A stretch of 64,000 bases of DNA from NCBI GenBank assembly GCA_018402585.1, contig JAGYIO010000002.1, positions 65,341-129,340 of the forward strand, read 5' to 3'. The number at the start of each line of letters is the position of its first letter. Positions within the stretch are counted from its first letter, which is position 1. Under the pieces are notes generated by a model, which saw only the letters and a list, made by a program, of their open reading frames with translations, did no database searches and was not told where the DNA came from. Origin of the DNA: Chthoniobacterales bacterium (GTDB taxonomy: Bacteria; Verrucomicrobiota; Verrucomicrobiia; Chthoniobacterales; JACTMZ01). Of the stretch, positions 1 to 64,000 are shown in pieces. Made by a program: the position numbers and the translations under genes.

Positions 1-125
1 GGCAGATCGGTCTGCCGGGCTTGCACGGTGTAGATGTCTTTGCCTTCCACCGCGGCATGGGCAAGGAAGACCTCGTCCGGATGGCCGGCGAGACGGCGCA
101 GGACAAAGTTGAGGAATTCCTCCAT
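1..125 (-). CDS. KH-domain RNA-binding protein (YlqC/UPF0109-like), 3' part cut by window edge
   Basis: Not in the ORF track because it is partial. Reverse translation from the ATG at 125..123 gives MEEFLNFVLRRLAGHPDEVFLAHAAVEGKDIYTVQARQTDL. This is the typical N-terminus of the small KH protein that follows rpsP in the conserved ffh-rpsP neighbourhood. Confidence 0.6.
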   Translation of the reverse strand, partial: MEEFLNFVLRRLAGHPDEVFLAHAAVEGKDIYTVQARQTDL

Positions 126-136
126 GAGCAGGGAGG

Positions 137-394
137 TCAGGCGGCCGGCACCGCGGCCGCGCGGGCTTTTTTCACGATGCTGCGCACCGTGTCCGACATC
201 TGCGCGCCATTTTTTACCCAATGGTCAATGCGGTCGACGTTGACCTTGTAGTTCATGCCGGGTTTTTTCGGATCGTAGTTGCCGAGGATTTCGAGGAATT
301 TGCCGTCGCGGGGGCTGCGCTTGTCGGCCACTACCACTTTGTAGTAGGGGCTGTTGCGGGTGCCTTCGCGGCGGAGTCTGATTGCCGTTGCCAT
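137..394 (-). CDS. rpsP: 30S ribosomal protein S16
   Basis: 85 aa, MATAIRLRREGTRNSPYYKVVVADKRSPRDGKFLEILGNYDP is a canonical S16 sequence. It lies directly downstream of ffh. Confidence 0.95.
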   Translation of the reverse strand: MATAIRLRREGTRNSPYYKVVVADKRSPRDGKFLEILGNYDPKKPGMNYKVNVDRIDHWVKNGAQMSDTVRSIVKKARAAAVPAA

Positions 395-404
395 AGATTA
401 TTCG

Positions 405-1736
405 TTAGTTCCGGCCAAGCATGCCCATCCCGCCTGCCCTGGCCATCATTTTTTTCAGTTTGCCGGGCTTTTTCATCAGTTTTCTCATGTCCGAGAACCG
501 GAGCAGAAGGCTGTTCACCTCGGTGACCGTCGTCCCGCTGCCCCGCGCAATGCGTTGGCGGCGCCGGGCATTGAGAACCTCGGGCCGCGACCGTTCGCCG
601 GGCGTCATGGAGAGGACGATGGCCTCCACCCGACGCATTTGTTTCTCGTCGCTGCCCGAATTTTTAACCTTACCCATCCCGGGGATGAGTCCAAGGAGAT
701 TTTCGAGCGGACCCATCTTGCGGAGCATTTTGAACTGTTCGAGGAAGTCATTGAGGTCGAAATGGCCGCCGCGCATCCGCGCTTCCAGACGGGCCGCATC
801 TTCCACCTCGAAATTCTCCGCTGCTTTTTCGACCAGGCTGACCACGTCACCCATGCCAAGGATCCGGCCGGCCATGCGGTCCGGATGAAACACCTCGAAG
901 GCATCCATCTTTTCCCCCGTACCGGCGAATTTGACCGGCTGTCCGGTCACTTCGCGCAAGGACAAAGCCGCCCCGCCTCGCGCGTCGCCGTCGAGTTTGG
1001 TCAAGATAAGGCCGGTCACCCCGACCCCGCCGTGGAATCTTTCGGCCACCCCGACCGCCTGCTGTCCGGTCGCGGCATCGCAGACCAGGAGACTTTCGTG
1101 CGGTTGGACCAGGTCTTTCACCTTGCGCAGCTCGCCGATTAATTCTTCATCGAGATCCTGGCGGCCGGCGGTGTCATAAATTTCCACATTGTGCCCCTGC
1201 GCCTTGGCCCACTCCATGCCGTCGTGTACCACGCGCAGGACATTCTTTTCGCCGGGTGCCGGACGATACACCGGCACGTCGATTTGCCCGGCCAGGGTGG
1301 CCAGCTGGTCGATGGCGGCCGGACGCTGCAAGTCGCAGGCGATGAGCACGGGCGTGCGGCCGTTTTTCTTGAGCCAGGCCGCGAGCTTGGCGCAGGTGGT
1401 GGTTTTGCCCGCGCCGTTCAGACCGACCACGAGGATCCGCGCCTGCGGGCCGAGCTGGAGCGGCACGGCATCGCCCCCGAGCAGCGCGGCCAATTCGTCC
1501 TGAAAAATTTTAACGATTTGCTGGCCGGGCGTGACGCTGCGCAGCACTTCCTCGCCAAGGGCCTTTTCTTTGACCCGCGCGATGAAGTCCTTGGCCACCT
1601 TGAAATGCACATCGGCTTCGAGCAGGGCGAGCCGCACTTCGCGGAGGGCATCATTGACGTTCGCCTCGCTGATGCGGCCATGCCCGCGGAGGTCTTTGAA
1701 GACATCCTGCAATTTGTCGGAGAGGCGGGAAAACAT
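405..1736 (-). CDS. ffh: signal recognition particle protein Ffh
   Basis: Start chosen at MFSRLSDKLQDVFKDLRG (residue 53 of track ORF 405..1892). The sequence has the SRP54 N domain, the G domain (GLNGAGKTTT, DTAGR, TKLDGD) and a Met-rich M domain. The 52-codon upstream extension is R/P-rich and looks non-coding. Confidence 0.95.
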   Translation of the reverse strand: MFSRLSDKLQDVFKDLRGHGRISEANVNDALREVRLALLEADVHFKVAKDFIARVKEKALGEEVLRSVTPGQQIVKIFQDELAALLGGDAVPLQLGPQARILVVGLNGAGKTTTCAKLAAWLKKNGRTPVLIACDLQRPAAIDQLATLAGQIDVPVYRPAPGEKNVLRVVHDGMEWAKAQGHNVEIYDTAGRQDLDEELIGELRKVKDLVQPHESLLVCDAATGQQAVGVAERFHGGVGVTGLILTKLDGDARGGAALSLREVTGQPVKFAGTGEKMDAFEVFHPDRMAGRILGMGDVVSLVEKAAENFEVEDAARLEARMRGGHFDLNDFLEQFKMLRKMGPLENLLGLIPGMGKVKNSGSDEKQMRRVEAIVLSMTPGERSRPEVLNARRRQRIARGSGTTVTEVNSLLLRFSDMRKLMKKPGKLKKMMARAGGMGMLGRN

Positions 1737-1809
1737 GGGAAGGAAGACCCTAGCAGAACGCGCCGCGCGATGCCACCTGTAGCGACAGGGCTCCTGCCGA
1801 TAGAGTAGA

Positions 1810-1827
1810 AGCGGCGTCCACGCCGCT
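1810..1827. terminator. hairpin AGCGGCG-TCCA-CGCCGCT abutting the purB stop codon (terminator-like, member of the GGA/TCC-loop hairpin family)
   Basis: Perfect 7-bp stem seen directly in the sequence. A T-run follows on the + strand only, so its function as a purB terminator is uncertain. Confidence 0.3.
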
Positions 1828-1828
1828 T

Positions 1829-3124
1829 TTACTTTATCCCTAGATCCCGGAAGACCTTGTCCACCTGCCGGAAATGCCGATCGAGGCCGCACGCGTCGAG
1901 CAACTCGGCCTGGTCCAGCACGGCGCTGATTTCCGGGTCGGCCGAGAGATTGGCCAAGAATTCACCCTGCCCCGCCCAGGTTTTGAGCGCGGCACGTTGC
2001 ACGGCTTCGTAGGCTTTCTGGCGCTCGAAGCCTTTCATGGTCAGTTTGAGCAAAACGGACTGGCTGGCGAAGAGGCCGCGTGATTTTTCCATATTGGCCC
2101 GCATGTTTTCCGGATAAACCTGCAAGCCGCGCACCAGCTTGGTGGTCAGCGCGAGCATGTAGTCGAGCAGGGTGCAGCCGTCGGGAAGAATGATGCGCTC
2201 GGCGCTGCTGTGGCTGATGTCGCGCTCGTGCCAGAGGGCGACATTTTCCAGCGCGGTGACTGCGTAGCCGCGGAGGACGCGCGCCAGCCCGCTCAGGCGT
2301 TCACCGGTGATCGGATTACGTTTGTGCGGCATGGCCGAACTGCCTTTCTGCCCCGGGGCGAAAAATTCCTCCACTTCGAGGACTTCGGTGCGTTGCAGGT
2401 GCCGGAATTCGGTGGCCCAGCGGTCGATTGAACTGGCGGCCAAGGCGAGCACGGTCATGAACTCGGCGTGGCGGTCGCGCTGCACGATCTGGGTGGAAAG
2501 GGTGGCGGGTCTGAGTCCGAGCCGGGCGCAAACCTCTTCCTCGACGCGCGGATCGAGGTGGGCGCGCGTGCCGACCGCGCCGCTCAATTTCCCGACGGCA
2601 ACCCGCTTGCGCATTTCGACCAAACGCTCACGCACGCGGCCGAATTCGTCATACATGAGGGCCAGCTTGAGCCCGAAGGTGATCGGCTCGGCGTGGATGC
2701 CATGACTGCGTCCCATCATGGGGGTCAATTTGTGGGCGCGGGCCTGCTCGGCGGCGGCGGCGCGGACTTCATCGACGCCTTGGACCAAAAGATCGGTCGC
2801 CGCGGCCATTTGCACGGCGAGCGTGGTGTCAAGGACATCCGAGGAGGTCAGGCCCTGGTGCATCCACCGCGCGGCCGGTCCGACCGAATCGGCCACATTC
2901 TCAAGAAAGGCGATGACGTCATGGTTGGTCCGCTTTTCGATTTCGAGGATTTTGGGGAGGGAAAACCTCGCTTTCTCGCGGATGACCCTGGCGTCTGCCT
3001 CGGGGATTTGCCCGAGACGCGCCATGGCCTCGCAGGCGAGGGTTTCGATCTCGAGCCAGATTTCGTATTTGCGCTGGTCGGACCAGAGGGCTCGCATCTC
3101 GGGTCGGGAATATCGGTCAATCAC
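1829..3124 (-). CDS. purB: adenylosuccinate lyase
   Basis: 431 aa. MIDRYSRPEMRALWSDQRKYEIWLEIE at the N-terminus and the fumarate-lyase signature GSSAMPHKRNP. Confidence 0.95.
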   Translation of the reverse strand: MIDRYSRPEMRALWSDQRKYEIWLEIETLACEAMARLGQIPEADARVIREKARFSLPKILEIEKRTNHDVIAFLENVADSVGPAARWMHQGLTSSDVLDTTLAVQMAAATDLLVQGVDEVRAAAAEQARAHKLTPMMGRSHGIHAEPITFGLKLALMYDEFGRVRERLVEMRKRVAVGKLSGAVGTRAHLDPRVEEEVCARLGLRPATLSTQIVQRDRHAEFMTVLALAASSIDRWATEFRHLQRTEVLEVEEFFAPGQKGSSAMPHKRNPITGERLSGLARVLRGYAVTALENVALWHERDISHSSAERIILPDGCTLLDYMLALTTKLVRGLQVYPENMRANMEKSRGLFASQSVLLKLTMKGFERQKAYEAVQRAALKTWAGQGEFLANLSADPEISAVLDQAELLDACGLDRHFRQVDKVFRDLGIK

Positions 3125-3226
3125 CCGCCCAATCTAACCGAGGACAAAGCACGGACAAACCAGGAAAACAAGAAGGGCCGGCGGCCTCTCGGCCCCGACC
3201 CCGCTTGCCATGAAAAAATGTTGGTT

Positions 3227-3436
3227 TTACGCGCTGACCCGGACCCTTTTCAGGTGCCCGTGCTCCCGCAGTTGGACGCGACCGGTCTGGAAAAGGTCGA
3301 TGAGGGCGGCCACGGCCTCGCGGCTGTCTTCGGTGGCGGCGCCGACGGCAGCCACCAGTTCGCCGAGGGAATGGCGTGTGCGGTTGAATTTGCGATAGGG
3401 GTTGAAGGATTTGACTTTCATACCAGCTTCGACCAC
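3227..3436 (-). CDS. small hypothetical protein
   Basis: 69-aa ORF (alternative start at MKVKSF) with no recognisable family. It is the only plausible ORF in this gap. Confidence 0.3.
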   Translation of the reverse strand: MVEAGMKVKSFNPYRKFNRTRHSLGELVAAVGAATEDSREAVAALIDLFQTGRVQLREHGHLKRVRVSA

Positions 3437-3472
3437 GGCCCGGCCCGGACGTTCAAATATTCAAACGGACGT

Positions 3473-4024
3473 TTATTGTTTTTCGGGCCCGACAGAGAGG
3501 GGCCGTGCCGGGGTGATCAAGCCGCCCGAGACGAGCATCTTGGTTGCTTCCTCCATGGTCAGGTCGCTCTCCGCGCCGTGGGCACAAAGACGGTGGTCAT
3601 TTCGCGATGGCTCCCCGCCTCGGTGAAATGCCCCGTGGCGTAGCCGAAAAGATAACTACCCGGCATGAAATATTCCACGACCACCGCACGCTTCGGCTGC
3701 AAGCCGCTGCGCATGCCTTGGATGGTCTGGAGCACTTGCTTGGCGCCTGAAGCCCAGACCGATGAAGGCGAGGATGGTGATGACAAATCCGGCGCCGGGA
3801 AAATCCACCCCGAGGGCTTGGAGCCAGGGATCACTTAAACCCTTGACCACGCCGTAGCCAAAAGAGAGCACCCAGTAAGTGACAACCAGCGGGATGGCGA
3901 AGACGATGCCGGTGAGCAGGCGGTTACCGAGGGACCTGAACAAGCACGCCGCGCCTCCGCGGCCCGGAACCGCCCTTTCGCTTTCTGGTGACTTGCTCAC
4001 GGCAGGAGCAATACCACAAGGCAC
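3473..4024 (-). pseudogene. DUF502 family membrane protein, disrupted (frame changes twice, conserved core segments missing)
   Basis: The N-terminal TM part (LLTGIVFAIPLVVTYWVL..GFVITILAFIGLG) is in the frame of ORF 3656..4024. The middle part (GAKQVLQTI..KRAVVVEYFMPGSYLFGYATGH..TTVFVPTA) is in the frame of ORF 3559..3834. The C-terminal part (AESDLTMEEATKMLVSGGLITP..stop at 3473) is back in the first frame. Confidence 0.55.
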
Positions 4025-4049
4025 CCGGCCGAAGCAAAGCCGCGGCAGG

Positions 4050-4700
4050 TCATCCGACCAGGCCGGCGGCCGACTTGATCCACTCCTTGATCATTTCGAT
4101 ACCCTCGAGGCCAAACTTGATGAAGATGTAGATGACCACCGCATAGAGCACAGTGGAGACCACCCCGAGCAAGCCCGCAAAAATGCTGAAGAGCCCGTCT
4201 TCTTCGGTCAGGCCGATTCCAGTCAGAAAAACAACGAAAGCGGGAAAGGTGTTGGTCAGCGGAATAGGCAGGATCATGAGACAGGCCATGCTCAGCACCA
4301 AAACCCCGAGGAAGGCGCGCCCGGCCCGCGAGACGACCCAGGGCAGGCGCGGCCGGATGAGAAATTCCACCTGGCGGAAAAACTTGGAGAAAAAAACCAA
4401 CATCACATCGATAAACTTTCCGCTCAGTTTTATGCGGGCCGCACGCTCCGGCAGCCACGGTGTGGTCCGCCCCGCAAGCATTTGCAGGGCTAAAATCGCC
4501 ATGAGGAGACCGAAGGGTGTGCTGTAGCCCGCGGCGGGCAGGGGGAGGGCGCTGGGCAGGGCGAGGACAACGAGCAACAAACCGAACCCCCGATCGCCGA
4601 TCCGGCGGAAGACTTCACCGAGAGTGAGACCAACTTGGGAATGTTCGCGGGCGAGCAGACCGGAGAGCGCGGTGGAAAGGTTTTCCCGGGGGTGATCCAT
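4050..4700 (-). CDS. exoD: exopolysaccharide biosynthesis protein ExoD family
   Basis: 216 aa. LTLGEVFRRIGDRGFGLLLVVLALPSALPLPAAGYSTPFGLLMAILALQMLAGRTTPWLPE matches the ExoD family pattern, and the C-terminal half is multi-TM. Confidence 0.8.
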   Translation of the reverse strand: MDHPRENLSTALSGLLAREHSQVGLTLGEVFRRIGDRGFGLLLVVLALPSALPLPAAGYSTPFGLLMAILALQMLAGRTTPWLPERAARIKLSGKFIDVMLVFFSKFFRQVEFLIRPRLPWVVSRAGRAFLGVLVLSMACLMILPIPLTNTFPAFVVFLTGIGLTEEDGLFSIFAGLLGVVSTVLYAVVIYIFIKFGLEGIEMIKEWIKSAAGLVG

Positions 4701-4789
4701 GACTCAGGACGGATTGCCTAACAGGTCGCGCGGCCCCGCGCAAACGCCTTCCTTGTCGCCCGGGGCTCCGACCTGCTATTCACTTCCCC

Positions 4790-7216
4790 TTGGCGCGCGG
4801 TAAAACCACAGAAGAAGGCAGCAGCAAAGCGTGGAGTGAGGTGCTCGGGCTCATCCTGCTCGGGGCCGGCACTCTTCTCTTCCTCGCCCTGGTTTCCTAT
4901 GCGCCGGCCGATGTCCCGTCTTGGCTCTTCTTCAGCAAACAGGGAGCGCCCGAGGCGGTGACGGAAAACTTCATCGGTCCGGTCGGCGCAGTGGTCGCCG
5001 GTTTCACTTACTTCCTGCTTGGTGCGGCCGCCTATTTGCTCGCCGTCGTCCTCATCGGCTTCGGCGGGGCTAAATTCCTCGCGGCCGAGCTCGTCTTGAA
5101 AAAACGGATCGCTTGGATGGGCGCCTTTGTTCTTTCCGGCGCATGTCTGGCCGGCATCCAACCCTGGATGCTTCAATCCTGGCAGGAGCACTTCAACATC
5201 CTCGGCCCGGGGGGCTGGATCGGGCTCGCCTTGGGCAAAACCGTATTTGCCGGGCTCTTCGGGGTGGTCGGCGCCACCATCCTCCTGACCCTCTTCTATC
5301 TGGTCAGCCTTATCCTGATGACCGGCATGCACCCGATCAAATTCTGCCAAGCGGTCATGGTCGCGGTGCCGGCCTGGTTTCGCCTCCGCCGCGAGGCGAA
5401 ACGGGAAAAAAAGCGCCTTGCCCAGGAAGCGGCGGTCGAAGACGCCCTGGCATCCATCCCGCGCTCGAAACAGGCCACGCCGGCCCGACCGCGCCGCAGG
5501 TCGGAGAGCGAGGAGGAGGAAGAAACCGGGCAAAAAGAGGAATCGAGACCATCGGTTCCCTTCCCGGAACCGAAAATTATCGACACCGGGGCGGCCCCGG
5601 CGAAAAAGCCACCCGCCCCCGCGCCTCCGAAAAAGAAAGAAACCGGCCCGCTCGGTGCGGTGCCCGAAATTCATATCGAGAATTACCAAATGCCGCCGCT
5701 CGACCTGCTCGACTCGCCCGACATGAGCGACCGCCAGACCGCCGACCCGGCCGAGCTTCTCGCCATGCAGGGCAGCATCCTCGACACCTTGAAGCAGTTC
5801 GGACTGGAGGCCAGCGCCGGCGACATCACCCGCGGCCCGACCGTGACCCGCTTCGAGATTTACCCGGCGCGCGGCGTGCGCGTCGACCGCATCGCCAATC
5901 TGGAAAAAGATATCGCCCGCGCCACCCGGGCCGAAAAGATCAACATCCTTGCGCCGATTCCCGGTAAGGACACGGTCGGCATCGAAATCGCCAACAGCAA
6001 AAAAATCAAAGTTGTTTTCCGCGAACTTCTGGAGAGCGACGAATGGGTGAACAGCAAGGCCAAGATCCCCCTTGCGCTGGGCAAGGACGTTTACGGCCGC
6101 ACTATCATCGCCGACCTCGCCCAGATGCCCCACCTCCTCATCGCCGGCACCACGGGGAGCGGCAAAAGCGTTTGCGTCAACGCGATCATCGCGAGCATGC
6201 TCTACAAATTTTCGCCGGAAGAACTGCGCTTTATCATGATCGACCCGAAGGTGGTCGAGATGCAGCACTACGGAAAATTACCCCACCTGGCGGCCAACGT
6301 GGTGACCGAACCGAAAAAGGTCCTCCTCGCCTTGCGCTACGTAATCGACGAAATGGAGCGCCGCTACCGCATCTTCGCCAAGTGCGGCCTGCGCAACATT
6401 CACGGCTTCAACGCGCGTCCGCGGGAAACAAAGCCGGCCGAAGAAGCGCCGCCCGAATCCGGGCCGGAAGACAATGAAGCAGGAGACGAGGGTATCGAGG
6501 ACGCGGTGCTCGAAATCCTGCCGCCGAAAAAGGGCGAGGAACTGGTCATTCCCGACCGGCTCCCTTTCATTGTCGTCATCATCGACGAATTGGCCGACCT
6601 CATGCAGACCGCACCGGCCGACGTCGAAAGCGCCATCGCCCGCATCACGCAAATGGCGCGGGCCGCGGGCATCCACATGATCGTCGCCACCCAGACCCCA
6701 CGGGCCGACGTGGTCACGGGTGTGATCAAGGCGAACATCCCGAGTCGTATCGCCTTCCAAGTCGCCTCGAAATTGGACAGTCGCGTCATTCTCGACGCCA
6801 ACGGTGCCGACAAACTGCTTGGCCAAGGTGACATGCTTTATCTCCCGCCCGGCACATCCACCCTGGTTCGCGCGCAGGGTGTGCTTGTGACCGACGAAGA
6901 AATCCATCGCGTGGTCGATTATGTCGGTGCCCAGGCCGAACCAACCTTTGATCCCGGTTTCCACGAAGCCATGACCTCCCCGGCCCAGGGCGACGATGAC
7001 GTCACGGAGGAAGACGAAGAACTCGTGACCCGTTGCCTCGGCATTATCAAACAGGAGGGTAAAGCCTCCACTTCCATGCTCCAGCGCCGCCTCCGTCTCG
7101 GCTACGCCCGGGCCGCCCGGGTGGTCGATATTCTCGAGCAGCGGGGCATTGTCGGTCCGAAGGACGGAGCCAAGGACCGCGAGATACTCGTGGACGTGGA
7201 CAGTTTGCCCGGTTGA
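4790..7216 (+). CDS. ftsK: DNA translocase FtsK/SpoIIIE
   Basis: 808 aa with a TTG start. It has N-terminal TM helices, a P/E/K-rich linker, a motor domain (PHLLIAGTTGSGKSV, IVVIIDELADLM) and a C-terminal gamma winged helix (STSMLQRRLRLGYARAARVVDILE). Confidence 0.93.
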   Translation: MARGKTTEEGSSKAWSEVLGLILLGAGTLLFLALVSYAPADVPSWLFFSKQGAPEAVTENFIGPVGAVVAGFTYFLLGAAAYLLAVVLIGFGGAKFLAAELVLKKRIAWMGAFVLSGACLAGIQPWMLQSWQEHFNILGPGGWIGLALGKTVFAGLFGVVGATILLTLFYLVSLILMTGMHPIKFCQAVMVAVPAWFRLRREAKREKKRLAQEAAVEDALASIPRSKQATPARPRRRSESEEEEETGQKEESRPSVPFPEPKIIDTGAAPAKKPPAPAPPKKKETGPLGAVPEIHIENYQMPPLDLLDSPDMSDRQTADPAELLAMQGSILDTLKQFGLEASAGDITRGPTVTRFEIYPARGVRVDRIANLEKDIARATRAEKINILAPIPGKDTVGIEIANSKKIKVVFRELLESDEWVNSKAKIPLALGKDVYGRTIIADLAQMPHLLIAGTTGSGKSVCVNAIIASMLYKFSPEELRFIMIDPKVVEMQHYGKLPHLAANVVTEPKKVLLALRYVIDEMERRYRIFAKCGLRNIHGFNARPRETKPAEEAPPESGPEDNEAGDEGIEDAVLEILPPKKGEELVIPDRLPFIVVIIDELADLMQTAPADVESAIARITQMARAAGIHMIVATQTPRADVVTGVIKANIPSRIAFQVASKLDSRVILDANGADKLLGQGDMLYLPPGTSTLVRAQGVLVTDEEIHRVVDYVGAQAEPTFDPGFHEAMTSPAQGDDDVTEEDEELVTRCLGIIKQEGKASTSMLQRRLRLGYARAARVVDILEQRGIVGPKDGAKDREILVDVDSLPG

Positions 7217-7234
7217 TGCATAGTGTGAAGAGCG

Positions 7235-7789
7235 ATGAATCCGCACCCCGGCCAAGAGCTCAAAAAGACCCGCGAGGCCAAAGGCATCAGCCTGGAGCAA
7301 GCGGCGAAAGACACCTGCTTGCGCGCCGACATTTTGCGCCAGCTCGAAGAAAACGATTCGGTCGACAACATGCCGGAGGTCTACCACAAACTTTCCCTCC
7401 GCATGTATGCCCGCTACCTTGAGGTGCCGGTGAGCAAAAGCCGCGCTCTGCGCCAACCGGGTGACGTCGAGTTGTCGCCGATCGACGGCTGTGTCGAATT
7501 GGCCTATAGCGACACCATGCGCAGTGCGCCCGAAACGAAAAAACGGGGCGGGGTCGGGCCTGGCACGGTACTCGCCGTCACGGCGCTGATCATCCTCACG
7601 ACCGGCCTCTGGTCGCTCAACGCCAAGCTTTCTCGCCTCAACTTTGAAGACCGGCCCGATGGACGGGCAACCCCGGTACTGGACAAAACCGCCGCGCAAA
7701 AGAGCCCGGCCGGCCGCATCACTTTGGATGACACCCTCTTGCTCACCCTTACCCCGGCCCCGACGGTAGCCGGGTCCGTCGCGCCCTGA
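7235..7789 (+). CDS. helix-turn-helix domain protein (RodZ-like)
   Basis: 184 aa. The N-terminal HTH (GQELKKTREAKGISLEQAAKDTCLRADILRQLEEND) is followed by one TM segment, which is the RodZ/HTH_25 architecture. Confidence 0.7.
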   Translation: MNPHPGQELKKTREAKGISLEQAAKDTCLRADILRQLEENDSVDNMPEVYHKLSLRMYARYLEVPVSKSRALRQPGDVELSPIDGCVELAYSDTMRSAPETKKRGGVGPGTVLAVTALIILTTGLWSLNAKLSRLNFEDRPDGRATPVLDKTAAQKSPAGRITLDDTLLLTLTPAPTVAGSVAP

Positions 7790-7822
7790 TCAACCGCCTC
7801 GCGGCGACTCATCCTTCTTCGC

Positions 7823-9229
7823 ATGGCCAGAGCAAACGCGCGTCCCAAAATCGGTATGGTCAGCCTCGGCTGCGCCAAAAATCTGGTTGACGCCGAAATC
7901 ATGCTCGGTGGTGCCGCCCAAGATAATTTCGACCTGACCCGCGAACCGGAGGAAGCCGATGTGTTGGTGATCAATACCTGCGGCTTCATCGACCAAGCCA
8001 AAGATGAATCGATCGACACCATCCTTGAGATGCACCAAAGGCGGCTCACCGCGCGCCCGGCCCAGAAAATCATCGTCAGCGGCTGCCTCGCCCAGCGCTA
8101 CCACGAGGAACTGAAACGCGAAATCCCCGAAGTCGACGCCTTTATCGGGCTCGACCAGATCGCCGATTTTCCCCGCATCGTCCGCGAAGTCCTGGCCCGC
8201 CCGGCGAGCGGAATTTCCAGCCCTCTCGATTTGGTCACGCGCAAATCGCGCTACATCCCCGATTACGACACCCCGCGTTTCCAGCTTACCCCCCGGCACA
8301 CGGCCTACCTGAAAATCGCCGAAGGCTGCAACCATCCGTGCAGCTTTTGCGTCATCCCGCAAATGCGCGGACGTCACCGCAGCCGGACCATCGGGTCGGT
8401 CGTGGCGGAAGCGCGCCGACTGGTCCAACAAGGAGTGAAGGAGCTCAACCTGATCAGCCAGGACACCACATACTTCGGCATGGATCTTTGGGAGCAGAAA
8501 GCGGGGCCCCGCCAGCCGGTCGATTCCTCCCGCGGACCGACCCTCTGCCGCCTCCTCGAGGAGCTGGATCAAATCGAAGGCGATTTCTGGATCCGCCTCC
8601 TCTACACGCATCCCGCGCACTGGAGCGACGAGCTGATCGCCACGATAGGCCGGAGCGGCAAGGTCACCCGCTACGTCGACATGCCGCTGCAGCATATCCA
8701 CCAAGACATGCTCCAACTCATGCGGCGGGAAACCTCGCGAGAACACATCGAGGATCTCATTGCCAAGATGCGTGAGGGCATCCCCGGCCTCGCCCTCCGC
8801 ACCACTTTTATCACCGGCTTCCCGGGCGAAAGCGACGAGCACTTTGACTCCCTGCTCGAATTCATCGAGCGCGTGCGCTTCGAACGTCTTGGCGTTTTCC
8901 AATATTCCCAGGAAGAAGGTTCGCGCGCGGCCAAGATGGACGGGCAAATCCCCGCGTCCGTGAAAAACAAACGTCACGCCCGCGCCATGAAGCTCCAGCA
9001 AAAGATCGCCCGCGAATGGGCCGAAGCGCAGCAAGGCCGCACGATCAAAGTGCTGGTCGAGCAACCGCAAGTCGCCCGCAGCGAACACGACGCCCCGGAC
9101 GTCGACTGCCGCGTCTTACTTGAGTCGCCTCTCCCTTCCGGTCAGTTTGCCACCGTCACCGTGACCGGCACCCAGGTCTACGACTTGGTGGCAAAGCCCC
9201 TCCGCTTCCTCCGCTTGTCGCGGCGGTGA
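7823..9229 (+). CDS. rimO: ribosomal protein S12 methylthiotransferase RimO
   Basis: 468 aa. It has the MTTase N domain (IGMVSLGCAKNLVDAE), a radical-SAM CxxxCxxC motif (CNHPCSFCVIP) and a TRAM C-terminus. Confidence 0.93.
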   Translation: MARANARPKIGMVSLGCAKNLVDAEIMLGGAAQDNFDLTREPEEADVLVINTCGFIDQAKDESIDTILEMHQRRLTARPAQKIIVSGCLAQRYHEELKREIPEVDAFIGLDQIADFPRIVREVLARPASGISSPLDLVTRKSRYIPDYDTPRFQLTPRHTAYLKIAEGCNHPCSFCVIPQMRGRHRSRTIGSVVAEARRLVQQGVKELNLISQDTTYFGMDLWEQKAGPRQPVDSSRGPTLCRLLEELDQIEGDFWIRLLYTHPAHWSDELIATIGRSGKVTRYVDMPLQHIHQDMLQLMRRETSREHIEDLIAKMREGIPGLALRTTFITGFPGESDEHFDSLLEFIERVRFERLGVFQYSQEEGSRAAKMDGQIPASVKNKRHARAMKLQQKIAREWAEAQQGRTIKVLVEQPQVARSEHDAPDVDCRVLLESPLPSGQFATVTVTGTQVYDLVAKPLRFLRLSRR

Positions 9230-9246
9230 CAAGGAGCAATTGGCAG

Positions 9247-9267
9247 GGTCCGCTGGCCCAGCGGACC
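9247..9267. repeat. REP-like hairpin GGTCCGCT-GGCCC-AGCGGACC in the convergent gap after rimO
   Basis: Perfect 8-bp stem. It is followed at 9283..9306 by the word CCTTCCTTCGTTACCTTCGTTGCC, whose reverse complement recurs at 25335..25357. Confidence 0.5.
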
Positions 9268-9322
9268 GTACTCCTTACTCCCCCTTCCTTCGTTACCTTC
9301 GTTGCCTTTTGCAAAAATCCCC

Positions 9323-10822
9323 TCACACCGTATACGACGATTCGACCCGCGCAGCCACGTCGAGGTAGCCATAATCGACCTCATAGATTTCCTTCATGCA
9401 ATCGAGAGATTTCTCGGCCTGGCCCATCCGCTCGTAGACCAGCCCGAGGTTGTAGAGAATGTCCTTCTTGGTCCCATCCATGCCGGGGATTTCGGAAGCC
9501 GCATCGATTAGGGTCTTGGCCGCCAAGTCGAGCATATTGCGCTCGGTGTAGCATTTGCCGAGCATGTTGAGGGCCTTGGTGCGGGTGTTCGGGTTGCTGC
9601 GCGCCTTTTGCAGTTCGGGAATGGCCTCTTTGTAATGACCGGCCAGCACCATCTGTTCGCCCAACTCGAAGCGGTATTGCAGGTCGGTCGGGTTGCGGTC
9701 GACCCGTTTGCGGGCCTCGCCCAGCATTTGTTCGGCCTTAGCCCGTCGTAATTCGACGAGTTCGGCCCGCAGGGCCTCGGCTTCGGGACTGTCGGGCGCC
9801 ATCGTCGCGAGTTCCTTCTCTTTCGTCGCGATCGCCCCGGAAATTTTGCGCACTTCGGTATCGCTGATCTTGCGGAGCAAACCGGGATCGGTGTCATTGG
9901 CCAAAGAGGAGAGGTAGCGGTAATACTCCAGCGCCTTGTCGTATTCCTCCCCGGCGTAGTAGGTATCGGCCAGCTTGCGCGCAGCTTCGCGGTCGGGATT
10001 GCCGGCTTCATGCGACTCGTAAACCAAGCGGGCCAAGTCCTCGGCGGATTCTCCCACCGTGACCACCTTCTCTTCCGCGCCTCCCTGTTGCCGTTGTTTG
10101 ACCAGTTCGGCGAAAGTGGAGGTACCCAGTTTCCCGCGCTGCATGGAACGGCGGGCCGCAGCCTCCTTCGCTTTGTCCCGCGCATCGAGATCCTTGGGGT
10201 TGCGCCGCAGAATTTCGTCATAGGCTTTCGAGGCCTCGTCGTAATCCTCAATGCGCATGAGGTAATCACCAAGTTCATGGCGTACTTTGGTATTTTTCGG
10301 ATCCAGGCCGGCGGTCTCGAGGGCAAAACGAGCAATGCTTTCGAAGACCCGGGTTTTGTCCAGAGCGGCGTCCAAACGGCGGGCTGCACCTTCCTTGCTT
10401 TCCTCCGGCGAGGTATCAAATTCTGTTTGAGCCAACTCCATTTCCGCCCGGGAGGCAGCCGCGGCCGCGGCCGCGGCCAAGTGTAATTCCTTGTTCGGCT
10501 GCGCACCCGTCGGGTCGCCCTCCAAACCCTTCTCCGCCTCGGCGAGGGCCGCCCGGAAATCGCCGGTCTCGATTAATTTTTTGACCTTTCCGCGGCCGAG
10601 GGAAAGTCCGCCCCCGGAGAACCCGAGGAAACTTACTTTCCCTTTCGCACGCATGACCTGCGCCTCGCGCAAAAGCTTGCGGCCGGCCAAAAATTCCGGT
10701 TCGTCCGCGACAAGAGGTCCGAGCATCGAGACGACCAATCCGTGGTTGCCCAATTCCAAAGCGCTCAAAGCTTTGAGGTAAGCGTTGCGTTTGGCCAGGG
10801 GGAGGTCTTTTTCGGTCTTCAC
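9323..10822 (-). CDS. tetratricopeptide repeat protein
   Basis: 499 aa with repeated TPR-like helical pairs (for example AEKSLDCMKEIYEVDYGYLDVAARV and YDKALEYYRYLSSL). Confidence 0.75.
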   Translation of the reverse strand: MKTEKDLPLAKRNAYLKALSALELGNHGLVVSMLGPLVADEPEFLAGRKLLREAQVMRAKGKVSFLGFSGGGLSLGRGKVKKLIETGDFRAALAEAEKGLEGDPTGAQPNKELHLAAAAAAAASRAEMELAQTEFDTSPEESKEGAARRLDAALDKTRVFESIARFALETAGLDPKNTKVRHELGDYLMRIEDYDEASKAYDEILRRNPKDLDARDKAKEAAARRSMQRGKLGTSTFAELVKQRQQGGAEEKVVTVGESAEDLARLVYESHEAGNPDREAARKLADTYYAGEEYDKALEYYRYLSSLANDTDPGLLRKISDTEVRKISGAIATKEKELATMAPDSPEAEALRAELVELRRAKAEQMLGEARKRVDRNPTDLQYRFELGEQMVLAGHYKEAIPELQKARSNPNTRTKALNMLGKCYTERNMLDLAAKTLIDAASEIPGMDGTKKDILYNLGLVYERMGQAEKSLDCMKEIYEVDYGYLDVAARVESSYTV

Positions 10823-10869
10823 AGGTGACCGGGAAAACTACCAGTTCCCGAGTTGCGGTGCAATCCGTC

Positions 10870-11937
10870 TCAAGCGGCCGGCGTGTCGGGGTAGCTGCCG
10901 AGGATGCGGGTGAAAGCGCAGACCAGGGCAAGGTCCGCCAAGGCCGCGGCCAACTCCGCTCCTTCGGCATGGCCGGCCAGATCGGCGAAAAAGTAATATT
11001 CCCAGGCCTGACGCTTGGATGGACGGCTCTCGATACGGGTCAGGCTGATGCCGGCCTGCTCGAACGGCGCGAGGGCTTTGGCCAGTGCGCCGGGTTGGTC
11101 CTTGACCGCGAACATAACCGAAGTTTTGTCGTGGCCCGAGGGGGGCGCGGATTTTCGCCCGATGACAAAAAACCTCGTCACATTGCTCGACGAATCCTGG
11201 ATCGCAGAAGCGAGTAAGGGCAAAGCGAACTCCTCACCGGCCAGACCGCTGGCCAAGGCCGCCGCGCCTTCCTCCGCCGTCGCCAATTCCGCGGCCCGTG
11301 CCGTGCTTGAGACCTCGACACATTCGACCGCCGGAAGATGTTCGGCCAGCCACCGCCGGCATTGGCCGAACGGCTGGGGATGCGAATAGACCCGGCGCAC
11401 CTCGCTGAGGGGTCCGCGCCCGAGCAAATCCAGCTCCACGGGCAAAAAAACCTGGGCACAAATCCGCACCTCGCTCTCCATGAAGCGATCGAGTGTGGCA
11501 TTGACCGACCCTTCTTGGGAATTTTCGATCGGCACCACACCGTAATGTGCACGCCCGCGTTCCACCGCCTCGAAAACTTCCCCGATACTGCGTTCGGGGC
11601 ATAGTTCAACCGCGCTGCCGAAGTGGCGCGCCGCCGCCTGGTGGCTGAAGGTCGCGCGCGGTCCGAGATACGCCACCTTGATCGTCTGCTCGAGCGCGCG
11701 CATCGAGGAGAGGATTTCGCGGTAAATGGCGCGCAAGCCCGCTTCCGGCAGGCGGCTCTCGTTCAGCCCGACCAAGCGGCGCAGAAGATTCTCCTCACGC
11801 TCCGGGGCGTAGTAAGAGTCACCACTCTTCTCTTTGACCCGGCCAACCTGTTCGACGAGGTCGGACCGTTCCCGCAAGAGCCGAAGGATCCGGTCGTCCA
11901 CCCTGTCGATTGCGGCCCGCAATTGTTCCAGCGTCAT
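10870..11937 (-). CDS. pheA: bifunctional chorismate mutase / prephenate dehydratase
   Basis: 355 aa with an N-terminal CM_2 domain (LEQLRAAIDRVDDRILRLLRERSDLV), a PDT domain and an ACT domain (TRFFVIGR, ESRP). It overlaps the scpB stop by 4 nt. Confidence 0.92.
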   Translation of the reverse strand: MTLEQLRAAIDRVDDRILRLLRERSDLVEQVGRVKEKSGDSYYAPEREENLLRRLVGLNESRLPEAGLRAIYREILSSMRALEQTIKVAYLGPRATFSHQAAARHFGSAVELCPERSIGEVFEAVERGRAHYGVVPIENSQEGSVNATLDRFMESEVRICAQVFLPVELDLLGRGPLSEVRRVYSHPQPFGQCRRWLAEHLPAVECVEVSSTARAAELATAEEGAAALASGLAGEEFALPLLASAIQDSSSNVTRFFVIGRKSAPPSGHDKTSVMFAVKDQPGALAKALAPFEQAGISLTRIESRPSKRQAWEYYFFADLAGHAEGAELAAALADLALVCAFTRILGSYPDTPAA

Positions 11938-12620
11938 CTCGCCTCCTCACTCAGGGCGGTTTCCGCCGGCGGAGTTGCCTCCGTGCCATTGGTCGCCGGA
12001 ACTTCGTCCAGCGGGAGAACTGGTTGCGCCTCACTTTGCCCGGCGACCGGAAGTTCCACCCGGCGCAATTCCGCACAATTGGGCAACTCGTCGAGCGAGC
12101 GCAAAGCAAAATGCTCGAGAAAAAATTCTGTCGTGCCGTAGAGCAAAGGTCGACCCGGAACATCGGCGCGACCGGCAATCCGGACGACCCCGCGTTCGAG
12201 CAGGGTCTGCATCACCCCATCCACATTGACCCCGCGCACCACTTCGATGTCGGCCCGCGTGATCGGTTGCCGGTAGGCGACCAGAGCGAGGGTCTCGAGG
12301 GCCGAAGGACTCAAGCGCGACGGCCGGTTCTCCGGAAAAAGTTGCCGCACCCAAGGTGCCGTTTCGGGTGCGGTGACAACCTTCCAACCCGCACCGCTCT
12401 CGATCAGGCGGAACCCGCGTTGCTCCGCGGCATAAGCGGCAGCCAGTTCGCCCAGCGCGAGGGCCACTTCAGCCGGCTTGCACTTGGCCAAATCCGCCAG
12501 GTCGACATTTTCCCCCGCGGCCTCGACCGCGCCCTTGAAATGCTTGACACATTCCGCCGGACTCATCGGTTTGTCGGAGGCGAAGAGCAGGGCTTCAAGG
12601 ACACGGAAAAGCGGACTCAT
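11934..12620 (-). CDS. scpB: segregation and condensation protein B
   Basis: 228 aa. LEALLFASDKPMS and YRQPITRADIEVVRGVNVDGVMQTLLERGVV are typical ScpB motifs. Confidence 0.9.
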   Translation of the reverse strand: MSPLFRVLEALLFASDKPMSPAECVKHFKGAVEAAGENVDLADLAKCKPAEVALALGELAAAYAAEQRGFRLIESGAGWKVVTAPETAPWVRQLFPENRPSRLSPSALETLALVAYRQPITRADIEVVRGVNVDGVMQTLLERGVVRIAGRADVPGRPLLYGTTEFFLEHFALRSLDELPNCAELRRVELPVAGQSEAQPVLPLDEVPATNGTEATPPAETALSEEAR

Positions 12621-12715
12621 AAAGGTTGTAAATGATTTGCCATTTGGCGCAGCGCAGCAACAAGGAAAAAGCCCTCACGCCATGCCTCTGCCCCTCTCCA
12701 GACCCGATACCACCG

Positions 12716-13498
12716 CTAATCGCCGGCCAAATTCCGCTCCGGTACCACGGCAAGGCCCCGCCGCCGGAGCATGATTGCCCCGAACGCCCCCTCCTGCTCG
12801 ACCGAGACATGCCGCAGGCGCACCAACTCGAGCAGAGCGAGGAAAGTGGCCACCACTTCGCTGCGCGTGGCCTGTCCGGCGAACAGTTCCTCAAAGCTCA
12901 ACTCCTCCTTCACCGCTAAAATTTTCAAGAGGTATTCGATTTTTTCCGACACCGTAAAGCGGTCGGCCTCGATTTCCCCCTCGGCCCCTTTTTGTTTTTC
13001 GAGGCGCGTGAGCACCCGCTGGAAGGCGGCAATGAGGTCGAGCGTACCGACCTCGCCGGCCAGCAAGGTCGCACCTCCATCGACCGGCGGTGCAGAAGGG
13101 GTGCGACCGAAAAGTTTCAGGGCAAACTCCTCACGGTCGCACAAATCGCGGGCTGCTTCCTTGAATTTTTTGTATTCAATAAGCTGCCGGATCAGTTCCC
13201 AACGCGGATCCTCCTCCTCACCTTCTTCGTCGACCGGGCCCTGCAAATCAACCGGGAGCAGCGTGCGGCTTTTGAGGTAGAGCAGGTTCGCGGCCATGAC
13301 GATGAACTCGCCCCCGATCTCGAGATCAACCGACTCCATTTGCTCAAGGTACTCGAGGTATTGCCGTGTGATGCGCTCGATGGCGATGTGATAAATATCC
13401 ACCTCGTCCTTGCGCACGAGGTAGAGCAGGAGGTCGAGAGGCCCCTCGAAAATATCGAGTTTGACCTTGTATGCGGTATCGGCCACGGCCGTGCTCAA
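12716..13498 (-). CDS. scpA: segregation and condensation protein A
   Basis: 260 aa with a TTG start. FEGPLDLLLYLVRKDEVDIYHIAIERITRQYLEYL is typical ScpA. Confidence 0.9.
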   Translation of the reverse strand: MSTAVADTAYKVKLDIFEGPLDLLLYLVRKDEVDIYHIAIERITRQYLEYLEQMESVDLEIGGEFIVMAANLLYLKSRTLLPVDLQGPVDEEGEEEDPRWELIRQLIEYKKFKEAARDLCDREEFALKLFGRTPSAPPVDGGATLLAGEVGTLDLIAAFQRVLTRLEKQKGAEGEIEADRFTVSEKIEYLLKILAVKEELSFEELFAGQATRSEVVATFLALLELVRLRHVSVEQEGAFGAIMLRRRGLAVVPERNLAGD

Positions 13499-13842
13499 TT
13501 CCCGCGTTTGCGCCGCTCGGCCGCCAGTTGCGTCTTGTGCTTCTTCGCAGTGACCAGACGCGTCTTGCGCTTGCGCAATTGGCGGGAAAGTTTGTCCATG
13601 ACCAGATCAATGGCCGCGTAGAGGTCGGCTTTGCGGTCCTCGGCGTGCAGGTCGGGTCCCGGCACGGCCAAGTGGATCTTGACCACATAGTTGCTCTTTT
13701 TTTTCGACTCGTCGTGCATCAGGACGACGTGGGCCGCGATGATCTGATCTGACTGGTTGTCAAGGTGCGCCAGTTTGTTCACCACATAAGAATTAATCGC
13801 GCCGGTGAGCACAAGGTGTCGGGGACTCAAATGAATGTGCAT
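13495..13842 (-). CDS. hpf: ribosome hibernation promoting factor / ribosome-associated inhibitor
   Basis: Start taken at MHIHLSPRHLVLTGAINSYV (residue 13 of ORF 13495..13878). DLYAAIDLVMDKLSRQLRKRK is the sigma-54 modulation/HPF signature. Confidence 0.85.
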   Translation of the reverse strand: MHIHLSPRHLVLTGAINSYVVNKLAHLDNQSDQIIAAHVVLMHDESKKKSNYVVKIHLAVPGPDLHAEDRKADLYAAIDLVMDKLSRQLRKRKTRLVTAKKHKTQLAAERRKRGN

Positions 13843-13888
13843 ATGATCCAATAAACCATCCCCCGACCCGGCGGCCAATCCGAATCAG

Positions 13889-14386
13889 TCAGGTCTCCAC
13901 CCCAGCTTCGGCCAGTATGACCTGCGCCGCGGCACGGAACTTTTCCTTGTTGCGCTTCCCCTTGATCGAGAGGAGGGCATTGTCCCGCATCGTGCGGGCC
14001 GAATCCGCATCACGGTAAACGCGAAGCCAGATCTCCATCATGCGCAGATGCGGGGCAATTTCCGCGCGGTGCTCCGCGGCAAGGGCCGCATAGGCCGCCA
14101 AGGCCCCCGGGTAATCTTCCGCCGCCATCCGGCTTTCCGGAATGCTATACATCGGTTGCGGGTGCGCGTGACGGTCGCCGGGCATAAATAAGCCGGAGAC
14201 CCAATCGCCGAGCACCCCGGCCAGCGGTTTGGCCATGGCGATCGCCGCAACGATGAGCGCGGCATGGGCGGCGAGAATGAGGGGCATTCCGTCAGCCAGT
14301 CCTTTTTCCTGACCTTTCGTCCCCAGCCACCACCAAGCCGCCGCGCAAAGCGCCAACCCCGCCGTCCGCAGGATCATCCCGGTCAT
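13889..14386 (-). CDS. hypothetical membrane protein
   Basis: Start taken at MTGMILRTAGLALCAAAWWW. The upstream half of track ORF 13889..14896 is antisense to the well-supported DUF1015 gene. The protein has two TM segments and a helical C-terminus. Confidence 0.5.
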   Translation of the reverse strand: MTGMILRTAGLALCAAAWWWLGTKGQEKGLADGMPLILAAHAALIVAAIAMAKPLAGVLGDWVSGLFMPGDRHAHPQPMYSIPESRMAAEDYPGALAAYAALAAEHRAEIAPHLRMMEIWLRVYRDADSARTMRDNALLSIKGKRNKEKFRAAAQVILAEAGVET

Positions 14387-14470
14387 GGCTAGGAAACTGC
14401 CAGACCGGCCGGCCGAGGGCAAATATTCCGTTTGCCTCCGGGCCCCGCTTTTGTTGCCGTATCCCTTCTC

Positions 14471-15688
14471 ATGCGTATCCGTGCTTTCCAAGGACTCATC
14501 CCGCGAACCGACCTGGCCGCCCAACTGGCTTCGCCTCCTTATGACGTGCTCGACACGGCAGAGGCCCGGACTATCCTTGCGACCCATCCAGGCAGCTTCC
14601 TCCGCGTCGCGCGGGCCGAGGCCACCCTGCCGGAGGGCGTGAACCCCTACGGCGCGGAAGTCTACGAGCAGGCCCGGCGTAATTTCGGGCAGTTGCAAAA
14701 AGAGGGCGAACTGGTGCGCGAGGACGGACCGCAGATTTACCTCTACCGCCAGATGATGAACGGCCACGCCCAGACCGGCATCACCGCCGTCTGCCATGCG
14801 GACGACTACACGGCGGGATTGATCAAGAAACACGAGAAGACGCGGCCGGAGAAAGAAGACGACCGCGTGCGGCTCAACGACACGCTCTCCGCCCACATCG
14901 AACCGGTGTTCCTCGCTTTCGAATCAACCCCGGAAATTGCCGCGCTGATCGAGAAAGCGTCCGAAACCATGCCACTTTTCGATTTTACCGCCCCCGATGG
15001 CGTGCAACACACATTCTGGCGCATGCCCGACGCGGCCGCCGTAACCCGTGCTTTCGGCCCGGTGGCGCACTCTTACATAGCGGACGGACACCACCGTTCG
15101 GCCGGCGCGGCGCGCCTCGGCCTGGCCCGGCGGGAGGCGAATCCGGAGCACAGCGGAGAGGAAGACTACAATTGGTTCCCCGCCGTGATGTTCCCGCAGG
15201 ACCAGTTGCAAATCTTGCCCTACAACCGCCTGATCACCGACCTCAACGGGTTGCATCCCGAAGAATTTCTCGTCCGGGTAGGTCATGCCTGCCGCTTGTC
15301 GCCCTCGGCACCGCCGGTGCCGGCCAACCCCGGTCAGGTCTCAATGTACCTCGGAGGTCATTGGCTCGGCTTGGACTTCGACTTTCCGGCTCAGGCTGAT
15401 CCGGCCTCGCGTCTGGATGTCAGCCTCCTGCAGGACAATATCCTCGCCCCCATCCTCGGGATCGACGACCCGCGGACGAGCAAACGGATCAATTTCGTCG
15501 GCGGGATCCGGGGCACGGACTTTCTGCGCGCCGCGGTGGACGCCAAGCGGGCATCCGTCGCTTTTTCACTGCATGCCGTGACCATGCGCCAGCTGATGGA
15601 GATCGCCGACGCCGGACAAATCATGCCGCCGAAAAGCACCTGGTTCGAGCCGAAGCTTCGCTCCGGGCTCTTCATCCACACCTTCTGA
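14471..15688 (+). CDS. DUF1015 domain-containing protein
   Basis: Start taken at MRIRAFQGLIP. LASPPYDVLD and YIADGHHR are family-typical motifs. Confidence 0.85.
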   Translation: MRIRAFQGLIPRTDLAAQLASPPYDVLDTAEARTILATHPGSFLRVARAEATLPEGVNPYGAEVYEQARRNFGQLQKEGELVREDGPQIYLYRQMMNGHAQTGITAVCHADDYTAGLIKKHEKTRPEKEDDRVRLNDTLSAHIEPVFLAFESTPEIAALIEKASETMPLFDFTAPDGVQHTFWRMPDAAAVTRAFGPVAHSYIADGHHRSAGAARLGLARREANPEHSGEEDYNWFPAVMFPQDQLQILPYNRLITDLNGLHPEEFLVRVGHACRLSPSAPPVPANPGQVSMYLGGHWLGLDFDFPAQADPASRLDVSLLQDNILAPILGIDDPRTSKRINFVGGIRGTDFLRAAVDAKRASVAFSLHAVTMRQLMEIADAGQIMPPKSTWFEPKLRSGLFIHTF

Positions 15689-15708
15689 GGGTTGCCTTCC
15701 GGCTGCCC

Positions 15709-15775
15709 GGTGGATCGCGATGTCCCTATCGCGATTTCCCCAGTGACATATCGCGCCGGGACGGCGCGATCCACC
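15709..15775. repeat. palindromic intergenic unit with 11-bp terminal inverted repeat GGTGGATCGCG (copy 1 of 2)
   Basis: GGTGGATCGCG...ATATCGCGCCGGGACGGCGCGATCCACC. A second copy in the same orientation lies at 59574..59635. Confidence 0.7.
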
Positions 15776-15816
15776 TTTCCCAGACAACACGGCCGTGCCC
15801 CCCGACTTAAGACGCG

Positions 15817-16386
15817 CTACCGCAGCCTTCCGTAAGCGACAAGCCGGCCCTTCTTTTTGAAGAGCCCGAGAAATCCGCCGTGGCCGCCATAGACCACGCG
15901 CGGTTGCAATTGATACACCCCGACCCCGCGCGAGCTTTGCGAGCCGACCATGAGCAATTCTCCGCGGGCACCGCGTCCGAGGTAGACCATGACATGGGTG
16001 ACCGGCGGCTTGCGCCGCGGCTTGTAGGTGTGTTCCCAGAAAAGCAAATCTCCGGGCTGCAGCCGCTTGGCCCACCATCCGGATTCTGGCACACCGCCGA
16101 AAATTCCGCCCACCCGCCGCAACTTTCCCCGCGAGCGCACATATTGGTATTGCTCGGACGCGGTGCGCGGTAGCTCGACCCCACGGGTCTGCCAGAGCAG
16201 ATACCGCGCGGTATTCGAGCAGTCCATCGCCCAAGCGGTCTTCCCACCCGGGGGCACGAGGGCACCGCCATACCTGATCCCCTGCTCCTTGAGGGCGAAA
16301 GCTAGTGCCCTTAAATCCTGGTCAGCCCGCAAGTCCGCCGCGGGGCAAAGGAAGACAGTTGTCAAAACAAGCACACAGCGAAACAT
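15817..16386 (-). CDS. NlpC/P60 family (C40) peptidase
   Basis: 189 aa with a signal peptide, the catalytic Cys context AMDCSNTARYL, and later GDLLFWEH..THVMVYLG. Confidence 0.85.
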   Translation of the reverse strand: MFRCVLVLTTVFLCPAADLRADQDLRALAFALKEQGIRYGGALVPPGGKTAWAMDCSNTARYLLWQTRGVELPRTASEQYQYVRSRGKLRRVGGIFGGVPESGWWAKRLQPGDLLFWEHTYKPRRKPPVTHVMVYLGRGARGELLMVGSQSSRGVGVYQLQPRVVYGGHGGFLGLFKKKGRLVAYGRLR

Positions 16387-16478
16387 GACCTTTTCTATAC
16401 GGACGCCCGGGGGATTTGTCGAACGGACCGCGAATCACCTTCGCGGGAAGAGCTTTGCTGTGCTAAATTCTCCGCTCC

Positions 16479-17102
16479 ATGCCGAAGAAGACGTGCAACT
16501 CCGTCATGGCCGCCGCGGGCCTCGCCATGCTTCTTTCCGCCTCGGGCTGCGAAACGGTGCCACTCGAGCCGTCGCCCGATTTCTTCGGCAACACGGTGAT
16601 TGCGAGGGACTACGCCCAGTTCTTCCGGCTCGGGCCGCAACAGGCCGGCGGGGCGGACTTGAGTCTGCGCACCGGCAAATTTGTCATGCTGCAGCGCAAG
16701 GAATTCGGCTACAGCCGCGTGCAACTGGCAGACGGACAAGTCGGTTATATGGCGAATGAAGACCTGCAACCGGCACCACCGGCACCACGTCGTCAGCGCG
16801 GGCTCCGTTCGGCCGCGACCAATCACGGATCCCGCGACGACCCAACGCGACGCAGCCAGCGCAGTGCGCAGACTGGTAATGCAGAGGTCTTCGACCAGAT
16901 CGCACTGCCCGATCCCAATCTCGATATCATGCCCGAGGACGTGCCGCTCGAACCGCTGCCCGAACTCATTCCCGCCCCGGTCGACCAGCCGGCCCGCGCG
17001 CCGATCAAAATTCCCCGGCCCGATCCCGCCCCGCTTGCCCCGGCCCTCGAAAGTATCCCGGTCCCCGAGGCGGCCCCTCCGCCGGTTTCCACCTCGATGT
17101 GA
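16479..17102 (+). CDS. lipoprotein with SH3-like domain and Pro-rich tail
   Basis: 207 aa. It has a lipobox (LLSASGC), then GYSRVQLADGQVGYMANEDL resembling a bacterial SH3 domain, then a P-rich low-complexity C-terminus. Confidence 0.6.
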   Translation: MPKKTCNSVMAAAGLAMLLSASGCETVPLEPSPDFFGNTVIARDYAQFFRLGPQQAGGADLSLRTGKFVMLQRKEFGYSRVQLADGQVGYMANEDLQPAPPAPRRQRGLRSAATNHGSRDDPTRRSQRSAQTGNAEVFDQIALPDPNLDIMPEDVPLEPLPELIPAPVDQPARAPIKIPRPDPAPLAPALESIPVPEAAPPPVSTSM

Positions 17103-17271
17103 ATTTTCCCCGCTTGACCTATTCTTCACCAAAGGGCGTGGAGAGGTTGGAGGGCGCAGTCACCCCAAAAGCGAGTCAGGTCAAGAGTACCAATCGCTCC
17201 TGCCCAGTACCCCGACTTCCACCCGGTGTCTCCGTTCGCCGCAGCGGAGTCCGGGACTATTCCCTCCGATT

Positions 17272-18546
17272 TTAGGATGATTCGAGGGCCTTTTTGACCG
17301 CTGACTCTTCCGCCTCGACCATCCGGGCCCAATTTGCGCGGTACTCGGGATCGTAACGCTGATCCATCAGGTCAACCAAAGCCCGCCGCCGCGTGATCAA
17401 CTCGTCCAGCGCCGGGCCCATTTCTTCTTGCGTCTCGCGCAGCACGCGAAGAGCCGCCGCTTCGCGGTCCCACAAACCACCGAACGATCCGGTAAATTCG
17501 ACCGCCGAGTTCGGCTCATCGCGCTCGCTCGGATGGTAAATATCTTCCGGTGGTGGTCGTTCTCCGAGGAGGCGTGGGGCGATGTGGATGTTGGCCATGA
17601 TGCCCTCGCGGTATTTCTGCCGTGCACCTTGGTCATCTCCTTCGAGACAAAGGGTGAGTCCCCAGGCGAAATTAAGCCAGGCGTGCGGCATATCACCCGG
17701 ATAACGGGTAGCATAGTACCGGAAAAACAAAGAGGCCTCCTCGCTTTCGCCGGCCAAGAGCAGGAAAAGAGGAAGGTAAAACCGTGCTCCCATATGATCG
17801 TCCGGATCGGTCTCGAGCAAATTATGACCCATCTCGGCCGCCTCGGCCGCCCGCCCCAGATGCCATTGGCAGAGCATCGTGCCAAACAGTGCGCGGAGCA
17901 GTGGCCGCGTCGTCTGATCGGTCCACCATTGGACCGCGCGCCGCCGGAGCAATGGACGTTCGAGCTCCCTGATCTGTACGGACAGCTCCAAACTCTGCTC
18001 ATAACGTCCGGCCTGGAATTCCAGCTCGGCGAGTTCCACCCGGGCCGCCGTGCAGGCCGGGTCGATTTCCATCGCTTTCTCCAGAGTGGAACGCCGTTTG
18101 CCGGGCGAACGCAGGCGGGGTAAATTGCGCATCAGACCCTCGGCCAGCGCGGACTTGGAAAGAGAAGGTGCCCGCGGATTCTCCCCGGAGAAACCGGCCA
18201 ATTCAGACTGCAGTCTGGCTTCGTGCGGGGGAGGATTGACCAGCTTCACTTTTGTTTTCCAGTCACGTCCGAAATATTTCCACTCCTCCAAAACCCACTC
18301 CGGGGCCTTCCAGACCGACAATTGGTCTGGCACACCGAGCTCGTCGAAGTGGTGCGCCAGCCATTCCTCCGTTTCCACCTGGTCGAGTTCGTGAAAAATA
18401 GTCGGCGGCGCGAGGGGTTCAAAGGTGGGACCGACCAGGAGCAGAATGGTCGGCAAGAAAAAATCTTTCTCCACGGGCAAAGGTTCGGGCAGATCCACCC
18501 AACACAAGGACCAGACCGCAGGAGCACTTTTCAACGGTTGGATCAT
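17272..18546 (-). CDS. hypothetical protein with TPR-like helical C-terminal half
   Basis: Start taken at MIQPL, which gives an ATGA overlap with the upstream exonuclease stop codon. I recognise no family. Confidence 0.55.
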   Translation of the reverse strand: MIQPLKSAPAVWSLCWVDLPEPLPVEKDFFLPTILLLVGPTFEPLAPPTIFHELDQVETEEWLAHHFDELGVPDQLSVWKAPEWVLEEWKYFGRDWKTKVKLVNPPPHEARLQSELAGFSGENPRAPSLSKSALAEGLMRNLPRLRSPGKRRSTLEKAMEIDPACTAARVELAELEFQAGRYEQSLELSVQIRELERPLLRRRAVQWWTDQTTRPLLRALFGTMLCQWHLGRAAEAAEMGHNLLETDPDDHMGARFYLPLFLLLAGESEEASLFFRYYATRYPGDMPHAWLNFAWGLTLCLEGDDQGARQKYREGIMANIHIAPRLLGERPPPEDIYHPSERDEPNSAVEFTGSFGGLWDREAAALRVLRETQEEMGPALDELITRRRALVDLMDQRYDPEYRANWARMVEAEESAVKKALESS

Positions 18547-19115
18547 GCCGCAACACAATCCCGGGCTGGCGTGCCCCAGTCCACCGCGACGCCACGCTTG
18601 CGACCCAACCGGTCATGATAAAAGACCTCGCCATGGGACATACCGTATTCATGGACCAGGCGCGTTACCTTCACGTCGAAGCAACAATAACGGGCCACCT
18701 CAAGCTTACGCCCTTGACGCCACCACTTGATCGCGTCAAGTCCGTCCGCCGTCTTCCCGCAACCCAGGGTCGACTGCGACACGGCGTCCAACCCGATGCG
18801 GTGACCGATTTTTTGCTCGAGCGAAACCATCAGGTCGAGGGTCGGCACACTATGCGCCAGATCCATCACGGTGTAGCCCATCAGCACCTCGTAATCGAAA
18901 TTGATCAAATTGAATCCGACGACCAGATCCGCGCGCTGCAACTGCCCGACCAATTCGTGCACCTGTTTTTCCCCGTAGACCGCATATTTTCCGGTGCCTG
19001 AGCTGTAGGTGGCACCCACCGTCATGCCCATAGCGGCTTTTTTGTCCCAGCCCCCCGCATCATTTGCCGTCCGTTGGGTCTCCAGATCGAAATAAACAAT
19101 ATCCGCCATGGCCAT
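18543..19115 (-). CDS. RNase H-like / DEDDy 3'-5' exonuclease domain protein
   Basis: Start taken at MAMADIVYFDLETQ (Exo I DxE). FNLINFDYEVL is Exo II and YCCFDVKV is Exo III (Yx3D). Confidence 0.75.
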   Translation of the reverse strand: MAMADIVYFDLETQRTANDAGGWDKKAAMGMTVGATYSSGTGKYAVYGEKQVHELVGQLQRADLVVGFNLINFDYEVLMGYTVMDLAHSVPTLDLMVSLEQKIGHRIGLDAVSQSTLGCGKTADGLDAIKWWRQGRKLEVARYCCFDVKVTRLVHEYGMSHGEVFYHDRLGRKRGVAVDWGTPARDCVAA

Positions 19116-19241
19116 TCTTTCTACCCGCCCGTCCGCCGCGGCACAAGATCCACCCTGCACGCAAGTCTCAAACTCGTCTTGCCTTGGCCCCCTTCCCGCT
19201 TGAGCCCATGCCCCGGGTGCGCTTTATTGCCTCTGCACCAA

Positions 19242-19315
19242 GCACCCGTAGCTCAACCGGATAGAGCGCTGGCCTCCGAAGCCAGAGGTTGTGGGTTCGA
19301 CCCCCGCCGGGTGCA
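19242..19315 (+). tRNA. tRNA-Arg (anticodon CCG)
   Basis: A cloverleaf folds by hand. The acceptor stem is GCACCCG/CGGGTGC, the D arm GCTC..GAGC, and the anticodon stem CTGGC/GCCAG with loop CTCCGAA. The T arm is GTGGG-TTCGACC-CCCGC and the discriminator is A. No CCA is encoded. Confidence 0.9.
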
Positions 19316-19322
19316 ATGACGC

Positions 19323-19526
19323 TCAACTGGACGACGGCAAGTAGCGATACTGCTGTTCGACGTAGGGGTGGTCCCAGCCCTCCGGAGCTTCTTGACCCGC
19401 GCCGCGCGCTTCAACCGGCATGATCATGACGAGAACGCGATGTTTGCCCTCCAGTCGGACCGGCTGGGCAAAATGCACCGACCCCTGTTCGTCAATCTCT
19501 GCCTCAAGGGTTTGAATCATAGCCAA
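19323..19526 (-). CDS. small hypothetical protein (antitoxin-like size, unassigned)
   Basis: 67-aa ORF ending 8 bp from the tRNA. The MIQTLEAEIDEQGSVHFAQPVRLEGKHRVLVMI pattern resembles small swapped-hairpin antitoxin-like proteins, but this is not verifiable here. Confidence 0.3.
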   Translation of the reverse strand: MAMIQTLEAEIDEQGSVHFAQPVRLEGKHRVLVMIMPVEARGAGQEAPEGWDHPYVEQQYRYLPSSS

Positions 19527-19614
19527 ACCATAGGGTGGCCGGACCTCGTGTCAAACGAGGTGTCATAAGATTTGCCTTGGGGCAGAACCCAGCGCATGAT
19601 CAGCGCTCCTTTGC

Positions 19615-19848
19615 ATGAAGAACAAAATTGTCGAGTTGCCGGATCGCCGCTACGGGGCGAATCATCACATTTGGAACAACAACGGAACCTGGTGGTGCCA
19701 CTTGAGTCTCGAGCGCCGCACCGGCCCGGCCAAACGGGTCAGGTTTTCGCTGCGCACCAACCATGTGCGCGAGGCGCGCAAGCGGCGGGATTTGATCATG
19801 AACGCCAACGAGGCGAAGGCGAAGGCCTTGGTTAAATCTTGGCAGTAG
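19615..19848 (+). pseudogene. possible N-terminal remnant of a tyrosine integrase
   Basis: 77-aa ORF. HHIWNNNGTWWCHLSL..RVRFSLRTNHVREARKRRDLI resembles integrase arm-binding N-termini. It lies 300 bp 3' of a tRNA gene and has no catalytic domain. Confidence 0.3.
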
Positions 19849-19869
19849 CGAGCGAACCAGCGGTTGCGG

Positions 19870-20673
19870 CTACTCGGTAACCAAGCGGTAAAATGCCGCG
19901 CTGGCCGGCCTATTCGTGTCACGGAAATGCCCGGTCGTGTTATTGGACGAGACTATGGACCAGCTCCCTTGGTCAAAATGCTCCCGGCGTTCGACCCGCA
20001 CAGGAGTGTTGCTCGAAAGTGGTCGCCAACGAACTTCCACCGCGTGGTCATTCCGGGAGAGGTTGGTGATGGCGAAGGGTTCAACCCGCACCGCATTAAG
20101 CAAGACGAGGGTTTGGACCGAAAGTTCCGGAGCGAGCAAAGGCAACTGACCGAAGGTCGGTCCCAATGGGACTGAGGCATCGTAGACCGGGATGGCGCCA
20201 AGAGCATCAACCACGCTCTGTCCCGCGCCCAAAACCCGCCCGAAGACCGCATAGTTAAAATCCAGACCGGGATTGTCAGTCAGGTTGAAAAACCACTGGC
20301 TTGTGGCGCTATCGAGAACAGCGGTCCGGGCCATAGCAATCGTGCCGCGCGTGTTGGGCCGACCGGCTTCGAGGGCAATAGGAGGATCCGCCGCGACCGG
20401 CACGAGTTGGTTGGCGACAAGATTGAATCCCCCGCCCTGAATGATTTGGATATCAAAGGGATTTCCCGTCGTGCTTCGGTGGATGATGCTGGCGTCGTAG
20501 GCGCCGCGCGTGGCATAGCCGCGAAAATTCTCGACCGACCGCGGAGCGGCTCCGGGGTCGAGTAAAACGTCAAGGTCACCGACCACGGATTGAAACCGGG
20601 CAATCAGAGGACTGGCGGAAGAGGGAAGAAGGGAGAGAAGAAGACAGACAGTGCTAAACAGTCGGGTTTTCAT
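19870..20673 (-). CDS. secreted cyclophilin-type peptidyl-prolyl cis-trans isomerase
   Basis: 267 aa with a signal peptide. VENFRGY, FHRS-like IIHRS, IQGGGF, RGTIAMAR and SQWFFNL are cyclophilin core motifs. There is an extra C-terminal domain. Confidence 0.88.
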   Translation of the reverse strand: MKTRLFSTVCLLLSLLPSSASPLIARFQSVVGDLDVLLDPGAAPRSVENFRGYATRGAYDASIIHRSTTGNPFDIQIIQGGGFNLVANQLVPVAADPPIALEAGRPNTRGTIAMARTAVLDSATSQWFFNLTDNPGLDFNYAVFGRVLGAGQSVVDALGAIPVYDASVPLGPTFGQLPLLAPELSVQTLVLLNAVRVEPFAITNLSRNDHAVEVRWRPLSSNTPVRVERREHFDQGSWSIVSSNNTTGHFRDTNRPASAAFYRLVTE

Positions 20674-20830
20674 CCGGCCGGCAACTTAAATTACTTCAGG
20701 GTGAGGTGCAAATTGAAGTGCGCAAAATTTCACTCTTTGCTCGTGTGGTGCGGAAGTTTTTTCCTTGCTGGGGCCAGGGGACAACTTGGTTCATGGAGTG
20801 TGAACAAAATACACCTGGGAAGAACAACTC

Positions 20831-20908
20831 GGTGTTCCACGTTGTTCCGTGAAAGTTGCCCGCGGCGCGCCGACCTTGTTTCACAACAAGCAAAGATCGT
20901 GGAACACG
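20831..20908. repeat. nested imperfect inverted repeat (about 78 nt) inside an AT-rich divergent gap
   Basis: GGTGTTCCACG pairs with CGTGGAACAC, TTGTT with AACAA, and GTGAAA with TTTCAC. The central palindrome is GGCGCGCC. Confidence 0.4.
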
Positions 20909-21093
20909 CATGAGAAAGGCGTGGAGCAGGGTAGGTGCGGGTTGTTCACAGCCTTATGATTGATAGTCTGGTTGGCTTTCAAGAATTCCCCAAACTCAGA
21001 GGTTGTGAATAAAGCGCCCGATTCCATAGGTCCTGATTTGAAACTTGAAATTAAAGATTTCCGCACGGAGAGACGTCGTTAGGATGATCGGTC

Positions 21094-22173
21094 GTGACTT
21101 CGTTGTTTCCTTTGTTCGAGCCATTGCGGGTCGGTGCGTTGGAAGTGCCCAACCGTTTGTTTATGGCTCCCCTTACCCGGTGTCGGGCCGAGGCGGACCA
21201 TGTGCCGGGAAAAATTATGGCGCAATACTATGCGCAGCGGGTCACGGCGGGATTGATCATTGCCGAAGCGACAATGGCCATGGAGGGGAATTCGGCTTTT
21301 AGCACGGAGCCGGGAATATATTCGACGGCTCAGGTCACGGGGTGGAAAGCAGTGACCGAAGCAGTGCACGGCGCGGGCGGACGGATCTTCCTGCAGATCT
21401 GGCACGGAGGAAGGGCTTGTCATCCGCTCTTCAACCACGGCGCGCAACCGGTCGCGCCGAGCGCGATCGCGATCACCAACGAGGAGGTGCACACCCCGGC
21501 GGGGAAGAAGCCTTATGTCATGCCGCGGGAGCTGCGTGATGATGAGCTGCCGGGCATCGTGGCCGGTTTCAGCAAGGCGGCGGAAAACGCCCAAGCGGCG
21601 GGGTTTGACGGCGTCGAGGTGCACGGGGCGAATGGGTATCTGCTCGATGAATTTTTGCGCGACGGGTCGAACCAGCGGACGGGTCCTTACGGCGGATCGC
21701 TCGAAAACCGGGCGCGTTTGCTCTTCGAGGTGATCGGGGCGGTCTCGGCGGTGTGGGGCGCGGATCGTGTTGGTCTGCGCGTTTCCCCGTTGAACAGTTT
21801 CAACAGCATGAGCGATCGCGATCCGATCGGATTGATCTCATGGTTGGGCGAGAAGCTGAACGCCTGCGGTTTGGCTTATTGGCATGTCATGCGGGCAGAT
21901 TTTCTCGGTGAGCAGAAGGGAGATGTGATGTCGGCCGCGCGGGCGGCTTATCGTGGGGTGCTGGTCGGGAATATGGGTTACACCCCGGAGGAAGCGGCGG
22001 AGGCCATTGCCGAGAAGAAGATTGATGCGGTGGCCTTGGGGAAACCGTTTTTGGCCAATCCGGATTTGCCGGCGCGGGTTACAGCAGGCGCGGCGCTTAA
22101 TCTACCGGACGAAACGACGTTCTACACGCCGGGCGCGAAGGGGTATACAGATTACCCTGCGATGAACGGATGA
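21094..22173 (+). CDS. NADH:flavin oxidoreductase, Old Yellow Enzyme family (N-ethylmaleimide reductase-like)
   Basis: 359 aa. LFEPLRVGALEVPNRLFMAPLTRCRA, IFLQIWHGGR and VEVHGANGYLLDEFL are OYE motifs. Confidence 0.9.
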   Translation: MTSLFPLFEPLRVGALEVPNRLFMAPLTRCRAEADHVPGKIMAQYYAQRVTAGLIIAEATMAMEGNSAFSTEPGIYSTAQVTGWKAVTEAVHGAGGRIFLQIWHGGRACHPLFNHGAQPVAPSAIAITNEEVHTPAGKKPYVMPRELRDDELPGIVAGFSKAAENAQAAGFDGVEVHGANGYLLDEFLRDGSNQRTGPYGGSLENRARLLFEVIGAVSAVWGADRVGLRVSPLNSFNSMSDRDPIGLISWLGEKLNACGLAYWHVMRADFLGEQKGDVMSAARAAYRGVLVGNMGYTPEEAAEAIAEKKIDAVALGKPFLANPDLPARVTAGAALNLPDETTFYTPGAKGYTDYPAMNG

Positions 22174-22373
22174 CTGGAGCCCGCTGCAGTGGCAGGCTCT
22201 GGCGGAGAAGCTGCCGAACCAGCTCCTAGCCCGCCGTTTGTCCCTTTTTCACTGCCGCTTGTCCCACCACTCTTCTCTTTTGAGGGTTGGGGCGGAAAGT
22301 TAGTGTGGTGGGAATAAGAATGGCAAAGCAAGGTTCCCGGCGGGCCGGAAAATTTTTCGGTTAGTTTTTTATC

Positions 22374-22946
22374 ATGATGAAAAATAAGCTCACCGTGCTG
22401 CTTTTCTGCTCTTGTTTGGTGCTGGGAGCCGGTCAGACCCTCGGCGAGGAAGGTGCGGCGGGAGGCCTTGACCACCTTGACTTGGACGCGGTGAAGACCA
22501 GCGCGGCAAGCGGCGAGCCGCTTTTAGAGTCTACTTTGAAATCTTTCTTCGTTGATACCTCGGCCGCCTTGAGTCGGTGGCGGAGCAACCACTTCACCCT
22601 TTATTTGTTCATTGCCAGTCTCCTCACCGGCTCGGGTCTGGGACTTGTGTCAGCCTTGTTGGCCCATTATGGGTGTGACCCACGGGCGACCTGGAAGAAT
22701 GTGCGGAAAAAATCGACTTGGCTGGCCGCAGCGGGCGGCTTAGGAGCGGCTGTTTTCTTGGTCGGAGTGATGCTACCCATTCCTCCCTCAGGTCGTGTCA
22801 CTTACCTCGTACTGTCCGCTGCGACGTGTGCTCTGAGTGCCGCGCTGGGATGTTGGTTTTGTTTTGTCGTGGTGCGCTCGATCCGGCAGGGACGCGCGGA
22901 AAGGTCCGGACTTCGTCTGAACCTTGAACGGATGAAGGGCTTTTAG
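22374..22946 (+). CDS. hypothetical membrane protein
   Basis: 190 aa with a signal peptide and three or four TM segments. I recognise no family. Confidence 0.45.
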   Translation: MMKNKLTVLLFCSCLVLGAGQTLGEEGAAGGLDHLDLDAVKTSAASGEPLLESTLKSFFVDTSAALSRWRSNHFTLYLFIASLLTGSGLGLVSALLAHYGCDPRATWKNVRKKSTWLAAAGGLGAAVFLVGVMLPIPPSGRVTYLVLSAATCALSAALGCWFCFVVVRSIRQGRAERSGLRLNLERMKGF

Positions 22947-23049
22947 CCGCGTTCCGGGGGAAAGCGGGCGGGAATGCTTCGGGCAGGCTGGGCGGTTCCC
23001 CTGCCCCGTCCCAGTGTAGGAAAGCCAGTCCTGGTTCCTCGAGGGATGG

Positions 23050-24426
23050 TCAAATGTGGATGGCGTGGCCGCGGGATTGTTCGGCCGCTTCGTGGATGGA
23101 TTCGCTCAGCGTGGGATGGGCGTGGATCGTGGAGATAAGTTCTGCGTCAGTGGCTTCCATCTCGATGGCCAGTCCGAGCTCGGCGATCATTTCGGTGGCG
23201 TGGGCACCCAGAATATGCGCGCCGAGGATTTCGCCGTGGGGTTCGCCGAAGAGGATTTTGACAAAGCCTTCGCTTTCGCCTACCGCGAGGGCTTTGCCGC
23301 TGGCCATAAAGGGAAATTTGCCGACTTGGAATTTGAGGCCTTTCTCTTTCGCGGCGCGTTCGGTCAGTCCGACACTGGCCACTTGCGGTTCGCAGTAGGT
23401 GCAACCGGGGAAGACGTCCACTTTGCGCGGGGATTTTCCGGCGAACATGCCTTCGACCGCCTGGATCGCTTCGAAGCTGGCTACGTGGGCCAGCCAGGGG
23501 GGCCCGATGATATCGCCGGCGGCGAAGACGCCTTTGACCGAGGTCTCGTAGCGGTCGTTGGTCTGGATCCAGCCTTTGGGCTCGAGTTTGACTTTGAGTC
23601 CTGCGGGAAGGAGCGAGGTCACGCCGATGGCGACCAGGGTGATGGGGGCTTCGAGGATTTCGTTCGTTTTGCCGCTGAGCGTGAGTTTGACCCCTTTGTG
23701 GGTGACTTCGGTTTTTTCGACTTTCGTTCCGGTGAGGAAGCGGATGCCTTGTTTGGTCAGGGATTTTTCCAGGGCGAGAGAAACATCGGTGTCTTCGACC
23801 GGCAGGATGTTGGGCAGCATTTCGATCACGGTGACTTTCGTGCCGAAGGCATTGAAGAAGTAGGCGAACTCGATGCCGATCGCCCCGGCGCCGATGATGA
23901 TGATTTCTTTCGGCTGTGCGGGCAGAACCATGGCTTGCCTGCTCCCGATCACGCTCTGGCCGTTGAAGGGGAAGCCGGGCATTTCACGGGAGACGACACC
24001 GGTGGTGACGAGAATTTTCGACCCGGGGTGCGTGGTCTTTTTACCTGCGGCATCGGTCACTTCGACCACGCCGGCTTTGGGGATGGCGGCGGTGCCGCGG
24101 AGGTAGTCGATCTTGTTCTTCTTGAGGAGCATTTCAATGCCGCCGGCCAGTTTATCGACCACACCGCGGCTCCGGCTGATCACTTCGGACCAGTCGAAGG
24201 AAAGTTTGTCGAAGGTCAGACCGAACTCGGCAGCATGTTTGGACATGGTCTGGTATAGTTCCGCGTTGCGGAGCAGGGCTTTGGTCGGGATGCAGCCCCA
24301 GTTGAGGCAGGTGCCGCCGACGCGTTCCATTTCGACGCAGGCCACCTTCTTCCCGAGTTGGGCGGCGCGGATTGCGCCGACGTATCCGGCGGGTCCGCCG
24401 CCTACCACGATGAGGTCATATGCCAT
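23050..24426 (-). CDS. lpdA: dihydrolipoyl dehydrogenase (E3)
   Basis: 458 aa. It has an FAD motif (VVGGGPAGY), the redox disulfide GGTCLNWGCIPTK and a C-terminal HAHPTLSE. Confidence 0.95.
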   Translation of the reverse strand: MAYDLIVVGGGPAGYVGAIRAAQLGKKVACVEMERVGGTCLNWGCIPTKALLRNAELYQTMSKHAAEFGLTFDKLSFDWSEVISRSRGVVDKLAGGIEMLLKKNKIDYLRGTAAIPKAGVVEVTDAAGKKTTHPGSKILVTTGVVSREMPGFPFNGQSVIGSRQAMVLPAQPKEIIIIGAGAIGIEFAYFFNAFGTKVTVIEMLPNILPVEDTDVSLALEKSLTKQGIRFLTGTKVEKTEVTHKGVKLTLSGKTNEILEAPITLVAIGVTSLLPAGLKVKLEPKGWIQTNDRYETSVKGVFAAGDIIGPPWLAHVASFEAIQAVEGMFAGKSPRKVDVFPGCTYCEPQVASVGLTERAAKEKGLKFQVGKFPFMASGKALAVGESEGFVKILFGEPHGEILGAHILGAHATEMIAELGLAIEMEATDAELISTIHAHPTLSESIHEAAEQSRGHAIHI

Positions 24427-24536
24427 AAGAACGAAGAGAATGCCTTTTTTCGGGAGGGGGACTCAAGAAGGAATGGTGGTGGAAAAGTTTGCCGTGTTCA
24501 GTTTGCAGGGTTCAGGAAAGCCGGTATGAATGAAGC

Positions 24537-25331
24537 ATGCCGGAACTTGCGGAGGTGGCTTGGCAGTCGAAAAAGTGGAACCGCGGCCTGGGGGACGTGG
24601 TCACGGAGGTGCTTTGCCGGGAGCGGGCCCGGGTTTATCGCACGGCGGTGCCGGCGGAAATCCGGCGCGGATTGGAAGGGAAGAAGCTGAGTGGAGTCGA
24701 GACAAAGGGGAAGCAGATGCTTTTTCTTTTCGAGGAAGCCAGTCTCGGGCTGCACCTCGGGATGACCGGCAAGTTGCTCGTGAAGGGACGGGCCCACGAA
24801 CCCGGGAGGCACGATCACTTGGTCATCCGTCTGACCAAGCGTTCGCTCGTTTTCCGCGATGTGCGCATGTTCGGGGCGCTGCGCTTTGATCCGGTGACCG
24901 CGCCAGATTGGTGGCAAGCTTTGCCTCCGGAGGTGGTTTCCCGCGCTTTCACCCGCAAGGCGGTGGCGGCCTATTTGCACCGGCGCAAGGGGAGTCCGCT
25001 TAAGGCGGTGTTGTTGCAGCAGGAGCGCTTTCCCGGGGTGGGAAACTGGATGGCGGATGAGATTCTTTGGCGCTGCGGGTTCCATCCTGCGCGGCGGGCC
25101 GGCACTTTGGATGAGGCAGAGACGGAAGTGTTTTGGCGCGAAACGAAACAACTTTGTCGGGATGCGCTGCGTCTGATCGGCACCAATCGTGGACGGCCGC
25201 CGGCCACTTGGCTCTTTCCGCACCGCTGGCGGCGCGGGGGGACGTGTCCGCGGGAGGGGGCCACGCTGGAGCGGGCGACGATCGGCGGGCGGACCACGGC
25301 TTGGTGTGCGGAGTGCCAGAAGATGCTTTGA
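24537..25331 (+). CDS. Fpg/Nei family DNA glycosylase / AP lyase
   Basis: 264 aa. It has the N-terminal MPELAEV (catalytic Pro2/Glu3), an H2TH region and a C-terminal zinc finger (CPREG..WCAECQ). Confidence 0.85.
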   Translation: MPELAEVAWQSKKWNRGLGDVVTEVLCRERARVYRTAVPAEIRRGLEGKKLSGVETKGKQMLFLFEEASLGLHLGMTGKLLVKGRAHEPGRHDHLVIRLTKRSLVFRDVRMFGALRFDPVTAPDWWQALPPEVVSRAFTRKAVAAYLHRRKGSPLKAVLLQQERFPGVGNWMADEILWRCGFHPARRAGTLDEAETEVFWRETKQLCRDALRLIGTNRGRPPATWLFPHRWRRGGTCPREGATLERATIGGRTTAWCAECQKML

Positions 25332-25380
25332 ACAGAAGGTAACGAAGGAAACGAAGGGGTGCGGAGGGAGCAACGAATTT

Positions 25381-25405
25381 CAGATTTGAAATTGGAGATT
25401 TCAGA
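25381..25405. repeat. AT-rich word repeat CAGATTTGAAATTGGAGATTTCAGA
   Basis: Near-identical to 28381..28405 (1 mismatch by eye). A diverged relative lies at 29771..29798. Confidence 0.6.
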
Positions 25406-26069
25406 GGATTTTCGCTCGCTCGTTTTCGGTGAGTTCGCGCCATTGGCTGGGGGCGAGGTCGGCGGGGAGTTGGAATTGGCCGATGGCGGTGCGGAGGAGG
25501 CGGAGGGTGGGGTGCCCGACGGCGGCGGTCATTTTGCGCACCTGGCGGTTGCGGCCTTCCTGCAGGATGAGTTCGAGCCAAGATGTGGGGATGTTTTCAC
25601 GGTGGCGGATGGGCGGGTTGCGAGGGGGGAGGAGGAAGGATGTGGAGCGGATGGTGACGGGCGGGCCGCCCGTGCCCCCTGGTTCTGGGTGGATGCGGGT
25701 GGCTTGGGCGGGGAGGGTTTGGTGGCCTTCGATGAGGACGCCGGTGCGGAGTTTTTCGAGGGCGGGCTCGGTGATTTTGCCTTCGACTTGGGCCCAGTAG
25801 GTGCGGGGGTGGGCGTTTTTTGGGTCGAGGAGATTGGTGTTGAGTCCGGGTTCGTCGGAGAGAAGGAGGAGGCCTTCGCTCTCGCGGTCGAGGCGGCCGA
25901 GGGGGTAGACGTTTTTCGGGAGGCCGAATTCGGACAGGGTGCGTTGTCCGGGGTGGTCGGGGGTGAACTGGGAGAGGACGCCGTAGGGTTTGTGCAGGGC
26001 TAGGAGCACAGTGGACAGTGTTCGGTGTTCAGTTTTCAGCCGGAAGGACGGAACTGAAGCGGAGGCCAA
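25401..26069 (-). CDS. rluE: RluE/RsuA-family rRNA pseudouridine synthase
   Basis: LLALHKPYGVLSQF, GRLDRESEGLLLLSDE and LQEGRNRQVRKM are family motifs. An alternative GTG start at 26009 is plausible because the first 20 codons are encoded by a GTTCAG word repeat (26016..26040). Confidence 0.82.
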   Translation of the reverse strand: MASASVPSFRLKTEHRTLSTVLLALHKPYGVLSQFTPDHPGQRTLSEFGLPKNVYPLGRLDRESEGLLLLSDEPGLNTNLLDPKNAHPRTYWAQVEGKITEPALEKLRTGVLIEGHQTLPAQATRIHPEPGGTGGPPVTIRSTSFLLPPRNPPIRHRENIPTSWLELILQEGRNRQVRKMTAAVGHPTLRLLRTAIGQFQLPADLAPSQWRELTENERAKIL

Positions 26070-26072
26070 AGG

Positions 26073-27317
26073 TCAGAGCAGGAGGAGCGCGGGTTTTTCG
26101 AGGAGGTGGCGGAGGGTGTTCAGGTATTCGGCGGCGACGGCACCGTCGATGACCCGGTGGTCGCCGCTGGCCGAGATGACGAGCCGGTGGCCGATGGCGA
26201 TTTGGTCGTTTTCGGTCACGACGGGTTGTTTGGTGATCGCGCCGATGCCGAGGATGAAGGCTTGGGGGGGATTGATGATGGGGAGGAAGCTCTCGATGCC
26301 AAAACCGCCGAGGCTGCTCAGCGTGAGGGTGCCGCCTTGATATTCTTCGGGTTTGAGTTTCTTGCCGCGGGCTTTGGCCGCCAATTCTTTCATGGCGGCG
26401 CTGATTTCGCGCAGCGTGAGGGTGTTGGCTTTTTTGATCACCGGCGTGATCAGTCCGTCCTCGACCGCCACGGCAACGGCAAGATTGACCTCCGCGTATT
26501 CGATGATGGCGTCACCGTCGTAGGCGGCGTTGATTTTCGGCACGGCGGCGGCGGCGCGGGCCGCGGCGAGGAGGATGAAGTCGTTGACGGTGAGTTTTTG
26601 CGCGCCGTCTTTCTCGGCCATGGCATTGATTTCTTTGCGCAGGGCCATGAGGGGTCCACCGTCCAGGGAGACGCTGAGGTAAAAATGCGGGATCTGGGTT
26701 TTGCTGGCGAGGAGGCGCTCGGCGATGGTTTTGCGCATGCCGGTCAGGGCGATGACCTTTTCTTCCCCGGCGATGCTGTGGGCGGCGCGGATGGCGGGTG
26801 CGGCGGAAGCTGGTGCTCCCATACCCCCGCCGGTCGGGGCGTTTTCGACGTCCTTTTTGACAATGCGTCCGGCGGGTCCGGTCCCGGTGATGCTGGCAAG
26901 ATTCACTCCGCGGGTCGCAGCGATTTTGCGGGCCAGCGGCGAGGCTTTGCTTCGTCCGGTCACGGCCGGCGCGGCGGCCCGGGGCGCGGGGGCGGCGGGA
27001 ATTTTCGCCGCGGGCGCGGGGGTTTGCGGTTTTTCCGCGGCCGGAGTTACTGGTGTGGCGGGTGCGTCCTCGGCCGTTTCGCCGTCGGCGAGGATGAGGG
27101 CGATTTTGTCCCCGACTTTGATCATGCCGCCTTCTTCGACGTAGATTTCGCTGAGTGTGCCCTCGTCGAAGGCTTCCATCTCCATGGTGGCTTTGTCCGT
27201 CTCGACTTCGGCCAGGATGTCGCCGACTTCGACCTGGTCACCTTTGGCTTTGACCCATTTGACGAGGGTGCCCTCGACCATGGTGTCGCTGAGTTTGGGC
27301 ATGGTGACCAGTGGCAT
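26073..27317 (-). CDS. pdhC: pyruvate dehydrogenase complex E2, dihydrolipoamide acetyltransferase
   Basis: 414 aa. It has a lipoyl domain (AEVETDKATMEMEA), an A/P linker, a subunit-binding domain and a catalytic DHRVIDGA motif. Confidence 0.93.
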   Translation of the reverse strand: MPLVTMPKLSDTMVEGTLVKWVKAKGDQVEVGDILAEVETDKATMEMEAFDEGTLSEIYVEEGGMIKVGDKIALILADGETAEDAPATPVTPAAEKPQTPAPAAKIPAAPAPRAAAPAVTGRSKASPLARKIAATRGVNLASITGTGPAGRIVKKDVENAPTGGGMGAPASAAPAIRAAHSIAGEEKVIALTGMRKTIAERLLASKTQIPHFYLSVSLDGGPLMALRKEINAMAEKDGAQKLTVNDFILLAAARAAAAVPKINAAYDGDAIIEYAEVNLAVAVAVEDGLITPVIKKANTLTLREISAAMKELAAKARGKKLKPEEYQGGTLTLSSLGGFGIESFLPIINPPQAFILGIGAITKQPVVTENDQIAIGHRLVISASGDHRVIDGAVAAEYLNTLRHLLEKPALLLL

Positions 27318-27325
27318 AGGTGGAA

Positions 27326-27354
27326 GTGACGTGTGACTTGTGACGAGTGACGAG
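27326..27354. repeat. 7-bp tandem repeat GTGACNN x4
   Basis: GTGAC occurs at 27326, 27333, 27340 and 27347, in the pdhB-pdhC intergenic spacer. Confidence 0.6.
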
Positions 27355-27363
27355 TTTAAGAAA

Positions 27364-27382
27364 CACAGGCGGGACGCCTGTG
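27364..27382. repeat. REP-like hairpin CACAGGCG-GGA-CGCCTGTG
   Basis: Perfect 8-bp stem with a GGA loop. It has the same architecture as the hairpins at 34823, 38349, 40284, 40341 and 49669. Confidence 0.6.
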
Positions 27383-27390
27383 ATCTCTGA

Positions 27391-28365
27391 TCAGGAGATG
27401 GCGAGGACCTTTTGGATGATGCGGTCGGCGGTGGGAAGCTGGAGTGCTTCGAGCGGGGGGCTGTAGATGGCGGGGGCGTCGAGGGAGCAGACGCGTTGCA
27501 CGGGGGCGTCGAGGTCGTCGAAGGCGCGTTCCTGGATCAGGCTGGCGATTTGCGCGGAGACCCCGCAGAAGGGTTTGTTTTCGTCGACCAAGACGGCGCG
27601 GTGGGTTTTGCGCACGCTCGCGAGGATGGTTTCTTCGTCGAGCGGACGGATGCTGCGGAGGTCGACCACTTCGGCCGAGATGTTGAATTCTTCGTGCAGG
27701 CGGTGGGCGGCGGCCAGGGCGGTGAGCACGGCACGTCCGTGGGCGATGAGCGAGACGTCGGTGCCTTCACGTTTGAGGTCGGCCACGCCGATGGGAATGA
27801 CATAGTCGCCTTCGGGAACTTCGCCTTGTTCGCCGTAGAGGAGGGTGTTTTCCATGAAGCAGACCGGGTCGTTGTCCCGGATGGCGGCTTTCATCAGTCC
27901 TTTGGCGTCGGCCGGGGTGGCGGGGCAGACGACTTTGAGACCCGGGGTGTTGGCCAGGAAGTTTTCCGGGGTGTGCGAGTGGGTCGCGCCGACATTGGTG
28001 CCGCCGTTGGAGGGTCCGCGGATGACGAGCGGGCAGTTGATCAGCCCGCCCGACATGTAGCGCACGCAGCCGGCGTTGTTGATGATCTGGTCGTAGGCCA
28101 CGTAGGCGAAGCTCCAGAACATGAGTTCCATCACGGGGCGCAGACCCATCATGGCGGCCCCCACCCCGAGGCCGATGAAGCCGGCTTCGCTGATCGGAGT
28201 GTCGACCACGCGTTTGTCGCCGAAGCGCTTCCAGAGACCCTCGGTGATTTTGTAGGCGCCGTTGTATTCGGCGACTTCCTCGCCCATCACGATGACCTTT
28301 TCATCGCGCTCGAGTTCTTCGGCGAGGGCGTCGTTGAGGGCTTGGCGGTAGGTGATGACGGGCAT
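27391..28365 (-). CDS. pdhB: pyruvate dehydrogenase E1 component beta subunit
   Basis: 324 aa. MPVITYRQALNDALAEELERDEKVIVMGEEV and RVVDTPISEAGF are typical of the E1-beta transketolase-like fold. Confidence 0.95.
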   Translation of the reverse strand: MPVITYRQALNDALAEELERDEKVIVMGEEVAEYNGAYKITEGLWKRFGDKRVVDTPISEAGFIGLGVGAAMMGLRPVMELMFWSFAYVAYDQIINNAGCVRYMSGGLINCPLVIRGPSNGGTNVGATHSHTPENFLANTPGLKVVCPATPADAKGLMKAAIRDNDPVCFMENTLLYGEQGEVPEGDYVIPIGVADLKREGTDVSLIAHGRAVLTALAAAHRLHEEFNISAEVVDLRSIRPLDEETILASVRKTHRAVLVDENKPFCGVSAQIASLIQERAFDDLDAPVQRVCSLDAPAIYSPPLEALQLPTADRIIQKVLAIS

Positions 28366-28380
28366 GCTGGAGAGAGATTA

Positions 28381-28405
28381 CAGATTTGAAATTTGAGATT
28401 TCAGA
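28381..28405. repeat. AT-rich word repeat CAGATTTGAAATTTGAGATTTCAGA
   Basis: Second copy of the 25381..25405 word. It is followed by another AGATTTCAGA. Confidence 0.6.
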
Positions 28406-28437
28406 AAGAGAGATTTCAGATAAATACGGAGAGCAAC

Positions 28438-29538
28438 TTAGTCGTTGAAGAAGTGGCGGCCGGTTTGGCCGGCCTCGGTGCCCAGGTCGACTTCGTAGTA
28501 GATGTCGCTGTAGATGTCTTCCAACTCGGGGAACGGGCTGTCTTCGGCGAATTGCACGGCGGTGGCGGCTTCCTTTTTTGCGGCATCGTCGATTGTTTTG
28601 AGGCCGGCGTCGTCGAGGATCCCCTCCTCTCTTAGGCGTTTTTCCCAAAGGGTGATCGGATCGTGGTTCTGTTTGTAGAACTCGATCTCCTCGGGTGAGC
28701 GGTATTTCTTCGCGTTGGCGTCGGCTACGGAGTGTCCGTAGTAGCGGTAGGTGTCAATCTCCAGCAGGGTGGGTCGGCATTTTTCGTGGGCGCGTTGCAT
28801 GGCCTCCCATGTTTTGGCCCGGACTTCGTAGAGGTCCTCGCCGTTGACGGTGTCCCAATCAATATTGTAGCCCTCGGCGCGCTCGGCCAGGCAGCCTTTG
28901 ATCGCGGAAGAGCGGGCTTGGCTCGTGCCCATGGAATACTGGTTGTTTTCGATGATGTAGATCACGGGGATGTCCCAAAGCGAGGCGAGGTTGAGCGACT
29001 CGTGGTAGACCCCTTGGTTGACCGCACCGTCGCCGAGAAAAGTGAGGCAGCAGCCTTTGAGGCCTTGGTATTTGAGGGCGTAGGCGATGCCGAGCCCGAG
29101 CGGGGTTTGTCCGGCGACAATCCCGTGGCCGCCCCAGAAATTTTTATCCGGCGCGAAGAAGTGCATTGAGCCCCCCTTCCCTTTCGAGCATCCGGTGGCC
29201 TTGCCGAAAAGTTCGGCCATGCATTCATTCATCGACATGCCGACCCCGAGGGCGTGGCCGTGATCGCGGTAGGCGGTGATGACGTGGTCGTGCTCGCCCA
29301 TCAGCGCGATGGTGCCGACCGCGACGGATTCTTGTCCGATGTAAAGATGGAGGAAGCCGCCCATTTTTCCCTGCTGGTAGAGCTTGAGGGAGGCCTGCTC
29401 GAAACGGCGGATGCGGAGCATGTCGGCGAGGAAGCCGAGCTTTTGCTTCGTGGTCAGGTCGGCGTTGATCGCAGCCTTGGCGTAATCGACCGGGTGGGGT
29501 CCGGTTTTTTTGGGTTTTTCGGCGCGGGTGACGCTCAC
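28438..29538 (-). CDS. pdhA: pyruvate dehydrogenase E1 component alpha subunit
   Basis: 366 aa. It has the TPP motif GDGAVNQG..NN and YRYYGHSVAD (phospho-loop type sequence). Confidence 0.95.
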   Translation of the reverse strand: MSVTRAEKPKKTGPHPVDYAKAAINADLTTKQKLGFLADMLRIRRFEQASLKLYQQGKMGGFLHLYIGQESVAVGTIALMGEHDHVITAYRDHGHALGVGMSMNECMAELFGKATGCSKGKGGSMHFFAPDKNFWGGHGIVAGQTPLGLGIAYALKYQGLKGCCLTFLGDGAVNQGVYHESLNLASLWDIPVIYIIENNQYSMGTSQARSSAIKGCLAERAEGYNIDWDTVNGEDLYEVRAKTWEAMQRAHEKCRPTLLEIDTYRYYGHSVADANAKKYRSPEEIEFYKQNHDPITLWEKRLREEGILDDAGLKTIDDAAKKEAATAVQFAEDSPFPELEDIYSDIYYEVDLGTEAGQTGRHFFND

Positions 29539-29910
29539 GGGTGAATCTGCAATAAGGGTGGATACGGGTTGCGGCGGCGCCGCGGATGCGGGCGGCGAAG
29601 AAGCTGCCTGCGGGAAGGCGAGATCGTGAGGAAAATCAGACCTTTTGGCAAATTGAATTGGAAGGGGGGACGGAGAGGGCTGAGACTTGAGTTGGAAACT
29701 TGAGTCAGAGGGTGGGTGTTTTTACCCGGACGCGGATTGAGGGACTTGGGGTTGTCTCATGAATTGGGTTCGGATTTAAAATTTGAAATTTTAGATGGCC
29801 GGAGGAGTTGCTCTGACATTCTTGGGCGGGTCTTGCTTGTCGGGTGGGTTGGATTTAGGCTGCAGGATGCGCCTTGGGGAAAGATAAGTTCCTCAGCGAG
29901 AATATTTTAT

Positions 29911-30312
29911 ATGCAAACTACTGAACAGCAATTAGTTGCGCAAGCAATTGACGTGGCCGGGCGGGCTTATGCGCCCTATTCCAAGTTTCAGGTTGGAGCG
30001 GTTTTGGTCGGGAAGGATGGGCGGACTTTTACCGGGTGCAATGTGGAGAATATCAGCTTTGGGCTGACGATCTGTGCGGAGCGGAATGCGGTCTTTGCCG
30101 CGGTCGCGGCGGGGTGTCGGGAGTTTACGCGGATCGTCATCGTGGCCGACACCGAGGTGCCGGCTTCGCCTTGCGGGGCTTGCCGGCAGGTCTTGGCCGA
30201 GTTTCATCCCGACCTCGAGGTGGTCTTGGCGAACTTTCGGGGTCAGACGGAGATGTTCCGACTTTCTCAGCTCCTCCCCCGCCCTACGGCGGGGATTTTG
30301 GATCGTCCCTGA
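29911..30312 (+). CDS. cdd: cytidine deaminase
   Basis: Start taken at MQTTEQQLVAQAIDVA. The zinc ligands CAERNA and PCGACRQ are present. The upstream 65 codons of track ORF 29716..30312 run through word repeats. Confidence 0.9.
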   Translation: MQTTEQQLVAQAIDVAGRAYAPYSKFQVGAVLVGKDGRTFTGCNVENISFGLTICAERNAVFAAVAAGCREFTRIVIVADTEVPASPCGACRQVLAEFHPDLEVVLANFRGQTEMFRLSQLLPRPTAGILDRP

Positions 30313-30327
30313 CGTTCCACGTGGAAC

Positions 30328-32244
30328 ATGAGCAGCATGTATGAGTATCCGGAGACTTTAGACGTTCTGGTCCTGGGGGCGGGGCACGCGGGGGTCGAGG
30401 CGGGTTTGGCCGCGACTCGACTCGGAGCGCGGACCGGGATTCTGACCCAAAACCTGGATACCATCGGGCAAATGTCTTGCAACCCGGCGATTGGGGGCTT
30501 GGCCAAGGGACATCTGGTGCGGGAGATTGATGCGCTGGGGGGCGTGATGGGTTCGAACACGGACGCCACGGGAATCCAGTTCCGGATGCTGAACGCGGGG
30601 AAGGGTCCGAGCGTACAGGCGCTACGGGCCCAGTGCGACAAGAAGGCCTATCAGTTCCGCCTGAAGTGGGTCCTCGAGCACTCCCCTCGCCTTCATTTAC
30701 TGCAAGGAAATGCGGTGCGGATCTTGGTCGAAAACGACCGGGTGGTCGGGGTGGAGACCAACCTCGGGTTGCGTTATCGGGCGCGGTCCGTCGTGGTCAC
30801 CGCGGGAACCTTTATGCGGGGGCTGATGCATGTCGGGCTGCAGAGTGTGGTGGGCGGGCGGATGGGCGATGCGGTGTCGACTTTGAGTGATTCTTTGCAG
30901 GAGCTGGGCTTGAGGGTGGAGCGGTTCAAGACGGGAACGCCGTGCCGGTTACTCGGGCGGTCGATTGATTTCTCAAAGTGTCAGCGTCAGGACGGGGACT
31001 CCCCTGCCCCGATGTTTAGTTTTTTTCCCGAGGATTGGTCCGAGCAGAATACGGATCGGCGCGGTTGTTCAAAGAAAGACCCTTTCACCCTGAATCGGTG
31101 GGCGGACGGCCAGTTCCAGGTGGAACAAATACCTTGCTGGATCACTTACACCAACGCGCAGACCCATGGCCTGATCCGAGCTAATCTCGATAAATCACCG
31201 ATTTATGCGGGGATCATCGAGGGGGTCGGTCCGCGGTATTGTCCGTCGATCGAAGATAAAGTGGTCCGCTTTGCCCACCGGGAACGGCATCAGATTTTTC
31301 TCGAACCGGAGGGCCACCAGACCGGGGAATATTACGTCAACGGGGTTTCGACCAGTTTACCCTTTGAGGTGCAGTTGGCCTTTATCCGGTCGATCGCGGG
31401 ACTAGAGGCGGCGCACATTTTGCGGGCCGGGTATGCCGTGGAGTATGACTATTGTCCGCCGACCCAACTGCAAGTGACGCTGGAGACCAAGTCGATCGAG
31501 GGGCTATATTTGGCGGGTCAGATCAATGGGACGTCCGGCTACGAAGAAGCAGCGGCCCAGGGATTGGTCGCGGGGGCCAATGCGGCCCTCAAATTAGACG
31601 CCAAGCCCGCGTTCCACGTGGAACGTTCGGAGGGGTATCTCGGGGTCTTGATCGATGATTTGGTCACCCGCGGCACGCCCGAGCCTTATCGGATGTTCAC
31701 CAGCCGGGCGGAGTTCCGCTTGCTCCTACGACAGGACAATGCTGATCTGCGTTTGCTCGGGAAGGCGAGGGGAGCCGGGCTGATTTCCGCCGAGCGTGCG
31801 GTCAAGACGGAAGCAAAAGCCGGGGCGATCGAGGCCCTGAAAGAAAAATCACAAATTGTTCGTTATGATGGTATTACACTTTACCAATGGATCCGCCGGC
31901 CGGGAAACCTTTTCCAAGCCTTGCCGGCCGATTTGCGGGGGTTGGCTCCGGAGGCTGTTTGGGCCCAGGCCGAAGCGGATTTGAAATATGAGGGCTACAT
32001 CCGTCGTGATCTGGCCTCCGTGGCCCGGCAGCGGCGGCAGGAAAGCCAACCTCTGCCGCCGGATCTGGATTACGTGAATATTCCCGGGCTGCGCGCTGAG
32101 TCGCGGCAGAAGTTGACGCAGGTGTGCCCGGCCACCCTTGGCCAAGCCTCGCGGATCAGCGGGGTGACGCCGGCCGATGTCGGCTTGCTCGCGGTTTGGG
32201 TTCGCAAGCGGCGAGGTGGGGCGGGCAAGGTGGCCGAGGTATGA
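30328..32244 (+). CDS. mnmG: tRNA uridine 5-carboxymethylaminomethyl modification enzyme MnmG (GidA)
   Basis: 638 aa. [36 protein letters not shown] and [11 protein letters not shown] are MnmG motifs. Confidence 0.96.
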
Positions 32245-32534
32245 GGGTGCTGGTGGCGATGTTGGCGGTGATGGCTCTTGTGGGGTGTGGAGAGAGTGTT
32301 GTCGTGAAGGAATGGGACGAAGGGGAGGCATGGGACCAATGGGCTCGCGGGGTAGAGGCGAAATTTCCGGTGGGGGATGCGGAGGGGCATGGACCAGATG
32401 TGGGCAGCGAGGAGTGGGCGCGGGCTTTGCAGTGGAAGCTGGGGACGGTGGAGAGCGAAAGCCATGGACCCGATCTCGGCTCGGCGGAGTGGCGGGCGGC
32501 GGTGGAGGAGAAGATCGGCGGGCTCGGGGAGTAG
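32241..32534 (+). CDS. small lipoprotein with internal duplication
   Basis: Its ATG overlaps the mnmG stop (ATGA). It has a lipobox (MALVGC) and two copies of HGPD(V/L)GS(E/A)EW. Confidence 0.5.
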
Positions 32535-32592
32535 GGTTGAGACGCGCCGGGCTTTCGCCTTGGCGGGAAGCGAGTATGGTTGGAGAAGATTT

Positions 32593-33960
32593 ATGGCCTC
32601 GATTGATTTGCAGACAGCAGTGCCCGGGCCGCGGAGCCGGGCGGTCTTTGCCGAGCGGGTCAAGCAGGTGGCGCCGGGGCCGTTCCATACCACGCCGATT
32701 GTCGCGGAGCGGGCGGAGGGGGCGACGATTACCGATCTGGATGGCAACACGTTTTTGGATTTTGCCTGCGGGATCGGGGTGGCGAATTTGGGGCACAACG
32801 AACCGTCGGTCGTGGCGGCGGTCAAGGCGCAGGCCGATAAATTTTTCCACACGAGCATCAATGTGGTGGCCTATGAGGGCTATGTGGAGGTGGCCAAGCG
32901 GCTCAATGCGCGGGCGCCGGGGGATTTTGCCAAGAAGACCTTTCTGGCCAGTTCGGGGGCGGAGGCGGTGGAGAATGCGATCAAGTTTGCCCGGGCTTAC
33001 ACCAAGCGCCAGGCGGTGATTTGCTTCGAGCATGCCTTCCATGGGCGCACTTACCTGGCGATGGCTTTGACCGGGAAGGCGAATCCTTACAAGAGCGGGT
33101 TCGGTCCGTTTCCCGGGGAGATTTATCGCGCACCCTTTCCGGATTTTTACCGCTGGCCGGGGGTGGAGGGCGAGGCGCCGGTTTGTCCGGGAACATTGCC
33201 CTGCGGGCTGGCGCGGTGCTTCTGCGCTGAGGCTTTTGCGCGGTTTGCCGAAATCGCCCAGGCCGACATTGGCGAGACAAATGTGGCCGCGGTGATCATC
33301 GAACCGGTGACCGGCGAGGGCGGTTTTATTCCGGTGCCGGCGCCGTTTTTGCGCATGTTGCGCGAGTGGTGCGACCGGCATGGGGTGGTCCTGATTTTCG
33401 ACGAGATCCAGACCGGCTTCGGTCGGACCGGAACGCTTTTCGCTTGCGAGCAGTCCGGGGTGGCGCCGGATTTGCTCGTCTTGGCCAAGGGTTTGGCCAA
33501 CGGGCTGCCGCTCTCCGCGGTGACGGGGAAAGCGGAGGTGATCGATGCGGTCGGGGTGGGCGGGGTGGGGGGCACTTATGCCGGAAATCCCGTGGCGTGT
33601 GCCGCGGCCCTGGCCGTGATGGACAAATTTGACGATCCTGAGACTCTGAAGCAGGCCCGCAAGCTCGGGAGACTCTTAGAAGACCGTTTGGAGTCTTGGT
33701 TTCAGAAATACCCGCGCATTGGGCAGGTGCGGGGTCTGGGGCCGATGCGGGCGATGGAATTGGTCAAGGATCGGGCCACGAAGGAGCCGGACAAAGCGGC
33801 CGCGGCCGCTTTGGTGAAGCACAACTACGAAAATGGGGTGATCACTTTATCCTGCGGGACGCACGGCAATGTGCTCCGGTTTTTGCTTCCGTTGATCGCC
33901 ACCGAAGAGCAGCTGAATGAGGGGTTGGAGGTGATTGAGGCGGGGTTGGCCAAGCTTTGA
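32593..33960 (+). CDS. gabT: class-III aminotransferase, 4-aminobutyrate--2-oxoglutarate transaminase-like
   Basis: Start taken at MASIDLQTAVPGPRS. SSGAEAVENAIK, EPVTGEGGF, FDEIQTGFGRTG and LAKGLANG (PLP Lys) are present. Confidence 0.85.
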   Translation: MASIDLQTAVPGPRSRAVFAERVKQVAPGPFHTTPIVAERAEGATITDLDGNTFLDFACGIGVANLGHNEPSVVAAVKAQADKFFHTSINVVAYEGYVEVAKRLNARAPGDFAKKTFLASSGAEAVENAIKFARAYTKRQAVICFEHAFHGRTYLAMALTGKANPYKSGFGPFPGEIYRAPFPDFYRWPGVEGEAPVCPGTLPCGLARCFCAEAFARFAEIAQADIGETNVAAVIIEPVTGEGGFIPVPAPFLRMLREWCDRHGVVLIFDEIQTGFGRTGTLFACEQSGVAPDLLVLAKGLANGLPLSAVTGKAEVIDAVGVGGVGGTYAGNPVACAAALAVMDKFDDPETLKQARKLGRLLEDRLESWFQKYPRIGQVRGLGPMRAMELVKDRATKEPDKAAAAALVKHNYENGVITLSCGTHGNVLRFLLPLIATEEQLNEGLEVIEAGLAKL

Positions 33961-33964
33961 CCCC

Positions 33965-34468
33965 ATGGAAGCGCGCAGCATCGAAGCCATTGTGCGCGCC
34001 CTGAACGAGGCGGGGATACGTTATCTGGTGGTCGGCGGTTTGGCGGTCAATGCGCATGGTTACGCACGGATGACGCGTGACCTTGATTTGGTCATCCAGC
34101 TGGAGCCGGGCAACACGGAGCGAGGTTTGCGCGCTTTGCTTGAGGTCGGCTACCGCCTGATGATTCCGGAGCGACCCGAGGCCTTTGCCGATCCGGCGAA
34201 AAGGGAAGCCTGGCGTCGGGACAAGGGCATGATCGTGCTCAAGCTCTGGAGCGACGAACACCGCCGCACGCCGGTTGATGTGTTTGTTTACGAGCCTTTT
34301 CCTTTCGATGAGGAATACAAGGTCGCCGCGTGGGTCGAAGTCGCGCCCGGATTGGAGGCGTCTGTCGTGTCGTTGCCCACCTTGTTGCAAATGAAGCGGG
34401 AGGCGGGACGGCCGCGGGATCTGGACGATATCAACGAATTACAACGCGGTGAAAAAGACGTCGGATAA
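33965..34468 (+). CDS. nucleotidyltransferase-fold protein (DUF6036-like)
   Basis: Start taken at MEARSIE. YLVVGGLAVNAHGYARMTRDLDLVI matches the GG..hG..R.T.DlDl NTase pattern, with a C-terminal LLQMKREAGRPRDLDDINEL. Confidence 0.6.
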   Translation: MEARSIEAIVRALNEAGIRYLVVGGLAVNAHGYARMTRDLDLVIQLEPGNTERGLRALLEVGYRLMIPERPEAFADPAKREAWRRDKGMIVLKLWSDEHRRTPVDVFVYEPFPFDEEYKVAAWVEVAPGLEASVVSLPTLLQMKREAGRPRDLDDINELQRGEKDVG

Positions 34469-34652
34469 AATCAAACCGGATTGGCATTGGGGCACCCCGG
34501 AGGGCAGTCGTGAGTTCGATCGCCTGGTCGATCGCGGCATGACCTTTCGCGAGACGCTCGCATGGCTTGAGGAAGCGGAAACGCTGGCCTTGCGGATGGC
34601 GGCCGGGGGTTTGCGGAAGCGGGAAGGATCAACCGGCTCAGACGGCCGGTGA
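34449..34652 (+). CDS. small hypothetical protein overlapping the NTase 3' end
   Basis: 67-aa ORF that overlaps the NTase gene by 20 nt on the same strand. I recognise no family. Confidence 0.3.
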   Translation: MKKTSDKIKPDWHWGTPEGSREFDRLVDRGMTFRETLAWLEEAETLALRMAAGGLRKREGSTGSDGR

Positions 34653-34715
34653 ATCCGCGGGGCTGGCGAAGTCGGGTTGAGATAAACCGCAGAGGACATG
34701 GAGGATGGCTGGCAT

Positions 34716-34952
34716 CTTAGCCGTAACGATGCAGTTGAAGACGCAATAAAAGCGCGGCTTGGCTCGGTTTGTCCAGGGGGCACGGCCGTCCCGGCCGTGT
34801 TGTTTGATGTTGTTTGATCGTGACGGGCGGGACGCCCGTGCCCCTTGGCCACGTGCCAACTCGCTCACCAAATAGTTAGTCAACTCTCGCCCAGGCGCGC
34901 CTCTGTGGCTGCGCCCGTAAATGGCGGAATGTTTTGCATCGTTACGGCTTAG
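34716..34952 (+). mobile_element. MITE-like element, copy 1 (about 237 bp, terminal inverted repeat CTTAGCCGTAAC / GTTACGGCTTAG)
   Basis: It aligns end to end with 49561..49797 at roughly nine-tenths identity by eye. It contains hairpins CACGGCCG-TCC-CGGCCGTG and ACGGGCG-GGA-CGCCCGT and has no coding capacity. Confidence 0.65.
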
Positions 34953-34990
34953 CCCTTGCGTGGCCGCCGGGACGTGACACATTTTTTTTC

Positions 34991-35191
34991 ATGAGCATCG
35001 CGACTTTGCAGCAAGAGGTGCAGGCTTTGCCGGCTGAGGATCAGGATAAGTTGGCGGCCTTCCTTCTTTCGCTCCGGATGAAGCGCGACGGTCTGCTGGA
35101 GGAGATCTCGCGCCGGTTGGATGACAGCAACCCGTCAGGCTGGGTCGAGTGGAATGCTCTCAAAGGCTCCGCCGACAAGAAAAGCGCGTGA
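34991..35191 (+). CDS. putative addiction-module antitoxin component
   Basis: Start taken at MSIATLQQEVQALPAEDQDKLAAFLLSL. The L.LP..ER..LA pattern is typical of the short antitoxin-like family that pairs with RelE/ParE. Confidence 0.55.
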   Translation: MSIATLQQEVQALPAEDQDKLAAFLLSLRMKRDGLLEEISRRLDDSNPSGWVEWNALKGSADKKSA

Positions 35192-35319
35192 AACCCTACG
35201 CGGTTTACCTGCGTATCGAAGCGGCTGAGTTGCTGAAATCTGTCGCGACGCGGAGGGAACAGCGGGCGGCGGTGATCAAGCGCGCGCCGTGGAAATCCAG
35301 ACCGCTCATCAAATGGTGA
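35188..35319 (+). pseudogene. truncated RelE/ParE-like toxin (43 codons)
   Basis: Its GTG overlaps the antitoxin stop (GTGA). VKPYAVYLRIEAAELLKSVATRREQRAAVIKR resembles a ParE/RelE N-terminus, but the frame stops after 43 codons. Confidence 0.4.
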
Positions 35320-35389
35320 GCGCAATCCCGCACCCGCGGCCGTCTGTTTGCACCGCGGATAAACCGGTTGTTTTCGTTTGGTTACGGGC

Positions 35390-35520
35390 TCAGGCGGCCA
35401 GTGAATCTGCGCGGATGATTTGCGACCGCGCGTGGCGCTCGTTCCAGGCCGTGATTTGACGGTCGGCGGTGATCGAGGGCACGCCGAGGAGAAGATGACC
35501 TTGGGGGTTGCGGTCAAGGC
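35390..35520 (-). pseudogene. 3' remnant of a second PIN-domain (VapC) toxin gene
   Basis: LLLGVPSITADRQITAWNERHARSQIIRADSLAA parallels the C-terminus of the intact VapC at 35986..36402 (LVLGVPLITADHQIISWNERHARLQIIRADSLAT). No PIN N-terminal half is present. Confidence 0.55.
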
Positions 35521-35569
35521 GGGGTGAGAGCACTCTTCGGCGATGCACCCGTCGCTGCGGTCTCCCGGG

Positions 35570-35965
35570 ATGATTGCGGTCATTGCCTTGGCCTCGCTTC
35601 TGGCCGGGGCGTGTGAGCCTCGGCGCGCAGGGCATGCGCTGGAAGGAGGTTGGTTAGCGGATGACGGGACCGTATTTGTTTTCCGTCCGGACGGGACTTT
35701 CCACGGCTACGATTTTCGAAAGCACGAGATTTGGGGCAACTGGGTCACGCTCTCACGGGTCCGCATTGGTTTCCAAAGTCTGTTGCACGATTCCTTTTAC
35801 AATCCGCAGTATGCCATCCTCGACGAGATGAACCCCGACCGCATGAACTACATTGTCACCGGTGGCAACAACTTCATCGGTGCGCGCCGCGTGGATCTGG
35901 AAGAAGCCGCGGCAGCGGTGCGTTTGATTGTTGAGCCGAAGGTGCATCGGCCCGAGGCGGATTGA
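35570..35965 (+). CDS. hypothetical lipoprotein
   Basis: Start taken at MIAVIALASLLAGAC (lipobox). An alternative start is at 35543. I recognise no family. Confidence 0.5.
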   Translation: MIAVIALASLLAGACEPRRAGHALEGGWLADDGTVFVFRPDGTFHGYDFRKHEIWGNWVTLSRVRIGFQSLLHDSFYNPQYAILDEMNPDRMNYIVTGGNNFIGARRVDLEEAAAAVRLIVEPKVHRPEAD

Positions 35966-35985
35966 CCGAAAAGTTTCCGCCCGCC

Positions 35986-36402
35986 CTACGTCGCCAATGA
36001 GTCCGCGCGGATGATTTGCAAGCGCGCATGGCGCTCGTTCCAGCTGATGATTTGATGGTCGGCGGTGATCAGGGGCACGCCGAGGACGAGCGCCGTGGCG
36101 ACGATGAGGCGATCAGCGGGGTCGCCGTGGAAATCTTCCAAACGACAGCTTTCGAGGCTGATCTCGGGATGGAGGGGTTCGAGGCGGACTGGGGGCTGGA
36201 GATTTTCGCGGATCCACCGGTCCACCTCAGGCTGCAATTCGAGGCGGCCTTTGGACGCCAGCACGGCCACCTCCCAGATGGAAATCGCCGGGACAATCGC
36301 GGTGCCGCGGAAGTTTTCCAAGGCCCGGAGTTGCCGGTCACCGGCGGACGCGCGCAGCCAGATGTGCGTGTCGAAAACGGCCGCAGCGGTTTTCTCAAGC
36401 AC
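35986..36402 (-). CDS. vapC: PIN-domain toxin VapC
   Basis: The GTG start overlaps the antitoxin stop. FDTHIWL (first acidic residue), SIWEVAVLASKGRL and HGDPADRLIVATAL are PIN motifs. Confidence 0.85.
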   Translation of the reverse strand: MLEKTAAAVFDTHIWLRASAGDRQLRALENFRGTAIVPAISIWEVAVLASKGRLELQPEVDRWIRENLQPPVRLEPLHPEISLESCRLEDFHGDPADRLIVATALVLGVPLITADHQIISWNERHARLQIIRADSLAT

Positions 36403-36619
36403 TGGCCTGCCAGATTTCGCCCGTGGCGAGGGCATCGTCGTGCAGGGCCACGGTGCCGGACGCCCGTCCGAACAAAAGGGGCGCGGGTGCCTGCTCGACC
36501 GCGACCAATTCAACGGCCGGCTGTCCGTGACGGCTGACCACAATAGAACACTTCTCGCGTTGTACCTTCTTGATCAGGCCGAGGCACTTGGCTTTAAATT
36601 GGGTGACTGTCACTTCCAC
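36395..36619 (-). CDS. Phd/YefM-type antitoxin
   Basis: 74 aa. MEVTVTQFKAKCLGLIKKVQREKCSIVVSRHGQPAVELV is a typical prevent-host-death N-terminus. It lies directly upstream of vapC. Confidence 0.8.
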   Translation of the reverse strand: MEVTVTQFKAKCLGLIKKVQREKCSIVVSRHGQPAVELVAVEQAPAPLLFGRASGTVALHDDALATGEIWQASA

Positions 36620-36672
36620 AAAGTGACCATAGCATGACCACTATGATTTGTCCATCCTATGACGCACTAAAA

Positions 36673-36694
36673 CTACTGAACATTTGAACAGTAG
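36673..36694. promoter_or_regulatory. 22-bp near-palindrome CTACTGAACATTTGAACAGTAG in the divergent vapB / dinB-dnaE2 promoter region
   Basis: CTACTG and CAGTAG are inverted arms around two direct TGAACA repeats. The site is 26 bp upstream of the ATG at 36720. It is a candidate LexA or antitoxin operator, and that function is inferred only. Confidence 0.3.
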
Positions 36695-36719
36695 TCGGGT
36701 TTCGTGCTAAGTCTGTGGG

Positions 36720-37895
36720 ATGACGCGGAACGGAGAACAGCGGGCGGCGGTGCATTTGGATGCGGATGCCTTTTTTGTCGGGTGCGAGGTGGCTTCGGAG
36801 CCGCGCTTGCGGGGCAAGGCGGTGGCGGTGGGGGGGATGAAGCGGGGGATTATTGCTTCGGCCAGTTATGAGGCGCGGAAGCTGGGGGTTTACACCCCGA
36901 TGCCGACGGCGCGGGCCCTGAAGATTTGTCCGCACTTGATCGTGCTGCCGGGAGATTACGAGAAGTATGAGCATTTCTCGCGGCTGATGTTTTCCTTGGT
37001 CCATGATTACACGCCGGTCGTGGAGGTGGGGTCAATCGATGAGGGCTACGGGGATTTGTCCGGGGTGACGCGGTGGAGTCCGCGCGAAGCGGCGGAGCGT
37101 TTGCGGCGTAATATCCGCGAGCATTTGCGGTTGTCCGTCTCGCAGGGGCTGGGCACGAACAAGCTGGTCTCGGCCGTGGCCTCGAAGTTGCGCAAGCCGG
37201 ACAATTTTCTCGAAGTGCCGGCGGGGACGGAACGGGATTTTCTCGCCCCGCTCGAGGTGAAATGGCTGCCCGGGGTGGGGGCGAAGCTGGAGCGGGTCTT
37301 CCAAGCGGCGGGCTTGCTGCGCATTGGCGAAGTGGCGGGGGCCACGGTGGAGAGCCTCGAATTAATCGCGGGGTCGGGGGCGGGTCAGTTGTCGGAATTT
37401 GCCCGGGGGATCGACGAGCGTCCGATCGTGACCGAGCGCGAGGATGCGCAGTCTTACGGGAAGCAGGAGACGTTCGAGGAGGACACCACGGATGAGGAAT
37501 TTGTGCGGCGCGTGCTCCGCGGGATGGCGGATCATTTGCTGGCCAAGGTGCGGGCGGACGGAAAGATGATCCGGTGTGCCGAGGTGCGGTTGCGTTACAA
37601 CGACATGGAGCAAAGCCGGCGGAGCGAGAGTCTGGAGGAGCCGACGGATTTGGAGACGGATATTTACGGGGTGATCGATCGGCTGGTGCGGCGGGCCTGG
37701 GATCGGCGGGTCAGTTTGCGTCTGGTCGGGTTGAAATTATCACGGGTCTACGACGGGGGCGGGTGGCGTCAGACGGGGCTGGATTTGCCGGGTACGGGTT
37801 ATGACAAAGAGACGCGGCGGGTTTTGGCCCGGGTCATGGATGAGGCAAAAATTCGTTATGGGAGCGGGGCTGTGGTTCGGGCGCACCAATTGAAG
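36720..37895 (+). other. dinB: Y-family polymerase (DinB/Pol IV) module of the fused ORF
   Basis: VHLDADAFFVGCE (two catalytic Asp), SIDEGYGD (Asp-Glu), SQGLGTNKLVSAVASKLRKPD and a little-finger region. Confidence 0.85.
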
Positions 37896-40800
37896 GCGGG
37901 GCGAAGTGCTCAGTGTTCAGTTTCCAGTGTTCAGCAGAAATGTAGCGGCGGCCTCCACGCCGCCGGTTGTTATGGACAACAGCCGGCGAGGACGCCGCCG
38001 CCACAAAAGGTAGGGACGAGCGGCTCGCTCGTCCGTGCCGTGAAGAGCGGACCCGCAGGCCGCGGGTCCCTGCCTGCGCTGAATGTGAAGAGTTGCTTCA
38101 GCTTTCTGGATTCGTTGCTCCGGCCGGGAGACATTGTGCGGCTGGCGGGGGAGCGGGGGATGAAGGCGGTGGCGGTGACCGATCCGAATTTGCACGGGGC
38201 GGTGGAGTTTTCTGCCGCGGCGAAGGAAGCAGGGATCCAGCCGATCGTGGGGGCGGAGGTGAAGGTGGGGGGGATGAGGTATTTGGCCTATGTGGAGAAT
38301 GTGGTGGGGTATCGGAATTTGTGCGGGTTGTTGTCGGGCGAGATAGAACATCGGCAGGATGCCGATGCCACGTTACAGGGACTGATCTTGCGGCCGGTCA
38401 CGGCGTTTCCGGAGGTGCGGTATGCTTCGGCGCGGGAGGCGAAATTTTATGAGGTGGTGCAGAGTATCCGGACTCTGTCTTTGGCGGGGCAGGGGCAGGG
38501 GGGGAAGCGGCGGGGGGATTTTTCCTGGGGGCGGGAGATCAAGGCGTCACCGGGGATGCAGCGGGATGCGGAGGAGATTGCCGAACGGTGCGGGTTTGTT
38601 TTGCCGATCGGCGGATTGAAGTTTCCGCGGTTTGCCCCGCCGGATGGATCTTCGCCGCGGGAGTTTCTCGCCCGGCTGGCCCACGAGGGGATGAGGTGGC
38701 GCTACGGGGTGGCGCTGTCCGGTGGAGTGCGCCGGCAGGTGGAGGAGGAATTGCGCATGATCGGCGAGGTGGGCTACGAGGAATATTTTTTGGTCGTCTG
38801 GGATTTGCTCCAGGGTTGCCGGGAGCGGGGGATCGAATGGATCACGCGGGGGAGCGCGGCGGATTCGTTGGTCTGTTATTGTCTTGGGATCAGCACGGTT
38901 TGTCCGGTGCGGTTCGAATTGTATTTCCGGCGCTTTCTCAATCCGGAACGGATGAAGTTGCAGAAGTTGCCGGATATCGACCTTGATTTTCCCCACGACC
39001 GGCGGGACGAGGTGGTGGACCTGATTTTTGCCCGTTATGGCCCGCACCATGCGGCCGTGGTCGGGGGATTCAACACGTATCAAGGTCGTTCCGCTTTTGC
39101 CGATATCGCCAAAACGCTGGGGGTTTCCCAATTCCAGATCCGGCGCATGACGGAAAAATTGCCGCAGACTTCGGCCCGTGATGTGGCCGGGGCGGCCCGG
39201 GACGGGGTGGAGACGAGCGGGTTGGCCTGGGAGGAGAATCCGTATCAGGCGGCCCTGAAATTGGCGGCGCGGCTCGACGGGTTTCCGCGCCACGCCAAGA
39301 TGCATCCGTGCGGCGTGGTCATTTCGCGCCAGCCGGTGGGGGAATTGACCCCGCTGTTCACCAGTGCGAGCGGACGGGCGACGACGCAATTTGACATGGA
39401 GGCGGTGGAGGCGATGGGGTTGGTCAAGCTGGATATTCTCGCGCAGGGCGGGCTTGCCGTGCTCCGTGATGCGCGGGCGGCGTTGCGGGAGAAGGGGATC
39501 GATCCACCGGACCCGGGGTTATGGGATGATCCGCACGTCTGGCAGATGATCGCCGAAGGTGAGGCGCGCGGGGCGCATCATATCGAGAGTCCGGCCATGA
39601 CCTCATTGGCCCGGATGGCCGGGGTGCGGGCCATCGATCAGTTGATTGCCATTGTCTCGGTGATCCGTCCGGGTGCGGCGAACAGCCTGCGCAAGGAACA
39701 GTTCGCGCGGCGGGCGCGGGGTGAGGAGCCGGTGACCTATGTGCATCCGAGCTTGGAAGCAGTCTTGCGCTCGACTTACGGGGTGGTGGCTTACGAAGAG
39801 CATGTGTTGCAAATTTGCGAGGTGTTCGCGGGGTGGGAAGCGGGGCGGTCGGATCAATTGCGGCGCTTGCTCGTGAAAAACCGGATGGCGCAGGTCGATT
39901 CCTGGCGGGAAGAATTTGCCGCGGCGGCGCGGGTCGTGGGGCGGACGGATGGCGAGATTGCGGACGTGTGGGATTTGCTCATGAAATTTCGCGGGTATGC
40001 CTTTTGCCGGGCGCATTCCACGGCTTACGGGTTGGAGGCTTACGAAGCGGCGCAGTTGAAACGGTATTGGCCGGCGGAGTTTTTGGCCTCGGTGCTGACC
40101 CACGGGAAGGGATTTTACTCGCGGTTGTTTTACACCATCGAGGCGCGGCGGTTGGGGGTTTTCTTCGGGGGGCCGGAGATCAATGGAGAGGTGCGGCGGT
40201 TTAGGGCGGAGAAAGGGAAAACCGCTGAGGGTGTGGAGGGGAGAGAAAGTGGCATCGGCATCTTGCCGATGATGGGGGGAGGACATCGGCAGGATGCCGA
40301 TGCTACTTGGGTGGCGCGCGGCGCGGGTGCGGCGATCGTGACGGGCGGGACGCCCGTGCCCCCTGGGGATACGGGGAAGTTTTCCGTCTGCAGTGTTCAG
40401 CGTTCAGCCGGAGCAAGGAGGGCCGAAAAGGATGCGGAGGGCACGGAGGGGAGAGAAAGTGGCATCGGCATCTTGCCGATGATGGGGGGAGGACATTGGC
40501 AGGATGCCGATGCTACTTGGGTGGCGCGCGGCGCGGGTGCGGCGATCGTGACGGGCGGGACGCCCGTGCCCCCTGGGGATACGGGGAAGTTTTCCGTCTG
40601 CAGTGTTCAGCGTTCAGCCGGAGCAAGGAGGGCCGAAAAGGATGCGGAGGGTACGGAGGGGAGAGAAAGTGGCATCGGCATCTTGCCGATCATGATGGGG
40701 GGACATCGGCCGGATGCCGATGCCACGATACGGAGAATCAAGGTGCCGCTTTGTATGATCAAGGGATTGTCGGAGGGGTTGTTGGAGCGGGTGGAGGTGG

Positions 40801-41465
40801 GGCGGCCGTTTGTTTCGTTGGCGGATTTTTGGCGGCGGGGTCGGCCGCAAGGGGAGGAGGCGATGGCCTTGTTGCGGGCGGGGGCGTTTGATCGGTTCGG
40901 GCCATCGAGGACGGAACTTTTTTGGGAGTTGCGGGCCTTGGCGCCTTGGACCGCGGGGCAGGGGTTGCTTTTGGAGGCGCGGGGGGCGGCGTTGCCGGAG
41001 GGCCGGACGGAACCGGGGCGGTTGGAAAGGTTGCGTGATGAGCAGGAATTGCTCGGGTTTACGGTGGGGGGACATCCGGTGGAACTTTTTCCGGAGGTGG
41101 GGTGGGAGACGTATTGTCCGGTCGCTGAGGTGCGGAAGTTGCCGGGTCAACGGGTCACGACGTGCGGGTTGGTCGTGGCCCAGCGCTTGCATCATCAGTC
41201 GGACGGACGCGCTATGAAATTCATCAGCCTGTGCGACCGCACGGACATCCTCGAGTGCGAGATTTTCGCCGAGGTTTACCGGAAGTGCGGCGGGGTGTTG
41301 GCCCGGTGGCCGGTGGTCGAGGTGACGGGGAAGGTGGAGACCCTGGGCGGACGCGGGTGTGTGTTGCGGGTGGAGGAAGTGCGGCGGGCGCGGGAGCTTA
41401 GGAAGCCGGACGCTCGTCGTAGGGCATCTCGGCCAGCTGGAATTTCGGCACCGATTGGCGGATGA
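36720..41465 (+). CDS. dnaE2: single ORF encoding a DinB-type Y-family DNA polymerase fused to error-prone polymerase DnaE2
   Basis: 1581 codons without a stop. The N-terminal 392 aa are Pol IV-like and aa ~451-1581 are a C-family polymerase. See the module features below. Confidence 0.8.
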   Translation: MTRNGEQRAAVHLDADAFFVGCEVASEPRLRGKAVAVGGMKRGIIASASYEARKLGVYTPMPTARALKICPHLIVLPGDYEKYEHFSRLMFSLVHDYTPVVEVGSIDEGYGDLSGVTRWSPREAAERLRRNIREHLRLSVSQGLGTNKLVSAVASKLRKPDNFLEVPAGTERDFLAPLEVKWLPGVGAKLERVFQAAGLLRIGEVAGATVESLELIAGSGAGQLSEFARGIDERPIVTEREDAQSYGKQETFEEDTTDEEFVRRVLRGMADHLLAKVRADGKMIRCAEVRLRYNDMEQSRRSESLEEPTDLETDIYGVIDRLVRRAWDRRVSLRLVGLKLSRVYDGGGWRQTGLDLPGTGYDKETRRVLARVMDEAKIRYGSGAVVRAHQLKAGRSAQCSVSSVQQKCSGGLHAAGCYGQQPARTPPPQKVGTSGSLVRAVKSGPAGRGSLPALNVKSCFSFLDSLLRPGDIVRLAGERGMKAVAVTDPNLHGAVEFSAAAKEAGIQPIVGAEVKVGGMRYLAYVENVVGYRNLCGLLSGEIEHRQDADATLQGLILRPVTAFPEVRYASAREAKFYEVVQSIRTLSLAGQGQGGKRRGDFSWGREIKASPGMQRDAEEIAERCGFVLPIGGLKFPRFAPPDGSSPREFLARLAHEGMRWRYGVALSGGVRRQVEEELRMIGEVGYEEYFLVVWDLLQGCRERGIEWITRGSAADSLVCYCLGISTVCPVRFELYFRRFLNPERMKLQKLPDIDLDFPHDRRDEVVDLIFARYGPHHAAVVGGFNTYQGRSAFADIAKTLGVSQFQIRRMTEKLPQTSARDVAGAARDGVETSGLAWEENPYQAALKLAARLDGFPRHAKMHPCGVVISRQPVGELTPLFTSASGRATTQFDMEAVEAMGLVKLDILAQGGLAVLRDARAALREKGIDPPDPGLWDDPHVWQMIAEGEARGAHHIESPAMTSLARMAGVRAIDQLIAIVSVIRPGAANSLRKEQFARRARGEEPVTYVHPSLEAVLRSTYGVVAYEEHVLQICEVFAGWEAGRSDQLRRLLVKNRMAQVDSWREEFAAAARVVGRTDGEIADVWDLLMKFRGYAFCRAHSTAYGLEAYEAAQLKRYWPAEFLASVLTHGKGFYSRLFYTIEARRLGVFFGGPEINGEVRRFRAEKGKTAEGVEGRESGIGILPMMGGGHRQDADATWVARGAGAAIVTGGTPVPPGDTGKFSVCSVQRSAGARRAEKDAEGTEGRESGIGILPMMGGGHWQDADATWVARGAGAAIVTGGTPVPPGDTGKFSVCSVQRSAGARRAEKDAEGTEGRESGIGILPIMMGGHRPDADATIRRIKVPLCMIKGLSEGLLERVEVGRPFVSLADFWRRGRPQGEEAMALLRAGAFDRFGPSRTELFWELRALAPWTAGQGLLLEARGAALPEGRTEPGRLERLRDEQELLGFTVGGHPVELFPEVGWETYCPVAEVRKLPGQRVTTCGLVVAQRLHHQSDGRAMKFISLCDRTDILECEIFAEVYRKCGGVLARWPVVEVTGKVETLGGRGCVLRVEEVRRARELRKPDARRRASRPAGISAPIGG
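37911..38069. repeat. cluster of REP-like elements forming the in-frame linker between the DinB and DnaE2 modules
   Basis: It contains the word CAGTGTTCAGTTTCCAGTGTTCAGC and three hairpins. These are CGGCGGC-CTCCAC-GCCGCCG (37946..37965), GGACGAGCG-GCT-CGCTCGTCC (38014..38034) and GGACCCGC-AGGCC-GCGGGTCC (38049..38069). Confidence 0.7.
38349..38367. repeat. hairpin CATCGGCA-GGA-TGCCGATG inserted in frame in the PHP domain (reads HRQDADA)
   Basis: Perfect 8-bp stem. The identical hairpin recurs at 40284..40302, and degenerate versions lie at 40494 and 40703. Confidence 0.65.
40205..40730. repeat. 210-bp tandem repeat, about 2.4 copies, in frame inside dnaE2
   Basis: GGAGGGGAGAGAAAGTGGCATCGGCA starts at 40235, 40445 and 40655. 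Copy 1 and copy 2 differ at 2 of 210 positions (40287/40497 and 40442/40652). Confidence 0.9.
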
Positions 41466-42117
41466 AATCCTTGAGCATATCGAGCGTCTGCTGGTCGGTC
41501 TTGGCCCCGGGCCGGAGTCCTTCGAGCACGGGGGCACTGACGATCACGTAGGCCCAGCGGTGCTGGAGTTTTTTTACCACCATGTCCCAATTGGTCTTGG
41601 CCAAGCGAACCCAGTGGTGCGGGGTGGAGGTATCCTTGCCGACAAACCAGTAAAGGAAGTAGCTCCTCAAGTTGACCCTCTGGCCGGGGGCGGTTTCGAC
41701 TTCGCGATTGAGGGTCAGCTTCATCACGTCGAGCGTGCGGCCGTTGGCCAGGGTGATGGGCAGGATTTCGCCCGCTTGAACCGACCAGCCTTGCCCCGGG
41801 AGACAGACTTCGGGGCGGTGAATGCTGCGTTTTTCGCCGCCGCTGAGTACGACTTGGGCGGTGAGCGAATTACCGGTGAGGTCTTGGTAGATTTTTTTCT
41901 CGAATTCGGTGTCACCGGGCAGGAGGGCCAGCTCGCTCGGCGAGACCGGCTCGCTCGTGCCCCAATATTCACCAACCAAGGTGGGAAGATCCATGATCAC
42001 CCCGGATTCGGGCGAGATATTGGGCGGCGCGCTGGCGCGGCAGAGCCAGAGGGTGAGAGCGGCCAACCCGACCACCGTGCCGGAGCGCCACCAGGGGATG
42101 TCGAGGGCGCGGATCAT
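41398..42117 (-). CDS. epsI: exosortase-associated EpsI family protein
   Basis: Start taken at MIRALDIPWW, with an ATGA overlap with the exosortase stop. It has an N-terminal TM segment, and HRPEVCLPGQGW is the EpsI signature. Confidence 0.85.
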   Translation of the reverse strand: MIRALDIPWWRSGTVVGLAALTLWLCRASAPPNISPESGVIMDLPTLVGEYWGTSEPVSPSELALLPGDTEFEKKIYQDLTGNSLTAQVVLSGGEKRSIHRPEVCLPGQGWSVQAGEILPITLANGRTLDVMKLTLNREVETAPGQRVNLRSYFLYWFVGKDTSTPHHWVRLAKTNWDMVVKKLQHRWAYVIVSAPVLEGLRPGAKTDQQTLDMLKDFIRQSVPKFQLAEMPYDERPAS

Positions 42118-43085
42118 GGGGTTGGTCTGGCCGCGGGTGGCGGGGTGAAGCGTTGCAGCAACCAGCCGATCCCGAGCATGCCGCCGAGGGCAACGGCAAA
42201 GACAAGGAATCCGGAGAGCAGGTGGAAAGTGGTCGGCTCTTCCAGCGTGCCGATGGCGGTTTCGGGTCCGAGAGCGATGGTGCCCAAAGTGAGCATGATG
42301 ATGCGGGCAAAGTTGCCGGCCACGGCAAGGGGCACTGAGGCGAGGAAGACGATCCATTTCTGCCAGGATTTTTCCATCACGAGGAAGCCGTAGAGGGCAC
42401 TGACCATCATGAGGGCGAAGAGCGAACGGATACCGCTGCAGGGATCGGCCACATCAACAGCAAACCGCTCGCCGGCCGCGAGGCCGGCAACGAAGTCGGG
42501 CGTCGAGACAATGGAGGTGCCTTGTTGCAGGCAGGGGAGACCGATCAGATTGAGGAAGCTGACGCTGACCGTGGACATAAAAATGCGCAGGGGGAAGGCG
42601 AGGAAGTTGTCCATGAAGGGCAGCGGGAACATGAAGGCGAGGAAGGCGATGGGAAACAGAAGTGCCTTGAGCCATGACCAGCCGAGGAACCAAAGGACGA
42701 GCGAGCCGATGAATCCGAGCATGGCGGCATAGCCGACGTAGACATTGTCCGCAAGGTAGCCGACCCAATAGAGAAAGAGGGCTCCGAGCAAAGTGGCCAA
42801 ACCGACCCAGGATCCACTGACCGGCAGTGCGGCGAGTGCTTTGCGACGGTAGATGACCAACCCGAGAGCGAAGAGGGGCACGAGCCAGCAGTGTTCCCAC
42901 TCCGGGTTGTTCCGCCAAATCCAGTTCATGAACTCGAACATGCTGGCCCGGGTTGCCCCGTAGCCCGAGGCGTAGGGGAACCAGAAAAAGAGGACGTAGA
43001 AAATACCGGCCGCGCTGAGTGCCGCGAAAATGTTCGGCGGGACGAGGGCGGCGCGCCAATCCGGGGTCAGAGTGGTGGAGTTCAT
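42114..43085 (-). CDS. exosortase (EpsH/XrtA-like)
   Basis: Start taken at MNSTTLTPDW. It is polytopic, with the catalytic Cys context DPCSGIRSL, Arg in GNFARII and His in TFHLLSGF. Confidence 0.88.
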   Translation of the reverse strand: MNSTTLTPDWRAALVPPNIFAALSAAGIFYVLFFWFPYASGYGATRASMFEFMNWIWRNNPEWEHCWLVPLFALGLVIYRRKALAALPVSGSWVGLATLLGALFLYWVGYLADNVYVGYAAMLGFIGSLVLWFLGWSWLKALLFPIAFLAFMFPLPFMDNFLAFPLRIFMSTVSVSFLNLIGLPCLQQGTSIVSTPDFVAGLAAGERFAVDVADPCSGIRSLFALMMVSALYGFLVMEKSWQKWIVFLASVPLAVAGNFARIIMLTLGTIALGPETAIGTLEEPTTFHLLSGFLVFAVALGGMLGIGWLLQRFTPPPAARPTP

Positions 43086-43101
43086 GAGAGGGAGAAAGCT
43101 T

Positions 43102-43980
43102 TCACACTGTCTGCGGGGCGGCAACCGATTTCCACGCGAAAAGGAACTCGCCCAGAGCTTCCCGCCAAGCGGTCGGTCCGGGTGGGAAGGTCGCCGCAAG
43201 CTGCGCGCCGTCGAGGCTTGAGTAGCGCGGACGCTTGGCCCAGCCAGGTCCGAGCTTTTCGTAAGGTACTTCTGTGAGGTCCCGGCACTTGGGGGCCAGA
43301 CCGAGGGAGGTCATTTGGGTCAAAGTCTCGCCGGCAAATTCTTCCCAGGAGGTCACGCCGGGATTGACCAGATTGAGCAATCCGGTCTGTCCGGCCTCGA
43401 CCAATTGGCGGGTCCAGAGAGCGCCGTGGCCGGCGTAAAGGGAGCAGCCTTTTTTGCCCGCCGCGGTGCGCAGAGAGGTTTGTGCGGAAAGAAGATCGGG
43501 CAGGCGGCTCATGAAAGTTTTCCCGCCCAGCCCGTAGAGCCAGGAGACGCGCAGGATCAAGCTGCGCGGGCAGGCGGACGGAATGAGGGCCTCGAGGTCG
43601 GCCTTCTGGCCTCCGTAAACCGAGAGCGGATGAGGGGACTCGGCTTCGGAGAGCAAGCGGTCGTCTGCTCCGCCGAACACGTAGTCCGAGCTGTATTGGA
43701 CAAAAAGCGCATCCTGCGCGGCACAGCGGCGGGCCAGGTCGAGCGGAGCCTCGCGATTGATCCGTCCGGTTCCCGCGGGGTCCTTTTCGCAAGCGTCGAA
43801 ATCGCAGACCGCCGCCGCATTGATCACCGCATCCCACGGTTGGGCGAAGAGCTGGTCGAGCCGCGAGGCATCGCTGATATCTGTATCCTGATGTGCTTGC
43901 GCGGTCAGGGTGTGCCCGGCCAATTCAGAAGCAAGATAACGCCCGAGTAAGCCGCCAGAGCCGAGGAGAAGGATCTTCAT
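43102..43980 (-). CDS. SDR family sugar-nucleotide reductase (RmlD/dTDP-4-dehydrorhamnose reductase-like)
   Basis: 292 aa. MKILLLGSGGLLG (Rossmann), YSSDYVFGG and YGGQK (YxxxK) are present. Confidence 0.78.
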   Translation of the reverse strand: MKILLLGSGGLLGRYLASELAGHTLTAQAHQDTDISDASRLDQLFAQPWDAVINAAAVCDFDACEKDPAGTGRINREAPLDLARRCAAQDALFVQYSSDYVFGGADDRLLSEAESPHPLSVYGGQKADLEALIPSACPRSLILRVSWLYGLGGKTFMSRLPDLLSAQTSLRTAAGKKGCSLYAGHGALWTRQLVEAGQTGLLNLVNPGVTSWEEFAGETLTQMTSLGLAPKCRDLTEVPYEKLGPGWAKRPRYSSLDGAQLAATFPPGPTAWREALGEFLFAWKSVAAPQTV

Positions 43981-45044
43981 GGGTTGAACTTCAGACCTTC
44001 CAAGCGGGCGAGCACGTCACGGATGGACACCGCCTCGAGACAAAGGTAGCGGTCCATCCCGCAGCGGTCGATACACGGGTGCAAGGGACAGACCGGGCGC
44101 TGCACCACGTGGGCGCGATTATTCCAAGGTGCGAACCAGTCGGGCTGGCCTGAGCCGAAGATGGTCACTACCGGTTTGCCCAAGGCCGCGGCCAGATGGG
44201 CTGGAAAAGAATCGTGGCAGAGCACCGCATCGGCGTCCTGCAGGGCTGCGACGAGGGAAGCCAGATCGGGGGTGTTTATTCTGCGCGCATGGTCCGGGGT
44301 GACCGGCTCGGCCCCGGCCGGGAGAATTTCGACCAAGTCGAATTTTTGGCTGACGGCCGGCCTCGCGGCGAGTTCGCGCCAGCGACCGGCCGGCCATTGT
44401 TTGCTCGGCAGGCGGGCCTGCGCGTGCACGGCGAGCACCGGGCGCGAATCGGGTGGTCTTGTCGCCCCGGCGGTCCCCGCGATCCAAGGCAGGGAGACCT
44501 CGTAAGGAACATCCAGTGTCTCGGCGATTTGTTGCCAGCAACGGAAATGCGCTTGGCGGGCCGATTCGCGCTGCAGTTCTGAAGTCAAGAGCGGGGTGCG
44601 GGGATGAAGCACCTTCCAAAACATGGACAAAGCCCGCCCAAGCAGACGTCTGCGCCGCCGCCAAGGCAAGTCCGCACCATAGTAGTTGCCGCGGGTCATC
44701 GGAAAGCCGATCCGACGGGTCGCATGCGTCTCCGCGAGGAGCAGACCGACCCTCGCGTCGGCCCAGGCACTGACCGCGACCTCGAACGAGAGGGCGCGCA
44801 GCGCGCGGCCTTCGGCCCGCACCGCGCGGAGAGTAGCACCCCAGCCGGCCGGTCGCTCGTCGCCCCACGGGGGCTCCCACTGGTGGATGATCGGGGGATG
44901 GGCGAGCAACCGGTAGACCCCGTTGCTCGCCGGCCGGCAAAGCACGTGGACTTCATACTTGGTCCCTGCACCGCGCACAAAGGGGAGACTGAGCACCGCA
45001 TCTCCGAGGTGGTGAAGTTCGACCAGAAGGAGGCGCGGCTTCAT
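43977..45044 (-). CDS. glycosyltransferase family 9 (heptosyltransferase-like)
   Basis: Start taken at MKPRLLLVELHHLGDAVLSLPF, with an ATGA overlap with the upstream gene. It has a C-terminal CHDSFPAHLAAALGKPVV. Confidence 0.85.
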   Translation of the reverse strand: MKPRLLLVELHHLGDAVLSLPFVRGAGTKYEVHVLCRPASNGVYRLLAHPPIIHQWEPPWGDERPAGWGATLRAVRAEGRALRALSFEVAVSAWADARVGLLLAETHATRRIGFPMTRGNYYGADLPWRRRRRLLGRALSMFWKVLHPRTPLLTSELQRESARQAHFRCWQQIAETLDVPYEVSLPWIAGTAGATRPPDSRPVLAVHAQARLPSKQWPAGRWRELAARPAVSQKFDLVEILPAGAEPVTPDHARRINTPDLASLVAALQDADAVLCHDSFPAHLAAALGKPVVTIFGSGQPDWFAPWNNRAHVVQRPVCPLHPCIDRCGMDRYLCLEAVSIRDVLARLEGLKFNP

Positions 45045-45805
45045 CGGGCGAACCAGCGGCGTTTGAGCAGGTAGTAGTGGCGACCCCAGAGAGCCATGGC
45101 CCAAGCGTTCCACCAGGGCCTGAAGCGCCAACTGTCCCGCGTGAGCATCCGGGCAGACTCCCTCCACATCGCGGGGAGTTGACGGCTCGTCTTGGCGTCC
45201 GCGTGCAAACGCGAGACGGCCAGGGGTTCGGGAAGGTAGTGCCATTGCACATGCGCCCCCAGCCGGAGCCAATATTCGTGATCCATGCAGTAATGAAGCG
45301 TCTCGTCGAAACCGCCGAATTTTTCATAAACCCCGCGCCGCCACCAAACCGCGGGTTGCCCGAGCGGGTTGCCTTTGATCAGCCCAGTCGGCGTAAACTT
45401 GGCCGCCGACTTGCGCCGTTTCCGTCTGGAATCACCCTCCAGGAAAAAAAAATCGGCATAAACGAGATCAACCGTGTCCTCACGGCTGAAGACATCAAGG
45501 ACGCGCTGCACGGCCGATGGTTCGTAAAGGTCGTCGGCGCACAAGTAGGCGAGGATATCCCCGTTGGCTAGACTGAGCCCCTTGTTGATGGCTTGGGACT
45601 GCCCGTTGTCCTGCTCCGAGACCCAGCGTATCCCGGCCTGATGGCTCAGGAATTCGGTCGTTCCGTCGGTCGATCCTCCGTCGATCACGATGTGCTCGAG
45701 TGCGTGCGAAGGGGCATTATTGGCGGCCAGGCGGACCGAATCAAGGCACGCTCCGAGATAGCGTGCCTGGTTGAGCGAGGGGGTGACGACTGAAAGTTTC
45801 ATCAT
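45041..45805 (-). CDS. glycosyltransferase family 2
   Basis: 254 aa. LSVVTPSLNQARYL, IVIDGGSTDGT and YLCADDLY (DxD-type) are present. Confidence 0.88.
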   Translation of the reverse strand: MMKLSVVTPSLNQARYLGACLDSVRLAANNAPSHALEHIVIDGGSTDGTTEFLSHQAGIRWVSEQDNGQSQAINKGLSLANGDILAYLCADDLYEPSAVQRVLDVFSREDTVDLVYADFFFLEGDSRRKRRKSAAKFTPTGLIKGNPLGQPAVWWRRGVYEKFGGFDETLHYCMDHEYWLRLGAHVQWHYLPEPLAVSRLHADAKTSRQLPAMWRESARMLTRDSWRFRPWWNAWAMALWGRHYYLLKRRWFAR

Positions 45806-47691
45806 GTGCCGCCCGCCCCGATACGGCGGAAGATTTCTTCATACCGGTCGAGCACAGAATCCCACCGGAATTGTTCCGCACGTTGGCGGGCGCGTCGCCC
45901 CGCCGCCGCACAGCCCTCCGGATGGTCCGCGGCCCAACCAAGTTTCTCAGTCAGAGCTTCGACCGGACGGTCCGGGCCGAAAGGGATTCCGGCAGCACCG
46001 ACCACCTCGCGGGTCGCCGGACAGTCGTGGTAAATGATCGCCTTGCCCATGCCGAGCTGGTCGAGCAGAACCAATCGCGTTGCCTCGATGGTCGCGGGCA
46101 TGATGAAAGCCCGTGAATGCTGACTCAGTTCGATGTAGGCATGGGAAAAGCGCAGCCCGGTAAAAATCACCCGATCGGTGCTCAGAGCCTGCAACTCCCG
46201 GCGGTGCGCGTATTCGTAGGGATCCGCGCCCACCATGACCAACGGCAACGGATCGGCCAACGCGCGGTAAGCGCGCAGCAGCAACTCCGCCTCGTTCTCC
46301 GGGGTGAGGCGGGAAACATAAAGATAGTAGTTGTCCGGCTGGAGTCCCCAGCGTTCCAACTCACCGGAACGCACGGGCTCATCACGCACGGTCAGCCCAT
46401 AGGAGAGGTGTTCGGTTTCTGCGCCATAGCGGTCCGTATAGCGGTTGGCGATGGTGGCATTGTCCGCAATGATGCAGTCCGCGGACTGCGTGGCCCAGCG
46501 CTCGCTCTGCCGCAACCAGAACCGGGCGAATCCGCGCCACTTTTTACGGCTGAAGTCCGCCCCGTCCACATTGATGATCACCTTTGTGCCGCGCCATCGG
46601 GCGAGGCGTCCGAGAATGGCATTGCCCACCCCGCAAAGGTAGATGATGTCATATTTCCGGCGGAGCGCATCCAAGATCGAGAGGGTGGTGTGCACGATGG
46701 TGTCGAGGCTCTTGGTCGGGATGGTCGGCAGTCCGATGATGTGCATCCCCTCCCAGACCGGCTGGGGTGCCCCGTGGTGGGGCAGGCGGTTGTAGACCGT
46801 CACTGCATGTCCCCGCGCGGCGAGGCGTTTGCCCAGCTCCTCCACCACGACTTCGAATCCCGAGTAGCGGGCCGGTACGCCGCGGGAACCGAGAAAGGCG
46901 ATGCTGGGTTTGCCGGGGGCAGGCGGTTTGTCTTCCGGCCGGCCGGCCCAAGCGTCACGCAGCGTGTAGTAAAGGAAGAGCGAATTGAATCGGGTGTAAC
47001 GCCGCCAGAGCCGGCGGGGTTCCTGCCACAGCCGGTAAGCCCAGGTAATACCGAGCCGTTGCATCCAGGGCGGGGCGAAAGCGCGCTCGCCGGCGAGGAG
47101 GACAAAGGCATCGCCCACCGCGAAGAAGACTCCGCGCAGGTGGCGCGCCAGGTTGTCCATGATCCAGCGCTCCTGCCGCTCGCCGCCGAGGGCGACCCAG
47201 ATGTAGTCGGGCCGGGCTTCCGCGATGGTCCGGGCAAAGGTCTCTTCGTCGGCCTCGGTCCACGCCCGGAAGGGCGGCGAGAAGGTGCCGGCGATCTCGA
47301 TTGCGGGTTGGATTTCCCGGAGGTGCGCGGTGAGGGCCTCGAGTGTCTCCCCGGTTCCGCCGAAGAAAAAATGACGCCAGGGGTGTGGGGTGGCGCGGAT
47401 CATTTTCTCCATGAAATACGGACCATAGACCCGGTCCGCGAGGGCGGCCCCCTGCGCGTTCAAGCTCCAGCGCAGGGGCATGCCGTCGGGCAGAACGAGG
47501 TCGAATTTCTGCATGACCGCGCCGAAACCGCGTTCGTGGCGGGCCAACGCGACGATGTGGGTATTGCTCGCCGCCACGGCGGCGGGGCGCGGTTCACCGG
47601 CCAAGCGGAGACTTTCCGCGATGGCTGCGTCGTAGTCGACCACCGCCACCGGGGTGCCGAGGATTGTAATCTTGCGTGGTGCCGCGCTCAT
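45802..47691 (-). CDS. bifunctional glycosyltransferase: WecB/TagA/CpsF (GT26) domain fused to DUF1972 + GT4 domain
   Basis: Start taken at MSAAPRKITILGTPV. GT26 motifs are LVLPDGMPL, WVALGGERQERW and RLGITWAYRL. After a P-rich hinge come IAFLGSRGVPARYSGFEVVVEELG and GT4-type motifs. Confidence 0.82.
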   Translation of the reverse strand: MSAAPRKITILGTPVAVVDYDAAIAESLRLAGEPRPAAVAASNTHIVALARHERGFGAVMQKFDLVLPDGMPLRWSLNAQGAALADRVYGPYFMEKMIRATPHPWRHFFFGGTGETLEALTAHLREIQPAIEIAGTFSPPFRAWTEADEETFARTIAEARPDYIWVALGGERQERWIMDNLARHLRGVFFAVGDAFVLLAGERAFAPPWMQRLGITWAYRLWQEPRRLWRRYTRFNSLFLYYTLRDAWAGRPEDKPPAPGKPSIAFLGSRGVPARYSGFEVVVEELGKRLAARGHAVTVYNRLPHHGAPQPVWEGMHIIGLPTIPTKSLDTIVHTTLSILDALRRKYDIIYLCGVGNAILGRLARWRGTKVIINVDGADFSRKKWRGFARFWLRQSERWATQSADCIIADNATIANRYTDRYGAETEHLSYGLTVRDEPVRSGELERWGLQPDNYYLYVSRLTPENEAELLLRAYRALADPLPLVMVGADPYEYAHRRELQALSTDRVIFTGLRFSHAYIELSQHSRAFIMPATIEATRLVLLDQLGMGKAIIYHDCPATREVVGAAGIPFGPDRPVEALTEKLGWAADHPEGCAAAGRRARQRAEQFRWDSVLDRYEEIFRRIGAGGT

Positions 47692-47785
47692 GCCCCAAGC
47701 CAAACTAATGGAGTGGAACCCCGCCGGCAATGGCGGGGCGGGAAACCGCTCGCCCCGAGCCGCGCCCCTGCTTAGGCTGCGCCCC

Positions 47786-48241
47786 ATGAGCCTGAGCGTG
47801 CGGATCGAGGAGGAGATCAAAGCGGCGATGAAAGCGAGGGAAACCGAGAAACTGGGCGCCTTGCGCATGCTCAAATCGTCGCTCAAATATGCCGCGATCG
47901 AAAAAGGGGTGGGACATGAGGCTGCCCTGGCCGATGCGGAAGTCATCACGGTCCTGCGCAAGCGGATCAAGCAGTGCCAGGACGCCATGGCGGGATTCGC
48001 CCAAGGCGGACGCGACGAGCAAGCGGCCCAGGAAAAAGCCGAACTCGTCTTGCTTGAGGCCTATTTGCCCGCCGCTCTTTCGGGCGAAGAGTTGTCCGCC
48101 TTGGTCCGCGAGGCCATCGCGGAGACCGGGGCGACGAGCAAAGCGCAAATCGGTGCGGTGATGAAAGTGGTCATGGCCAAAGCGGCCGGCCGGACCGAGG
48201 GCAAGGCGGTCAATACGGAGGTTCTCGAGCAACTTGGCTAA
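47786..48241 (+). CDS. yqeY: GatB/YqeY domain protein
   Basis: Start taken at MSLSVRIEEEIKAAMKARE. LRMLKSSLK, EAYLP and IGAVMKVVMAKAAGRTEGK are present. Confidence 0.88.
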   Translation: MSLSVRIEEEIKAAMKARETEKLGALRMLKSSLKYAAIEKGVGHEAALADAEVITVLRKRIKQCQDAMAGFAQGGRDEQAAQEKAELVLLEAYLPAALSGEELSALVREAIAETGATSKAQIGAVMKVVMAKAAGRTEGKAVNTEVLEQLG

Positions 48242-48947
48242 AAAATCAGGGTCGCGAAAAAGCGGGGTCTGGGCGGTCATCGTCGCTGCCGGTGCGAGCC
48301 GCCGCATGGGTTTCAACAAGCTGACCGCCGAGCTGGAGGGTCAGCCTGTGCTCGGCCGTAGCGTGGCCGCCTTCAACCAGTCTTCACAGATCGATGCCAT
48401 TGTTTTGGTTTGTGCGGCCAGCGCGCGGGCCGAGTTGGAGGAAATTGCCCGGGCCGCGGCGCCGGGCAAGCTCCAGGCGGTGGTCGAGGGCGGGGCGCAC
48501 CGCCATTTGTCCGTGGCCGAAGGGCTCGAGGGCGTGCCGGAGGACGCCGCGCTCATTGCGGTGCACGATGCGGCCCGTCCGCTCGTGACCAGTGCGATGA
48601 TCGAACGCTGCCTGGAGAGCGCGCGGAACAATGGCGCAGCGGCTTGTGCCCGTCCGGTCACGGACACCCTCAAGCGGATCAACGACGAGGGTTTCATTCT
48701 CGACTCGGTCGAGCGCGACGGACTTTGGGCTGTGGAGACCCCGCAAATTTTCCGCGCCGAATTGCTCCGTCACGCTTACGCCGAAGTCATTGCCACCGGC
48801 GGCCAGGTTCCGGATGAGACCTCCGCGGTGCAGGCGGTCGGGGCCCCGGTGGCTTTGGTCGAGACGGCGGAGTGGAACGGCAAGATCACTTATCCGGCCG
48901 ACTTGGAACTCGCTCGCCTTGTGCTGCGCGGGCGCAAGGCCGCTTGA
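48234..48947 (+). CDS. ispD: 2-C-methyl-D-erythritol 4-phosphate cytidylyltransferase
   Basis: 237 aa with a TTG start. AVIVAAGASRRMG, VHDAARP and ETPQIF are IspD motifs. Confidence 0.92.
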   Translation: MAKKSGSRKSGVWAVIVAAGASRRMGFNKLTAELEGQPVLGRSVAAFNQSSQIDAIVLVCAASARAELEEIARAAAPGKLQAVVEGGAHRHLSVAEGLEGVPEDAALIAVHDAARPLVTSAMIERCLESARNNGAAACARPVTDTLKRINDEGFILDSVERDGLWAVETPQIFRAELLRHAYAEVIATGGQVPDETSAVQAVGAPVALVETAEWNGKITYPADLELARLVLRGRKAA

Positions 48948-48955
48948 AGGGCCCC

Positions 48956-49354
48956 ATGGGCGGGAAGCTTATCACCCTTGGTTTGGTCTGCTTCCTTTTG
49001 GGTGCCGGGGTGGTGCTGTTTTTTGGCCCGTGGCTGCTCCCTCCCCCGGACGACGAGTTGCCTTCTTCCCCCTACCTCGAAAAACGCGCCTTGGCCCAAA
49101 TTTCCCCCCGAGTAGTCACCTCGATCGGGGCCTATGAAGCAATCCGGGAATCGCTGCGGCACGAATCCTTGGAGGGCGTGGCCGAGCAGTCCGAGGAGAT
49201 CGCCCGGGCCTTTGCCGGGGAGGATCAGCGCATCGTCTCGCTGGCCAAACGTCTTGCTGCCGAGCAGGACGTCGAGTCGGCCCGGCGGGCTTTCCGGCGC
49301 CTGCACCGCTTGATGCGGAGGCATGCGGATAAGTTACTCGGAGAAAAGAGTTGA
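48956..49354 (+). CDS. hypothetical membrane-anchored protein
   Basis: Start taken at MGGKLITLGLVCFLLGAGVVLFF. It has one TM segment followed by a helical domain. I recognise no family. Confidence 0.45.
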   Translation: MGGKLITLGLVCFLLGAGVVLFFGPWLLPPPDDELPSSPYLEKRALAQISPRVVTSIGAYEAIRESLRHESLEGVAEQSEEIARAFAGEDQRIVSLAKRLAAEQDVESARRAFRRLHRLMRRHADKLLGEKS

Positions 49355-49560
49355 GAGTTTGGGGATGAGGGTTGAGAGGCGGAAAGCCAACGGCTGGTCG
49401 ATCCGCGCGCGGCTTCAGTAGCTGTGCGCGGTGAGTTTGACCTTCCCGCGGAAGATGAAAGAGACGCTGGCCGCGCAGGCTAGGAGGATGGGACCAGCGT
49501 TGGCGACGATTCGCTCAGATTTTCTGCGAGTGTTCGATACGCGTTGTGAGGTCGAGCATG

Positions 49561-49797
49561 ACTTAGCCGTAACCATGCAGTCGAAGACGCAATAAAAGCG
49601 CGGCTTGGCTCGGTTTGTCCAGGGGGCACGGCCGTCCCGGCCGTGTTGTTTGAGGTTGTTTGATCATGACGGGCGGGACGCCCGTGCCCCTTGGCCACGT
49701 GCCAACTCGCTCACAAAATAGTTAATCAACTCTCGCCCACGCGCGCCTCGGTGGCAGTGCTGGAAAAGGCGGAATGCTTTGAATTTTTACGGCTTAG
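49561..49797 (+). mobile_element. MITE-like element, copy 2
   Basis: It has the same termini and internal hairpins as 34716..34952, in the same orientation. It lies 190 bp upstream of cyoA. Confidence 0.65.
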
Positions 49798-49986
49798 GCG
49801 ACCGACGCCGCGGGCGTGATTTAGGGAATAGATCTCACTCCTCTAGCCAAAGACGACCCGATCGATCAAGCGGAATTCACCGGTTCGATCATCCGCCGGT
49901 TCGCGAGCGCTCATCGCTTTTTTCCAAACAGCCAATTTTCGCTGGTGAGCCTGGGGCAAAGCTGACAAACAAGGATCCGAGTTCTT

Positions 49987-50925
49987 TTGGCGATGATCGA
50001 CCCACCCTTGACCCTGGCCGTTGCGGATTCTTTTCTGCAGCCCATGGGGCCTGTCGCGACCGAGCAGTTGCGCTATCTTAAATATGTCATCTTTCTGACC
50101 ATGATCGCGGTGGTTCCCGTCTTGGTCGCCACGCCGTGGATTTTGTGGAGGTATCGTCGCAGCAAGCCGACGGGCAAATATCGCCCGAACTGGGAGTCGA
50201 ACCCGGTGCTGGAATCGTTGATGTGGGGCGTGCCGATTCTGGTCGTCACTTTAATGGGCGTCGGCTTGTGGAACACCACCTTCCGCCTCGACCCCTACAA
50301 GGAACTGGGCAAAGACCCGCTGCAGATCTCGGTCATTGGACTGGATTGGAAATGGATCTTTATCTATCCGGACGAGGGAATTGCGCTGGTCGACGAGTTG
50401 GTCGTGCCCGCGGGGCGGGCGGTCGAGTTGACCTTGACCACCGACACGGTGATGCAGAGCCTGCGGATTTCGGCGATTGTCGGTCAGATTTATGCCATGC
50501 CGGCCATGACCACAAAGTTGAACTTCCTCGCCGCCCGGCAGGGTGAGGCCACGGGGAGGAATACGCAGTTCACGGGGAACGGATTCTGGAAGCAGAAATT
50601 CCAAGTTTTTTCGGTTTCCGAGGAGGAATACGAGGCCCGGATGAAAAAAGTGCAAGCGAGCGACCTCGCGCTGACCGCCGACACCTACGCCCTCCTCGCC
50701 GTGCAGGGGACGGCGGAGGAGGCGAAGAAAGCCCTTGCCATCGAGCACCGGCGAGGTCCGATTGAAATGGTCCTCGGGGACGCGAAAATTTTTCAACGCG
50801 TGCTGGCCCGCTACATGGTTGAGGACATGACTCCGGAAAGCCAGCCGGGCAGTCCCTCTTACGATCCCGCGAAATCCCCCCTTCCAGCCGCCCCGGAGAA
50901 ACCCATGATGGATATGAAAATGTAA
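49987..50925 (+). CDS. cyoA: cytochrome o/bo3-type ubiquinol oxidase subunit II
   Basis: 312 aa with a TTG start. It has two TM helices, a cupredoxin fold (IGLDWKWIFIYPDEG) and no CuA Cys/His ligands, which is the quinol oxidase type. Confidence 0.85.
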   Translation: MAMIDPPLTLAVADSFLQPMGPVATEQLRYLKYVIFLTMIAVVPVLVATPWILWRYRRSKPTGKYRPNWESNPVLESLMWGVPILVVTLMGVGLWNTTFRLDPYKELGKDPLQISVIGLDWKWIFIYPDEGIALVDELVVPAGRAVELTLTTDTVMQSLRISAIVGQIYAMPAMTTKLNFLAARQGEATGRNTQFTGNGFWKQKFQVFSVSEEEYEARMKKVQASDLALTADTYALLAVQGTAEEAKKALAIEHRRGPIEMVLGDAKIFQRVLARYMVEDMTPESQPGSPSYDPAKSPLPAAPEKPMMDMKM

Positions 50926-50926
50926 A

Positions 50927-53005
50927 ATGTTCGAGGCGCTTTTTGGCAGACTGACATGGGACTCGATCATTCTCGTCCAGGAGTTTGAAGATCCCAATTT
51001 GAACACCTTCATCACCGCCGGTGCGGCGGCCATGATGCCGGTGGGAGGGGCGTTGGTCGTGGCGCTTCTTTTCTGGATGAAGTGGTGGAAGCCCCTTTTC
51101 GAATGGCTGACGAGTGTCGATCACAAAAAAATCGGCACGATGTATATCATCTTCGCGGTGATCATGTTGTTCCGCGGGGTGGTCGAGGGCATTTTGATGC
51201 GGGTCAACCAGGCGGTGGGCCTCAATGGCGGGTTCCTCTCCTCGGATCATTTCAACCAGCTCTTCACGACCCACGGCACCAACATGATCTTTTTCGTGGC
51301 GATGCCGTTTCTCATCGGTCTGATCAATATCGTGGTCCCCTTGCAGATCGGTGCGAGGGATGTGGCCTTTCCGAAGCTCAATCAAATCAGCCTGGGTCTC
51401 ACCGCGGTCGGTGGATTTCTCATCATGATCTCGCTGCTGGTCGGGGAGTTTTCGACCGGCGGGTGGACCGGGTATCCTTCCTTCACCGGTCGCTTGATCA
51501 ATCCCGGAGTCGGCCCGGATTATTACATTCTGTCCGTCGGGATTTCCGGCCTCGGCTCCACCCTCACCGGGGTCAACTTTGCGGTCACCATTTACAAGAT
51601 GCGCACGGCGGGGATGAGTTTTATGAGGATGCCGCTGTTCACTTGGACGGCCCTTTGCACCTCTATCCTGCTGATCTATGCCATGCCGCCGCTCACCGCC
51701 TGCTGCCTCATGCTCGGGCTCGACCGCTACCTCGACTTCCACTTTTTCACAAACGACATGGGCGGGAACCTGATGAACTTCATCAACCTGTTCTGGATGT
51801 TCGGCCACCCCGAGGTCTACATCCTCATCCTGCCGGCCTTCGGGGTGATGTCGGAAATCGCGGCCACTTTCTCCGGGAAACGTCTTTACGGCTACACCGG
51901 GCTGGTGGCGGCGACCATGTGCATCGCGGTTCTTTCCTTCATGGTCTGGCTGCACCACTTCTTCACCATGGGTCAATCGACCACGGTGAATGCCGCCTTC
52001 GGCATCGCAACCCTGCTCATTGCCATCCCGACGGGAGTGAAAATCTATGATTGGTTGGCGACCCTGTGGGGCGGCAGGATCCGATTTACCACGCCGATGC
52101 TCTACCTCTGCGGGTTTTTCGTCCTCTTTGCCCTTGGCGGGCTCAGCGGAGTGATCCTGGCCAGCCCCGCGCTGGACTACCAGTTGCACAACAGCCTTTT
52201 TCTGGTCGCCCATTTCCACAATGTGATCATTCCCGGAGTTCTCTTTGGGGTTCTCGCGGGCATTTACTACTGGTTTCCGAAAATTTACGGGTTCCGCCTC
52301 CTCGACGGTTACAGCCGGATCACCGCCTTCCTCTGGGCGTTCGGCTTCATTCTCGCTTTCCTGCCGCTCTACCAAGTCGGGATGATGGGAATGACCCGGC
52401 GGACGGTCAGCTACGAGGACCCGGCCCTGGTCCCCTGGTTGGTCGTCTCGGGAATTGGCGCGCTCTTTCTGGGTCTTGCCTTTACTTTCGTGCTCCTGAC
52501 CCTCTGGCGAAGCGTGGTGCACCGGAAGAAATTGATGGTGCCCTTTGGTGATCCTTGGGACGGGCGGACCCTCGAGTGGTGGACCCCCGCGCCGACGCCC
52601 GAATGGAATTTTGCGGTTCGGCCCCGGGTCGATAGCCGGGATGCCTTTTCGGAGGCAAAGGCCAAGGGCACGGCCTACCAGCCGGTCGAGAAATACGAAG
52701 ACATCGAGATGCCGGCCAACACCTACTACGGCCTGATCATTGCCACCCTGGGCTCCGGGCTGGGCTTCGGCTTGGTCTGGTACATGTGGTGGTTGGCCAT
52801 CATCTGCTTCTTGGGTTGCATCGTGACGGTCATTACTTACGCCTTTCTGCCGGAAAGGAAAAAAATCATTCCCGCCGCCGCAGTGCGCGAGATCGATGAA
52901 GCTTGGCGCCGCGCGGCCCGCGAGGGCCGGGGCGTCACGCGCGACGACGAGTGCAAGCAAGCCAACCAAGGGCTGGCCCGGCCCGATCTCGTGATCAACC
53001 CATGA
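50927..53005 (+). CDS. cyoB: cytochrome ubiquinol oxidase subunit I
   Basis: 692 aa of the heme-copper oxidase subunit I family, with WMFGHPEVYILILPAFG, HHFFTMG and LVAHFHNVII. Confidence 0.95.
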   Translation: MFEALFGRLTWDSIILVQEFEDPNLNTFITAGAAAMMPVGGALVVALLFWMKWWKPLFEWLTSVDHKKIGTMYIIFAVIMLFRGVVEGILMRVNQAVGLNGGFLSSDHFNQLFTTHGTNMIFFVAMPFLIGLINIVVPLQIGARDVAFPKLNQISLGLTAVGGFLIMISLLVGEFSTGGWTGYPSFTGRLINPGVGPDYYILSVGISGLGSTLTGVNFAVTIYKMRTAGMSFMRMPLFTWTALCTSILLIYAMPPLTACCLMLGLDRYLDFHFFTNDMGGNLMNFINLFWMFGHPEVYILILPAFGVMSEIAATFSGKRLYGYTGLVAATMCIAVLSFMVWLHHFFTMGQSTTVNAAFGIATLLIAIPTGVKIYDWLATLWGGRIRFTTPMLYLCGFFVLFALGGLSGVILASPALDYQLHNSLFLVAHFHNVIIPGVLFGVLAGIYYWFPKIYGFRLLDGYSRITAFLWAFGFILAFLPLYQVGMMGMTRRTVSYEDPALVPWLVVSGIGALFLGLAFTFVLLTLWRSVVHRKKLMVPFGDPWDGRTLEWWTPAPTPEWNFAVRPRVDSRDAFSEAKAKGTAYQPVEKYEDIEMPANTYYGLIIATLGSGLGFGLVWYMWWLAIICFLGCIVTVITYAFLPERKKIIPAAAVREIDEAWRRAAREGRGVTRDDECKQANQGLARPDLVINP

Positions 53006-53643
53006 GTGCCCGGACCGGACAATCGCTCCATCCCGGCTTGAATCTGGGCGAAGAGCACGGCGACGACCACCTCGAGGCGGAGACCTCCGTCTTCGGGTTC
53101 TGGGTTTTCATGATGAGCGACCTGGTGACCTTCGGGATGTTTTTTGCCGTCTTCGCCACCACCGTGCCGCTCGCCTGTTGTCCCGGCCCGAAGGAACTCT
53201 TCGACCTCGGAAGCATCGCCTGGCAAACCGCCTTTCTTCTCCTCTCGAGTGTGACCAGCGGTATGGCGGTCTTGACCATGAAGCAGGAACATGGCGGCCG
53301 GGGGGCTTGCAGCAAAAAATTGGTCTTTTGGCTCTTGGTCACCGCGCTGCTCGGGTGCGCATTCCTCTATCGGGAGATTTCCGACTTCATCTCCATGGCG
53401 GCCGCCGGGGGACCGCCCACCCGGAGCGGCTACCTCTCCGCCTTGTGGTCCCTGGTCGGGCTCCATGGTCTGCATGTGACCGGCGGAATCATTTGGTGTC
53501 TGGTTATTGTCGCCGGGGTCTTGGTTCGGGGGGTCGACCGCCGCTGGAAGTTGACCCTGCTCCGCTGGGCGGTGTTCTGGCATTTTCTCGACGTGGTCTG
53601 GATCTTCATCTTCACCTTCGTCTTCTTGGGAGGATTGCTCTAA
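53002..53643 (+). CDS. cyoC: cytochrome ubiquinol oxidase subunit III
   Basis: Start taken at MSARTGQSLH, with an ATGA overlap with cyoB. FGFWVFMMSDLVTF and WHFLDVVWIFIFTFVF are present. Confidence 0.9.
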   Translation: MSARTGQSLHPGLNLGEEHGDDHLEAETSVFGFWVFMMSDLVTFGMFFAVFATTVPLACCPGPKELFDLGSIAWQTAFLLLSSVTSGMAVLTMKQEHGGRGACSKKLVFWLLVTALLGCAFLYREISDFISMAAAGGPPTRSGYLSALWSLVGLHGLHVTGGIIWCLVIVAGVLVRGVDRRWKLTLLRWAVFWHFLDVVWIFIFTFVFLGGLL

Positions 53644-53933
53644 TGGAAAAATCCAAGGAATTGTATCGTTATCTGACCGGCTTCGCCCTGGCCGCGCTTC
53701 TCACCATCATCCCCTTCACCCTCGTGGCGACGGTGGGAGGGGCGCGCAGCTATATCGTTCTCGTCCTCTGTGCCATCCTGCAAGTGATCGTCCATCTCCG
53801 CTTCTTCCTGCACGTCTCGTTCAGAGGCCAGCAGAAGGAAGATCTTCAACTGGTTTTGTTCACCGGCTTCATCCTCTTCCTCATGGTCGGAGGAACCATC
53901 TGGGTCCTGGGCGATCTTTACACCCGGATGTAA
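53643..53933 (+). CDS. cyoD: cytochrome ubiquinol oxidase subunit IV
   Basis: Start taken at MEKSKELYRYLTGFALAALLT, with a TAATG overlap. It has three TM helices and VHLRFFLH. Confidence 0.85.
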   Translation: MEKSKELYRYLTGFALAALLTIIPFTLVATVGGARSYIVLVLCAILQVIVHLRFFLHVSFRGQQKEDLQLVLFTGFILFLMVGGTIWVLGDLYTRM

Positions 53934-53985
53934 ACCCGGCGGAGGGGCCGAGGGCTGCGCGGATCGATGGATCCCGCGACCACCT

Positions 53986-55098
53986 TTACTCGGGCACGAG
54001 CCGCACGACTTTGCCCGGTTGGTCGTAGACCACGTAGAGGAAACCGTCGTCGAACGAACGGACGTCGCGGATCCGGCCGGTGCCTTGGAGCAAGACCTCC
54101 TGTGACCCGACCACGGGGCCGTTCAGGGACAAGCGGACCAGCCGTTGTCCGGCCAATCCGCCGGCGAAGAGGTTGCCCCGCCAGCGGGGAAATTTGTCTC
54201 CTCGATAAAGGGCGAGGCCGGAGGCGGCGATGACCGGGGTCCATTGCACCACGGGATCCTCCATCCCGGGCTGCGACTTTTGCTCCGTGATGGTCGTCCC
54301 GTTGTAGTTGATCCCGTGGCCGGCCAGCGGCCAACCGTAGTTGGCGCCTTTGCGGATGAGGTTCAATTCGTCCCCGCCGCGCGGTCCGTGCTCGGTTTCC
54401 CAGAGGCGGCCGGCGGCACTGTCAGAGACTAAGCCCTGCGCGTTGCGCGAACCGTAGGCCCAGATGGAGGGCAGGGCACCCGGCCGGTCGACGAACGGGT
54501 TGTCCGCGGGGACTCCTCCGTCGTCCGTGATGCGGTGGATTTTCCCCGCGGCCTGTCCCAGATCCTGGGCCGGGTTTTCCGGCGTGGTCGGGCCCCCGCG
54601 GTCGCCGATCGAGAAGAAAAGGTGACCGCGCCGGTCAAAGACCAGACGACACCCGAAATGGTTGGCTCCCGAGGAGGCTTGGTCGGCCGGCGGATCGTAG
54701 ACCGTTTCGACCCCGGTCAAGCGGTCGCCTTCCAGCCGTCCGCGCACCACGGAGGTGTGCGCGCCCCCGTCGAAAGCCTTGGAGAAGGCAAGGTAAATCC
54801 AGCCGTTTTCCGCGTAGTTGGGATGCACCGCGACGTCCAAGAGCCCGCCTTGCCCGCGGGCCACCACGGACGGGACCCCGGAAATTTTCCGCGGTGCGGC
54901 CCCGGGTTGGTCGATGCGAAGGAGTTGGCCGGACCGCTCGGTGAGGAGAAAGCTGCCGTCCGGAAGTTGGGCCAGAGCCCACGGATTCTCCAGCCCCTCG
55001 GCCACGGTTTCGATCCGGAACCGGTGCAGGCCGGAGGTCACCACCTCAGCTGCCAGCTGGCAGGGTAGAAGGAAAAGAAAGAGAACGGCCGACCGCAC
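53986..55098 (-). CDS. PQQ-dependent sugar dehydrogenase (soluble aldose dehydrogenase-like)
   Basis: 370 aa with a signal peptide. ERSGQLLRI, GLLDVAVHP, HFGCRLVFD, RNAQGL, HGPRGGDELN and ANYGWP are beta-propeller sGDH motifs. Confidence 0.9.
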   Translation of the reverse strand: MRSAVLFLFLLPCQLAAEVVTSGLHRFRIETVAEGLENPWALAQLPDGSFLLTERSGQLLRIDQPGAAPRKISGVPSVVARGQGGLLDVAVHPNYAENGWIYLAFSKAFDGGAHTSVVRGRLEGDRLTGVETVYDPPADQASSGANHFGCRLVFDRRGHLFFSIGDRGGPTTPENPAQDLGQAAGKIHRITDDGGVPADNPFVDRPGALPSIWAYGSRNAQGLVSDSAAGRLWETEHGPRGGDELNLIRKGANYGWPLAGHGINYNGTTITEQKSQPGMEDPVVQWTPVIAASGLALYRGDKFPRWRGNLFAGGLAGQRLVRLSLNGPVVGSQEVLLQGTGRIRDVRSFDDGFLYVVYDQPGKVVRLVPE

Positions 55099-55951
55099 AA
55101 GGGAAAAATTTGGACCGGTGCGGCCGATTGGTGAAGCGAAAAAGCAGGCCTCTGGAGGCCACGCCTGGTTTTTCTTTCCTCGACCCCCACGCTTTGCCCT
55201 CCGGTCACCACCTCTTCGCCGCCGTCATAGCCGATCTCGCCCCTCAAGCCCCCACTCGCCGAAGTGACGATCCGATCACCCGCCAGGCAAGTCACGACAA
55301 TCCAATCATCCGTCCTTTGAAAACATTATTAGCGCCCTGACGGTTAGCGCGGCTGCTGCGCTTGGGGCAGAGGGTCAAACGACCAAGTGGTCTTCCCGGG
55401 GTCTGGTCGGCGGTGCTCCCTGCCAAAAAGCCAGATTTTGATGAGGCGCAAGCGCCTTCGCTTTAATCACGCAGGCATGAGAACTTCGGTATCATGAGGC
55501 GTGCGCTCTCCGGTCAGGTTCTGACCGACCACGCGACGGGCTTGAGCACGGCAACCATTCCCGGTGCCCCAGCAGTTGCCAACCTGACCTCGGGACGCGC
55601 CAACTCTTAGCTCCCTTCGGACGCGGTCAGTTCAAATATCTCTTTTCTCAGGGGATTCCTCCTGCCACGGCGGAAATATTCACGGCGGAGATCCGTAGTG
55701 GCGCCCCTGCGTGGTCCGGAGGCTGGACCTCCCCGACGCTTCATAACCTACCAGCTGGAGGTAATCAGCTGTACAGCGCATCTGGCAATCCTGTGCCCAT
55801 TATGTTCTGCCCGGGCCTTCACCTCACGAGGCAGTAACCGGCTGGCTGAACCTCTTCCGCGGGCCAGCGAGATGGCATCTCTGCAAATTGGCTGCAGCGC
55901 GTTCCGTCCCCTCGGACCATGGGGTGAGCGGCACCGCCCGGCCCGCGCGCT

Positions 55952-56635
55952 TCAAGGTCCGTCGAGGGGCACGAGCCCGCCCGATCCGTCGAAGCGGAAA
56001 ACCGCGCGCACCTTGCCGAGCGGCGGTCGGGGTGGGGTGTTCTTTTTCCACGGTGCGGCGACCACGGCGGGTTGGGTCTGGTCGGCGGTGCTCATCATCC
56101 ACGCGGCTTCGGCCCCGGCCAACGTGGCCAACGTGGTGTTGGCAGTCGGGGGTTGGCCGGGCGTGGTGACGCGGCCGAACGGATTGACCACCGCGCCGCG
56201 GTTGGTCACCGTGGTGTTCAGCACGTAGACGCGGAGGGTATCTTTGTCCGGCGGCGTGGTTAGGCGCGCGTAAGCGCGGGGCAGGAGTTGGACGGCGAGG
56301 TAGCGGGCCGGTTCCGCGGGCAAGCCGAGATAAGCCGCGCATTCGGTGACAACCCGCCCGCCCCGGCCGGCTTCATATTCGAGGACCTGCCCGGGGAAAA
56401 GCGGCGGCAGCCGTCCGCCGTGATCCGCGGTGTATTGCAGCACGGCCGTGCCCATGGTGCGGGTCTTGGCCAAAGCCTCGGCCTGGTCGGCCCGTTGGAT
56501 AAGTCGAGGTCCGAGGGAGGCGGCTAAAGTGGCGAGGACTGCGACCAGAGCGAGGACGATGAGCAACTCGAGCAACGTGAATCCGCCGGGAAAACAAAAA
56601 GCGGTCTGTCCTTCCGGACGGACCGCTCGAGGCAA
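55952..56635 (-). CDS. prepilin-type N-terminal cleavage/methylation domain protein (pseudopilin-like)
   Basis: It has a GFTLLELLIVLALVAVLATLA N-terminal motif. A TTG start at 56635 was chosen because the longer track ORF would overlap the Fur-family gene. The C-terminal VFRFDGSGG resembles the pseudopilin C-terminal pattern. Confidence 0.72.
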   Translation of the reverse strand: MPRAVRPEGQTAFCFPGGFTLLELLIVLALVAVLATLAASLGPRLIQRADQAEALAKTRTMGTAVLQYTADHGGRLPPLFPGQVLEYEAGRGGRVVTECAAYLGLPAEPARYLAVQLLPRAYARLTTPPDKDTLRVYVLNTTVTNRGAVVNPFGRVTTPGQPPTANTTLATLAGAEAAWMMSTADQTQPAVVAAPWKKNTPPRPPLGKVRAVFRFDGSGGLVPLDGP

Positions 56636-56655
56636 GGGTTTTGCCGGGGCTGGCT

Positions 56656-57057
56656 TCAGACTAGTGCGGCCACGGCAGGTCGATGGGCGCAGGATGGATC
56701 GTTGCAGATCCCGTAGAGCGTGAGGGAATGACGCCTCACGGTGAAGCCGGCCGGAGCCAATTGGTCGATCCCCGAGGTGCAAGCCTCCACTTCATACACT
56801 TTTTGGCAAACTTCGCAGAGAAAGTGGTGATGATGGTGCGGGTGCTTGCGCTCGTAATGGGGCGGGGCCCCCGGGATTTCCACCACCTCGACTGCGCCCA
56901 AATCCATGAGGATGCGGAGTGCGCGGTAAACGGTGGCAATGCCCAGTCCTGGTGAGAGGGTACGGGCGGTGGTCCATATATCGGCCGGGGTCATGGGCCG
57001 ACCCGCGTCCTCGAGCGTTTTTTGTACTGCTGATCTTTGTCTGGTAGCGTAGTTCAC
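56656..57057 (-). CDS. Fur family metalloregulator (Zur/Fur-like)
   Basis: 133 aa. It has a winged helix (GIATVYRALRILMDLG), a His cluster (HPHHHHHFLC) and CxxC motifs (CEVC, and C..C near the C-terminus). Confidence 0.88.
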   Translation of the reverse strand: MNYATRQRSAVQKTLEDAGRPMTPADIWTTARTLSPGLGIATVYRALRILMDLGAVEVVEIPGAPPHYERKHPHHHHHFLCEVCQKVYEVEACTSGIDQLAPAGFTVRRHSLTLYGICNDPSCAHRPAVAALV

Positions 57058-57117
57058 TGGTTTGTTGGTGGTTGAGGTGACGTGAGTGTCACAATCGTAC
57101 CTTCTGTTATTCGGTGT

Positions 57118-57131
57118 CGATTTGCAAATCG
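57118..57131. promoter_or_regulatory. perfect 14-bp palindrome CGATTTGCAAATCG upstream of the Fur-family gene
   Basis: Seen directly in the sequence, 61 bp upstream of the start at 57057. The operator role is inferred. Confidence 0.3.
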
Positions 57132-57196
57132 TTTCTGCAGTGTCCGGCCAGACCGGAAGAGAGGACCTCGTCCCCGGGGAGGTGATTCCACCCTGA

Positions 57197-58087
57197 TTAT
57201 GACCCGCTGGTCAGGACGCGGAAGACGCCGTTCTTGTCGCGGTAAAATCCGCGCAACTCGGGAGCCCGTCCGGTCAGGGCCTCCATCGTCCGGTCGAGCC
57301 AATGCCCATTTTCCGTCCTCTGGTCGGCCCGCAGGCTGCCGTTCGGATTGTTCACCGCCTCGAAGGGACGGGTCAGAGCGGCGTAGGCCTCATCGGAAAG
57401 CCGCGCGCCGGGGAGGAGGTCGGGGCGGTAGACCACAATCCAGCTGCCGCCGTAACCGTCGGGATCCTCGGGCCGGATCAGGCGGAAGGTCAGTTTGCCC
57501 CCGCGCGCGGTGCGCTTTTTCGGGCTGAGGCTGTAGAGCGCTTGAATCTGGTTTTTGTCCTGCAGGTGGCCGGCGATGAATTCGCGGAAGAGCTGACGCT
57601 GCTTGTCCCCGGGCCGCTCGGCCCCGAAGAGACCGAACTCGATGGCCACGGGCTTGTCCGGGTTGCCGTAAACGTTGAATTCCCATCGGTTGTTCGCCCG
57701 GAAAGAAAGGTAGGGAATATTGCGGAGCAAACCCCGGTCGATCGCGGTGGGCGGGATTTGCTCGAAGCGCCGCACGCTGTCGTGGGTGCGCAGGTCGTGC
57801 ACGACCGAGCGCCAGGAGGGCAACTCGTCGCGTGGCACGATGCCGGCAAAGACGGCTTCACCATTTGGCGCGTCGTCGATCCGGCTGATGTATTTCTTGG
57901 GGAGGCGCGCTTCGCCGTGGTCGGTTTGGATTACCACCAGGTCGGCGGTATTCTGCAGGATTAGTCCGCGCAGTTCGGTGCCGTCATTCATCCTCACCTG
58001 GTCGGGAGCCCAATTCGCGCGGAGGGCCGCCTCGGCCTGCAGGGAGAACAGACACGTAGTGGCTAAGGCGAGACGCATTGCCTTCAT
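57197..58087 (-). CDS. hypothetical secreted protein
   Basis: 296 aa with a signal peptide (ATTCLFSLQAEA). I recognise no family. Confidence 0.55.
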   Translation of the reverse strand: MKAMRLALATTCLFSLQAEAALRANWAPDQVRMNDGTELRGLILQNTADLVVIQTDHGEARLPKKYISRIDDAPNGEAVFAGIVPRDELPSWRSVVHDLRTHDSVRRFEQIPPTAIDRGLLRNIPYLSFRANNRWEFNVYGNPDKPVAIEFGLFGAERPGDKQRQLFREFIAGHLQDKNQIQALYSLSPKKRTARGGKLTFRLIRPEDPDGYGGSWIVVYRPDLLPGARLSDEAYAALTRPFEAVNNPNGSLRADQRTENGHWLDRTMEALTGRAPELRGFYRDKNGVFRVLTSGS

Positions 58088-58116
58088 GGCATAAACATTC
58101 TAGTTTTCGCCTCTTC

Positions 58117-59439
58117 ATGCAAGGTTCCCGGTTACCTCTTGTTGTCGCGATGACGGCGCTGGCCGGCTGCGTCACCCCGCCCGGTCATTACCAACGCCCC
58201 GAAGGCGCGGTGGTCCTGCCACCCCTGCCCAAGGAAAAATTCTGGTGGGGCACCTCGACCGCGAGCTTCCAAAACGAGGACCGCGGTATGGCCCCGGATG
58301 ACCCGATGAATTTCCGCACTGATTGGGATGTCTTTGCCGACGAAGGCAGGGCCCCTGCCCGGGGGGACATGGCTGTGTCTTCCTGGTCCCGCTTCGATCT
58401 CGATCTCCGGGCGCTGAAACAACTTGGCGTGTCGCACTATCGTTTCGGAGTCGAGTGGGCCCGCATCGAGCCCCGGCCCGGAGTGATCAACGAGCAGGCG
58501 CTGGCCCGTTACGTCGAGATGGCGCGGCAATTGCGCGCCGCGGGCATCGAACCGGTGGTTACCTTGTGGCACTTCACCTTCCCCGACTGGCTCTATGACA
58601 AAAGAGACAAGCGCCAGGTCAATTTCCTCCATCCCGATGTGCAGGAAGCATGGCGGGCGCAGGTCACTCGCGTGGTGCGGGCCATGAAACCCCACGTCCG
58701 CATTTTCGTGCCGCAGAACGAACCAAACGGCGCGCTCAACCTCGGCTGGATTGCCGGTCACTGGCCGCCCGGGCTCCTGCTTCAACCCCTTGCTTACAAG
58801 CGGGCCCTGCGGGTTGCGGCTGAGATGTTCCGCGATGCGGCAAAGATCATCCGCCGCGAACGTCCGGGAGCCATCGTCATGGGAGTTTATTCCGTACCCG
58901 ACTGGCGTCGCAGCCTCCTCAAAGACCCCACTGCCTTGATTTACAATATCGTGCAGCGCCAGAATTTCGACCATCTTGATATGGTGGCCGACACGATGGA
59001 TGTCATCGGTGTGAACTACTACTACGCCCAGGACGCCAATCTCCTTCGCTTCCTCCGCCGCGGGCACGGCGAGGTGTCATCCGACTACACGCAACTGGGC
59101 TGGGAAATCGTGCCCGAGGGCCTGCATAATGTCCTCACCGAGGTGCACAAACGCTACGGCAAGCCCATTGTGGTGACCGAGAACGGCCTCGGCACGCAGA
59201 GCGAACAGAAGCGCATCCGCTACCTGCGCGAGCACATCGCCCAGCTGCGCCGGGCCATGGCCGATGGGGTCGACGTGCGCGGCTATTTTCCGTGGACCCT
59301 GGTCGACAATTACGAATGGACCGAAGGATGGCACGGACAGTTCGGTCTCTTCTCCTTCGACCGTGAGACCAAGGCGCGCAACCTCGAACCGACCGGCAAG
59401 TGGTTCTCGGCCTACATCAAAGCGCACCCCAATCCCTGA
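58117..59439 (+). CDS. glycoside hydrolase family 1 (beta-glucosidase-like), probable lipoprotein
   Basis: Start taken at MQGSRLPLVVAMTALAGC. FWWGTSTASFQ, the acid/base NEPN (VPQNEPNG), the nucleophile TENG (VVTENGLG) and a C-terminal WTLVDNYEW are present. Confidence 0.9.
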   Translation: MQGSRLPLVVAMTALAGCVTPPGHYQRPEGAVVLPPLPKEKFWWGTSTASFQNEDRGMAPDDPMNFRTDWDVFADEGRAPARGDMAVSSWSRFDLDLRALKQLGVSHYRFGVEWARIEPRPGVINEQALARYVEMARQLRAAGIEPVVTLWHFTFPDWLYDKRDKRQVNFLHPDVQEAWRAQVTRVVRAMKPHVRIFVPQNEPNGALNLGWIAGHWPPGLLLQPLAYKRALRVAAEMFRDAAKIIRRERPGAIVMGVYSVPDWRRSLLKDPTALIYNIVQRQNFDHLDMVADTMDVIGVNYYYAQDANLLRFLRRGHGEVSSDYTQLGWEIVPEGLHNVLTEVHKRYGKPIVVTENGLGTQSEQKRIRYLREHIAQLRRAMADGVDVRGYFPWTLVDNYEWTEGWHGQFGLFSFDRETKARNLEPTGKWFSAYIKAHPNP

Positions 59440-59573
59440 GCGGGAAGCTAGGCGATGGAGCCACCGATGACATGGATGTCAGAGCGGAGGCTTGGCGACC
59501 CGGCCCCAAGGCAAATGGTTTGCCGAGGGCTGTGAATTGCGGGCTGGCCTCAAGGGCCGGGCCACAATTGGCA

Positions 59574-59635
59574 GGTGGATCGCGCTAAGCGCGATAACCC
59601 CGGTGAAATATCGCGCCGGGACGGCACGATCCACC
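59574..59635. repeat. palindromic intergenic unit, copy 2 (GGTGGATCGCG ... CACGATCCACC)
   Basis: It matches 15709..15775 at both termini and in the ATATCGCGCCGGGACGGC core. Confidence 0.7.
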
Positions 59636-59721
59636 TGCACGACAATCTTCACGATTCGCCTGCTGACAACACCCATGGCCCCGAAAAATCGCGACAGTCC
59701 GCGCTAAACGGTTAAGTTGTC

Positions 59722-60618
59722 GTGAGAATGAGGAACTCAATTGCTAATCATTTGAAGATCAAATTGACCGTCGCGCTTTTTGCCGGGTTCTGTCTGGGCT
59801 GTCCGGCGCACCTTTGGTCGGGTGAGCCGTTGCGCATCGTGACCTCCTTTTATCCGGTCTATGTTGCCGCGCTCAATGTCACGGCCGGGGTCCCCGGCGT
59901 GGTGGTCTCCAACCTGGCCAGCCCGCACATCGGGTGTCTGCACGATTACCAACTCACGGCGGGCGACATGCGGCGGCTGGCCGAGGCGGACGTCCTCCTG
60001 GTCAATGGCGCGGGGATGGAACCCTTCCTCGGCAAAGTGGCGGAGCAATCTCCCCGGGTCCGCGTGGTGGCCGTGAGCGAGGGCATTCCGCTCTTGGAGA
60101 ACAACCCGCATGTTTGGGTGAGCCTGGCGGGTGCGCGGCAGCAAACGGCAAATATTGCCTCTGCCCTGGCCGCGGCGGACCCCGACCAGGCAGACGCCTT
60201 CCGCGCCAACGCCGCGACCTACCAAGCGGCCTTGTCCGACTTGGAAGAGAAAATGCGCACCGCCCTCGCCCCCTATGCGGGGACGCCGATCGTCACCTTC
60301 CATGAAGCCTTTCCCTACTTCGCCCGCGATTTCGGCCTTGATCTAGCCGGAGTGATCGGACGCGAGCACGGGGCCGAGCCGAGTGCCCGCGAGTTGGCCG
60401 ACACCGTAAAGTTGGTCCGCGCGCGCCAGGTCAAGGCGCTCTTTGCCGAGCCGCAGTTCCCCGACCAAAGCGCGCGAGTCGTGGCGCGGGAAACCGGGGT
60501 GCCGGTCTACAGTCTCGACCCCGTGGTGACCGGGCCCTCCGATCCCGTCGCGGCGCGCGGGGCTTTTCTGCTCGCCATGGAGAAAAATCTGGAGGTTTTG
60601 CAGGAGGCCTTGCGCTGA
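59722..60618 (+). CDS. metal (Zn/Mn-type) ABC transporter substrate-binding lipoprotein (ZnuA/TroA family)
   Basis: 298 aa. Alternative starts are ATG 59728 and TTG 59752. It has a lipobox (FCLGC), and IVTSFYPVY, CLHDYQLT and NPHVW are family motifs. Confidence 0.85.
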   Translation: MRMRNSIANHLKIKLTVALFAGFCLGCPAHLWSGEPLRIVTSFYPVYVAALNVTAGVPGVVVSNLASPHIGCLHDYQLTAGDMRRLAEADVLLVNGAGMEPFLGKVAEQSPRVRVVAVSEGIPLLENNPHVWVSLAGARQQTANIASALAAADPDQADAFRANAATYQAALSDLEEKMRTALAPYAGTPIVTFHEAFPYFARDFGLDLAGVIGREHGAEPSARELADTVKLVRARQVKALFAEPQFPDQSARVVARETGVPVYSLDPVVTGPSDPVAARGAFLLAMEKNLEVLQEALR

Positions 60619-60631
60619 TAGACCTGCGGGC

Positions 60632-61408
60632 ATGCATATTCCCCCGGAGGACGCTCCCGCCCACCAAGGCATCGCCCCGCACCGTTGCGGAGAGTGTTGC
60701 ACCACGCTGCGGGGTGTGACCGCGCGGCGCAACGGGGTGATCGTGCTCGAAGAGATCGACCTGCATTTGCATTGCGGCGAACTGACCGCGGTGATCGGCG
60801 AGAACGGGGCGGGCAAGACAACCTTGGTCAAATGCCTGCTCGGCGAAATGCCGCACCGCGGCGAAGTGCATTTCCTCGACGCGGCCCGCCGGCGCAAAGA
60901 CAGCCCGGTCATTGGCTACGTCCCGCAGCACAACAGTTTCGAGAAAGAGGCGCCGGTCAGCGTGCTTGATCTCTTCGCCGCCTCGCTCTCCGCGCGCCCG
61001 GCCTGTCTCGGAGTTTCTCCCGCGGTGCGGCAAGCGGCCTTGGCCGGTTTGGAGCGCACCGGGGCCGACCCGTTGGTCGACCGCCAGGTCGGCACCCTTT
61101 CCGGCGGCGAGTTGCAACGCGTCTTGCTCGGCCTGGCCCTCACCCCGGTGCCGAACATCCTCGTGCTCGACGAACCGATGTCCGGGGTCGACCACCGCGG
61201 GCGCGAACAATTTTACGGACTACTCTCCCAACTGCGCCGCGAATACGACCTGGCCGTGCTTCTTGTCTCGCATGATCTGGCCACCTTGGCCCGGTTTGCC
61301 GACCGGATGGTCTTTCTCGACCGGCGGATCGTCTGCGAGGGCACGCCGGCCGAGGTGCTGCACGATCCGCAGGTGCGCGCGGCTTTCAGCTTGCATTCGT
61401 TGTCATGA
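60632..61408 (+). CDS. metal ABC transporter ATP-binding protein
   Basis: 258 aa with Walker A (GENGAGKTT), the signature LSGGELQR and Walker B (ILVLDEP). Confidence 0.9.
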   Translation: MHIPPEDAPAHQGIAPHRCGECCTTLRGVTARRNGVIVLEEIDLHLHCGELTAVIGENGAGKTTLVKCLLGEMPHRGEVHFLDAARRRKDSPVIGYVPQHNSFEKEAPVSVLDLFAASLSARPACLGVSPAVRQAALAGLERTGADPLVDRQVGTLSGGELQRVLLGLALTPVPNILVLDEPMSGVDHRGREQFYGLLSQLRREYDLAVLLVSHDLATLARFADRMVFLDRRIVCEGTPAEVLHDPQVRAAFSLHSLS

Positions 61409-62253
61409 TCGAATCCCTGCTTGCCCCCTGGCACCGCGCGTTGTCCTCGCTGCCTTTCGAGTGGGCCGGCTACGAGTTCATGCGACTCGCCTTGCTCGCC
61501 GTGCTCCTCATTTCGCCTTTGCTCGGCGCGCTCGGGACTGTGGTGGTGGCCAACCGCATGGCCTTTTTCTCCGAAGCGGTCGGGCATGCCGCCTTCACCG
61601 GCATCGCCCTCGGCGTGATTTTCGGCCTGGCCGATCCCATGTGGTCGATGATTGGCTTCGCCCTGGTCCTCACCTTGGCCATCGCCTGGGTGCGGCGGCG
61701 CGGGGGTTTGTCCTCCGATACCGCGATTGGACTGGTTATGGCCTTCACCGTTTCGCTCGGCATCGTCATTCTCTCGCGGGGAGGGGACTTCGCGCGCTAC
61801 ACTAATTTCCTGATCGGCGACATGCTGGCCATTGCGCCGCGCGATATCGTCTGGCTGGCCGCGCTCGGGGCCGGGTCGGCCGGACTCTTTCTTCTTTTCT
61901 TCAACCGCTTGCTCCTCGCCACGATGAGTCCGTCCTTGGCCCGCAGCCGGACCAGGCATGCGGGCGCGGCCGAGTTGGTCTTCGCCTGCCTGCTTGCCGT
62001 GGTTGTGACCTGTGCTCTGCCTTGGATCGGCATCCTCGTGATCAACGCCCTGCTCATTCTCCCGGCCGCCGCGGCCCGGAATCTGGCCCGCAACACGGCC
62101 GGCTTTTTCGGCTGGTCGATCGCCGTGGCCTCGGTCACCGGGATGGTCGGGCTGATCGCCTCCTTCTACGCCTCGACCGCCACCGGCGCGACCATCGTGC
62201 TCGCCGCCATGGTGGTTTACCTCCTCACCCTGCTCCGGCGGGTGGTCTCGTGA
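61405..62253 (+). CDS. metal ABC transporter permease (ABC-3 family)
   Basis: 282 aa, polytopic. FMRLALLAVLLIS and DTAIGLVMAF are typical of ZnuB/MntB-type permeases. It overlaps the ATPase gene by 4 nt. Confidence 0.9.
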   Translation: MIESLLAPWHRALSSLPFEWAGYEFMRLALLAVLLISPLLGALGTVVVANRMAFFSEAVGHAAFTGIALGVIFGLADPMWSMIGFALVLTLAIAWVRRRGGLSSDTAIGLVMAFTVSLGIVILSRGGDFARYTNFLIGDMLAIAPRDIVWLAALGAGSAGLFLLFFNRLLLATMSPSLARSRTRHAGAAELVFACLLAVVVTCALPWIGILVINALLILPAAAARNLARNTAGFFGWSIAVASVTGMVGLIASFYASTATGATIVLAAMVVYLLTLLRRVVS

Positions 62254-62918
62254 TGGCCACCGTGGTTGCGCTGCCCGGCTTTCTCGGGAGGGGCCGCGAT
62301 TGGGCGGGGGTGCGGGCTGCTTCGCAGACCGGGTTGCGTTGGATTTGTCCGGACCTCTTTGCGCCCGGGGCGGAGCCGGTCAGACCGCCGGCCGTGGAGG
62401 GTCCGTGTTGGTTGGCCGGTTATTCTTATGGCGCGCGGCTCGCTTTGCGTTGGTTGCAGGACTCTCCGGGAAAGTGGCAGGGAGCTTTGCTCCTCTCGGT
62501 AAACCCGGGGAATTTCCAAAGCGAGGAGGAGCGCGTGGCCCGGCGGACGTCCGATGCGGATTGGGCCGCCGCGTTTCGTACCGAGCGGTGGGCGGTGGTG
62601 ACAGAGCGTTGGAACTCGCAGGCGGTTTTTCAGCATGACGCCGCGCCGCGGCGTGAAGAGCGGGACTTTGACCGGAGGAAACTTACCGCGGTGCTGGTCG
62701 AAGATTCGGTCGCCGGCCAATTCACCGACCCCCTGCGCCTGCCGACCCGCTTGGTTTGGATGGCCGGTGCGCGCGACGCCAAATTTGTCCGTCTGCAAAA
62801 CCTGATGCGCGACGCGGGATTCCCCGGCACGTTCCCGGTGGTCGGCGAGGCCGGTCATCGCCTTTTGCTCGAAGCGCCGGAGGCGGTCGCGGGGGCGCTC
62901 GATGATCTGGTGGCTTGA
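62253..62918 (+). CDS. alpha/beta hydrolase (MenH-like)
   Basis: Start taken at MATVVALPGFLGRGRDW, overlapping the permease stop. It has the nucleophile elbow GYSYG and a C-terminal GHRLLLE. Confidence 0.72.
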   Translation: MATVVALPGFLGRGRDWAGVRAASQTGLRWICPDLFAPGAEPVRPPAVEGPCWLAGYSYGARLALRWLQDSPGKWQGALLLSVNPGNFQSEEERVARRTSDADWAAAFRTERWAVVTERWNSQAVFQHDAAPRREERDFDRRKLTAVLVEDSVAGQFTDPLRLPTRLVWMAGARDAKFVRLQNLMRDAGFPGTFPVVGEAGHRLLLEAPEAVAGALDDLVA

Positions 62919-62951
62919 TCCGCGGACGGGGAAAAGCGGAGGCTGCCAACC

Positions 62952-64000
62952 ATGAGCAAATTGATTTATGCGGCGAGCCCCCGGTCGGCCGACATGCTTT
63001 ACGCCACCGGCTTTCACGCTCCCGATGCCTTTCTTTTCCTCGAGCAGCGGGGACGGAAAACGATCGTGCTTAATGATCTCGAGATCGACCGGGGCCGACG
63101 TGAGGCGGAGGTCGACGAGGTGCTCTCCGCATCCGACCTAGCGCGCGAATTCGGCAGTCACTCGCCCGCGCTGATCGCGGCCGGTCTTTTGCTCCGCCGG
63201 AAAATCCGCCGGGTCGAGGTGCCGGCCGATTTTCCGCTCGCCACGGCCCGCGTGCTGGAAAAAGCGGGTCTGCGCGTGGTGCCACTCGAGGGACTTTTCT
63301 GGCCCGGGCGTGAGTTGAAGGATCGGAATGAGCTGAACGCGATCCGCCGCGCCACCCGTCTGGCCGCGCTCGGGTTGGAACGCGCGGTCGAGGTGCTGCG
63401 GGCCGCCAAGATTGCCCGGTCCGGCCTGCTCCAATGGCAGGGCCAGCCTCTGACCAGCGAAATAGTGCGCGCCGAAGCCGACTCCACCGTGCTCCGCGCG
63501 GGCGGGATCCCGGAGGGCACGATCGTGGCGGGCGGACGGCAAGCGTGCGACCCGCACGAACGCGGGCACGGCCGGTTGCGGGCGCACGAATTGATCATTC
63601 TCGATATTTTTCCACGCGACGCGCGCAGCGGTTATTTCGGCGATCTGACCCGCACGGTGGTGCGCGGCCGGGCCAATGAGGCGCAGCGGCAGCTCTGGGA
63701 AACAGTTTGTGCTGCCCAGCGCAGGGCCATTCGGGCGATCAAACCCCGGGCCAAAGGAGCCGCAGTGCACAAAGCGGTGCAGGAATTTTTCGTTGCCCGC
63801 GGCTATCCCACCGAACGGCGGGACGGACGTTGGACCGGCTTCTTCCACGGCACGGGGCATGGTCTGGGGTTGGATTTGCACGAGGAGCCGCGCCTCGGGG
63901 TGACCACTTTCCGTCCGGGTCAGGTTTTCACGGTCGAGCCGGGTCTTTATTATCCGGAGATTGGCGGCGCCCGGCACGAGGACGTGGTCACAGTGACTGC
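62952..64000 (+). CDS. M24 family Xaa-Pro aminopeptidase, 3' end beyond the window
   Basis: Not in the ORF track because there is no stop in the window. The ATG at 62952 gives MSKLIYAASPRSADMLYATGF. ILDIFPRD..YFGDLTRT, HGTGHGLGLDLHEEP and VEPGLY are metal-ligand motifs of the pita-bread fold. Confidence 0.85.
   Translation, partial: MSKLIYAASPRSADMLYATGFHAPDAFLFLEQRGRKTIVLNDLEIDRGRREAEVDEVLSASDLAREFGSHSPALIAAGLLLRRKIRRVEVPADFPLATARVLEKAGLRVVPLEGLFWPGRELKDRNELNAIRRATRLAALGLERAVEVLRAAKIARSGLLQWQGQPLTSEIVRAEADSTVLRAGGIPEGTIVAGGRQACDPHERGHGRLRAHELIILDIFPRDARSGYFGDLTRTVVRGRANEAQRQLWETVCAAQRRAIRAIKPRAKGAAVHKAVQEFFVARGYPTERRDGRWTGFFHGTGHGLGLDLHEEPRLGVTTFRPGQVFTVEPGLYYPEIGGARHEDVVTVT

Follow-up and report, generated by a model that had tools for sequence, protein, structure and literature searches.

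REPIN-like hairpin DNA read in frame in a loop of a Y-family/DnaE2 fusion polymerase of Chthoniobacterales, and its tandem duplication

A stretch of 64,000 nucleotides from a Chthoniobacterales bacterium (here called the window) carries a DNA polymerase gene whose reading frame runs straight through a nearly perfect tandem repeat. What is this repeated DNA, how did it come to lie inside a polymerase, and what does it do to the protein? The answer we favour, with a probability of about 0.7, is that the array is selfish hairpin DNA of the REP/REPIN type which has settled in a permissive surface loop of a polymerase that fuses a Y-family part to DnaE2, and which is translated there in frame. The features on which the discussion is based are collected in Table 1.

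Table 1. Features of the window; positions count from its first letter.
Feature	Position	Strand	Basis or remark
33-nt hairpin block in the RluE pseudouridine synthase gene	25650..25682	-	in frame
206-bp MITE-like element (family D2), terminal inverted repeats CTTAGCCGTAAC	34716..34921	+	second copy 49562-49767, 94% identical
Host ORF, 1581 aa	36720..41465	+	Pfam domains, catalytic motifs
Linker between Y-family and DnaE2 parts	37900..38080	+	CAGTGTTCAG words and GTAG-headed hairpins (38010-38034, 38049-69)
Single REP of the array family, CATCGGCAGGATGCCGATG-CCAC, read HRQDADAT	38349..38371	+	in frame in PHP-domain loop
Translated insert, ORF aa 1168-1335	40221..40724	+	AlphaFold2 model, Taq alpha alignment
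83-nt block 1 (family D3), holds REPIN-like doublet 1 (40249-40306)	40224..40306	+	
Tandem array, 2.3 x 210 bp	40235..40723	+	repeat finding and copy comparison
36-nt run, identical in blocks 1 and 3, left REP arm included; putative crossover zone	40235..40270	+	
33-nt hairpin block GATCGTGACGGGCGGGACGCCCGTGCCCCCTGG (family D4)	40334..40366	+	second copy 40544-40576
Heptamer-periodic word CAGTGTTCAGCGTTCAGCC	40391..40409	+	word search; second copy 40601-40619
83-nt block 2, chimera, holds doublet 2 (40459-40516); putative recombination junction	40434..40516	+	block comparison
83-nt block 3, 89% identical to block 1, holds doublet 3 (40669-40726)	40644..40726	+	block comparison

The array is the only one reported by Tandem Repeats Finder, with a period of 210, 97% matches and 0 indels. 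The period equals 70 codons, and 40205-40730 is free of stops in one of the six frames only, which is the frame used. Copies 1 (40235-40444) and 2 (40445-40654) differ at two positions, 40287/40497 and 40442/40652, both C/T, and copy 3 is a partial one of ~76-83 nt with 89% identity over the 83-nt block. An earlier note on this DNA had claimed the exact in-frame period, the near-identity of the first two copies and the partial, diverged third one, and all of this is borne out; the hairpins and words it placed in the unit, CATCGGCA-NNN-TGCCGATG, ACGGGCGGGACGCCCGT and CAGTGTTCAGCGTTCAGCC, were likewise all located. ACGGGCGGGACGCCCGT occurs in the window at 34823, 40341, 40551 and 49669, with a one-mismatch copy at 25657, and is shared, as had been claimed, with the MITE-like element at the first and last of these four positions; the whole 33-nt block GATCGTGACGGGCGGGACGCCCGTGCCCCCTGG recurs at 25650, 34816 and 49662. 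The word CAGTGTTCAGCGTTCAGCC is translated within KFSVCSVQRSAG (the SVQRSA stretch), and the module FSVFSVQCSAG of orthologues is the same word. The 210-bp unit lacks the terminal inverted repeats of a MITE, its ends being direct 83-nt blocks, and no target-site duplications were seen.

The hairpins themselves resemble REPs. The module consists of a GT[GA]G head and the 19-nt palindrome CATCGGCA-NNN-TGCCGATG, that is, the palindrome with a head by which a REP is recognised, and the palindrome is present 7 times in the window where 0 are expected by chance. GT[AG]G is reportedly the usual head of REPs, and the 8+3+8 hairpins among the matches listed from 1.1 Mb of loci carry GTGG more often than any other 4-nt head. 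The three doublets in the array have the inverted form of a REPIN, as defined in PMC3337134. Doublet 1 is built from GTGG-CATCGGCATCTTGCCGATG, a 12-nt spacer and CATCGGCAGGATGCCGATG-CTAC; a doublet is predicted to give a 25-bp DNA hairpin (dG -27.4 kcal/mol, z -11.4), and the RNA fold of the whole array has a z of -10.75. Among the matches listed, five other loci carry the same doublet form, and cousin hairpins with compensatory stem changes retain both head and TCC loop (CATGGGCT/AGCCCATG, CACGGGCA/TGCCCGTG and CATTGGCT/AGCCAATG).

Such hairpins are not restricted to the array. The 64-kb window has 14 hairpins of REP style against 1.3 expected, 8 of the 14 inside the host ORF, and most of the window copies sit in this one gene, where the array family is found in frame at three sites: the array loop, the PHP loop and the linker that joins the two polymerases. 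At the PHP-loop site baseline orthologues have LLSGTNKDVLEGL, and other orthologues carry different modules. In RluE a 14-aa insert that the E. coli protein lacks, GGTGGPPVTIRSTS, is in large part made by the 33-nt block, and it falls into a gap of the alignment with the solved structure 2olw. The 206-bp MITE-like element carries an inverted pair of hairpins, the 33-nt block included. Hairpin copies in other genomes are both intergenic and inside ORFs, and among the matches listed they are in frame in a ResIII helicase, an NRPS and RNase R, in the last of these between its RNB and S1 domains. The earlier description of the array modules has to be amended in that they belong to dispersed REP/REPIN-like hairpin families, which are also in frame in other loops of this gene and in other genes. 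The identical 19-nt palindrome is present in Verrucomicrobiota, Planctomycetota and Acidobacteriota among the matches listed. REPs are as a rule lineage-specific, and one core in three phyla is unusual for them; REPs and REPINs are also regarded as extragenic, REPs by definition mostly so. It should be noted that the scan of a genome collection used CATCGGCANNNTGCCGATG, a palindromic and permissive pattern which gave at least 120 rows with many chance matches in unrelated phyla, and that contexts, not copy numbers, were taken from it. A larger composite mobile unit of heptamer words plus doublet was considered and rejected, as the words do not adjoin the doublet in 15 Verrucomicrobiota loci. 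A literature search found no paper on repeats in Chthoniobacter.

The host ORF joins two polymerases. Its N-terminal part is a Y-family polymerase with IMS domains at aa 13-352 and the DADAFF and SIDE catalytic motifs; its C-terminal part is a DnaE2-type Pol III alpha with the PHP, alpha, finger, HHH_6 and OB domains in order (Pfam). As in DnaE2 there is no C-terminal tau-binding domain; the protein ends ~28 residues past the OB fold. The models NF004225 (error-prone DNA polymerase) and NF004226 (DnaE) give 457 and 522 bits, both below their cut-offs, the match being split by the insert, and several homologues carry the JGI name "error-prone DNA polymerase". The host had been called DnaE2 before; this is right for the DnaE2-type part and incomplete for the polypeptide, to which a Y-family polymerase is fused. 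The architecture is shared by more than 100 homologues from Chthoniobacterales, and there is one locus where two ORFs in different frames encode the Y-family part and the DnaE2 part separately. The linker is hypervariable across orthologues. In the polymerase surveys consulted no mention of a covalent PolY-DnaE2 fusion was found; in the DnaE2B-PolY-RecA modules (PMC12926913; PMC6511836) the two polymerases are described as separate operon proteins, whereas here we have one polypeptide with a linker of repeat DNA. An intein or intron was rejected, the ORF having no such Pfam domain and 37700-41000 no matching Rfam structure. Compared with the nearest relative (locus L001, 92% aa identity) the ratio of synonymous to non-synonymous codon differences is 46:15 and 114:40 in the host domains and 5:6 in the loop; on these codon counts the flanking domains are under purifying selection and the loop is approximately neutral.

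The insert is flanked by ...GGPEINGEVRRFRAE and IRRIKVPLCMIKGL. Aligned with Pol III alpha of Thermus aquaticus, it falls in a gap between residues 877 and 903, directly before the HhH region, and the AlphaFold2 model agrees with this, so that the short hairpin before the HhH/beta-binding region named earlier is where the site falls. The model gives the insert a pLDDT of about 18-30 and no secondary structure, and ~87-94 to the flanking strands; the insert is predicted to be a disordered, unstructured surface loop. It occupies the tip of a beta-hairpin that lies between the finger and HhH domains. The product would carry a Gly/Ala/Arg-rich disordered loop of ~168 residues, which is probably tolerated, although DNA binding or the contact between the polymerase parts could be weakened. 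The insert peptide had zero matches in a word-indexed protein search, and an exhaustive HMMER search of 1.84 billion representative proteins gave 3 matches, all to repetitive adhesin-like proteins and judged spurious. Having no genuine protein relatives, the insert does not represent a protein family.

Comparison of orthologues, which the earlier note had proposed, showed that the site is filled by differing mosaics built from modules of the same kinds, and the loop is indeed length-variable between lineages: two conserved anchors are separated by about 24 residues in the shortest orthologues and by 212 in the window. The loop is 24-66 aa long in ~65 protein homologues, and the loop peptides are mosaics of recurring modules (FSVFSVQCSAG, KRKTAEGAE, ADGWASRPY, GIGILPMM..HRQDADAT and VAPASPPAECGGSTPGTAPLQ). 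In metagenome loci, where the anchors were located independently of gene calls, the 20 loops that were readable are all in frame and free of stops, in ~12 distinct versions. Loop DNA of two loci from other lineages has other GTAG-headed inverted doublets. The loop is an insertion hot spot in Chthoniobacterales, in which different lineages have different mosaics of the dispersed repeats of their genomes.

The blocks suggest how the duplication arose. The left 11 nt of block 2 are of the block-3 type and the remainder is of the block-1 type, the two inter-block segments of 127 nt are identical to each other, and block 3 is the orthologue of the single copy in the nearest relative, which corresponds to the last 1.3 units. 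The ancestral sequence had two doublets in direct orientation 210 bp apart. Block 2 being a chimera of blocks 1 and 3, unequal recombination within the 36-nt identical run would have made the duplication, by unequal crossing-over or replication slippage that doubled the 210-bp interval. The array would be expected to be unstable in length because it holds 210-bp repeats at 99% identity. The proposal of a recent insertion holds for the final duplication (2 of 210 bp differ, against ~8% nucleotide divergence from the nearest orthologue) and fails for the insertion itself, the loop being an order-wide hot spot and the nearest relative already having the last 1.3 units.

As to the spread of the doublets, a RAYT-type single-strand transposase may originally have distributed them, selection would leave only in-frame and stop-free insertions at tolerant loops of a dispensable host gene, and resident repeats may attract or seed new ones. 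RAYT genes are common in Chthoniobacterales and REP doublets flank 4 of the 4 full-length loci inspected; a RAYT fragment in one further locus passes the NCBIfam cut-off and has a single hairpin downstream. A motif scan over all six translated frames of the window found no RAYT, and no cognate RAYT of the CATCGGCA family was found, the REPs beside the inspected RAYTs having GGAG/CTCC ends and not GT[GA]G.

Other explanations have to be weighed. The copy number could be an artefact of assembly, the true genome having one 210-bp unit or some other number. The copy number is that of the assembly, and short reads resolve near-identical 210-bp repeats poorly, but assemblers tend to collapse such repeats and not to expand them, the copies have two private differences, block 2 is as clean a chimera of the outer blocks as expected of a true recombination product, and the orthologous single unit is present in independently assembled relatives; we regard an artefact as very unlikely. 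More weight, while still on the unlikely side, goes to the idea that 168 extra residues, above all after the last duplication, ruin the finger/HhH junction and that the DnaE2 part is inactive and the gene becoming a pseudogene. The ORF is intact over its 1581 codons, the insert is open only in the one frame used, the catalytic motifs are present, the flanking domains are under purifying selection when compared with the nearest relative, their strands are modelled at high confidence, and some insert is tolerated here in every lineage. Against this stands the size of the insert, 3 to 8 times longer than any of ~85 orthologue loops at the site. It also adjoins the DNA-binding domain, which contacts the Y-family thumb in ImuB-DnaE2 models (PMC12926913), and the duplication is too young to bear a trace of selection.

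The two remaining alternatives give the repeats a function. As nucleic acid, hairpins in the mRNA might slow or attenuate translation or shield upstream RNA and so tune the output of the DnaE2 part relative to the Y-family part. Stems of 25 bp and an RNA z of -10.75 make a very stable structure, the hairpins cluster in the linker and DnaE2 part of a single gene, and REPs are known to alter the expression of neighbouring genes (PMC3337134). Yet no terminator-like T runs follow the array hairpins, and these match no Rfam family; terminator, promoter and Rfam scans over 37700-41600 gave nothing relevant in the array, and in Rfam one chance-level miRNA match over 37700-41000. Close relatives differ freely in hairpin content and number, and the shortest orthologues lack hairpins altogether, and therefore the hairpins cannot be required; a regulatory role of this kind looks quite improbable to us. 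The least credible of the four is that the insert is retained for its peptide sequence, as an interaction motif or flexible tether. The frame is always kept and certain peptide modules recur across many orthologues, the latter because the DNA repeats themselves recur. The loop substitutions are approximately neutral, however, the same DNA turns up translated in both orientations and within unrelated proteins, and the segment has neither a predicted fold nor protein-family relatives.

If the array is colonising hairpin DNA, it has few counterparts: to our knowledge there are few clear cases of translated palindromic selfish DNA besides the Rickettsia palindromic elements (RPEs). As far as the summary in PMC10969869 of Ogata et al. 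(2000) describes them, RPEs are short palindromic DNA in frame in unrelated genes, translated, at fold-compatible sites and with several families per genome, and the array hairpins are alike in these respects: they are in frame in PolY-DnaE2, RluE, RNase R, the ResIII helicase and the NRPS, and their hairpin-tip site is predicted to be disordered. They differ in sequence and in host, a free-living member of the Verrucomicrobiota and not Rickettsia, in having shorter units (~23-nt hairpins, ~58-nt doublets) piled as mosaics at the same loop, and in the repeated hits on a single loop of a single gene throughout an order, with a secondary tandem duplication added. By this analogy the array hairpins may work like RPEs, a likeness of mode and not a membership of the sequence family; from the phylum and the unit size no homology to RPE sequences would be expected. 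With REP/REPIN elements, which are mobilised by RAYT transposases (Bertels and Rainey, 2011; PMC3116915, PMC3337134), they share a short conserved head on a palindromic core, the inverted pair with spacer that forms one long hairpin, several families per genome and doublet-flanked RAYT genes in the same order; unlike these they lie inside a gene and in frame, have a spacer of just 12-14 nt and share their 19-nt core across three phyla. Intragenic ERIC, BOX and MITE translational fusions (Delihas, 2007, as cited in PMC10969869) are, in the account given there, small non-autonomous repeats with open frames that extend host ORFs; those cases seem to be sporadic. A further difference is that neither terminal inverted repeats nor target-site duplications were seen at the array itself. 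The MITE-like relative in the window is the 206-bp element at 34716.

A wider and decidedly tentative proposal, which we think may well be wrong, is that a family of coding-competent hairpins of REPIN-like form, marked by a GT[GA]G head and GGA/TCC triloop and common to Verrucomicrobiota, Planctomycetota and Acidobacteriota, routinely enters genes in frame to become disordered loops, inter-domain linkers and gene fusions. The Chthoniobacterales Y-family/DnaE2 fusion would then itself be the read-through of a stop-free intergenic repeat cluster, and the error-prone polymerase gene a preferred landing site.

The same polymerase loop has been colonised repeatedly across an order, and one lineage is caught just after a recombinational expansion. 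This offers a natural series from which to learn how much disordered sequence can be accommodated at the finger/HhH junction of the Pol III alpha fold, in what way mobile hairpins select their sites or survive at them, and whether repeats build the linkers that fuse genes. For annotation, the repeats explain odd low-complexity peptides such as HRQDADAT, WHRHPADD, FSVFSVQCSAG and ADGWASRPY in these phyla.

The open reading frame which holds the array (36720-41465, forward strand) encodes 1581 residues and begins with a complete Y-family polymerase (Pfam IMS 13-156, IMS_C 244-352), which scores as DNA polymerase IV and retains the DADAFF and SIDE motifs. PHP, DNA_pol3_alpha, finger, HHH_6 and OB fold domains follow in this order and make up a short DnaE2-type Pol III alpha. 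The earlier note had placed the array inside DnaE2, which holds for the DnaE2-type part, but Pfam identifies the polypeptide as a Y-family/DnaE2 fusion and not DnaE2 alone. The fusion is no accident of the assembly of the window since the same domain set recurs in more than 100 homologues, 1340-1530 residues long; those with a source name are from Chthoniobacterales or Chthoniobacteraceae, which places the window itself in the Chthoniobacterales (Verrucomicrobiota). The downstream gene order (EpsI/exosortase, glycosyltransferases) is common to the window and the nearest relative (protein P0001, locus L001). Two polymerase surveys describe PolY-DnaE2 solely as separate operon partners (PMC12926913; PMC6511836). 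One relative, L146 (1746-5925), encodes the two parts in separate ORFs that overlap and differ in frame, and a GTG start lies at VLNVKSCFSF. CAGTGTTCAG words and GTAG-headed hairpins make up the linker joining the two polymerases. This linker is hypervariable from one orthologue to the next, and read-through of an intergenic cluster of repeats may have given rise to the fusion. Upstream of the gene lie two paralogous ORFs (35041-36543, reverse strand), 86% identical to each other over 94 nt; one (35986-36543) has a PIN domain, the other (35041-35583) has no Pfam match. They are probably a toxin-antitoxin locus, because a PIN/PhdYeFM pair occupies this position in L001.

Within 38000-43000 Tandem Repeats Finder detects a single array, at 40235-40723, in which a period of 210 is repeated 2.3 times with 97% matches and without indels. 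This bears out the in-frame, near-identical repeat claimed earlier: the unit is 70 codons, copies 40235-40444 and 40445-40654 have two differences (40287/40497 and 40442/40652, both C/T), and the third copy is partial. The hairpin and word motifs named with it are all present, far above chance. Across 40205-40730 one of the six frames is stop-free, namely the frame in use. The core of the unit is GTGG-CATCGGCATCTTGCCGATG, then ATGGGGGGAGGA, then CATCGGCAGGATGCCGATG-CTAC. A 19-nt palindrome headed by GT[GA]G is thus present twice, inverted around a 12-nt spacer. Such doublets match the architecture by which REPINs are defined: a pair of REPs, inverted relative to each other and separated by a spacer, which together form a hairpin (PMC3337134).

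Features of the window and its polymerase gene; the third column gives synonymous:non-synonymous codon differences from the nearest relative (L001)
Feature	Position	Syn:non-syn	Remarks
83-nt blocks bounding the 210-bp units	40224-40306, 40434-40516, 40644-40726		
Single REP of the array's family	38349-38371		in frame in PHP-domain loop, read HRQDADAT
33-nt block GATCGTGACGGGCGGGACGCCCGTGCCCCCTGG, second dispersed hairpin			five copies in window, two of them within the 206-bp MITE-like element
MITE-like element, 206 bp	34716-34921, 49562-49767		94% identical; terminal inverted repeats (CTTAGCCGTAAC); internal inverted hairpin pair
REPIN-like doublet of another family	15714-15770; partial copy 59590-59636		intergenic, between convergent ORFs; GTGG-ATCGCGAT...ATCGCGAT-CCAC
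29-nt word ATTTCAGATTTGAAATTGGAGATTTCAGA	21036, 25377, 28377, 29767		at or near gene ends
Y-family part		46:15	
Linker	37900-38080	10:32	
PHP to finger		114:40	
Loop segment shared with L001		5:6	
HhH to OB		27:22	

Doublets of the same design are found in the corresponding loops of L136 (GTAGCGCCGGCGTCCCCGCCGGCG, 15 nt, ACGCCGGGGACGGCGCCGCTAC) and L122 (GGACGGCTGGCCTCC...GGAGAGGCCAGCCGTCCCTAC), and a pattern scan gave array-type doublets with 12-14-nt spacers in several Chthoniobacterales genomes among the matches listed. In 1.1 Mb of fetched DNA, perfect 8+3+8 hairpins carry the head GTGG more often than any other, and there are cousin stems with compensatory changes in which the head and the TCC loop are kept: CATGGGCT/AGCCCATG, CATCGGCT/AGCCGATG, CACGGGCA/TGCCCGTG and CATTGGCT/AGCCAATG. 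It should be noted that the stem CATGGGCT/AGCCCATG was the search pattern and hence ascertained; the heads and cousin stems were not. The 29-nt word, with its heptamer periodicity, seems to represent a further family of dispersed intergenic repeats. The second MITE-like copy adjoins DNA of slightly reduced G+C (about 0.58-0.60, 49-54 kb).

The length of the loop was taken between the conserved anchors GFYSRLFYTIEARRLG and PLCMIKGLSEGLLERV. It is 24-26 residues in the shortest orthologues (e.g. ISFSGPDINGEVRRFSAASAAIAV), 31-66 in most and 212 in the window, the extra residues being a mosaic of recurring modules (FSVFSVQCSAG, (E)KRKTAEGAE.TE, KAADGWASRPYRGGE, ESGIGILPMMMGGHRQDADAT, VAPASPPAECGGSTPGTAPLQ, LAKARLAKPRLSLPFSAG) which differs between lineages. 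The loop of the nearest relative (92% identity), NGDLGKFSVFRVQRSAGARRTEKDAEGTEGRESGIGILPMMMGGHRQDADATIRRIKV, is encoded by DNA orthologous to the last 1.3 units of the array. At 24 metagenome loci, taken by tblastn independently of gene calls, both anchors were found in 20, and all 20 loops are stop-free multiples of three in about 12 distinct versions. Three more lack the right anchor only and on direct reading have intact minimal loops such as NGGVREFMADRSRTIRV; the loop of the fourth runs off the contig end. Lengths, mosaics and these shared units together show that the site is an old insertion hot spot across the order, with the window as the extreme case. When 103 full-length orthologues are aligned, indels are concentrated chiefly in the PHP loop and the linker, the places where hairpins are read in frame.

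The units appear to have been multiplied by recombination. Blocks 1 and 3 have 89% identity and a common 36-nt identical run (40235-40270), block 2 is of block-3 type in its left 11 nt and of block-1 type in the remainder, and no difference separates the two 127-nt segments that lie between blocks. Unequal crossing-over or slippage would be expected to yield such a product from two directly repeated blocks with a REPIN in each, spaced 210 bp apart, and the exchange point would lie within or beside the REP arm on the left. Copies 1 and 2 differ through later point mutations, including one that converts R to W. With about 1% divergence between these copies and about 8% from L001, either the duplication is young or homogenisation keeps the copies alike. 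The recent insertion proposed in the earlier note therefore fits the final 210-bp duplication, but not the site, which is an old order-wide hot spot.

The proposal that the insert occupies the short hairpin just before the HhH region agrees with an alignment to Thermus aquaticus Pol III alpha, which stops at residue 877 and restarts at 903, with 194 window residues between. ORF residues 930-1581 were modelled with AlphaFold2 (alignment of 33 orthologues). In the model the insert, residues 1168-1335, is a disordered loop without secondary structure (pLDDT about 18-30), and the short strands on either side of it (1162-1165 and 1338-1341) belong to regions modelled at pLDDT about 87-94. Since the unstructured residues fall between two confident strands, the model places the insert at the tip of a beta-hairpin directly before the HhH domain.

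A loss of function of the DnaE2 part is unlikely in our opinion. When synonymous and non-synonymous codon differences between the window gene and L001 are compared (see the table), the enzyme domains have been under purifying selection and the loop and linker are drifting; the last duplication is too recent to show here. An effect of the hairpins on expression is less likely again. In its favour, the doublet forms a single 25-bp hairpin (DNA dG -27.4 kcal/mol, z -11.4), and the entire array as RNA has z -10.75. We give slightly less credence still to the copy number being an artefact.

The Chthoniobacterales have active REPIN/RAYT systems, because REP doublets flank on both sides all four full-length loci fetched for the REP-associated tyrosine transposase (RAYT; L147, L149, L150, L152). 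A RAYT fragment on a Terrimicrobiaceae contig (L026; 82.7 bits, NCBIfam cut-off 80) has a single hairpin downstream; its numerous homologues include several that carry the name RayT or are of Chthoniobacterales origin. Many RAYT homologues are on very short contigs, as would happen if assemblies break at their repeats. The REPs flanking the fetched RAYTs have GGAG/CTCC ends and stems unlike the CATCGGCA family (e.g. GGAG-GGACGGG-cgctgt-CCCGTCC). No cognate RAYT of this family was seen among the four full-length loci and the L026 fragment, and a motif scan found no RAYT in the window.

Hairpins are also read in frame elsewhere. At the point of the single REP in the PHP loop, orthologues have no insert (LLSGTNKDVLEGL, the baseline) or other modules (SGRSRAGRPCPL, RRPGTAALQ). 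Compared with E. coli RluE, the RluE of the window (25401-26069, reverse strand) contains 14 extra residues in frame, and their position coincides exactly with the 33-nt block 25650-25682, read from the strand opposite to that used in DnaE2. The CATCGGCA hairpin is in frame in a Spartobacteria RNase R between the RNB and S1 domains (L062, about 7127), in a Sedimentisphaerales ResIII helicase (L106, about 5467) and in an acidobacterial NRPS as eight tandem 30-nt units, (THRQDADATK)n (L017, 2031-2292). The identical 19-nt core thus occurs in at least three phyla among the matches listed, which is unusual for REPs and counts against the REP/REPIN reading. The same in-frame entry into varied genes has been described for the Rickettsia palindromic elements (PMC10969869).

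With a probability of about 0.7, the array is REP/REPIN-type selfish DNA that is translated within a permissive loop of the Y-family/DnaE2 polymerase and was recently expanded by recombination between its own repeats. It works like the Rickettsia elements and is built like REPINs, as a candidate member.
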